Below, piece after piece: positions 1 to 64,000 of a DNA stretch of 64,000 nucleotides (the first letter of the stretch is position 1; each line of letters begins with the position of its first letter). The translations under genes and the position numbers were made by a program. Location: positions 19,902,001-19,966,000 of the forward strand of contig OZ024755.1 of assembly GCA_964016885.1 (NCBI GenBank), in the 5' to 3' direction. The DNA is from Eledone cirrhosa. Lineage: Eukaryota. The notes below the pieces were generated by a model. That model was given only the letters and a program-made list of their open reading frames with translations. It had not been told where the DNA came from and searched no databases.

Positions 1-30
1 TACTATATATATATATACACACAGACACAC

Positions 31-190
31 AAAAGGTAAACAGTAATAACAAAGCAAACGACACAGTGAAACGACGAAATATATTAGTTGAACGCTTGAT
101 ATAGTAGGAAAAGAGCCTTAAAGGTTTGGACACTTGTTCTTCATAAAAGATGAAATAGAAAGATATAGAGTGAGGAGAAGAAGGAAAAAC
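31..190 (-). mobile_element. Penelope-type pseudo-LTR remnant (family A) with degenerate minimal hammerhead
   Basis: Homologous to 2996-3130 and 37380-37530 (shared ...TATATCAAGCGTT.A.CTAATAT...TTAC tail); minus strand reads TATGAAGAACAAGTGTCCAAACCTTTAAG, a decayed CTGANGAA-GGAC-N4-GTCC-GAAACGTT motif. Confidence 0.55.
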
Positions 191-197
191 GATTTGG

Positions 198-337
198 TCT
201 AGAAATAGCCGTCGAAACGGCTTGAGCTCTGTCGTCGGGGTCTTGAACATTTTCCTATTACCCACTCTACTACCCTAAGTATTGAGTACTCTGGCGCCTT
301 ATGGTCCAATCTGGTTCCTTACCACACTTCCTTCGTT
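198..337 (+). mobile_element. Short TA-embedded element, family B (3' half of a hammerhead)
   Basis: AGCCGTCGAAACGGCTTGAGCTC..CGTCGGGGTC...CCCACTCTACTACCCTAAGTATTGAGTACTCTGG...; near-identical to 14230-14366 and to the reverse complement of 33277-33410; ends in (TA)n. Confidence 0.75.
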
Positions 338-460
338 ATATATATATAACGAACAGCGGAGGACACGTTTCGCACCTTTCCGACAGGCATTGTCGAGGCT
401 TCCAAACGACTTAAAGAAATTTACCTTATTATTCTACAATGCTTCAAGCAAACTTCAATA

Positions 461-502
<42 letters not shown>

Positions 503-1691
503 TATCAGGAAAGAGTCCCCCCCCCCCCTAAAAAAACGTCGACATTTTCGTAATTTACGAAAAAGTGTAATCAAGCAATAGTTAATGTTTCAGTGAATGA
601 AGGCCCCTCTGAGTGGTCGGTGGCCGCATACACAGCTAAAATGAGCTGCTTTCTCAATAAGGTCTAAATCGGAGAGTAGTAGTAGCAGCAGCAGCAGCAG
701 CAGTAGTAACAACAAAATCAACAATCATAGTCAAACAGAATTATCTATTATATCATTCATGTCACGTTTTATGTCGAGTGTTATGTTGCTAACAACCTTA
801 ACCAGAGAAAAAAATTGAAAACATAATTGGATAGAAAATTGCTCGAGTGTTAGAACCCCAATTATTGAACGACATGGAAACCATAAAGGACGCCATTAAC
901 GTAATGAAACAATGCTATGGATATCTATGGATCTATGTAAAAAAATCAGAAATTTGAAAATAAATAGAAAATGAAATGTGGCTTCCCAAGACACCCACAC
1001 ATTGATTGCAGTGATATTTAGATTTCAATTCATTGCCTTCAGAAAAGAAATATTGTATCAATAAACGTTACATAAATAAAGGAATATACATTAATAAACA
1101 ATATAGAAAATTTGAATTGTTGCACTAAGATATTAGAGGAATCAGTTTTTGTGTTTTCATTTGAGATTCAAAACCACGCTAGATTAGATTGTTGATACGT
1201 TACTTTGACACAGTCTTATTGTTTAGTATCACGTTCGTGATTCTTTTAATAACCACAGACATTTCTCAACAGTTACTGCTTGACAAGGTCATGTTTTAGT
1301 AAGTTGGAAATACTGTATCTACAAAAGTGTATTATAAGCTACTTAGCATGCCTATGCTATTATCATATTCTACTGGAGTTAGACTCGCAGTATGTATGTA
1401 AGTTGCTTCGTTTCTATACTTTGATCAAATTAATTTATTTCAGTTGTATAGCCGCCATGTTGGCTCTATATTCACAGTGAGATTTTGATAAGAGTGTCAT
1501 GGAAATTCTTATACCAGTATATTATGTTATTACTTCAGAATTCTATGGATGTATATATCAGTATGTATGTCTATGTGGAACCATGCAAGCATGTCTGTGT
1601 GTGTACGTGTACGCGTGGGTGTGTGAATCTATATTTTGATTTATGTATGCGTACATTATTATTATTATAATAATATATATATATATAATTT

Positions 1692-1789
1692 ATTGTTTCT
1701 ATTTTTGGCACAAGGCCAGCAAATACCCAGTACATTACTGGCACTTTATTTTATCGACCTCGTAAGGATGAAAGGCAAAGTTAACCTCG
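1692..1789 (-). mobile_element. tRNA-derived Meta-domain SINE, 5'-truncated
   Basis: Matches the 3' half of the family consensus (TTTGCCTTTCATCCTTACG.GGTCGATAAAATAAAGT.CCAGT...GCTGGCCTTGTGCCAAAA.TAGAAACAAT on the minus strand). Confidence 0.85.
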
Positions 1790-2190
1790 ACATGTCAATC
1801 CGCATATGTTTGTATTTCATACAAATTAAACTGCTAGACCTTTTTTTTAACATATTTTCACAATTTTGCTCAAGAACATAAAACACAACACAGGACATTA
1901 TGTTCGTTAATCTTACCACTAGGCCAGGCGCTCATACGGTATTGTTATTCCACGCCACTGCCCACCCCCCCTTGATTTTTCTTTTTAATGATTCTGTTAC
2001 AAATAGGGAAAATAACAACCAAGCCCTAGCACGTTTCTTTAGCACACAATATACTTTTCTTATTAATTTCACTATTATCTTCTTGTTCTGTCTTCTAGAC
2101 TGTATTTCTTCTATTTCTTACTGTCACTCGATGAAATTCGTGGCGACGAATTGGGGAAATTTCATCTTTTAATCATTATTAAGATAATAT

Positions 2191-2378
2191 AACTGTTTCT
2201 ACTTTTGGTACAAGGCCAGAAATTATCCCAGTGTATTACTGGTACTTTATTTTATCGACCCCGTAAGGATGAAAGGCAAAGTTAACCTCGGCGGGATTTA
2301 AATTCAGACCGTAAAACGCCGTAACTCTATGCTGCTAAGCATTGCATCCGACCCTTTAACGATACTGCCAATCCACCA
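2191..2378 (-). mobile_element. tRNA-derived Meta-domain SINE, near full length
   Basis: A-box-like TGGCAGTATCG, B-box-like G.TT.AAATCC, central GCCGAGGTTAACTTTGCCTTTCATCC domain, AT-rich tail. Confidence 0.9.
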
Positions 2379-2504
2379 TATTCTGTACTTAGTACTGTCT
2401 TTTCTATCTTTCTCAAACTTTTAACTCACACCCACATGAATGTATGAATGACTGCATGCATGCATTACTGTGAATTATTACACTTTCTCAAATATACGTG
2501 TGTC

Positions 2505-2555
<51 letters not shown>

Positions 2556-2947
2556 GAGAGAGAGAGAAAGAGAGAGAGATAGATAGATAGGTGTCTGTGT
2601 GTGTGTGTATCTGAATAATGAATATTGTTATTTTCACTTTTATAGGTTTGTGTCTAAATAGATATAGATTGAATGGGAAGATTTATAAAAGGAAATCAGA
2701 AAAAAATATTCCGGTTTTTGCAGCCATAGGAAACTGGAGCAAAGACAAAATACGTAAAGTAGAGGCAACGAAGGTGCTCTGATGCGTAAGACAATGCACA
2801 AAATCAATATCTTAACGGTTGTATTTTATATGCGTAGCATAATACAATTTGATTATAAAGTACTCCACGCATACGTTTACTCTCATTTCATCCGTATAGG
2901 GTTTTTATGCCTGTGTGTGGTGTGTGTGTGGTGTGTGGTGTGTGGTT

Positions 2948-2981
<34 letters not shown>

Positions 2982-2995
2982 TTGTGTGTGTGTGT

Positions 2996-3130
2996 AAAAG
3001 GTAAACAGAAATAACACGATCGGTACAGTATATGGAAGGGAAATATTAGGTTAACGCTTGATATAGCAGGAAGAGAATCTTAACGTTCAGGACGCTAGTC
3101 CTTCGTTAGAAGAAGAATAAGGAGAAGGAG
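2996..3130 (-). mobile_element. Penelope-type pseudo-LTR remnant (family A) with degenerate hammerhead at 3078-3113
   Basis: Minus strand: TCTT-CTAACGA-A-GGAC-TAGC-GTCC-TGAA-CG-TT-AAGA; stems I and II intact, core mutated. Confidence 0.65.
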
Positions 3131-3299
3131 AAGAAGAACAAGAACAAGAAGAAAGAATGATAAATAAGATAGATTGAGGAGACGGTCGGGTTGGAATTTG
3201 AAAAAAAACGTCTTTAGATAAAAATAACCGGTCCACTCATGTTGACATCTCTTGCAAAACTGTTGGTGCTGGCGTTTTTGTGTATGATTTATTTTTTAG

Positions 3300-3342
<43 letters not shown>

Positions 3343-3449
3343 AATAGGCATACGGATAAAATAAATATATATATAATTCATTCATGGATGCAATTTCTAG
3401 AACAGAATATAACCAATGGTGACGGCTGACTTAACTATGAAAGCCTCTA

Positions 3450-5150
3450 GTGTGGCAGCCCAACGACTGAGTGCACCAGTAGCACATCCAGAGTGGCACC
3501 CCAATGACTGGCTGAACCAGTGGCACATGTACAGTGGCACCCCAACGACTAACTGCACCAGTGGTACATCGAGAGTGGCACCCCAATAACTGGCTGAACC
3601 AGTGGCACATGTACAGTGGCACCCCAATGACTAGCTGCACCAGTGGCACATCTAAAGTGGCACCCGAATGACTGGCTGAACCAGTGGCACATGTACAGTG
3701 GCACCCCAATGACTAGCTGCACCAGTGGCACATCTAAAGTGGCACCCGAATGACTGGCTGAACCAGTGGCACATGTACAGTGGAACCCCAATGACTAACT
3801 GCACCAGTGGTATATCGAGAGTGGCACCCCAATGACTGGCTGAACCAGTGTCACATGTACAGTGGCACCCCAATGATTAGCTGCACCAGTGGTACATCTA
3901 AAGTGGCACCCCAATGACTAGCTGCACCAGTGGCACATCTAAAGTGGCACCCCAATGACTGGCTGTACCAGTGGCACATGTACAGTGGCACCCCAACGAC
4001 TAACTGCACCAGTGGTACATCGAGAGTGGCACCCCAATGACTGGCTGAACCAGTGTCACATGTACAGTGGCACCCCAATGATTAGCTGCACCAGTGGCAC
4101 ATCTAAAGTGGCACCCCAATGACTGGCTGAACCAGTGGCACATGTACAGTGGCACCCCAATGACTAGCTGCACCAGTGGCACATCTAAAGTGGCACCCGA
4201 ATGACTGGCTGAACCAGTGGCACATGTACAGTGGCACCCCAATGACTAGCTGCACCAGTGGCACATCTAAAGTGGCACCCGAATGACTGGCTGAACCAGT
4301 GGCACATGTACAGTGGAACCCCAATGACTAACTGCACCAGTGGTATATCGAGAGTGGCACCCCAATGACTGGCTGAACCAGTGTCACATGTACAGTGGCA
4401 CCCCAATGATTAGCTGCACCAGTGGTACATCTAAAGTGGCACCCCAATGACTAGCTGCACCAGTGGCACATCTAAAGTGGCACCCCAATGACTGGCTGTA
4501 CCAGTGGCACATGTACAGTGGCACCCCAACGACTAACTGCACCAGTGGTACATCGAGAGTGGCACCCCAATGACTGGCTGAACCAGTGTCACATGTACAG
4601 TGGCACCCCAATGATTAGCTGCACCAGTGGCACATCTAAAGTGGCACCCCAATGACTGGCTGAACCAGTGGCACATGTACAGTGGCACCCCAATGATTAG
4701 CTGCACCAGTGGTACATCGAGAGTGGCACCCCAATGACTGGCTGAACCAGTGGCACATGTACAGTGGCACCCCAATAACTAGCTGCACCAGTGGCACATC
4801 TAAAGTGGCACCCCAATGACTGGCTGTACCAGTGGCACATGTACAGTGGCACCCCAATGATTAGCTGCACCAGTGGTACATCTAAAGTGTCACCCGAATG
4901 ACTGGTTGAACCAGTGGCACATGTACAGTGGCACCCCAACGACTAACTGCACCAGTGGTACATCTAAAGTGGCACCCGAATGACTGGTTGAACCAGTGGC
5001 ACATGTACAGTGGCACCCCAACGACTGGCTGTACCAGTGGCACATCTAGAGTGGCACCCGAACGACTGTCTGCACCAGTGGCACCCCAACGATTGGCTGC
5101 ATGAGTAGCATATTCTTAGTGGCACCCCAACAACTGGTTGCACCAGTTGC
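3450..5150. repeat. 41-bp GC-rich minisatellite, about 41 copies, with 82-bp and 533-bp higher-order structure
   Basis: Unit CCAGTGGCACATGTACAGTGGCACCCCAATGACT(A/G)GCTG(C/A)A alternating with a ...CATCTAAAGTGG.../CATCGAGAGTGG variant; identical ORF translations recur at a 533-bp offset. Confidence 0.97.
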
Positions 5151-5330
5151 AAGAACGTGATCGATCGTTTCATTAAAATTTGAATTTGATTTCTATAGAC
5201 ATTGGATCTCCAAAGAATTTAGATATTCGATCTGTGAAATACTTAAACTCTCATCGAACTCAGTCCGGAAATTAATAAGCTAGTGAAGTATTTACAAACA
5301 ACTGTGTTATGTATTCTCAACATTCTAAAT

Positions 5331-5430
5331 AATTATTTCTACTTTTGGCACAAGGCCAGCAATTACCCAATGTATTACTGGTACTTTATTCTATCGACCC
5401 CGGAAGGATGAAAGGCAAAGTTAACCTCGG
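5331..5430 (-). mobile_element. Meta-domain SINE, 5'-truncated
   Basis: Family 3' half. Confidence 0.85.
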
Positions 5431-5712
5431 TCAAGTGTCGTGGATTGTTTATGTACTTTTAGCTAGAAATCGATCAACAGGATCCCAGACCTCATTCGTT
5501 CACCAAGTGGAGTGGAACATGTCAAATTAGACCAAGGAAACAATCTTTAGATTTGTCTTTCCATTGCTGATACTATCTACTGTTGGCAACACCTGGGAGA
5601 AAGAGCAACGTGAAATACAGTGTTGTCTAACTCAAGGGCAAAACACACCACGCAGTCCGAGAATCGAACTCTCAACCTCACAATTGCGAATCCAATTCCC
5701 TAACCACAAGTT
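5431..5712 (-). mobile_element. Second tRNA-derived SINE family (CORE-like)
   Basis: Minus strand GTGGTTAGGG...GAGAGTTCGATTC (A/B boxes) followed by CCCTTGAG...ACACTGTATTTCACGTTGCTC; homologous to 32341-32560. Confidence 0.7.
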
Positions 5713-6439
5713 TCATATTGTTGACTATATTTTATATTTTAGTATATACAGTATTATACATCGTGTAAACGGAAGCGTTGTTTCCTATACGTTGAGAAAT
5801 GGCCAATAACTGGTTCTATACATTTCCGATGACATGAATGTCATGTAAGTGTATTTGTGGGTGCGTGTGGGTCTGTGTATGCGGGTGTGAGTGTGTGGAT
5901 TTAGAGCGCGCGTGTGTGTGTGTGTGTGTGGGGGGGGGGGGGTGCTTTGGGGATACACCTGGGCCTGTGTGCTTGGAACGATGTGAGTTGACATACACGC
6001 ATATGAGCTCCACACCAAATTGGGAACTGTAGCCCTCTGCATTTCCGGATTTTGACACTCGGGTTATGGGGTATTACACTCCACCCTTGCCTCATTTGCT
6101 CTTAAAACGCACCACACCATGATAGTCTAAAGAGTGATTCTGACACAGCCTTTCTAATTCTGTAAACATCTTCCAAATCATTCTAACTTTGAGATTGGTT
6201 ATAACACACACACATTTTATTTGATTATCTTATTTTATCCTTTTATCATCTTATTCCTTCTACCATTTTATCATTTTTTTTGTTTGTTTATTTATTTGCT
6301 TATGTTATTTTACTTTATCTTATTTTATTTTATTTTACTCTACTTTTTTATTTCTTTTACCTTTCCATTTCATTTTATTGTTCTCATTTTATCTTCATTT
6401 TATTGCCTGTTATTTTTACTGTATATTATTTCTTCATAT

Positions 6440-6457
6440 GCTTGGCACAACATATAG

Positions 6458-6536
<79 letters not shown>

Positions 6537-6594
6537 TTATATATATATATATATATACACACATTTATATATATATATATACATATATACACAC

Positions 6595-6635
<41 letters not shown>

Positions 6636-6658
6636 TTTATTTATATATATATATACAC

Positions 6659-6689
<31 letters not shown>

Positions 6690-6870
6690 CAGATTTATTT
6701 ATATATATATATATATACACATTTATTTATATATATATATATACAGATTATTTATATATATATATATACATAGACACATTTTTATATATATATATACACA
6801 TTTATATATATATACACATATATATATATATATACACATTTATATATATATATACACATATATATATATC
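6440..6870. repeat. (TA)n/CACATT compound microsatellite
   Basis: Direct inspection. Confidence 0.95.
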
Positions 6871-7294
6871 ATGATGACGGGATGATGAAAAGGCTTCATG
6901 AATAGCATGATGCTATAGGTAAGGCGTCGAAAGACATATTTCTATACGTAAATAATATCGAGTTAAATAGTAGAAAAGAATTCTCCATCAATGTGATTCA
7001 AACAAGTTCACCGTAAGCGATTCTATGCATAATGAAATAGTCAGAAAACTGGTCCTTGCTTTTCATTGGTGTAATCATATTTGTATTAAGATTGTCAATT
7101 GTGGCTGATGTCAATGATACATAACTTGATTGCTTGCAGATCACTGAGACGAAATCTGTGCCTATTCACATAACATAGCAAAATGGATTTTAACAAGATA
7201 CAAGTTATATCCATCCGCGTGGAAAATTAAGATATTATTTACATTCTACATAACGGAAAAACCAGGTCTATAATTCCAGTTCATATTCAAGTAG

Positions 7295-7340
7295 ACAGAG
7301 AGACAGAGAGAGAGAGACAGAGAGACAGAGAGAGAGAGAC

Positions 7341-7393
<53 letters not shown>

Positions 7394-7424
7394 CAGAGAC
7401 AGAGAGACACAGAGAGAGAGAGAG
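7295..7424. repeat. (GA)n/GACA microsatellite
   Basis: Direct inspection. Confidence 0.95.
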
Positions 7425-7554
7425 ATATGGTTTTGTTTTACATCTGAAGTAAAACATGGACGACAGAAAGATGTGAATATATGCAATGTATTCTTCCCTG
7501 ATCAAACTTGAACTTGGTCTACACAACACCAGAAACACCTAAGCACACACACAC

Positions 7555-7592
<38 letters not shown>

Positions 7593-7608
7593 ATAGATCA
7601 GTAAATAG

Positions 7609-7657
7609 TTGCTCCGAAGAATCCAAACCTCGGTTTGGAGGAAACAATTGTAAGCAA
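7609..7657 (+). ncRNA. Minimal type I hammerhead ribozyme-like motif (U4C core variant)
   Basis: TTGCT-CCGAAGA-a-TCCAAACC-tc-GGTTTGGA-g-GAAA-CAATTG-TA-AGCAA: 5-bp stem I, 8-bp stem II, palindromic stem III, GUA cleavage triplet. Confidence 0.75.
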
Positions 7658-7717
7658 ATAAATGACTTAAACTGAACTTTGATTATTGTAATCTCTCTCT
7701 CTATATATATATATATA

Positions 7718-7800
7718 GTAAATAAATCTGAATATTAAAATCCGAAGTTCCCGTTAAGGGTGAAAGCGACGATTCTTTCCTTAAACTTTAATATGTTCTT
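7718..7800 (+). mobile_element. Short TA-embedded element, family D (degenerate hammerhead)
   Basis: CCGAAGT-TCCC-GTTAA-GGGT-GAAAGCGACGATTCTTTCCTTA; homologous to both arms of 13736-13844. Confidence 0.6.
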
Positions 7801-7859
7801 ATATATACATACATATTTATATAAACATATATATATATATATACATACACTATATAGAT

Positions 7860-7897
<38 letters not shown>

Positions 7898-8345
7898 TAT
7901 ATAAATAAATATATATATACACAATATAAATATATATATATATATATATACACACTATAAATAAATATATATATATATACACACTATAAATAAATATACA
8001 TATATACACACTATAAATAAATATATATATATACACTATATATATACACACTATAAATAAATATACACTATATATATACACACTATAAATAAATATATAT
8101 ATATACACTATATATATACACACTATAAATAAATATATATATATTCAGTATATATATACACACTATAAATAAATATATATATATTCACTATATATATATA
8201 CACACACTATAAATAAATATATATATATACACTATATATATACACACTATAAATAAATATATATATATATATATATATATACTATATATACACACACACA
8301 CTATATAAAAAGAAAATATATATATATATATATACACACACACAT
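7801..8345. repeat. (TA)n/CACACTATAAATAAA compound minisatellite
   Basis: Direct inspection. Confidence 0.95.
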
Positions 8346-8392
8346 TACGCATGCACAAACAGATCTCACATGTATGTTCACATTTATTAAAA

Positions 8393-8578
8393 TAATTGTT
8401 TCTACTTTTGGCACAAGGCCAGCAATTATCTCAGTGTATTACTGGTACTTTATTTTATCGACCCCGTAAGGATGAAAGGCAAAGTTAACTTCGGCGGGAT
8501 TTGAACTCAGAATGGCAAGGGCCGCAACTCTATGCGTCAAATCATGGCGTCCGACCCTCTAGCGATACTGCCAATCCA
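8393..8578 (-). mobile_element. Meta-domain SINE, near full length
   Basis: Family consensus match including the B-box GAGTTCAAATCC. Confidence 0.9.
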
Positions 8579-8680
8579 ATTAAAATAATATTCCCCTCAT
8601 CGCTTTTTCTTCTCCATCTTTCTGATATTTGATTGACTGTGTAGCTGTTCTTGATTTGTAGAGACACGCGAGCAGAGATA

Positions 8681-8728
<48 letters not shown>

Positions 8729-8730
8729 CA

Positions 8731-8779
<49 letters not shown>

Positions 8780-8884
8780 TTATTGCTTTAAAAAATATAC
8801 CACGAGAACCCTTTATTTCCCGTTTCTGTTTGTCGTTACTATTCCAAAACTATTCCAATATCCCTCTCTCCCAGTACACACACA

Positions 8885-9147
8885 CAAAAGTCAGCTCAAA
8901 AGTGACACAGAGGAGACTGAGGTTAGCTGGACATGCTCACCGACATCCAGAGTTGACATTGCACTCAGTGCTCCTTTGGGAGCCCCTACATGGACACACT
9001 GGAAGAGGAAGACCAAGGTTGACGTATGTTGATGCCCTAAGGTCAGACACTGGTCTGTTGGAGACGCAGGACATGGCAGCGATAATGAGGGACAGAGACC
9101 GCTGGAGAGAACTCGTCCATGGATCTCGGGAATTTTACCCGCCTTAG
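8885..9147 (+). mobile_element. RTE-clade LINE, 3' end of ORF (5'-truncated copy)
   Basis: Translation RRLRLAGHAHRH...LLWEPLHG..GRGRPRLTYVDAL..DTG...MRDRDRWR is the typical RTE C-terminal signature; ends in (TA)n. Confidence 0.9.
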
Positions 9148-9855
9148 ATATATATATATATATATATAACATTGCACACATCCAAATATAAGTACACCTT
9201 CACGTACATACGTAAATATATATACATGCATATAAACATAATCGCATGCATACACACGTACTTATGTATATATACAAGGAACCTATATAAATAAACATGA
9301 TACACGTGTTTCTACATGCACATGCTTACACATACACATGCTCATTCAATTAAATGAAACTTTGGTACAGTTGAAGCGGGAGACCAAAATATTGACGTAT
9401 TTTCAAATGAATATCAGATAGAATCTATCTAATGTACGCCTTAGTAGTTCTCTCAGTACTATATATATATATTACTGTTGTCTCAGTAGACATAATGCAT
9501 AGCTCTATTGAAACTACACAGTAATGATACGTTACTCTGCAAAGCTGGCATCATGCCAGCCACTCAACTTGTTGATTGGGATAAATTTTACTCATACTAT
9601 CACGTCTCATATCATCAGTAATATTATTATTATTATCTCTGGCTTTCCTTTGTTATAGATCGCCTTCATAAGAACTTCAAATTTGGATTTGTGTGTTTTG
9701 AAATCTAAGACACGCATACTTGCATACAGCCTAACTCAAACACTCACACACAAACTTATAAATACGCATAAACGTAATATATACGCACAGAAGAATATTT
9801 GATACCTGATTAATGTGTGTTAATGTATGTGCGTGTGTTAATGTGTGTGTGTTAA

Positions 9856-9902
<47 letters not shown>

Positions 9903-9988
9903 GAGAGATTGATTTTTATAAATACAGATAGATATAATCTTTCTGTTCTAATGGGTCTGCATTATATATTTGATGGATGTAGCAATAG

Positions 9989-10020
<32 letters not shown>

Positions 10021-10023
10021 TGT

Positions 10024-10059
<36 letters not shown>

Positions 10060-10129
10060 CTTTGTGTGTGTTTCTTTGTGTGTGTGTATGTGTGCATACA
10101 TTGCCTCAGACCAGAGTATCTAACATTGT

Positions 10130-10345
10130 ATCTATATTTGTTACAAGGCCAGCAATTTGAAAGAGGGAAGGAAAAGTCAATTAAATCGTCCTCAGTGCGT
10201 TACTGGTACTTGATTTTATCGACCACGAAGGGATGAAAGTCAGAGCTAACCTCGATAGGATTTGAACTCAGAACGTAAAGTGATGTAACAATATGCCGCA
10301 AATCACGTTGTCCGACGCTGTACCCATACTTAAAAGCCACCTCTT
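10130..10345 (-). mobile_element. Meta-domain SINE, older and longer variant
   Basis: Diverged family match with an extra segment between the core and the tail. Confidence 0.75.
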
Positions 10346-10439
10346 AAAATTGAGTGACATTCCTTTAAAGAAACATTTCTGAAAAAAAAAAAAAAACGTT
10401 TTTCCGAAGCTTAAAACGTTGGGTAAACTTGGTCAAAGG

Positions 10440-10590
10440 AAGACCATCAGGATTAGCTGAATTTGTACAGCAGTTGTACTGGCTCTTCCAGCGCGTCTCC
10501 CTCACCATCCTTCGGGGAAACGCCTTGTCTATGCTGTCCGCCGGGGCCACGGGGCGGCCAGTGCTTGGGCCCCCATTTGCTCATAAAGGT
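10440..10590 (-). repeat. GC-rich interspersed repeat fragment, possibly RTE 5' UTR
   Basis: Shares TCTTCCAGCGCGTCTCCCT..C..TCCT..GGGGAAACGCC with 36710-36790; the RTE assignment is inference. Confidence 0.5.
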
Positions 10591-10814
10591 GAGAGATAGG
10601 GAGAGCGAGATAGACGGAAGCAGTGACAGTGGGAGTTCGGTTTCTTTGTGTTTGGACCTGGTGTATATGTATATATTTATTTACCACACACACAACGGTT
10701 AAACTGGTACTCTATTTCATTGTCCTCGAAAAGAAAAAAAAATCGATATACAGCCTTACATGCAAGGAATACGGCAAACAGAAATTTCTCTTTAAACGGA
10801 CATCATTCAATTTA

Positions 10815-10918
10815 AAGAGGTGGATTGGCAGAATCGTTAAAGCGTCGGAGAACATGCTTTGCAATATATAGTTACGTCTATTTACGTTCTGAGTTTAAAT
10901 CCTGCCGAGGTTAGCTTT
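10815..10918 (+). mobile_element. Meta-domain SINE, tRNA head only
   Basis: GGTGGATTGGCAGAATCGTT...GAGTTTAAATCCTGCCGAGGTT. Confidence 0.8.
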
Positions 10919-11999
10919 TTTTTTTATATTAAAAGCAAGAATACGACTTATAAGGTTACTATTGAGAGTACAAAATGTACAGTAATCAAAAACGGATCAA
11001 TTGTGTCCATATTCGACTGTGTGTAATAAACTAGCATATTTACATCGATCTACAAATCGACCTATCGAACACGCCATGTCGTTCTCCAATCTAACCATCC
11101 AACATCAGCCTTTCATCAACCCGCCAACTATCCATCCATCAAACTATCCATCTAGCATGGCCTCTTTCTGAAAGTCTTGATTCACCTCTCTTTTCTTTGA
11201 TTAATAGGCGTACACAGACATTACATTGACATGCATAATTCCATTGTAGATAATCAGTATATAAGCTTAAAGTAAGCATGATGTTCTTAAATGGAACTTC
11301 ACACAACGTCATGCAAGTTGTTTCATAGATTCAGAAGCCAGGTCACGAGATATGGTGTGAAATATCATTGAAATATACAAAAGATGGAACTATGAAGGGC
11401 TTGACACCAGCAGACAGATGTTCAGTAACATATATGACAATGTCTTTTAAGCTGGAGAATTTTCTAAGCCGAATATCGTTTATAGTTAAGTAAGAGTCTA
11501 TAATTAATACATAAGCTTCTGGAATATATGTTCTTATGGTCCTTCAACACGTGTCTGGCAGAAAATATATTTGTAATGTAGGCAATTGTAAATTGAAATA
11601 TGTGAAATGATGCACCGTTTTATTCATGTACTGTATTACTGACACGACTATACAGTATGTAAACAAATGAAGAGTATGTGTAAATTATTTAAAATAAAAA
11701 TGCGAATATTTTATGTGATAGCAATAATATTTAAGTAAAAATAATTGGTGATTTAGATTAGAATTGATTATAATATTTTCAATAAGTATTCATAAGGTTA
11801 AATGGATATATACAATTCTTTAAAACAATGTATCATTAAATTTCTTATCAAGACTATATACGAGTATATATATATATGTTTACGTGTGCCTGGGCCTTTG
11901 CATATAAGCCAGCTCATACATTTATGAGCATGTACCCTTAGTTTCATTGTGACTACAGGAGGGACTAAACTTTAATATTTCCAATATCAAAGGAGTCTG

Positions 12000-12900
12000 G
12001 AAGATCTTTGAAAATATAAATACCCAATATAAGTGTAAATCCTTCCGAAATACAAACGAAATATTAAGAATTTGGGTACAGGAAAGGAAAACATTTTAAA
12101 AGAAAATCAAATATTTGAAAACAAAAAATGAAATTGTGTAAATGGAGAAGAATACTTCCATCAATCCTCTGAATAATCTCAACAAACAGGGAAGCTTAAA
12201 TTTAGGAAATTACAGCTTTGATCAATTTCGAATGTCTCGTAAAAAAAAAAAAAAAATAAAATAAAAATAAAAAAAATCAAAGACACCATAATGAAGTGCA
12301 ATCAATATAAATAATTATCTCTGTTTTATCTCTCACCAAGAACATTAGGATTAATCTATTTTGCTAATGGTTAATTTATAAATAAATCTAACACCCAACA
12401 TAAAGATGACACTCGAGAAATAGAGGAAGATTCTGCAAATAAGCATCGCGTTATCTTAAGTGAGGCTTCAGATGCTAATCTTAGACATTTTTGAAGATGC
12501 TACACACTCGGTCATAAAATACTACGTTTAACAGTTACAATGAACAACAATAAATGATTCGGTCAAAGAAAGGAAGAAAAACATGTACGATAGTTAGGCT
12601 ATATTCTGACTAGGAATTTAATTAATCTAAACGTGAATCTAAGAGCATTGAAAGAGCCAATGCTTTTAAAATTCCAATACTATTGATCTCTAACAAAGTA
12701 AATGATAATATAACAATACACATTCGGTTAGTGAGGCTTCATATTGGAAAAATATGTATGGTCAACAAAATATAAACACGTACTTCACGAGGGATTAACC
12801 CAAGAATGTGCCCCCTGAAAGCGTTTTACTCGTCCAGGATTTAAAGAGAGAGATAATCAGAAAAAAAGAATTGTTGCAAAATTAATTATTGTGTGGGCCA
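12000..12900 (+). mobile_element. Highly decayed L1/Tx1-like LINE remnant
   Basis: A-rich plus strand with broken motifs resembling the endonuclease (ISH..SRID-like, about 12320) and RT RGIRQGCPLS (CGAGGGATTAACCCAAGAATGTGCCCCC, about 12790); many stops and shifts. Confidence 0.3.
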
Positions 12901-13161
12901 TATTGTGAAATAGTCCCAAACTTCTAATTCCTCAGGCTTTGAAAAGCTCCATTGATTTATTATGGGTAACCAGAATGTTTCACCGGATTTTGAAGAAAAT
13001 ACGTAAACATGCGTGATGAATTAAATGATTTAATCTGGCTGAAATATATATCTATATCCAAAATTAAGATAATCAAAATTATGGGTGTCATGCCAGAAAG
13101 ACATGCGCCATATCACCCGCAAAATAAGCTCTAAGATTCTAACTAATAGGTCCGAGCATTT

Positions 13162-13260
13162 TATAATAACTAGAAATTGATTAACATATAAATAAACATG
13201 AATAATCACATCCTGTGATTATTCATGTTTATTTATGTTAATCAATTTCTAGTTATTATA
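13162..13260. repeat. Near-perfect inverted repeat, about 48-bp arms, 3-nt loop
   Basis: TATAATAACTAGAAATTGATTAACATA(TA)AATAAACATGAATAATCACA-tcc-reverse complement. Confidence 0.95.
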
Positions 13261-13280
13261 TATATATATATATATATATA

Positions 13281-13464
13281 TTATAGAAGGAGCTTCTACA
13301 GGACTAGTACTGTTTCATTCAGATGAAATCTTCAGGAAGATTTCATCTGAATGAAACAGTACTAGTCCTGTAGAAGCTCCTTCTATAAAATAAAAAAAAA
13401 TTACTCTGCCATGTATTGAGTACCTTACTTACTGTGGTTATCCCCGACTCAACCCGGGACCTAC

Positions 13465-13466
<2 letters not shown>
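13281..13466 (+). mobile_element. Fold-back element, family C: perfect 53-bp inverted arms containing a hammerhead, plus a unique 3' tail
   Basis: Arms 13281-13333 and 13336-13388; tail with GTATTGAGTAC; flanked by (TA)n; homologous to 42491-42628. Confidence 0.8.
13293..13339 (-). ncRNA. Type I hammerhead-like motif (family C)
   Basis: CTTC-CTGAAGA-tTTC-atct-GAAt-GAAA-CAG-tactagtc-CTG-TA-GAAG; GUA cleavage triplet; U-U at 10.1/11.1. Confidence 0.6.
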
Positions 13467-13504
<38 letters not shown>

Positions 13505-13506
13505 TA

Positions 13507-13718
13507 TATTAGAAAGTGAGTTTTTTTTTACAAATTGAAAAAACTCGAGTTGTCCTACACAAGTGAAAGTATAAGGAAAACAGATGAAATCGAAAATGCA
13601 ACTGGAGTCTTTTTAAAAAAGAAATATATATTTACTTAGTTCCTTTACCGGTTTCGCAATTCTTCTGCTTTTCAAAAGTAGAATTGAGATGGAGGGTTTG
13701 TGGTTTTTCTCCCAGCCG
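13507..13718 (-). mobile_element. Short TA-embedded element, family E, with U3-A8 hammerhead at 13642-13678
   Basis: Homologous over its full length to 56049-56290 and 56891-57106; flanked by (TA)n. Confidence 0.8.
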
Positions 13719-13735
13719 TATATATATATATATAT

Positions 13736-13927
13736 AACAGATTAAAATTTAAGCAAAGAATCGCTGCTTTCACCCTTAACGGGATCTTCTGAAAATCCAG
13801 TTAAGGGTGAAAGCAGAGATTCTTTGCTTAAACTTTAATCTGTTGTTTTAATAAATATTTCCTCTATGGTTTTTATATATTTGATATATATATTATCCTT
13901 ATCGAGCCCTCTTCGGATTTTAGTCTT

Positions 13928-13930
<3 letters not shown>
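13736..13930 (+). mobile_element. Fold-back element, family D (arms 13736-13844, apex about 13790)
   Basis: Imperfect 54-bp inverted arms; right arm CTGAAAA-TCCA-GTTAA-GGGT-GAAAGCAGAG-attc-TTTGC-TT is hammerhead-like. Confidence 0.65.
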
Positions 13931-13979
<49 letters not shown>

Positions 13980-14049
13980 TTGGTTCAGTTTGAAAATGGT
14001 TAGACCATTACTCAACACTTGGTTTAGTAGATTATAATTATATGCAATG

Positions 14050-14150
14050 AATCGGGACCCGACCGCTGAGCTCTTGCCGTCCAAACAACTAGTTCCTGAC
14101 TCAGGTTCTCGCTGTTAAAACGGCAAGAGCTTAGTCGTCAGGTCCCAACT
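14050..14150. mobile_element. Older, diverged fold-back copy of family B
   Basis: GGGACCCGACCGCTGAGCTCTTGCCGT ... ACGGCAAGAGCTTAGTCGTCAGGTCCC inverted arms. Confidence 0.65.
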
Positions 14151-14169
14151 AATTATAGTATATATATAT

Positions 14170-14363
14170 ATAGGAACGAGTAGGACCCCGACGGCTGAGC
14201 TCAAGCCGTTTCGACGGCTAATTCTGGGTCCAGAATTAGCCGTCGAAACGGCTTGAGCTCAGCCGTCGCGGTCCTACTCGTTCCTATTACCCACTCTACT
14301 ACCCTAAGTATTGAGTACTCTGGTGCGTTATGGTCCAGCTGGTTCCTTACCACATTTCCTTCG

Positions 14364-14366
<3 letters not shown>
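14170..14366 (+). mobile_element. Fold-back element, family B: 58-bp arms (one mismatch), 2-nt loop, unique tail
   Basis: Arms 14170-14227 and 14230-14287; GAAA-CGGCT-tgagctc-AGCCG-TC is a hammerhead stem III with GUC; flanked by (TA)n. Confidence 0.8.
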
Positions 14367-14423
<57 letters not shown>

Positions 14424-15205
14424 AGAGAGACATATATATATATGAAAGAATATATTATATTAGTACGTATAATAAACATACTAAGTCTCATTGTGATTAT
14501 TTTAAGCAGTGATTACCGTGTGAGAATGCCAAACAATAGTTGGATGATGTTCTATTGAAATAACATTGAAAAGTATTATGAAGTTATTTTCTTATCGGCT
14601 TCCTTTATATTTTATACAAGTCTAATGTTAAATATCAACAGCAAAAAGTCAGGAGAAAATAATCTGAAATCGGTAAACATTTCTGCAAAAGATAATTTCA
14701 ATTACTTGAAGGTGGTGGGGCAAAATAATTTTATAATCTGAATATGATAATTTATTTGCAGCGTGATATTAGCAACAACACTGAAATTTAATGTCTTCAA
14801 TATATGGATGTCACAGTAACCTTCGTGTTTATTGATGATACATATGTTGTCATATATGACGTCACAACAACCGAATCTGTCTTTACAGCTATCATCGATG
14901 ACAGTTGCTATCTGGGGATATAAACCTTTCACATTTTTCCTTACTATTTTTCATTTTGGTTTCATTTTGGTCCCATTGCTCCGCTTTATTGTTTTTTCTT
15001 ACGTTCAAACATAGGTTATTTGAAATATAACGTTTACACCTCCAACGGCGATCACAGATTTTCTTTTAGATTGAAAAACAAAGCCACAGCAGATGGGGGT
15101 TAATAATTCTGTGAGTAACATACGTTTCAACCTACAAATAACATTTATTAATCTATCAGCCCAGTAACTCAGAAGTATACGGTAGGCATTATTATATGTT
15201 AGATC

Positions 15206-15365
15206 GGACGCCATGCTTTCCAGCATAGTTACGCCCCTTTACGATCTGAGTTCAAATCCCGCCGAGGTTGACTTTGCCTTTCATCCTTACGGGGTCGATA
15301 AAATAAAAGTACCAGTAATGCACTGGGTATTTGCTGGCCTTGTGCCTAAAGTAGAAACAATTATT
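15206..15365 (+). mobile_element. Meta-domain SINE, 5'-truncated, with 18-bp target-site duplication
   Basis: ATTATTATATGTTAGATC at 15188-15205 and 15360-15377. Confidence 0.9.
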
Positions 15366-15397
15366 ATATGTTAGATCATCGTAATAATTCATAAATA

Positions 15398-15495
15398 GGC
15401 GGTGGATTGGCAGAATCGGTAGAGCGGTGAACGCCATTCCTTGCAGCATAGTTACGGCCCTTTAAGGTCTGAGTTCAAACCGCAACGAGGTTAAT
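15398..15495 (+). mobile_element. Meta-domain SINE, tRNA head only
   Basis: GGCGGTGGATTGGCAGAATCGGTAGAGCG...GAGTTCAAAC. Confidence 0.85.
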
Positions 15496-18400
15496 AGAAA
15501 ATACTCAGCATTACCACATTTCTATATATTTGCTTTTTATAAGCAGAGAACTGTCGAGTAACATTACATTTATTGTTTTCTTAAAATGGTGTTATTTACT
15601 TGAAGGTCGTAGGTTTTACTTTTCACGTTCGTATTGTGGATGAGGTGAAATATCACAACCCTTGACATCAGATCGAACAAAGAATGTTATAGTGCTTTAT
15701 AAGGACACTAAATAACACCGGAGACTTGATAAATACGATGCAGCTGATGTTAGGCCTCATGGATTATTAAGAATCGACATTAAGTTACAGATAGTCATAT
15801 AATTACTTACTCGTCACGTACGTCGTAAAACTAGATTAATTGTTTTCTGTTTGTGTAAACTACAAAAGTTATGTGACATTTAGCAAGAAGGTTTGGGAAT
15901 TATGGAACAATTAATTGTTTAGACTTGGATTTGTTTTCTGTAGAGTTTTTAACAATTTATTTACTTTTCTGTTATTTGCTGTTGTCATTCATACAAATAT
16001 TAGCTATGAAGTTTGTATAGTATTAAAATGCTAAACAGAACCATGGGATTTGACGGAAATAGCTAAACGTTTTTCCAAATTATTCAGACTTGATGTAAAC
16101 CTGATTCTCTACCACATACACAATGTTTAAATTAGATATCTGGTTTTACATAAAATAAATGACTATGTCAACAGAATAAAATACATTTATTGACACGGGA
16201 ATAGAAACCTGACAATATTATTGTAACGACAATTTTATGATGTCGAATGAATTATAGGATCAATATATTTTTTTGGCTACATATACACATATACATAGTT
16301 GCATGATTATTGATACTTCGATTACTGATTCTAAATTGCAGAGTTTGAATTCAGAATGCGAGAGCAAAATAAATACAGTTTCTTTATCCTAAACAGTGTT
16401 TCAAGCTTGTAGATAAATGCAAAATCAATTGAATTAAAATATTTCAGGAAATATATTTGTATTAAGCTCAGCGAGATAATGAGCAGAGTTGACTCCAGTG
16501 AAATATGACCTCTGAATACAAATTGACAAGGTTAAATATTACAATTTATTCTGTAAAATATGTAAGCGTACTGACCATGGTATTATAATCTGTATTCTTT
16601 TTTATTTACTATTATAACAACTGACAAATATATTTATCATCGACAGCTAGTAAACGTGGAAACACCCATACAAAGGAAATATAAAGATGAATCGGTAGCT
16701 GAATGGTTAATAAATCAGGTGTATTATTCAATGCAAATATACTGTATATAACATCAAGCGTTGGTGTTCTTAGGGTGTAAAATATGTCTTTTAATGTATG
16801 CCATGTAGCATGAAGCTAATACGAAGACATTTAACAACATTTCGAAATCCCTGGTGTTATCTTATATTCTATAAATACTGCTGGAAAACACAGAAATAAG
16901 TAGAGTTAAGGCATCGCTAGGTATTAAGAAGACAGCAGTGAACATATTAAAATTGAGTGAAGAGTGACTCAAATTATATGAATTCTTGCATATATAAGTC
17001 ATGTATAGCTAATAGCGTTTTGTGCAAAGATGTGAAATGATATTAAATATTCTTATGGAAGAAATTCGTTTTACTTTCCAATACTGGAAATATTGATTTA
17101 TGATTGGTGAGGCAGAAAGGTCAGTTGGAAAGTATGGACAATCCATATATCTCCTAAAATATTACATAATAAAAACATTTCACTGAGTGTTAGAATGATG
17201 TTACGACCTTACTCCATGTTGCTCACTTCTCGCTACTCCGGCGGGGGTGGCTGAGTGTGTATATATATATAAATATATATAGATATATATATATATATAT
17301 ATATATCAGAAGTGAAAAAAAAAACGTCATTTCACTATTTCATCATCTAAAGATGCTGCCTTTAAGTTCCGGTTTGTCAGAGATAAAAATGTTAAACAAC
17401 CACAGAATATTTTTCAGTAGAATATTTACATAAAGCAATGTGGTACACTAAAGACATTGTATTCTTATATCTCATTCTATCGCAGTCTATTACATGATCA
17501 AAGTAAATTTCAAAGACTCTAAATAGTCGATTGAACTGCTAGAACTAGCAGCCACATTTCCCAAAGAATACTATTTACCCTCTTCAAAAAGAACATGCTG
17601 GATAAAGTTTTCTTCTCCTTCCACGTATTCCTGAGAGGGTTGTGGGAGGCAGCGTCCTTTAACACGTCTTCTAGCGGGTTCTGTCAAAAGCAACACTTTC
17701 TAACTGATTCGGCTGAATCACCTACATTGGTGTCTTGGGATACGCAATCTTTGCGAGTCCATCACATACCTCCCAGGACAGGTCGCAGGCCCATCGCCAA
17801 TTTTTACGGCATGAAATGGAGACTGCAATATATCTTTTTCAAACAGGGCCCTCTACCTAAGTAATCATGAAAAATAAAGATCAGGATGATCTTGTCCGGA
17901 ATGTATTATACAGACATTAGGTCTATCAGAGTTGATTTGGTCTGAACAACAAAAATAACTGCAAAAGGAAACGTTTGAAATAGAATCAGAATATTTATGT
18001 GATGTTTTCAACTCTATCTGGGATTCATTGTTAGTTCGGATATCAGGAAACTTGAAGCTGCAATACGGTTTTGAAGATCTTGGTGATAACCATTAAAGTA
18101 TGATCGATGAGGGCGATATATATTCTCTTTAAAATGCCAGTTTCTCAATAAATAAAAACTAATTGATCACTTTTCTGATAAGAACATTTCATAAGGTGTC
18201 TCGGATTGTATTTGTAAAGTAATTATAACTTAGCAGATGTCAAATTAATGCCCTTCTTTGAATAGAATGAATGCGTTTTACAGACAACCGAGTATTCTAA
18301 CAAAATATTGAAAATTTACGAGAGCATCATTAGCTAGAATTTTGGAAAATATTGATATTTTCGAAGATCTCAGAGATAGGAAATATTTATAATGAAGTAA

Positions 18401-18608
18401 TTAATATACAATTATATTAATACAAATATATAAATGCTATTTGCAAAACTGTAGTCTCAGTTTTGGTAATTAGAAAAGTAATTAAAAATTATCGTAATCA
18501 AAATATATATATGTATATGTGTATGTAAGTGTGTTTGTATATAAATATATATATGTATATGTTTGTATATGAATGTGTGTGTATATATGTATGTAAATGT
18601 ATATATAC

Positions 18609-18877
18609 AAAGGGCGGAATAACTCATAAGAGTCAACGGCCATTCAAAAGTGTGTAAATATGTATATACACATGTACCGCGCGGTTAAACCACTGGGAGT
18701 GAAGGACCCATAGCCTTTGTCAGGGCATTCTTCTAGGAGAAGGAAACTCAGTAGTTACCAAAGATGTTGATCTTTTCTTTTCGGGTTATAGCTACTGTCG
18801 CTCAGAGAGTGGGATTGCCTCAGTGCACAGTCTTTCCTTACTTTAAAAAATATCTTCACGCACAGGCATTGCACGAT
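18609..18877 (+). mobile_element. RTE 5' UTR-like or RTE-related SINE fragment
   Basis: Contains CAGGGCATTCTTCTAGGAGAAGGAAACTC, resembling a conserved RTE 5' UTR motif. Confidence 0.45.
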
Positions 18878-18951
18878 AGAATTAATTAATAATTATTAAT
18901 AATGGTATATCGTGCAATGGGCATACTCGATAACGAGGCGGCAGCCATCAA

Positions 18952-18993
<42 letters not shown>

Positions 18994-19723
18994 TGGTGTG
19001 TGTGTTTATATATTTATATATATACGCACAATCACACACACAAATATATAAAGAGATAGGTATGTAGATAGGTATCGAGATACACACATGATTATCTATG
19101 AAATTCATTCAATTATAGCCTAAGGAAAAAATATACTTAGTCGAATCTAATTGTAGTCTCGGAAGAATTAGAGCAGTGGCCTTCCTACGATTTCAATTAT
19201 GTCTGGAATGGCTCTGCCACAGTTGCTCATGATGTGGACCCTCTTTCTACCTGTTTTACTATTCGTTTATCTGGGTAACAGCCATAATATTGTGACCAAA
19301 GGCAAGTTGTTGAATATTGTAAATTGTTTCCGCTTGAATATCTAGAACATGTTAGCAAAAACTTGATAAAACATCAGACCCCATACGTTAGGTTATGACG
19401 GGCAAAATGAATATGTCTGACAAAGACTGACACATAATGTAGACTTGCTGCTGGCTGAATAGGCTAAGGCAATAGTCGGGAGGACACTCTGATAGTGTTG
19501 AAGGAACACGTATGCACACATACCCGCACATACAAACACAAACAACACATACATGCATACACACACAACCCATACATGCATACACGCACATACAACACAA
19601 ACATGCATACACGCACATACAACACATACAACACACACACATACATACACACAGATAAAGATATATATTTATATATCTATATATTTTTTTACTTCTCTTT
19701 TACACTTATTGAAATGGATTCTA

Positions 19724-19917
19724 TAATTGTTTCTACTTTTTGGCACAAGGCCAGCAATTACCCAGTGCATTACTGGTACTTTATTTTATCGACCCCGTAA
19801 GGATGAAAGGCAAAGTTTTAACCTCGGCTGAATTTGAACTCAGACCATAAAGGGCCGTAACTCTTTGCTGCAAAGCATGGTGTCCGACCCTCTACCAATC
19901 CTGCAAATCCACCGCCC
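19724..19917 (-). mobile_element. Meta-domain SINE, full length
   Basis: Complete head to tail family match. Confidence 0.9.
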
Positions 19918-20177
19918 TAACGGACTCTATAATGCATGCATATATGGTGACGTAAATTCTGAGGAAGTTATAGGGGTGCCGTATTATAATACGGCCTTTC
20001 TGGGGCCTTTTAAAATCTGGTGGAGCCGATCTCCTCTCCGGGTCTGAATACAGCAGATTTCTTCCAGAGAAGGATAGAGAGAGAGTGAGAAAATATATAG
20101 AGGAAGAATCTATCACAGTAGTTGACTGGTACTTTTTATCGACCTCCAATGGTTGAAAGGCAACGTTGACCACGTGT

Positions 20178-20400
20178 TTCGAAGCTGTGATACCTCAATT
20201 CGGAGAAGTAGCGGCTCTACCTGGAGTGACTCTCTGATCTCCGAGCTACACACTCTATCGAGTAACGTTACTCCAAAGACCCTTCCGAGGAATCCCATTT
20301 CGGCCCCTTATATTCGCGATCATATTCTTTCGGTCATTACATAAGATTCATGACTATGGGTAAAGGTTGGCACAGAAACCGAATTGAAGATAGCGAGTTT
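20178..20400 (-). mobile_element. RTE LINE fragment joined to a Meta-SINE fragment (20100-20175)
   Basis: ...YES(Y)VMT...EMGFLGRVFGVTLLDRVCSSEIRESLQVEPLLLRIE.SQLR; same family as 63440-64000. Confidence 0.85.
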
Positions 20401-20859
20401 GGTTCTAGACTCTACAATACTAAATCACCAGTTCTCACAAGATGAGAAATCTATGATTTTATGGAAAAGCGAAAAAACAAATCGTGAGGTCATCATACTG
20501 AATGGTAGTATGATCGAATCAGTAACAATGCACAAAGAAGGACATTAAACATTATGTGAAAACAAGCGAGAAAATATCAATAATGTTTTTCGTCTTTGCA
20601 GAAGAAATGGAATTTAATTAATTTGAAGTATTAGATTTTGGACAGAAAAAAATGTAGTTTATTTAATATTTCTATCTCAAATATATAAAGAATAATAAGA
20701 GTGTGTTCAGGTTTGCTTCAATAATATTTTACAGGAATAATATTCTATAGGAAAAATAATTACAGTGAAATATATTTTTTTCTTTTTCCTTTTTTCTTGC
20801 AAATGTGCACAAAATTTAATATATGATTCGGACATAATGCTAAATAATTGCAACATATA

Positions 20860-20864
20860 TATAG

Positions 20865-20895
<31 letters not shown>

Positions 20896-20954
20896 GAGAG
20901 AGAGACACATATATATATAGAGAGAGACACATATATATATAGAGAGAGAGAGAC

Positions 20955-20985
<31 letters not shown>

Positions 20986-21052
20986 AAGAGACATATATAT
21001 ATAGAGAGAGACATATATATATAGAGAGACACACACAGAGAGAGAGACGCAC

Positions 21053-21131
<79 letters not shown>

Positions 21132-21160
21132 TATCTACACACAAACATATATATATGTGT
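20860..21160. repeat. (CA)/(TA)/(GA) compound microsatellite
   Basis: Direct inspection. Confidence 0.95.
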
Positions 21161-21364
21161 GTACACGCGCACCCCCACACATCTATATGCATAACTTCAA
21201 ATGATAGAGTGTTTATTAAAAATTATGCCTCAAGTTATTTCTTGATTCTCAAAGATTTGAAGAACAAAAACAAAATGGCCACGTTTGTAGCCACACCGTT
21301 GATGTTTGGTCAACTAGATCTTAGCTCATCTAGAACTTAATTCTGTACAAGTTCCGGAGATTAT

Positions 21365-21548
21365 ATTGGCAGTATCAGTAGAGAGTCGGACGCCATGCTT
21401 TGAAGCATAGAGTTACGTCCCTTTATGATCTCAGTTCAAATTCCGCCGAGGTTAACTTTGCCTTTCATCCTTACGGGGTCGATAAAATAAAGTGCCAGTA
21501 CTGTACTGGGTAATTGCTGGCCTTGTGCCAAAAGTAGAAACAATTATA
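21365..21548 (+). mobile_element. Meta-domain SINE, near full length
   Basis: Family consensus match. Confidence 0.9.
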
Positions 21549-22229
21549 CTTAACACTTTCGATAATCCAGTCTGTTTTAAAGATAAAACCATCTGTAACT
21601 CAACATTTCACTACCTCTTTCTTATTGATATTGCCCTACAGAGAGAAAAGCCTAAAATAAACCACATTGTTATCATTCATTTAGTAGGGTCTCAAGGAAG
21701 GATTATGGACACTGTTTTTTTTTTCTGACCAACTAAAATAAGTTTTATTCCATTTCAAACCAGAAATACGTTGCTATGTGCTTTAGAAATTAAGTTGAGA
21801 AAAATGCCCAGCTTTTCTGAAAGAATTACATCACTAATATGATTCATTTCACAATTCCCCACACGAGCACAATGCCATTAATATAGAGAGAGACGACATT
21901 GCATGACTAATTGCTTTCCTCTAAAGAATTAGTTGCATAAAGGAGTGAAATGGATTCAGTTGGTAATCTTTAGTGTCTCATGATTTAATAATCACATGTG
22001 AAATTTACCGTTAACTCTCGAGATAATTAATTATTTAACAAAATTATTTGACTAACCGAAAATATTTTATAAGGAATTCCTTAGGTTGATAAAGAAAACA
22101 AGAAATTTTCTTTTGGAAAGAAACTACGATAGTTTCTATAGTTTTGATTATATCTGAAGTTATTTCTTGTTTCTGAAAGAATGTTGTAAAGTTAATCGAA
22201 CGAAATACATATCTATGTATCATTATTGG

Positions 22230-22690
22230 CAGGTTGACTTTGCCTTTCATCCTTACGGGGTAGATAAAATAAAGTATCAGTAATGCACTGGGTGATTGCT
22301 GGCCTTGTGCCTAAAGTAGAAACAATTATTGGCAGTATCGGTAGACCGTCGGACAACATACATCGCGGCCCTTTACGTTCTCAGTTCAAATCCCGCCGAG
22401 GTTAACATTGCCTTTCATCCTTACAGGGTCGATAAAATAAAGTACCAGTAATACACTTGCTAAAAGTAGAAAAAAATTATTATATTGACCATTGAGGCGG
22501 TGGGTTGACTGTAATCGGTAGAGCGTCTGACAACATGCCTTACGGTGTATAGTTATGGCACTATTACATTCTAAATTTAAATCCCGCCGAGGTTAACTTT
22601 GCCTTTCATCCTTACGGGGTCGATAAAATAAAGTACCAGTAATACACTGGGATAATTGCTGGCCTTCTGCCAAAAGTAGAAACAATTATT
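22230..22690 (+). mobile_element. Head-to-tail cluster of three Meta-domain SINEs
   Basis: Copies at about 22233-22330, 22330-22480 and 22496-22690. Confidence 0.9.
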
Positions 22691-23789
22691 TGATAATGCA
22701 GTCCTAGATTCAGGAGATGGTTATGTTTGGAATACCTTTGGCCATACACATACTTGATTCAGCTTGACGTGAGGCAAATTGAGTAAGAGAAGTAATAGTT
22801 TCTCCCTAGATACACCTGACCAAGGTTTTCCTTTTATGGGTCACCATTAGTTGTTCATGCACCAAATTTTCCCCCACCATGTCACTGACATTATCCAAGG
22901 GAAAGGCAAATGCTGCTATACTTAGGAACGAGATACGTTACAGCTGGCTGAGCGTAAATAGCCTGAATAAAACCACAAGGTCTTTTGTGCAACATTCTAT
23001 TTTGTGAAACATCGCCTATTATCCACCGTTGGTACTCTATTTTAACGACCCTGAAATGATGAGAAGTACATTTAATCTTTGCGGGATTTGAACTATTGTA
23101 ACCTAAGTGGTATTTTGTTCGACAATCATCCCAGTCATTTATCGCAGTATTCCTCTGATAATTTGATGATAATCAGGCAGAAAGTTTAGTCAAAATTTAG
23201 TAATCTCATGTTTCAAAGACGGCTTAACCTTCATATCAAACAAAGATGACATCTGAACGGACGCTTAATGCCAACGTGATGATATATTTTTCTCTTTTAT
23301 TGTGTGAATTCAGCAGATATTATCTGAAGATCGTCTGAAGAATCACAATAAAGCATTGATTATGTGAGATATTCAGAAGACTTACAGTAAGGTTCAGCTA
23401 AGATTAGTTACCAAATACGCTGACAAAACCTTTTGATGTAAGTAGGTTCGCGTAAATCAAAGAAAACGTGTATCAGTCAAAGACATAAATGAATCTTAAT
23501 CACGACGAAAGCCGATAACCATCATAAAAGTAATTAAATATTGCCGTCTAAATTGTTCATTCCAGTAAATTCCATTATTTTAATGTATTACATTGTGAGA
23601 ATTTAGTGGTTAACATATTTCGGATTCAAACCTGATTGAGAGAAGGAGAATTCTCCCTATATGGAGAGATATTTATACGGAAAATAGGATGTAGAAAAAT
23701 AATTGTCATGAAAATAAATAAAATAAAATAAAATAAAATTACATAAAAATAAGAACAAAGGAAACACGCGTAATAAGTGGAACAGGAAT

Positions 23790-23971
23790 AAATGTTTCTG
23801 ATTTTGGCACAAGGCCAGCAATTATCCCAGTGCATTACTGGTACTTTATTTTATCGACCCCGTAAGGCAAAGTTAACCTCGGCGGGATTTGAACTCAGGG
23901 CATAAAGGGCCATAACTCTTGCTGCAAAGCATGGCGTGCGACCCTCTACCGATACTGCCAATCCACCGCCC
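23790..23971 (-). mobile_element. Meta-domain SINE, full length with small internal deletion
   Basis: Family consensus match. Confidence 0.9.
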
Positions 23972-24589
23972 TATACTGCCAATAAATAATGCCGTTTAAG
24001 AAGGGTAATGAAGAAGAGAGAGTAAAAATGAGAGAGAGTGATATGGATATATAAAGACACACTGTTGTCTTTAAACCCCATATTACAACAGTTTGAGCAG
24101 AACAGACTTATGGTTAAATAAGTTCCAAATATGACTACTCCTTACAATTTTTATTCTTTAGGCTCATGTCATTCCTGATCAAAGACGTCCCAGCTATAAT
24201 AAGTACGTCCTTTGTTTTAGTATTATTATTTTTCAAGCAGTCAGAGGACATTATTCAGTCTGACTCATTCTTTTAAAAGATATTAGAGTATGATTTGGGA
24301 GAGGGAATTTGACATCTATTTCTAGCAATTCGAAAGAACCCATTGAAGAACTCTAGTTGGCTGGGCTACACTTTTGTTTTCAAATATAGCGTATCTAGAA
24401 CTACATTATTCAGTGAGTTTTTTAAAGACATTAGAGCTGGTTTTGTATGGACTAGCTGTTATTTCTAACAGATCCTCGAATTAAAAGACAGTGTATATAT
24501 TTATAAGAAAGTTAAATAGAATTCATGTATTTAAAATAGAAGAGAAGAGGAAAAGAATGGGATGGATAAAGAAATGAAGCAAAATAAAT

Positions 24590-24800
24590 CGTTTCTCAAA
24601 TAGGTATAAGACCTTGAATTTAGGGATAGGTGGCTAGTTAAGTAAATGGAACACAGTACTTAACTGCCAGTTTATTTTATCAATATTGGAATAATAAAGA
24701 GCAAAGTCAATCTCGGTCTGATTTGAATAAATACTGTAAAGAGCCAAAACAAATACGAGGCATTTGTTCGACTCACTAACAATTCCTCCCAAACACCGCC
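24590..24800 (-). mobile_element. Old diverged Meta-domain SINE
   Basis: CAGTTTATTTTATCAAT...GCAAAGTCAATCTCGG..ATTTGAA. Confidence 0.55.
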
Positions 24801-25386
24801 CAAACAACCAAATATAATTTAAGAGCAAAGCTCAACCTATGTAAATAGTTCAGAGCTAATTTCTGTTATATACAGTGAAGATGTTCAATGATAAACTGTT
24901 ACATAGTAATATATAATTTTGCTACAAAATAATAATATAATAAAATTGAATATATAAGTCTATGTGCGACTTAAGTGAATAATGACTTTAACGCAAAGCA
25001 ATCATTTATATTCTCATACCTAATTATATAACTACATTTCTTTCCAGCTTATTAGTATCTGATCATAGTGTACTTTGTTCAGTAGATCTGTCATAGTTTT
25101 TAAAAACGTCATTCCTTCAATTAACAAATTGTCATCCACGTGGGACTACACAACACCTTCCTTAATAATAGATTGAGAAAAATTTATATCATTTGTACAA
25201 GCACTGTGGTGATAGAAATCTTTCTGCAAGTACATTTTACTCGTACATATAGTGAACATTCCTAGCAAAAGATGATTATCAGGTAGTCTTTATTAGACGT
25301 ATTGTGACGTATGGTTTCTTCAAACACAACTGCTAATTACTACCTAATTACTACTCTTCTTAAAATGTCAATAAACACACTTTCAG

Positions 25387-25458
25387 AGAAAGGAGAAAGA
25401 ACGACAATAGAAAGGAGAAAGAACGACAATAGAAAGGAGAAAGAACGACAATAGAAAG
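25387..25458. repeat. 22-bp tandem repeat, 3 copies
   Basis: AGAAAGGAGAAAGAACGACAAT x3. Confidence 0.95.
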
Positions 25459-25719
25459 CTTTTGACAACAAAAGCTAAAATTAATTTCACTACCTGAGAT
25501 TTCACAAACCTTGAACTTTACTGAAAAATAATATATTTTTAATCAGTGTGTGGATGATTTTCTTTTCTTGTAAACAACTCACTAAACCAATCTTTAATTA
25601 ACTTTACTTAGTTATCGAAACTTTTAAATTTTCACATAACCACTTCTATATATTTACCACATCACATATCTTCATTGCCCTTTAACTTATATTCCATTGC
25701 ACCTCATATATTTAGTATA

Positions 25720-25932
25720 ATGAGGTCGATAAAAAAAGTGCAAGTATAGTATGAAGGGGCGATATCTCTTTCTCAGTTCCTTTCACTCACTCTCTATCCT
25801 TCTTTGGTGGAAACCTGCTGTAGTCAAGCCTGGAGAGGGGATGGTTTCTATCACGTCTAAAATGGCTTTAAGAAACACTGTATACCAATATGTTACCCCT
25901 ACGACTCCTTCCGGATCCATACCATACTATAT
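25720..25932 (+). mobile_element. Long-tailed Meta-SINE subfamily fragment
   Basis: GGTCGATAAAAAAAGT followed by a tail homologous to 34200-34360 and 40040-40240. Confidence 0.55.
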
Positions 25933-26119
25933 TATAATTACCATAGACAAGCAACCCCCTCAACGTGAATTATGTTTCTCATCTTAAACACACGCTCACA
26001 TACACACATATATATATATGCATTATGCCCAGTATTGAGTACTCTACTTCCCATTCAATACAGTTAAGGTGTGTATATATAAAGGACGATTTGTTATGTC
26101 TTCATTACGTTTATTGAGT

Positions 26120-26207
26120 AGAGACACGCGTTTCGCTATTGGTCAGCTCAAGGTTCGATCTGTATCGATCTAACACAACTCTGGAATCAAAAGCTCATCG
26201 GACCTCT
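26120..26207 (-). ncRNA. Degenerate hammerhead-like motif with long stem II
   Basis: AGAGGT-CCGATGA-GCTTTTGATT...GATC-gataca-GATC...GACCAATAGC-GAAACGCGT-GTCTCT. Confidence 0.45.
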
Positions 26208-26261
26208 GGTGGGGTAATGACACTTTGAACGTTACATTCCCTATATACATACAGACATACA

Positions 26262-26345
<84 letters not shown>

Positions 26346-26384
26346 GTAAATATACACGGGTGTGTATGATTGTGTATAGAAGAT

Positions 26385-26614
26385 TATATTAATAAGAGGA
26401 ATTCCAACTTTGTCTGATTTACTCGTTTTATTTACAATCCTTTAAAATATATAATGGTATTATAATGAAATAGTATGATAGAATATTAAATTCTAAGTGT
26501 TAATTAACACTTAGAATTTAATATTCTATCATACTATTTCATTATAATACCATTATATATTTTAAAGGATTGTAAATAAAACGAGTAAATCAGACAAAGT
26601 TGGAATTCCTCTTA

Positions 26615-26622
<8 letters not shown>
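26385..26622. repeat. Perfect 238-bp spacerless palindrome
   Basis: Centre TTAA|TTAA at 26503/26504; arms are exact reverse complements by eye; right end abuts (TA)n. Confidence 0.95.
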
Positions 26623-26662
<40 letters not shown>

Positions 26663-26884
26663 CATATATGTTCATATTATATATATATATATATATATAT
26701 GTATATGAATCAAAGTTCAGTTTAAATATAACTGCTCTGTAAAACAACTGATGCTATAACATTGAGCTATTTATCTTACTGGTAATAAGATAGTAATGAA
26801 TTACTGTCTTACACTATTTAGGGTTTAAAATATATATAACTATATAAGGTTTTATTATATACATAACCATAAATAGTATCCTTA

Positions 26885-28041
26885 ATAATATATATATGTA
26901 TATATATATATGAATATATATATATTTATACATCTATATGAATATATATATATTTATACATCTATATGAATATATATATATTTATACATCTATATGAATA
27001 TATATATATATATATACGTACATATGAATATATATATATATATACGTATATATGAATATATATATATATACATATATATGAATATATATATATATATATA
27101 CATATATATGAATATATATATATATATACATATATATGAATATATATATATATATACATATATATGAATATATATATATATATATACATATATATGTATA
27201 TATATATATATATATACATATATATGAATATATATATATATATACATATATATGAATATATATATATATATATACATATATATGTATATATATATATATA
27301 TATACATATATATGTATATATATATATATATATACATATATATGTATATATATATATATATATACATATATATGTATATATATATATATATATATATACA
27401 TATATATGAATATATATATATATATACATATATATGAATATATATATATATACATATATATGAATATATATATATATATACATATATGAATATATATATA
27501 TATATACATATAAATGTATATATATATATATACATATATATGAATATATATATATATACATATATATGAATATATATATATATATACATATATATGAATA
27601 TATATATATATATACATATATATGAATATATATATATATATACATATATATGAATATATATATATATATACATATATATGAATATATATATATACATATA
27701 TATGAATATATATATATATATACATATATATGAATATATATATATATACATATATATGAATATATATATATACATATATATGAATATATATATATATATA
27801 CATATATATGAATATATATATATACATATATATGAATATATATATATATATACATATATATAAATATATATATATATACATATATATGAATGAATATATA
27901 TATATACATATATATGAATATATATATATATACATATATATGAATATATATATTTATATGAATGAATATATATATATATATATGAATGAATATATATATA
28001 TATATACATATATATGAATATATATATATATATATGAATGA

Positions 28042-28073
<32 letters not shown>

Positions 28074-29998
28074 GAATATATATATATCCATATATATGAA
28101 TATATATATATATATATATATACATATATATGAATATATATATATATATACATATATACATAAATATATATATATATATACATATATATGAATATATATA
28201 TATATATATATATACATATATATGAATATATATATATATATACATATATATGAATATATATATATATATATACATATATATGAATATATATATATATATA
28301 TACATATATATGAATATATATATATATATATGAATGAATATATATATATACATATATATGAATATATATATATATATATACATATATATGAATATATATA
28401 TATATATATGAATGAATATATATATATATATATATACATGAATATATATATATCCATATATACATGAATATATATATATATATATACATATATATGAATA
28501 TATATATATATATATACATATATATGAATATATATATATATATATACATATATATGAATATATATATATATATACATATATATGAATATATATATATATA
28601 TATATATACATATATATGAATATATATATATATATATACATATATATGAATATATATATATATATATACATATATATGAATATATATATATATATATACA
28701 TATGTATGAATATATATATATATGAATATATATATGAATATATATATATATGAATATATATATATATGAATATATATATATATGAATATATATATATATA
28801 CATATATATGAATATATATATATACATATATATGAATACATATATATACATATATATGAATACATATATATACATATATATATATACATATATATATGAA
28901 TATATATATATATACATATATGAATATATATATATATATACATATATGAATATATATATATATACATATATGAATATATATATATATACATATATATGAA
29001 TATATATATATATACATATATATGAATATATATATATATACATATATGAATATATATATATATACATATATATGAATATATATATATATATATGAATATA
29101 TATATATATATATGAATATATATATATATATATGAATATATATATATATATATATGAATATATATATACATATATATGAATATATATATATATATACATA
29201 TATATGAATATATATATATATATATACATATATATGAATATATATATATATATATACATATATATGAATATATATATATATATATACATATATATGAATA
29301 TATATATATATATACATATATATGAATATATATATATATATACATATATATGAATATATATATATATATACATATATATGAATATATATATATATATACA
29401 TATATATGAATATATATATATATATACATATATATGAATATATATATATATATACATATATATGAATATATATATATATATACATATATATGAATATATA
29501 TATATATACATATATATGAATATATATATATACATATATATGAATATATATATATATATACATATATATGAATATATATATATATATACATATATATGAA
29601 TATATATATATATATACATATATATGAATATATATATATATACATATATATGAATATATATATATATATACATATATATGAATATATATATACATATATA
29701 TGAATATATATATATATATACATATATATGAATATATATATATATATACATATATATGAATATATATATATATATACATATATATGAATATATATATATA
29801 TATACATATATATGAATATATATATATATATACATATATATGAATATATATATATATACATATATATGAATATATATATATATATATGAATGAATATATA
29901 TATATATATATACATGAATATATATATATCCATATATATGAATATATATATATATATATATACATATATATGAATATATATATATATATACATATATA

Positions 29999-30066
<68 letters not shown>

Positions 30067-30968
30067 TATATATATATACATATATATGAATATATATATA
30101 TATGAATATATATATATATACATATATATGAATATATATATATATACATATATATGAATATATATATATATGAATATATATATATATACATATATATGAA
30201 TATATATATATATACATATATATGAATACATATATATACATATATATGAATACATATATATACATATATATATATACATATATATATGAATATATATATA
30301 TATACATATATATGAATATATATATATATACATATATATGAATATATATATATATACATATATATGAATATATATATATATATACATATATATGAATATA
30401 TATATATATATACATATATATGAATATATATATATATATACATATATATGAATATATATATATATATACATATATATGAATATATATATATATATACATA
30501 TATATGAATATATATATATATATACATATATATGAATATATATATATATACATATATATGAATATATATATATATATACATATATATGAATATATATATA
30601 TATATACATATATATGAATATATATATATATATACATATATATGAATATATATATATATACATATATATGAATATATATATATATATACATATATATGAA
30701 TATATATATATATACATATATATGAATATATATATATATACATATATATGAATATATATATATATACATATATATGAATATATATATATATACATATATA
30801 TGAATATATATATATATACATATATATGAATATATATATATATACATATATATGAATATATATATATATATACATACATATATATGAATATATATATATA
30901 TATATACATATATATGAATATATATATATATATATACATATATATGAATATATATATATATATATATA

Positions 30969-31012
<44 letters not shown>

Positions 31013-31150
31013 TATGAATATATATATATATATATACATATATATTAATATATATATATATATTTATACATATATATGAATATATATATATAAACATATA
31101 TATGTTCATATTATATATATATATATATTATATTATATTATATTATATTA
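26885..31150. repeat. About 4.2-kb (TA)n-derived satellite, unit TGAA(TA)nCA(TA)3
   Basis: Direct inspection; source of the >1000-aa Y/I ORFs. Confidence 0.98.
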
Positions 31151-31194
31151 TATGAACACGTGTGAGTGCGTGCTTATACATCGTGTACGATGAG

Positions 31195-31257
<63 letters not shown>

Positions 31258-31730
31258 TGTGTTTGTGTGATATTTACAGATATAAACAACTACTATAACG
31301 GTGTATCTTGGTATCTGGCAAATGTTTGATAACATACTACTATCTAATATGTGGGTAGCATTATTTTACAAAAAATATTGTTATTGCTACAGAACAGTCG
31401 ATATCAGATATCGGATATAAAGAATATATAGAAACACCAACGGAAAAGGAAATATGGTCGAAACTAAAACCGAGAGAAAAGTAATGTTCGTGTGATAAGG
31501 TTACATCATTCTTTGTTATTGGTATGTCGTAGTTTTGACTTTGATGGATATATAATTATTGGACTAGACAACAGATATATTGGGAATATATCACATAGCG
31601 CTGCTTAATATAATATAATTTCAGAGGAGTATGGACGTGTTGTGCCAACGGAGGCCATAATTATTTATATTTATAACAGTAACACATGTTAAAGCAAAGT
31701 AACCGCTGAGGAATATAGATTAATTAAGCA

Positions 31731-31732
<2 letters not shown>

Positions 31733-31775
<43 letters not shown>

Positions 31776-31870
31776 AACACACACACATATATCCACACAC
31801 ACATCCACACACACATCCACACACACACATCCACACACACACACACACATCCACACACACACACACACAT

Positions 31871-31918
<48 letters not shown>

Positions 31919-31963
31919 CCACACACACACACACACACATCCACACACACACACACACACATC

Positions 31964-32000
<37 letters not shown>

Positions 32001-32053
32001 CCACACACACACACACACATATATATCCACATATGTATATATATATATATACC

Positions 32054-32086
<33 letters not shown>

Positions 32087-32340
32087 CCACACACACACAT
32101 ATATACCCACACACATATAAATATACCCACACACATATATATATATATACACATGCATATATATATATATACACATGCATATATATATATATATACACAT
32201 GCATATATATATATATACATATACATATATATATATATATACATATGTGTACGCACACACAAACATATATATATACATACATATATATATATATATACAT
32301 ATGTATACACATACACAAATATAATTATATATATATACAT
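31733..32340. repeat. (TA)n/(CA)n/ATCC compound microsatellite
   Basis: Direct inspection. Confidence 0.95.
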
Positions 32341-32560
32341 CGACAGTCGATCGACTTTCGTCAAATCTGACCAAAGAAACAATGTTACCATTGGTCTTTC
32401 CAATTGCTAATACTATGTATAGGTCGCAACGCCAAGTAGAAGGAGCAACGTAAAATAAAGTGTCTTGCCCAAGGACAACGCATCACCTAGTCCATGAATC
32501 GAACTCACTAACTCACGATTACGAATTCAATTCTCTAACCACTCAGCCACACGTCTTCAT
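32341..32560 (-). mobile_element. Second tRNA-derived SINE family (CORE-like)
   Basis: Minus strand GTGGCTGAGTGGTTAGAG...GAGTTCGATTC...GTCCTTGGGCAAGACACTTTATTTTACGTTGCTCC. Confidence 0.8.
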
Positions 32561-33073
32561 ATAAAGTGGTGAGAGAATTGTAGCCGGATACAGCCGGTTT
32601 AAATGTTAAAAGGTTACCCCTTTAATGTTCAAACCAGCCAGAATTCTCCACCTCTGTATTTTTTCTTTGAGAGAACTGCTGGATTCTAATCTACCAGTCT
32701 CTTCTTAGCGCTGAGGGAGACCATCACCATTCTGTTAATATCGATATAATTCTTATATCGTTATTGACTGGGCATCCAGTGATGAGTTTATAAGAGCCTG
32801 CTTGTGTATAAAACTATGGATTATATACAAGTTTCTACATAACCTGGAAATTATTTATCCCAAATTGTAGAAATCTTATAACGAAACGGCCGTCTGGAAG
32901 GAAAGAGATATTTATTTAATAATGTCTCATATAAAATAATACAACCAGCTATCCACGAAATACTGATTAGTTAGCACTCCAAACACTAAATTGGGATAAT
33001 ACTTAAGTATATCCTAATGTTTGTTGAGTGAGATGGAGTTGGTCGGAGTATCGCTTAAGGCTTTCTCTGTTTA

Positions 33074-33112
<39 letters not shown>

Positions 33113-33115
33113 ATG

Positions 33116-33153
<38 letters not shown>

Positions 33154-33276
33154 CACACACACACATACTCGTATATAAACACAGACACATTCATTCACAG
33201 ATATATACGTGTCACGAACAAAGTACGGTGTGACTTCGAAGATAAACTGGCCCCGTTATATATATATATATATATA

Positions 33277-33460
33277 TAATAAAGAAAGTGTGGTAAGAAA
33301 CTAGGAGGACCATAACGCACCAGAGTACTCGATACTTAGGGTAGTAGAGTGGGTAATAGGAAAAGAGTCAGGACCGCCGACGGCTAAGCTCCGGCCGTTT
33401 CGACAGCTAGATGCGAACTAACCCAGCAGTCACTGCCGGAGAACAGCCATCGGGGTCTGA

Positions 33461-33462
<2 letters not shown>
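33277..33462 (-). mobile_element. Fold-back element, family B (diverged)
   Basis: Reverse complement of the 14170-14366 element with imperfect arms; flanked by (TA)n/(TC)n. Confidence 0.75.
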
Positions 33463-33499
<37 letters not shown>

Positions 33500-33897
33500 A
33501 AATATAGGAAAATCAGACGCAGAAAATGTACAAATGGTTGCTATAAATCATGGCTTAGGATTGTCACAATACTGTCACATTTCGGCATAGTTACGTAATA
33601 TTCATTCAGCAATGCGGCTCTACGTTGTACGTTAAATCCACCCAATTATTCAGAGATTCAGACTCATAATTCACATCTGCAATCTCAAAGATATTTTACG
33701 TAAGAAAAGATTTTACATGTCTCAGCAGACGTAAAATATTTGGATAGGAAGAATAAATCAACTACAATGATTATTTACATTGTCAATAGGTGTTGGTATT
33801 TTTATATTGTGTAGCCTGAGAATTTTAGATTACCTCTCTCTCATATATATACTGTATATATATATATATTATTATATATATATAATAATATATAAAT

Positions 33898-34088
33898 GAG
33901 CGATGGATTAGCAGTATCGGTAGAGGGTCGGACGCCATGCTTTCCAGCATAGTTACGTCCCTTTACGGACTGAGTTCAAATCCCGTCGAGGTTAACTTTG
34001 CCTTTCATCCTTACCGGGTCGATAAAATAAAGTACCAGTAATACACTGGATAATTGCTGGCCTTGTGCCAAAAGTAGAAACAATTATT
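33898..34088 (+). mobile_element. Meta-domain SINE, full length
   Basis: Family consensus match. Confidence 0.9.
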
Positions 34089-34342
34089 TAAGTCATATAA
34101 ACATCAGATATTTTATTTATATATATATATATATATATTATACACACACAACTTTGATACTTTTTCTCGACCTCGGAAGGAAAAAGAGGCAAACTAGTAC
34201 TGAGTCGATTCGTTCTCTATAATTCTTTCTCACTTTCTTTCACTGACTTTCCATCCTTCTCTGAAGGAAATCTGCTTTGTTCAAACCTGGAGAGAGATGC
34301 GATCCGCCAAGCTTAAAATAGTCAAGAAACGCCGTATGCCTC

Positions 34343-35353
34343 TGTCGTCCGTACGACTCCATCAGGAGTTACCAGACTATGTCGTCCGTACGACTCAATC
34401 AGGAGTTACCAGACTATGTCGTCCGTACGACTCAATCAGGAGTTACCAGACTATGTCGTCCGTACGACTCAATCAGGAGTTACCAGACTATGTCGTCCGT
34501 ACGACTCAATCAGGAGTTACCAGACTATGTCGTCCGTACGACTCAATCAGGAGTTACCAGACTATGTCGTCCGTACGACTCAATCAGGAGTTACCAGACT
34601 ATGTCGTCCATACGACTCAATCAGGAGTTACCAGACTATGTCGTCCGTACGACTCAATCAGGAGTTACCAGACTATGTCGTCCGTACGACTCAATCAGGA
34701 GTTACCAGACTATGTCGTCCATACGACTCAATCAGGAGTTACCAGACTATGTCGTCCGTACGACTCAATCAGGAGTTACCAGACTATGTCGTCCGTACGA
34801 CTCAATCAGGAGTTACCAGACTATGTCGTCCGTACGACTCAATCAGGAGTTACCAGACTATGTCGTCCGTACGACTCCATCAGGAGTTACCAGACTATGT
34901 CGTCCATACGACTCCATCAGGAGTTACCAGACTATGTCGTCCATACGACTCCATCAGGAGTTACCAGACTATATCGTCCATACGACTCAATCAGGAGTTA
35001 CCAGACTATGTCGTCCGTACGACTCAATCAGGAGTTACCAGACTATGTCGTCCATACGACTCAATCAGGAGTTACCAGACTATGTCGTCCGTACGACTCA
35101 ATCAGGAGTTACCAGACTATGTCGTCCGTACGACTCCATCAGGAGTTACCAGACTATGTCGTCCATACGACTCCATCAGGAGTTACCAGACTATGTCGTC
35201 CATACGACTCCATCAGGAGTTACCAGACTATATCGTCCATACGACTCAATCAGGAGTTACCAGACTATGTCGTCCATACGACTCAATCAGGAGTTACCAG
35301 ACTATGTCGTCCGTACGACTCCATCAGGAGTTACAAGACCATATCGTACATAC
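34343..35353. repeat. 37-bp minisatellite, 27 copies
   Basis: TGTCGTCC(G/A)TACGACTC(A/C)ATCAGGAGTTACCAGACTA, no spacers. Confidence 0.98.
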
Positions 35354-35959
35354 ACACACAAATATATATAAACACACATATACGCAGATGTACATATATT
35401 CATAACTTGTTTATCGATAACTATGTGGTTAAATACAATCATACATTTAGATGAATTTCTATAGAAATATGTGTCCACAAGCGTTCTCCGCGTAGTGTCT
35501 TGGGATAAGTGTGTGTTTATCTGCCTGCACATCTTAATATGTGTTTATAAATCTATATGAGTATATATACATGTATTTGTACCTGAGAAGATTAACTAAA
35601 ATTATGTTGAAGGGATAATTTAATGAGAGTCGGTCGGGTTTGTATAACAATATAAGAGAAAAGTTATTTACTAAAACAAAATTCAATTTATATTTATTTT
35701 TCCGTTATGACTAAGCTAAACAAATATACGTAGGGAAATAAACTTATTATCGAAGTGTAAAGTTGCATCTTCGAACTATTAACATTTTGACAAGTTGACA
35801 TATATGTGATAAAAATTAATAATTAATGAACAAGATTTCTGAATATGTTCTGTGTTATAAACACAATCTTGTCATTTGCAGACACTATGTTATTTAAAAT
35901 TGAACCAATGGCAAACATGTCTATAGCTAAGCTAACAAGGTATTTTATTTATATACAGT

Positions 35960-36600
35960 TCGTATGCTATACTTATATACTTCTAACTCCCTGTGTTGCA
36001 TCTACTTTCACTGTCTAAGATACTCGTTGTGCTTCACCCTTCAGATCGGCCAAATCGGACACCGGTTGTAAGATCAGTTTGTGGACTACCTCCGTAACAT
36101 TCACCTCGAAATCATTACCCCGCCTCGCTTCACTTTCGGTCCCCTGGGCATTGATTCAACAACTCGAACTGTTCATTGTCAGTCTACACCACGGATCAAA
36201 CCTGTCCAGACTAAGGAATAAACAATTCATTTGCCGGTTACATATCTCCTAGCCAGCTGAATGGAACTCACTACCTTAGTGACTCTAAAACTTATACAAG
36301 CCATTCGCACCTACTGTATGCGTGCAATCACTTAGCAGCAACTTTACATTACAACTTATCTCCCTTAACTTTAGCTCTCCTGTATCTACAACCATATCTA
36401 AACATCCATATGCACATTTTGCCAACTCTCTATGAACATTCATTGTTCACCCTTTATGTATTATGTGATAACCGGTGGAGCCCAAAGTGTTACGAATTGA
36501 CTTTCACCCTAATATAATGTTAAACTGTTATTCTCAGATTTTACGGAATTCTGTCTTTTCGTTTAGCATTTGTAGTTCGTCTCTTGTCTCACTGTATTAA
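35960..36600 (+). mobile_element. Decayed Penelope-like element 3' end (GIY-YIG endonuclease plus 3' UTR)
   Basis: Translation with one stop and a frameshift: C..C...QIGQIGHRL*DQFVDYLRNI.L...P/ASLHFRSPGH, matching the PLE GIY-YIG pattern YIGQT.R.L..RF.EHLR.I....PV..HF...GH. Confidence 0.75.
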
Positions 36601-36619
36601 AAAATGGCCATTGGTGTTA

Positions 36620-36800
36620 CGGAGCTACATCTGACTGAGTCACTGGTAGATGTATTCCAATTCATCCGCTGAGCTGGCCAGCCGCAGGTGTGAGCCTTGC
36701 GAATTGGAATGGTTCTTCCAGCGCGTCTCCCTTGCCGTCCTCCGGGGAAACGCCATCTCCATTCTGTCGGCCCGGGCTGTGAGGAGGCTATCCATATGAT
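36620..36800 (-). repeat. GC-rich interspersed repeat fragment, possibly RTE 5' UTR
   Basis: Homologous to 10480-10560; lies close to a minus-strand RTE RT fragment. Confidence 0.5.
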
Positions 36801-37000
36801 TGGCTGACTTGTCATTTTATCAGTCAACTGGTTCACTGCATTTCTGATGGTTTCATTGATAAATATCACAAATGTGTTCAGATTAAGATGACATTGAGGG
36901 AATGTATTCCAATAAAAATAAATTTAGGCACATTTTCATTTAAGATTTATTTTATTACATTTCTTTTGGTGTTTATACATATTATCTATGCTTTTTAATA

Positions 37001-37190
37001 TCAACTTTTTTTTTTATATAAAAAAAAAAGTAGCTTCATTACATAGTCAACAACAACCGTGGAATGATAACGAGATAAAATGTTACCCTGTAGTACGCCA
37101 GCAAAGACATTCAGTCGTCTTTCACCCTCTAGGAGTAACACTTGATAGAGTAAGGCTATGGTTTCCACAAGCTGTTCAGGTATTCGAGAA
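37001..37190 (-). mobile_element. RTE reverse transcriptase fragment
   Basis: IPEQLVETIALLY...AGVLQGNILSRY....VVDYVMK resembles the RT motif GVLQGDTLAPYLF...DYVM. Confidence 0.85.
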
Positions 37191-37421
37191 ACACACACAC
37201 ATACACGAACGTGAACACATACACAAATTTATAACATTTGTTCTCATTCCTATAAACATAAGTAGGAACGCGAAAGAAAATCGTAAAAGCTAGCATATAT
37301 GAATGAATATATGAATGGATATATGAATGGATATATATACATACATATATACATATATAACTGTCTTTCCTAACCATGACACACTACTAATACATCTACG
37401 TGTTCTCTCCTTATCAGAACT

Positions 37422-37455
37422 TTTCTGATGAAGCACTTCTGTCCGAAACGTTGAA
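37422..37455 (+). ncRNA. Minimal hammerhead-like motif in family A pseudo-LTR (37380-37530)
   Basis: TTT-CTGATGA-A-GCAC-ttct-GTCC-GAAA-CG-TT-GAA; intact core, palindromic AACGTT stem III, one stem II mismatch. Confidence 0.7.
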
Positions 37456-37939
37456 CCCTCCCCACTTCCTCCAAGCGTGAACCTAATATAACTATTTTCA
37501 CATTCCTCTGCTTTGTTTTGTTTCATTTATTAATTCTCTCAAATACATACACACACACACGTGATTGTAAGAATTATCCGTCATCCACTTGAACGGACAA
37601 GAGATGTTCGCTTACGTGGGCTGTTTGTATATATTGGGATTAATATATTTATAGTAAAGTATATTTAATAAATCGAAGAGCAAGTTTTTAAGTTACTTCA
37701 TTACTTTTACAAACAAAGATTTAAAGATGTGATCTAGTCTCTATTTGATTATCTTCTCCTCCTGAATTTTATAAATGGAAGGCTTGCGGCTGTATCTCAG
37801 TAATTGGGTAGTTAGCCTTAAGTTTATAAAATATTTTTTTATTTTTTTCATTTCTAGAATCAAATCAATAAGTTCATTACTTCTGCAGTAGCAAAGTTAT
37901 AAGATTTTACATAAATACTTATAAATCCTGAAGGATATA

Positions 37940-37952
37940 TGTGTGTGGTGTG

Positions 37953-37988
<36 letters not shown>

Positions 37989-38205
37989 GGTGTATGAATG
38001 TACATATTCATACATATACATATATACACATCCATATATATATATACATATATACAAAAATATTCATATATATACATACATACATATTCAAATATATACA
38101 TATATATACATACATACATATTCAAATATATACATATATATACATACATACATATTTATACATATACATACATAAATACATACATATTTATATATATACA
38201 TACAT
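37940..38205. repeat. (TA)/(TACA) microsatellite
   Basis: Direct inspection. Confidence 0.9.
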
Positions 38206-38759
38206 TTCCCACTCAAGCCTCACATATAAGAAAAATAAGATTAGGTTTATTTAGAGATACTTCGGTTATATGCGAACTTATTTTCGAAGCCAACAGCTTA
38301 AACATAAAATCTGATAACGTTAGTGAAATATCCGAAACTATTTTTCGTTGTCTTGTACACATTACAAATATGTGATCGTCTGACTTTATTTATAACATTG
38401 TATACATTCCTGCTATAGATAGCTATGTTATAATGAGCAAATATTCCCAGAATAAATCAATTCTTAATTAACAATGTACACGTCAATTGAAGCAGCAAAA
38501 AAAAGCATTCTGTATTATTTCTTATATAAACATTGATTTTGAGACTTTGAGGCGAATAGTTTAAAAGTTCGCACCTCTACAGCAACTATATGAATGAATC
38601 CAACTGATGAGCAAAACAACAACATTGAGACCTAGAAGTTTCAAAAAGAAATATTCTCTAAATGTTCGTAAGACACTTCGTCGTCACCCAGAATAGAATG
38701 ATTTCTGATTTAAGCACAAGGCTAGCAATTAAATAGATATATAGATAGATAGATATCGC

Positions 38760-39045
38760 AGGCAGGAAAATATGGTTACGGAATTAGTGGTACTGTAACA
38801 ATTTGGAGAAGTGTCTTTTTTTCTCTATAACTTTCAGTCGACATATACATTGTAAATAAAATTTTGTACACGATATGTGTGTGCATATGGGTGCATATGC
38901 TTATGGCTTGTTTGTTGCATGTGACGTAGCGCTTTGACGGAAAGATATCAATAAATAATTAATAGGGTCAAGATGATCGACCAATTTCCATCAAAATGGT
39001 GCTCCAGCATGAGCGCAGTCTCATAAGTAAAACTAGTAAATGACT
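38760..39045 (+). mobile_element. Old tRNA/CORE-like SINE remnant
   Basis: TGGTTACGGAATT...TTGGAGAAGTGTCTTTT.CTATA...; strongly diverged. Confidence 0.4.
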
Positions 39046-39244
39046 AAAAATAAATATATGCAAACACACACATATACGCATATCTCAATATTTATGTAAC
39101 GTAGCATAACGGGAAAGACATGGTTACTTTGAAAACTATAATATTTTAAAATCTAAATCTATAAAGAACCACTATGTTTATTAGAACTTGCATTTTCTCC
39201 TACATTATTTGATTATTTGATAAAGTTCACATAAATAGCATTAA

Positions 39245-39426
39245 GTAGCAGAATGGCCCGGCGTTGCTCGGGATTCTAATGCGGTCCCTAGGGCATTGAA
39301 CATTTGCAATATCTTTTGCTCAAAACACTCACACGACCATAAGTATTACATGTGTAAAGTTTGAAAACAATCGGTTGGGTGGTTCTCAGACAGACAGACA
39401 GACATTCTTTGCTTTAGATATATAGA
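39245..39426 (-). mobile_element. Non-autonomous Helitron (about 180 bp)
   Basis: Minus strand 5' TCTATATAT..., internal (TGTC)n, subterminal hairpin CCCGAGC-AAC-GCCGGG, 3' CTAC (CTRR-like), inserted between A and T. Confidence 0.8.
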
Positions 39427-39554
39427 TGATATAATCTTAGAAAAGTACCAGTCACGCAAAGTACCAGTCTTTGAAAATTATTTGAGAGTTATCTATTTTC
39501 TATATAATTACAGATCACAGCGCAGAAAAAAAATATTAGCCATGTTTAAAAATA

Positions 39555-39756
39555 TTGGTTTCTTATATAGGCACAAGGCCATCAATTTCGATTAACTCGA
39601 CCTCAGTACGTGACTGGTACTTTATTTTATCGACCCCGTAAGGATGAAAGGCAAATTTAACTTCAGCGGGATTTGAACTCAGATCATAAAGGGCCGTAAC
39701 TCCATATTGCAAAGCATGGTGTTCGACCCTCTACCGAAACTGCTAATCCACCGCCC
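39555..39756 (-). mobile_element. Meta-domain SINE, full length
   Basis: Family consensus match. Confidence 0.9.
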
Positions 39757-39907
39757 TTAAAATTATTGACAATGAGCTGAAGAAGTAAAATATCTAACTT
39801 AAAAATAGGATAAATAGAGCGAAATTGAAATAATCTTTGAGTAAGTTGTTTCTGAGAGAGGTCAACTACGTCGGTAACGATTTAATATTCCCTAATACAC
39901 TATACAA

Positions 39908-40240
39908 ACCGGCGAAATAGGAGAGTCGTTAAAATGTCGGATAGAAAGCTTTGCAGTATTCGACTCAGCTCTCTGACGTCAGCATTGCTTTTCATCCATT
40001 CAAGGTCCCTAAAAAAGTACCAGTCAAGAAATAGGGTCGATTCTTCCTCTAAATCTCTTTCTCACTTCCATTCTCTCGATCTCTCTATTCTTCCCTGGAA
40101 GAAATCTACTGTATTCAGACAAAGAGAGGATTGGGCTCCACCGGGTTCAAATATATCCTAGGAAAGCCATATGTTAATATAGTACCCGTACAACTGCCTT
40201 TGAAGCTAAGGGACGATGCCATGCAATACACTATACTACG
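39908..40240 (+). mobile_element. Long-tailed Meta-SINE subfamily copy (diverged)
   Basis: tRNA-like head, TTGCTTTTCATCCATTCAAGGTC core, tail shared with 25760-25930 and 34200-34360. Confidence 0.6.
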
Positions 40241-40937
40241 CCTGTCTCCATTACATACTTATGCATTGCGCACGTATATCCCAGCAGAAAAAGTATCAGA
40301 TATAAACGCTTCAAGTAAAGGAATGCGTTGAATATATTAGCGTAGTTTTCATTTTAAAGTATCATCACCTGAAATGTTCGCTGTATGTAACTGTCAATAA
40401 TAGAGATAATTATTAAAATCCTGAGGTATCGAGTTCCGATGAATAAATACATTCAGAAATAAGTTTAGAAATACTATCTAATATCTGTTTACCGATACGT
40501 TTCACCAGCAAAATTATTGCTTTGCTAGTTTTCCTCGAACTATGTTATTAAATGACCTCATTGCTTGCCTTGCCTCACGCAGAAGTCGCATTAGAAGGAT
40601 GCATATATTAAATTTAGATTGACGTCAGAAGAAATGGTATGGCATTAAAAGCTGAAATTAAACGCTACTGAATAATGGCAAGATTATAATGACCACACGA
40701 TGGTATAGAATGAGGACACCATCTTTATTGCATATAAAATCAGATTATATGCAATTTTACTTTTAATTATTTTCTTAAGATTTAGTTAAAGGTAGTATAA
40801 CAGCGTCACGGAGTCGAAACCAAAACCACGAAACTGAGCAACGAACATAGCAGATTCCTTTTATGTGATATGTATTCTTGCGTAGACGTGAGGATAACAT
40901 ATAGACGTGTTTAATAATGTCTTAAAACTGGATTAAA

Positions 40938-41040
40938 TAATAGTTTCTACTTTAGGCAGAAGGCCAGCAATTATATGAGGAGGGGAAAGTCGATTAAATC
41001 GATCCCAGTGAATCATTAGTGCTTTATTTTATAAATCCCG
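40938..41040 (-). mobile_element. Meta-domain SINE 3' fragment (long variant)
   Basis: GTTTCTACTTTAGGCAGAAGGCCAGCAATT...GTCGATTAAATCGA. Confidence 0.7.
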
Positions 41041-41226
41041 GCGAAAAAGTTCATAGGCTGACTATGAAAGAGTGAGGCAAGAGCTGTAAAATCTTACATA
41101 GATTAATTTCAACTTTCTTTATTAACCTAATAACTGCATTATTTCTTTCCAGGAACTAAGTGGAAAAATAAACCTGATTTGGTCAGGCTATGGGAGTATA
41201 TGAACCTTTCAGCCGACCGTCTTAAC
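41041..41226. mobile_element. Tc1/mariner-type MITE remnant
   Basis: AAAAGTTCATAGGCTGACTATG ... TATGAACCTTTCAGCCGACCGTCTTA inverted ends; a related end at 43190-43263 finishes CAACCCTCGTA (TA target). Confidence 0.6.
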
Positions 41227-42452
41227 ATGGGAGGAAGGCCTAAATCTTCCTAAACTGAACGTACCATTCGAAATTTTTTGTAACAGAATCCATTCAAGCA
41301 ATGTTGTTTATGTCTATCTTCGACCCTTTAAATAAAGTAAGGATAACAAATGTTTGATTTGTAAATATGTAGTAGCTGTAATCATACAAAATAAAAAAAT
41401 ATATATCGACCGAAATTTCTTTCTTCACAATTATTTAAATATTTGGAGGTTGTCATTGTATGTAACAAGTGAAGCGAGCCATTAAAATGTGTTTTGTTGA
41501 ATGTTGTCTTATATAGATGTTTTATAAAATTTACAGAAATTTCTGTAGTTGCCACTGATATAAACGGAAAGGAAAATATGTAGAATTTCAGGAAGTCACT
41601 GTCAGCTTTCTGAAGGCAATTACAATATGTTGTAAGATTTATGTACTCCTTTCGTCTTTCCAAATAAATAATAATAAGTATGAGTTCTACTTCATGGAAA
41701 TATAGATATACATTTGCAATATAACTAAAGACAAACTGTAACAGAACAGAGACTGGAAGGAAATTTTGAGTGATTGAATGAATAATATTTAAACAATGTT
41801 AAAATTATTCTAGAAACTGACAGTAGCATTGTTAATAGACAGTAGCTTACAAATCAGTTGCTTTTAAAGGTTATGACTGGCTCTAGGCTTAGGGTAAGAG
41901 TCACTTGATAAAACAAACTTACTTTTGTAATCAATTCTAAGAGACTGACAAAGATCAGCAAAGATGTATCAGTATCATTAATGTATCAGTATCATTAGTC
42001 AGTCCTAGTAAATATATTATTGACAAACAGAAATGATCAAATTGTAATGTATAGGAAAGGCTAAATAAGAAGAAAATTGAGTTATAGAGATAGAAAAGAT
42101 ACCAATATTATATTTACAAGTTATTAGTAAACTAATAAATCATACTTTATTATTCATAAGATACCAAATACGTAAGGGATTGCAATATAGATTGGCAGAC
42201 CAGCCTGAGCTTTATGTTCATACAAAATATAATCTAGCAGTCAAATTGAATTGTTGGTAATAATGTGTAATGTATTTACTATGTTCTATGTTACAAAATA
42301 TTTTAAAAATAATATATAAGAGATTTAATAAAGCTAGTTAAAGTGGTAAAGCTAGTGAAAGTGCCAAATATATTATGGTCTATCACATTTCTGTGTACTG
42401 TACTCTTCAAAAGTGTAGGACGTAACCTTTTTACTTGACCAGTCAGTAAGTG

Positions 42453-42490
<38 letters not shown>

Positions 42491-42492
<2 letters not shown>

Positions 42493-42628
42493 CTAAGTTT
42501 ATCCCGGGTTCAATCGGGGGTAACCACAGTAAGTAAGGTACTCAATACAAAGCAGAGTATAAATCATCAGGCTTCCTGATGATTTCTCCCGAATGAAACA
42601 GTTCTAGTCATGTAGAAGCCTTTTCTAT
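42491..42628 (-). mobile_element. Family C element with partly deleted fold-back; hammerhead-like motif on + at 42570-42620
   Basis: GGCTTC-CTGATGA-tTTC-tccc-GAAt-GAAA-CA-gttctagtca-TG-TA-GAAGCC; tail homologous to 13400-13466; flanked by (TA)n. Confidence 0.75.
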
Positions 42629-42630
42629 AT

Positions 42631-42661
<31 letters not shown>

Positions 42662-43018
42662 GCAAAATCTATCTGCTAAATGTAACTGACAAACTAGAAC
42701 TTGAGTTAAACAAAGTACCCAATACTAATTTTAAAATGATTGATGCATTTATGCTAAGACAATAACGAGAAGGCAAATCGTAGAAATGGAATTTAACCAG
42801 GTATTGAAAGCCTGTAGTACATTTGGCTCAACAAACTAGCAAATTTGATCTTGGGATAATCAAAGTAATCGATATGACGACACTCAGTTGAAAAGTTGAT
42901 AGGATGAAAAGTTTGTATCGTGACCAAAAAATCTCACGGAATGACCAAAGGAGGTTTATTTCAACATAGCTCCTGGAAAAAAAAATCAATGCAGTTATTA
43001 AATTAATAAAAAGAGTTG

Positions 43019-43188
43019 AAATTGTTTCTACTTTTGGCACAAGACCAGCAATTATCCCAGTGCATTACTGGTACTTTATTTTATCGACCCCATGAGGATG
43101 AAAGGCAAAGTTAACCTCGGCGGGATTTAAACTCGGACCATAAAGGAACGTAACTCTGAAAAACATGGCGTCCGACTCTCTACCGCCC
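43019..43188 (-). mobile_element. Meta-domain SINE
   Basis: Family consensus match. Confidence 0.9.
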
Positions 43189-43189
43189 T

Positions 43190-43263
43190 ATGTAGGCAAG
43201 ATTTCACAGTTCTAGCATGACTTCAACATAGTCAGCCTAGGAACTGTTCAGTCAACCCTCGTA
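43190..43263. mobile_element. Mariner-type TIR fragment
   Basis: Reverse complement of the 41041-41100 end. Confidence 0.55.
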
Positions 43264-43634
43264 ATTGTATAATTATCTACTTATATATGACAAGGCAAAA
43301 ACAGAACGAAGGGAGGAGAAACAAATCACTTGAAAACAAATTAAAAATATAACCAAGTATTGAAATCTTGGAGTAGATTTGGTTCAACAAAATGTATTCC
43401 ACTGAATCTTCCTACCTTACCTCCCCACCTCTATCAAAGAAAATATTGACTCTTCATTGGTGTTGCTTTATTTGTTACTGATCTATCTTTACTCTAATTA
43501 CATCTATTCATTTTCATTGCTGTATTCAGTGTAAATTTAGTTAAAGGGAAAACAAAAAAACTGACTTGGAAGGAATTCTTTTACGTCATTTCCTGAAATA
43601 TCAAATCTTCCGAATGTCATTTACGCAATTATTT

Positions 43635-43649
43635 ATATATATATATATA

Positions 43650-43743
<94 letters not shown>

Positions 43744-43892
43744 TGAGTGAGTGGGTGGGTATTGCTTTAGTGGGAGTGTGTGTTAATGTGTGAGTGTGTG
43801 AGTGAGTGACTGAGTAAATGAATGCGTGTGTGGGAGTGAGTGTGTAGGAGTGTATGTATATGTGTGTGTGCGTGTGTGTGTGTGTGTGTGCG
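43635..43892. repeat. (TA)n/(TG)n/(TGAG)n microsatellite
   Basis: Direct inspection. Confidence 0.95.
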
Positions 43893-45567
43893 TTTTATAT
43901 TTAAGTGTGATTTGCTATATAACTCCTGGTACGTTTTTGAATGTGATGCATATTTTAAACGAGTTTATATGAGATAACACATTTAAATTAATATCGCGAA
44001 TGACCTTCAATATTTGTATGAATACTGTTTACTTGAAAAACGTGATTCCACCCTATATTCATAGTTTTTATTCTGTGGAGCATCTTAACGCTTCATTTGG
44101 TGTCTATTCGATCACGAGTGATGTATATTTATTTATTGATCTACTTAGAGTTTGTTATTAAAGCCCACACAAACATGAAACAATGCCTCTCATTACGTAT
44201 CAGCAACTTCACAATTATCAATGTCAATATACCGTTCAGAATATATATTATCATTAAATAAACAAGAGGTTAAATTAGCCATGTAATATTGTGAACAACT
44301 CCGAGATGATTATCTAACAATGTTCATTTAATTATTTAATAAAATTTAGACAATGTTCATAGTGTAGAAATTTCAAACAACCAGGAAAAATATTTTAAAA
44401 ACACTAAACGTAATCCATTCGAATGTTCCGTGAGAAACTGCAGCATGATGTCTTCTATAGCGTGGAATGTATTCCATCTATTTTATTAGCTAAATAATTG
44501 AAATAAATGAGAAATAATTTTTTTAATAAATTCTAAAAGGTCACGTAAACACGCGCATTTAATTAATGTAATGTTTTAGACAGTATATTCGTGAATGCAT
44601 GAAACTTTTTTAAAATTAGATATTTCAGTTCTTGACATTTTTATTTTGTTCTCAATATATATATAACAAAAAACGCTAACTAGTTAAAAAGATCTAAAAA
44701 TCAACATACATCAATTCAGTCGATAATTTTCTATTGTGGTTCAATGCTTTATTCCAGAAGGTTCAACGCTTTCTTCGTCACTTCTTTCTACTCTCATTTT
44801 CAGTTAACTTGAATATAAATATCTTCGATAGTGTTGTTACTCTTAGTAATCAAATTCAATAAGTATATAAAAATAGCTGTTTCTCATCTATTGTTATTGT
44901 TTCCATATCCGTTACATGGCGTGTACGGTTTTTAGATCTAAACAAATAACGCCACAACATATTCGAAATAGTCAGTATATTGTGACGTAAATATTGTTTC
45001 TTGATATTGTTGCCAGGTTAAACATTCGAAGAAAAATATTTTCAATTATTTTTTTTATTAATTTTGTAAATTCTCCACATAAAGAATGTACGGTATTCAA
45101 GACAGAAAAGCAGCGTACAAAAGATTATTAAATTTCATTCTGTTAACTTAATTTCCGATTTCCAATGAAATACATACTAGCAGCACAATGCCATTTGAAT
45201 AACCACTACGAGAGTAGTGATTAATAAAAAATTAAAAAATAAATAAAAAATAGGCGCCATGTTCCTATGGCAATTTCAAACAATGACTATTAGCTATAAT
45301 GAAACCTAGTTTAATGAAAGAAGTTTTATATTGAGATACTGATAGAACTTACAATGTTATGTGGTGAGGTAGTGTATTAAGGAAGCATCATCCGAGTGTA
45401 AATTATATTTAAAAAAAACTCCAGCTGCAAAAAAATTAGTCGTATCTCATTTGCTAAAGAAGGATTTAATTATTCAACAGTTATGTTTTGGAAGTTCTTG
45501 CACTTGAAATATAGTATGAAACCTGTGGTTAGTTTAGTGGCTCAACAAGACATTATTGTGACAAGGG

Positions 45568-45610
<43 letters not shown>

Positions 45611-45624
45611 AATGACAGACAGTC

Positions 45625-46543
45625 AAGCAATATATTGATGATCTAGATCTTGCTTGCTGAAGTCACCATATACATTTAAATAGAATATTTTGCCTTTCTT
45701 CATGTGTACAGACCTAACTACGTTTTCTAAAACAAATTGCAGTTCGGGATGCACAGGTATTCTCCTGCAACACATGGTATTTCGTCACTCCCTCTAAAGA
45801 GCTGGACAGATGTGTCAATGCAACAGTGTTTTGCAGCCAACTGGTGGAATATTCTGGTACATGTCTGAGGTCAACTTGCTTCCAGCTCTGCCAGAATGGC
45901 AGAAGGATATGAGCAAAACAATCATGTGGATCTCTTAAAAATATTCTCTAAGCAGTCCGTCAAAACGAATAGTTGCTCCTTTCACAACCATGATTTGGAA
46001 TGCTTTGTAAATGTCACTTTGTAATCATCGGTATTAAGGATATCAATTTGATTCACATCCAGTATCAAAACGATTTAGAAATGTGTATGTTGTACTATCA
46101 GATTTCACGGTGATCCCCAAAATAGCCAGGGTGGCTAGAAGCAAAGATGCAATGCATGCTTGTTGTTACTCATGCAGATTTGCAGCTCTGTTTATTTCGA
46201 TACTGAAATTATCAATATTATCGATTATCACTTGTGTGTGAGGGATTGAGAGAGGTGTCTTTGGAATGAGCAGATCAAAACATGTATCAGATTTTGAAAT
46301 ACTTCGTTGAGTCCCCTGTTCTTCAAGACAGTATTAACGTCGATAACTGTCAGTGAGTGAAGGTGTGTGGTTGCCGACCTGTTTTTCAAACCAATTGAAA
46401 TCCATCATCTCACACTCCCATGGAAACGGTAGTAATGACCAACACACAAGGAAACGGTAGAACATAAAACAAAGGATAATATAAACGGTACAAATGATAA
46501 TTCCACAAGAGACAAGCCTCTCATTTGTGAATTCTGACATCAA
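45625..46543 (-). pseudogene. Putative decayed intronless type II membrane protein pseudogene, possibly GT61-like glycosyltransferase
   Basis: Relatively GC-enriched unique island; frame-shifted peptides include a hydrophobic N-terminus, TSMHCIFASSHPGYFGDHREI and LRDPHDCFAHILLPFWQSWKQVDLRHVPEYSTSWLQ...IPCVAGEYLCIP/ELQFVLEN; family call is by-eye resemblance only. Confidence 0.35.
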
Positions 46544-46966
46544 AGTAACAAGCAGTTACTGCAGATACAATAGTTGCATTGTGAGTTGCCGTGGAAACAT
46601 GATTTCAAAATTGCTATGAAATAACGTGAAATTATTTTCTCACTCAATCGACATAAATATTATCGTAAATTACCCTTTCATTCAGCAGATTTTATTATTC
46701 AAACCACACCCTGTTTTGAATTGTTTGTTTGTGTAAAATATTGTTAGTGCACCATGTGTAACAAGGTTTCTCCCCCCCCCCCCCCCCCCCCCCCAAAAAA
46801 AAATCAGTTCGACCTTCACCCTTCAGCTCGTCAACCTCCTAAACTCAAACAGCTGCTAAGATAAATAGCATATGTGAAATCACCTACGAACAATGGTTTC
46901 GTTTTAAACAGTTCCAAATAAGTTGGAAAAATAATTGAAATAACGTTTAGATGTTATAGAATTTGT

Positions 46967-47033
46967 ATAGATATTTAAGAAAAATAAAATCGGGAGGTAC
47001 GGAGCCACCCTTTTATTTTTCTTAAATATCTAT
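46967..47033. repeat. Hairpin with 23-bp perfect arms and 21-nt GC-rich loop
   Basis: ATAGATATTTAAGAAAAATAAAA ... TTTTATTTTTCTTAAATATCTAT. Confidence 0.9.
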
Positions 47034-48822
47034 GAAAATGATGCAGAAACAAATAGTGAATTAGCCTAGCAATATTTATAAGAAAGATCAAAATAAATAC
47101 TTTATAAGGAGTTTCAAAACTTATAGACTAGTGAAATGTGGAAATACTGAGGTTTGCTGCAAGTTACACCTATGTCCCTGTTGACGACGGAGCATGTGTT
47201 ACATATTCTCCTTGCTATATATGAACAATAATACTTTCATAAATAAATGGGATCGAGAAGTAGAGAAAGTACGAAAGTGTGTAAGTTAATCTAGGCTTGA
47301 AAGTAAAGGATTGAAGTAGTAGAGGAGTCGGTAGCAGTAAACGAGTAAAGAGAATAAGGTATGGGTTTTAAGCAAAGGTCGTTTGTCAAATAGACAGTAA
47401 ATGTAATATTTTTTATTAAAACATTAAAACTGAAACTTTGAAAAGCAACTATTCATCGTAAACATCCAACATTGTGTTTAGATTAATATGTATATATATT
47501 AGTTGCATAAACTGTTTTATAAATTCTCATTTTATTCATTCAATCAGTGTAATAAAATAATTCGAGGTATGAATTACTTCTAATTTTTTTCTCTGTGATG
47601 TTGAATAGTATTGTCTGTCTAGGAGTCACTTGCTGAATGTGTGATAGGTGATGGCAGAATGTTGGTTATATATATATAAATATACTTACACGATTTCATT
47701 ATATAATATAGTCATCAATGAACATATATTAGTTATAAAGAAACACATATACATGGTTTTTAAATGCGTGCGGTGTAACTATTTGTAGTTTTAAATAGAT
47801 TTAAATCTATTGCTAACATGATTACTTTTAGTTTGTATTTTATCTTCAATTTAAATTATCACATATAACAGGAACTGATAACCTTTTACTAACAAGAAAT
47901 ATTGGAAAATATATACAATGAGGAACAAGTATATACATAAAGATATATGTGTTTATATAAACACATTCGTATATAGAAAAACATGGATGTTTGGGTGCAT
48001 GTGTACGCGAGCATATGCGCGTGTATGTGTGGCATGTGTACACACATGTATGCATATTTAAGAAGCATACTCATTAAATATGTGTTTACTGAACCATCAG
48101 TAATCGAGTCATTCATTTTCGATTTATGCATCACTGATAGCTGAAATTTTATATCAGTGTGACAATTGCAATTGTGGATTTACATCAATAAAATATCACA
48201 TAAACGTTTTTTCCATTAAAATTCTCTGTGAATCTTAAAAATAGTTTTAACACCTCTATATAGAGGACGGAAGATTGCATTTATCTGTTAACAGCTTTAA
48301 TAATTAAAGTATTGAATTCGCCAACATCAGTGCAGAACAGACTGCGTAGGAAGAAACAAATTGTTTACAGTTGATCTAGAGAACTTTATGACAGAAGTTT
48401 CCTAGAGATTAACATCATATCCTAATAGTGTTTTTAAACAAGCTTCTGATTCGTAATTTCATCCTATCGTATTTTGAAAATAACATCCATAAATGAAAAG
48501 CAAAAAACAAAAAAACAACATGAAATCAGGGATTTTCATATTAAGACGCTTGCCTCAAGAAGGTTTATTTCTAATTTATGCTATTCATGTCCAATTAATG
48601 TAGTCTGCGTAAGACAATTTCTTCCATCAACGCAACACCTATTTTATTTTCGAAATGAAATTGCTCTTTTGGTGAACCTCAATTTGTTTTTTAATTGAAA
48701 TTTTATTTTTATATCTTATTTTTTGGTTTCTCAACTGTAAGAAAAACTAGAATTATCTAGTTTTCCATGGCTTACTAGCTCTATATGGAAGTTTACATTC
48801 ATTAAATAAATAAATAAATAGG

Positions 48823-48988
48823 TAATTGCTTCTACTTTTGGCACAAGGCCGGCAATTACCCCGGTGCATTACTGGTCCTTTATTTTATCGACCCCATAAG
48901 GATGAAAGGCAAAGCTAACCTCGGTGAGATTTGAATTCAAAACGTAAAGGGCCACACCTCTATCCAGCAAAGCATGGTGTCTGACCCT
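48823..48988 (-). mobile_element. Meta-domain SINE
   Basis: Family consensus match. Confidence 0.9.
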
Positions 48989-50457
48989 TAAAATAAATAG
49001 ATATAAAATGGGATGTTATGCCATCAAATGCTACATTGTTTCAATTGCTATTGGAGATTTTATATTTCGTAAATACATATACATACTCATATTCACATAT
49101 TCTTAGTCATACTTTAATACATATATTCACCAATACCAATAAGGTTAAGATACAACTATGAACAATTACAACCACCACCGTCAAGTATTTACATAATGCC
49201 GGGGATAAACACGAACATATATAATTGAAACCCGTCTTAAAAACACGCCTCCTATACAAATAACCCACAATAAATCTTACAAATAAATTTAAAAACAGAT
49301 TTAGACAGCTGAAATATATAAAACGAACATATTAACAGCATTGTATCACACAACAAGAAACGTTCTTTAAATTTCAAATGATGATAAAGAAAATATGTAA
49401 GAAAAACTAAAGCAATTGTTTGTGTTTTTTATGTTGTAATTTTCGTGTTATATCTATATTAACATATTGTTAAGAATATGTATTCACGTGCTCCATCAAT
49501 ATAGTAGCAGAATAAGTATATATTTGTAGCGTTTTTAAACTAATGTTGAAACTGTAGAGAAGTATACACTCGATGAGATCACAGTTCTCGACTGATAATT
49601 AATTTATGAAATCCAGAAGGGTTCAAAGCAACGTTAACCCTGACGAAAATTTGAGCCCAAAACCTAAAGTCATCCTCTCCAACATATTACTAATCTCGCC
49701 CTATTTATGACATCGAAACATGGCACACTATTTTGGAAAAGGAATTGATTGAAATCGACAAAAGTACTTGTATTTATTACATCGATTCTGAAAGTTTGTG
49801 AGTCAAAGCAAAGAGCCATAGATACATAGCAGGAACCTTTTACTACACCACATCCTGATAGTTGTAATATAAGTAAATTAAACGTCAAATGTTTGATAGA
49901 TGCTAATCAAAAGTTGTGTTCTATGTCAAACATATCTTGTACGATTTAATGAGTAATTAATCGATGGTTTTATAATAACGATCTTAAAGTACTTTACAAA
50001 GTGATTTATCGATGGGGATGGTGAATTCATGGGGAAATATGAGAATGAATTCGCGAATACACGAAGAAAAGTATTATTAGGGATAAAACAAAGTCTTGAT
50101 GTCGTGTAGCATGATTATAACTTAGAAAATTAAGAATGATTAATCTTTTATGTCTAAGTCTGCCTAATTGTAGTCTATGGTCAGTTGAAATATTCTTTGG
50201 AGTAACGTTACAATTGTTAATTATAGAGACGTAGTTTCCCTCACCTGGAGAAACATATAGTACTGTTCGTTATTCGTTAATATTAATTAAACAAAGAAAC
50301 TTGTACGATTTATACAATTTTGGAAAAAGTTTATCGGATGGCTCATTTTTCAATGTTCTGACGCCTTCACATGCATAAATATTTAGTGTAAAGTATAAAT
50401 TTACAATTCAAAACTTGCATGAACAAAAACATTTTCTGAATTAAAGAGTACCTTACG

Positions 50458-50811
50458 TTAATATTGAGGATGATTTGAACTGATTAAGTCCAAATCCATT
50501 TTATAGCAATTTATAAATCGATACATGATAATACCTGGACATATTTCATCCAAACTTGATATAGTTGCATTGAGAAGTTCTTTGTCATATTTATCATATA
50601 TTTGATCAATAGAATATTCATAACGGCAGGTTTCTCCTTGATACATGAAAGAGCGTGATTTTGGAATTCGTATAAGTAAAACAGCGAGAGGTTTCGTGTA
50701 AATGTTCAACGCTAACTCGATTGCATTTTGATTTATTAAGTCGGAATACTCAAATATCTGTTCGAAAGGCCTAAGACTGTTAGCTCCATAATAAAGGCGG
50801 AATAGCCTCAA
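50458..50811 (-). other. Unassigned 117-codon open frame in unique DNA (possible exon or relic)
   Basis: Not repeat-derived, protein-like composition; GTAAGG donor-like site just past the stop (50456-50451); no family recognised. Confidence 0.25.
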
Positions 50812-53529
50812 TTAGGGAAGTCAGTCAGTTACAGTGATTGAACAGCTATTATGATCGGTTGCATTCGACTGCTAGGTGGCAGTGGTTTAGGATATATGTG
50901 AAATAGCAGCAAGAAACCAACAAAAACAGCCTTCATGGAAAAGAAAACTATGAGGATGCTTCATCGCAGCCTTTCAAGCCACTAAATTTACCTCAATTAA
51001 CACTATAAGAGGGAATGGCATATTATAATATGTAGACAGCGAGATAGTCTTTAATTATCTCTATTAGGATTAAAATGAGCGTAACAACCGCAGAAACAAC
51101 CTAATATACATCTAATTTACACATACTAAACATTAAGGATTCATTATATACATTTTCCTTTCAAACAAATTCAATAAATTATGAATGCGATGGAAACTTA
51201 TAATGATGTCGAGCTGATTCAATATAATACCACCTGGTGGTTCACTAATGGCGTTCTTTACTAGACGTGTTTAAGCAATTTAAACAAAATTAATTTTCTC
51301 GAGACAAGTGTGTGTGTGTGTGGAATTAACAATGAGACTTGGTTTCTAGAGTAGTGTATAAATAATTATAACTTAAATTGTGGAGTTGTACTTCTAAGTG
51401 ATACCAGATGTCGAATGTGATATAATATACTTTTTAGTGCATTTAGCACACACACACATATATACATACGTATTCGATTATTTTCTAATAGTATAGGGAA
51501 TTATAAAATGAACGAGAACTGAATATATCATACTTTGATCTTAATTGAATAAAATAACTGTTTCATTAAATATGATAAATATTCCGTCACCCCCAGCAAA
51601 AAGTACAGAGACTGTATAGTGTTCTGCGTGACATACCTGCTGACATTTACTATGGATGACTTCCATTTTTATTACTCGATCTGTTTGTGTAATGTAACCG
51701 GTTGGTTGCCAATGCAAATAAAGAATTTGAGTAAATTGAAATTACACCTAGAAATGATATGATAAACTCCCACGGCTGGTAATTTATATTGCTAATTTGA
51801 TTCTGCAGCATACTTCATATAAAGTGCTGTATGAAGAATGATGTAACGTAACGATACATCAAATGTATAAGTATAATTATATACGCCAAGTAATTTACAA
51901 ATTACTATGTAATTTACATAGGAAAACATTCTGTCTGATTAAATTTCATGAGTTAATTCAGCACTGCGAAATATGATGTCTGCTTACTGATATATTAAGA
52001 AAACGATGAAGACGAAATACGTACATTTAAATAAATCTATAACGTGATAGCTCGCTATTCTCATATGGAAGTGAACGCTTTGTTTCTCCATTATTTCGTA
52101 CTATTGTCTGTCTCTGAAGAAGTAATTATTCCTATATTTCAGAATTATTTTACAAATTATGACGTCAATTCTTTTAACTCAATCTCTCTCATAGGAAGAA
52201 AAAATACAACATCTGCAAAACTAAAACTGTTTTAATGTCCGATAAAATCTTAATTTCATAGTTTTCATTTTAGGAGCAATATGTTTTAATTGCTGGAGAA
52301 TCATAGCGAAGACGAAATATTCATCTTGACAAATTGAGTTTACAAGTGAATTTTGATTCTAAGAGCAGTGATTTAAATTTACATTTTTCTTACGTTACTC
52401 GGATTCTAACAATTAAATCATTGCCGCACTGAATCTCTGACTGTGAGCCTGACAAGAGAGGGAGTGTATAACATGAAGAGGAAACAAATATCAAGGCACT
52501 TAATTCGTAAGGACCTAGTGTTTCAAGTTATTACATTACTGATTGCAGTACAGTATTCCTTTAAAAGTTCTTGCACAAAATATTGATCCGCTATGGCCTA
52601 TGTTAGATATCGCTGATCCTATATGTCGATCGACCATGAATAACACAGTTATATTTGCTTCCATTCGCAATTAGAATGTTTTGAGAAATGCAAGGACGTT
52701 ACAATATCCCACTAGATCCTATAAAAGATAGAGACAGTTTGTCTAATTAAAAAAAACAAAATATTTCCTTTGAAATTACAAGAAGGTAGCCGATATATTT
52801 ATAAGTTGATGATAAGATAAATGGAATTATTGGTGATAGAAACATGAAGATCTGTAGAGAAAAACTGAAAATTGTCACCAAATTTCCTATTCTATGTTAT
52901 AAATTATCATTTCTCAAAGGGAGTCTAATCATTTGTATCAGATTCTTTTGCACCAGTGAGGTCTTGGTGTAAGATCTGACGACAATATATAAAATCAATA
53001 GATTGTTAGCGTGTCTACACGTTTGTACATATATGAGTATTTAATTTTTGGTGAGTCTATGGGCATATCTTTGGTAGACTATCTTACACAATATCGATCA
53101 CGTTCTGAATCATACATTCCTTCAAATGATATGTGTGCGAGGTCCGAAGAAAGTTGTTTGTAATGATAAAGATTGCACTAGCGATTTGATTGGTATCTCA
53201 GACACCACCAAGTCTGTGCTGGCAAATGATTCTGTACTAGATATGTTTATCATCTCAAATAACTGCATATTCCCGACCAGTTGGATTGAGTTAGTGAAAG
53301 ACAGAAAAAAACCAGTATGAGGAAGAAATTGAGGAAATGTTCCTATAATATTAGCGACATAATGTATCATGTAAAAATTAGTTCATTTGCGATTTTCCAA
53401 AATTACTTAATATTCTATAGAACAACATAGGATGTATGTATACGAACAAAAACGAAACGCATAACTCATACATCCAGCTATATAGATTATATGCATGCAT
53501 GTCATATTTAATATATAGAACAAATTTTA

Positions 53530-53985
53530 TATGAAAAGTATTCGTGTAACTTTACTCGATATAGGGCATAGCTCAGAGATCAGAGATGCACTGCAGGTAG
53601 AGCTACTACTTCTCGAAATTGAGAGATTAAATCTCTGATACTATGAGCATGTGGTTAGAATGTCTCAAGAAAAAATCGCTGGAGTGTCACTCCAGGTAGA
53701 GCTTCTACTTCTCGAAATTGAGAGATTAAATCTCTGATACTATGAGCATGTGGTTAGAATGTCTCAAGAAAGAATCGCTGGACAGGCTTTACTGGCGAAA
53801 CCAACAGATAGGAGACCCAGGGGTTGACCTCGAGTAAGATGGTTCGATGGCATCCAGGAACGTGACTGGTTTCGCTTGGGGATCCAGCTGGATCAGTTGG
53901 AGACGGTTGCTTCTGACAGGACCTGTTGGGAGGAGTGTTTGAGGACACTGCGGCCACGACCCTCGCCAGAATAAGTAAACCAAAA
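53530..53985 (+). mobile_element. RTE LINE 3' fragment with 99-bp internal tandem duplication
   Basis: LQVELLLLEIERLNL*YYEHVVRMSQE twice, then LAKPTDRRPRG*PRVRWFD; same family as 63440-64000. Confidence 0.9.
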
Positions 53986-54310
53986 TGAAGCAAAAGAGTA
54001 TTAATCTACGTGTGTGTACTTGTGTTTGTGGTGCGTACTCCTTTCTTACTAAAGGACGCCTACCAAATATTTATAAAGTAAAGACGAATATACGTATTCT
54101 AATACATCTCGAGACATTCTAATGGCTTAGCTTCCCATATATAATACATTAATTTCAATTTTCTTTAGAGACACAATACAAGTTAAGTTATAGACTTGGA
54201 CTTAACTAACACGAAGTTTCGTGTCTGCGTGGTTGGTTGTTTTGTGGGTAGAGTTGGTGGTGCTCTTGATAGTAGCGATGACAGTGTTGGCGGGGCTGGG
54301 GGTGTAGTTG

Positions 54311-54365
<55 letters not shown>

Positions 54366-64000: not shown

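Follow-up and report, generated by a model that had tools for sequence, protein, structure and literature searches.

Stacked hairpins in a (TA)n tract

The window analyzed is a stretch of 64,000 nucleotides of Eledone cirrhosa (contig OZ024755.1, positions 19,902,001 to 19,966,000 of the forward strand). Between its positions 13160 and 14420, six different families of short insertions are stacked in a single (TA)n tract, every insertion creating new TA targets. The features are listed below, with family positions counted from +1 (see the next section) and the families E and "mid" as controls.

13281..13339, minus strand: short (tail-less) arm of family C, family positions +61 to +3 (native reference L084)
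13336..13465, plus strand: long arm of family C, +9 to +138, with a one-sided tail (13389-13465), ending in (TA)n
13502..13718, minus strand: stub of the "mid" family (control), with a minimal U3-A8 hammerhead about 39-70 nt downstream of +1
13736..13794, minus strand: short arm of family D, extending to +3, with 4 mismatches to the other arm
13795..13929, plus strand: long arm of family D with tail, beginning at +12
13975..14158, strand not given: older, diverged head-to-head copy of a B-related family
14170..14227, minus strand: short arm of family B, +61 to +4
14228..14364, plus strand: long arm of family B with tail, beginning at +2, in which the native hammerhead is reduced to its 3' half
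26346..26622: family E hairpin (control), its apex 4-7 nt beyond the predicted ribozyme cut site
42491..42630, minus strand: relative of family C, with a short arm, an 8-nt snap-back extension and then the tail, the second ribozyme arm being absent

The arms of the family C hairpin (13281-13333 and 13336-13388) are perfect over 53 bp and enclose a loop that reads AG on the plus strand and CT on the minus strand; four nucleotides of microhomology, GAAG (13336-13339), are common to both arms. Read on the minus strand, the short arm has a type I hammerhead core that is intact, its helix I being 4 bp long. In family B, the 58-bp arms (14170-14227 and 14230-14287) contain one mismatch, and the GT "loop" between them corresponds to the native residues +2 and +3. 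The 53-bp and 58-bp arms of the preliminary description are thus present, the second with that mismatch. In family D, arms of 54 bp (13736-13789 and 13791-13844) with four mismatches enclose a single T. The apex CAGG-ctt-CCTG reported near 42561 is also found, with 11-bp arms (42561-42585) and a CTT loop, inside the relative of family C, which may have lost its second arm by a later deletion. In 10 shuffles of the repeat-masked window, the longest perfect arm reaches 8-11 bp by chance, so that the three long hairpins are far above chance; by length alone, the 11-bp hairpin is not. Each element is flanked by (TA)n runs and has one arm extended by a tail of 70-85 nt, the whole hairpin insertions amounting to only 140-200 bp. 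The (TA)n target masks any target-site duplication, and (TA)n arrays dominate a repeat search of the window.

A further (TA)n-adjacent hairpin with arms of about 45 bp (family F, of which few copies were seen; native ones in L056 and L194) lies at 13166-13256. Tandem arrays of 82, 37, and 26 bp occupy 3452-5084, 34343-35347, and 62498-62781.

AT-rich palindromes are prone to artefacts, and an origin in assembly or library preparation has to be considered; among the matches listed, no read or contig bridges the apex of the window copy of family C with 31 letters on both sides. Against such an origin, the arms differ by substitutions (4 in D, 1 in B), the outer ends are unequal and fixed, and inserts occur at the join. 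Moreover, another study's raw Illumina data contain opposite-strand joints of families C and D, and these recur identically in three runs. An artefact is therefore very improbable, and the hairpins of families C, B, and D are confirmed as real and recurrent across the genome.

On their sequences, the window hairpins are terminal-repeat stubs of Penelope-like elements (PLEs), because long copies of family D, promoter-bearing copies of family C, and the family E unit connect to PLE-type open reading frames. At locus L183, family D forms the terminal repeat (pLTR) of an autonomous element: an inverted arm and the terminal repeat are followed there by an ORF of 708 amino acids, with its ATG 204 nt after +1. 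This single ORF displays the motifs of a reverse transcriptase and, at its C terminus, of a GIY-YIG-type endonuclease (YRDD, IVY..YIG), together with RWR, DKT, a CxCx5C linker, CxxC, and CxH; CCHH is absent. The unit measures about 3.3 kb and has a (TA)n target. By its motifs, the element belongs to the Hydra clade, whose description in PMC8557442 agrees in DKT, CxCx5C, the lack of CCHH, CxxC, CxH, the (TA)n target, and the presence of a hammerhead; RWK is given there instead of RWR, the units are generally <3 kb, and the family D core reads CAGAAGA. Family D has >11,900 exact tail matches, whereas few families are reported in that paper. No Pfam family was found for any of the five proteins searched (5/5), and the reading of the reverse transcriptase and endonuclease motifs follows PMC8557442.

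Related ORF fragments (36-57% identity) lie upstream of promoter-bearing copies of family C, and a single fragment of 69 amino acids, in L199, is available for family B. Family E stands at the head of a 4.19-kb tandem unit whose linker is of Neptune type, and it appears to be the terminal repeat of a Neptune-type element, a clade label taken from published motif descriptions. The pLTR repeats, the inverted 5' copy, and the one-sided tail are all present (L183; inverted copies of C, B, and D), and together with the ORF of L183 they bear out the earlier attribution to Penelope-type insertions. A non-LTR retrozyme consists of tandem ribozyme-bearing monomers of a non-coding unit (10.64898/2026.07.22.740005); that reading was rejected, the copies here being single stubs or ends of ORF-bearing elements. 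Varied junctions, the one-sided tail, and the ORF-bearing parents set aside both the MITE and the retrozyme readings. At L061, three copies of family C with identical junctions lie, along with host microsatellite, in a 1.06-kb tandem that arose by later duplication at the DNA level.

The architecture itself is already described: inverted pLTRs, junction palindromes, tails, and a start site within the pLTR are known from the PLE literature. For the pLTRs of endonuclease-bearing PLEs, PMC3846280 and PMC8557442 report a head-to-head inverted and 5'-truncated copy, a palindrome at the junction, a one-sided tail, a microsatellite target, and TATA and initiator motifs within the pLTR, all as here, and the statement of the preliminary description that inverted 5' ends are known for PLEs agrees with them. 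The tails given there are of 30-40 nt, shorter than the present ones, and, unlike in those published inversions, the junction here falls at one base with an extra G.

Ends of the arms and the position +1

Copies were collected from the 3.0-Gb genome by tail patterns only and are thus not chosen by their apex; a first genome search, biased to the apices of the window itself, was left out of all counts. For family C, the first 100 of 1602 exact tail matches gave 89 copies fetched singly (3 matches in one tandem were excluded and 8 were not retrieved), and 88 after dropping L038, which lies beside L037. Family B is represented by 29 copies (30 of 36 tail matches, minus one duplicate), family D by the first 30 of 11,945 exact tail matches, and family E by 89 of the first 100 of 2280 matches. 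For the counts of family E ends (n = 80), 23 long copies were set aside and 9 copies with repeated junctions, mostly near +1, were dropped. Single promoter-bearing copies serve as reference sequences. Inverted copies make up 51/88 in C, 23/29 in B, and 10/30 in D in these tail-selected samples. The position +1 is the modal arm end (an A) and was defined from the same copies as those tested, so that the p-values are generous.

In the tail-selected copies, the arms end at -1..+2 in 52/105 cases in C, 16/46 in B, and 4/16 in D, where a uniform distribution would give 3.0, 1.3, and 0.4. Ends just upstream, at -20..-2, are rare (2 in C, 3 in B, and 1 in D), and the furthest-reaching arm stops at -1..+3 in 41 of the 51 inverted C copies and 15 of the 23 inverted B copies. 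The clustering is robust in C and B; the 4/16 of D is not significant once the data-chosen position is allowed for. In family E, 29/80 ends fall at -1..+3 and 47/80 at -1..+12, with 7/80 in the ribozyme body (+38..+73); in "mid", inspection by eye of the 17 rows listed places most non-native junctions no more than a few bases from +1. The outer ends are also fixed. The short arm starts at about +60 to +75 (+60..+72 in C, about +61 in B, and +75 in D), with expanded T runs in 5/50 short arms, and the tail ends at about +140 to +165. For family D, the depth of raw reads in three samples of another study rises about 2-3-fold across +1 and falls at +75, the opposite-strand joints being identical in all three runs; these two positions, +1 and +75, are also where loose contig ends of another organism occur (18 and 13 contigs).

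A TATA-like box precedes +1 in four of the five families, at -29 in C, -31 in B, -31 in E, and -30 in "mid" (TATAAAA in native copies). Family D has no TATA box and displays an initiator-like TTAGTT or TCAGTT. The position +1 is thus, from its sequence context, a likely capped transcription start, and by the same context it is the promoter, and not the fold of the ribozyme, that is constant across families. A start of PLE transcription within the pLTR is known (PMC2377424).

The residue preceding +1 also deserves attention. The native base there is C in family C and T in family D. A G stands 5' of +1 ends in 23/38 cases versus 30/124 at other ends (Fisher p 6e-5). Among non-native letters at -1 in family D, a hand count of the first 100 of 2445 matches gives 55 G, 23 A, and 22 C. 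Where the letter is explained by neither the promoter nor the other arm, it is G in 13 of 14 cases in D, and G in 7 and C in 6 of 13 in B. In family E, the letters before +1 ends are C (10), A (5), and G (3) (n = 18), and the excess of G is absent. A second class of ends lies at +2 with T replacing the native A (13/25), which the cap alone does not explain. At full-length L1 5' junctions, an extra G has been read as copying of the cap (PMC11702581 and PMC9341517).

The residues +1 and +2 are AG in most families, and the ends could instead mark a 3' splice site or another processing boundary, at the junction of a very short first exon. YAG does occur at -1..+2 in C, D, B, and "mid", and the 5' end of helix I is where the intron of D. 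virilis Penelope terminates (PMC4209133). But an upstream exon common to the copies is lacking: a 10-mer that matches the sense upstream region is present at non-native junctions in 0/58 cases in D, 1/48 in C, and 1/85 in B, both matches being TA-rich; the arms retain the AG itself, family E begins with AC, and the spacing of the TATA box suits a start site. A splice or processing boundary is thus improbable, and we continue with +1 as the likely transcription start.

The ribozyme as a neighbor of the likely start site

A type I hammerhead core, CUGANGA / GAAA / UH or its U3-A8 variant (a variant described in PMC4209133), is present in C, E, native B, and "mid". Family D lacks the standard core: the native sequence is CAGAAGA, in which position 4 is A, the cut site reads CUU, and helices I-III can be drawn; judged from these residues, the motif would work like a hammerhead variant at best. 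In native B, the U3-A8 core CCCC-TTGAAAA lies about 45 nt upstream of +1; the motif GACCCC-CTGANGA-GACGGC, predicted earlier for non-inverted copies of this family, was not found. The hammerhead of native B folds freely (-28.9 kcal/mol), while that of C reaches -6.8 under constraint versus -9.9 when free; in the constrained fold, D is without helix I, and E and "mid" have only a 1-bp helix III as monomers. In an Rfam scan of the window, no hammerhead family is present among the 150 matches listed of 246, those listed being matches of AT repeats to microRNA models.

In C and D, helix I begins at the +1 position, which in B falls inside a long helix II. Family E, used as a case in which start and ribozyme are separated, carries a minimal hammerhead that begins at +40; in "mid", helix I starts at +39. 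Because +1 and the ribozyme lie about 40 nt apart in these two families, the ends can be seen to follow +1 rather than the ribozyme. The helices are rarely the site of folding: of the 51 C junctions, one is on helix II (L117) and one on the palindrome of loop III (L044), and one of the 23 B junctions is on a true helix (L135). As anticipated, the breakpoints are non-uniform and in C, D, and B lie on the hammerhead or close to it, with the difference that they track +1 and not the stems. On these sequence comparisons, the ribozyme would be a neighbor of the start site and not the cause of the clustering.

The apices that had been placed within ribozyme elements are to be read accordingly with some care. 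The repeat CTTC-CT-GAAG of family C exists, but it forms no ribozyme helix, since it pairs the 5' strand of helix I with core bases 5-8. The family D hairpin with TTC-T-GAA at its apex is real, yet the apparent CTGA is created by the junction. In family B, the arms are real and the perfect "stem II" is made by the inversion, the native 5' half being different.

Native copies of family B (L124, L151, L013, and L037; about -50 to +47) have the likely start site inside helix II of a U3-A8 hammerhead. If the RNA begins at this +1, it would carry half a ribozyme, and the whole one would exist only in read-through RNA.

A minority of ends lies near predicted cut sites. In family E, the cut is predicted at +74, and 8 of the 30 ends past +12 fall close to it, at +70..+84 (p 0.006, the arms not being independent); the window hairpin belongs to this class, and further cases are L273, L312, L319, L321, and L267. 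In family C, 1 of 65 non-long copies (L073) starts exactly at the predicted cut. These ends hint that cleaved RNA may be a minor template, and the cut-site ends of family E would then be a possible record of cleavage in vivo.

Several motifs were noted in passing. Putative hammerhead-like elements in which core position 4 is A or C (CAGAAGA, CCGAAGA) occur in L183 (4945-4995) and in the window at 7590-7701 and 7718-7810. A motif scan gave a lone CTGATGA...GAAA without flanking helices at 37425-37451 of the window. In L048, a copy of family C, the ribozyme core is deleted between two short direct repeats.

Probable joining of two cDNAs at the 5' end

Genome-wide, 90 hairpins with CTTC/GAAG at the apex were compared by the polarity of the loop. 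Read toward the tail, a hand count gives 48 CT, 39 AG, and 3 AT (p 0.39 for 1:1; one locus was entered twice, both its arms having tails). If a single tail-primed cDNA folded on itself, the loop would always read CT toward the tail. The window copy of family C has the AG polarity, its loop letters deriving from the tail-less arm, and that arm must therefore itself be a first-strand cDNA. In addition, inverted copies with non-overlapping arms exist (for example, L032, L071, L075, and L100). Since both polarities occur and some arms do not overlap, two separately primed cDNAs are needed.

The arms of family B share subfamily variants (54 pairs, with a mean distance of 1.9 versus 4.5 when shuffled), so that both come from one RNA or one source locus. 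This concordance fits one RNA copied twice, snap-back, or gene conversion alike and does not separate them.

The junctions are diverse, with 43 distinct ones in 51 C copies and 23 in 23 B copies. In C (n = 51), 26 have microhomology, 6 are blunt, and 19 have inserts. The repeats used at the joins adjoin the RNA end (the AGCT palindrome, CTTC/GAAG, and AG/CT). Inserts as long as 16 nt are copied from the arm (L094, L118); templated inserts number 8/12 in C (shuffle mean 2.7, maximum 8) and 4/6 in B (mean 2.5), a weak control. Because the inserts copy the arm, as in snap-back end joining, snap-back does occur, as a step of the joining.

The preliminary description had proposed that one nascent cDNA folds back on the stems of the ribozyme and self-primes the second strand, and self-priming has also been put forward for PLE palindromes (PMC3846280). 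The small inverted repeats at the joins, the templated inserts and the copy at 42561, the single events on helix II (L117, and L135 in B), the 48/90 hairpins of the predicted polarity, and the variants shared between arms all speak for it. Thus, the use of small inverted repeats and a short snap-back can be retained. The ribozyme hairpins as the site of folding cannot: the helices are rarely used, and one cDNA cannot give the 39/90 copies of opposite polarity, the window copy among them, or the non-overlapping inversions. The cDNAs of family B stop short of the loop of helix II (3/46 ends at -20..-2), and in E and "mid" the ends lie about 40 nt upstream of the ribozymes. As the cause of clustering, self-priming on ribozyme stems is largely refuted, and we give the single-cDNA model as a whole little chance.

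A related model, in which self-priming takes place on antisense RNA, or a hairpin RNA from one master copy is amplified as a unit, draws on the antisense-template model of PMC3846280 and on the one apex type common to 90 copies. A single amplified unit is difficult to reconcile with the number of distinct junctions given above. The same subfamily variants of the A-rich stretch are found in both polarities, short-arm starts vary by slippage in the T run, and the extra G is on the sense 5' side. This model, too, is unlikely.

We prefer, and on the sequences consider probable, a double run-off: two cDNAs, each primed on its own, would both run off the template at the likely transcription start and then be joined by their 3' ends. 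The endonuclease of the element would cut both strands of the (TA)n target, and the two target 3' ends would serve as primers, each for one of a pair of start sites that the 5' terminal repeat of the RNA offers for reverse transcription. After 60-165 nt, the cDNAs would run off the cap, with the cap copied as an extra C or an A added. The facing 3' ends would then join via the nearest repeat of 1-6 nt (AGCT palindrome, CTTC/GAAG, or AG/CT), often once a short snap-back has added a few bases. Long copies retaining the promoter would result from RNA that reads through, or from priming within the 3' terminal repeat. The pattern fits twin priming of the L1 type, with both polarities and microhomology in 26/51 C junctions; the priming itself we infer.

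Parts of such a pathway are known elsewhere. In PMC11167929, the purified PLE protein (Anolis Poseidon, in vitro) cuts and extends both target strands, two start sites of reverse transcription delimit the tail, and uncleaved RNA serves as template, ribozyme cleavage not being needed; the system proposed here would be alike in all these respects. Poseidon primes without homology, whereas the start sites here abut TA/TAT matches to the target, and that work traces neither how the two cDNAs are joined nor the 5' end. In L1 twin priming (10.1101/2024.08.27.596794), two target ends likewise prime two cDNAs that join by microcomplementarity, and full-length L1 5' ends carry an extra G, as here (PMC11702581 and PMC9341517). 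The second L1 primer anneals at chance internal sites and the arms overlap little (10.1101/2024.08.27.596794). Unlike in L1, the start sites here are fixed and the two cDNAs would extend to one common 5' end, so that the hairpin is near-perfect; poly(A) is absent. Synthesis-dependent microhomology-mediated end joining with snap-back (PMC2943611), described for broken chromosomal ends in Drosophila, offers the same short templated inserts, inverted repeats at joins, and tiny hairpin primers.

The broader reading joins these elements: the inverted 5' repeat of PLEs would be a double run-off in which a single capped RNA is primed by both cut strands, at two programmed sites, a second enzyme displaces the first cDNA, and two strong-stop-like cDNAs are sealed head to head. 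Taken with readable start sites, the half ribozyme of family B, and the cleavage record of family E, we rate this whole at somewhat less than an even chance. If the double run-off is correct, the stubs map the start site of each family to the base, the capped end of family B holds half a ribozyme so that only the 3' copy is able to cut, and the minority of family E copies that starts at the cut site is a genomic record of self-cleavage in vivo.

PMC3846280 and PMC8557442 leave the mechanism of inversion open or propose self-priming on an antisense template, and PMC8557442 and PMC11167929 state the origin of inverted ends and one-sided tails as unresolved. Among titles and the openings of abstracts, we found no publication that ties PLE inversion points to a capped start or shows both loop polarities, although subscription papers or supplements could hold such a report. 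Thousands of tiny independent insertions from several families constitute a record, at the level of single bases, that separates the fold of the ribozyme, the cleavage site, and the RNA 5' end, and this record favors two-ended priming with run-off at the cap. From it follow exact predictions for the in vitro system that already exists, and the promoters of such elements become readable from DNA alone.

A motif TTGAG(T/C)AC is common to the tails or flanks of several families (window 13414-13425, 14308-14320, and 26031-26045; L183 at about 5120) and is a candidate protein-binding signal near the distal start site.
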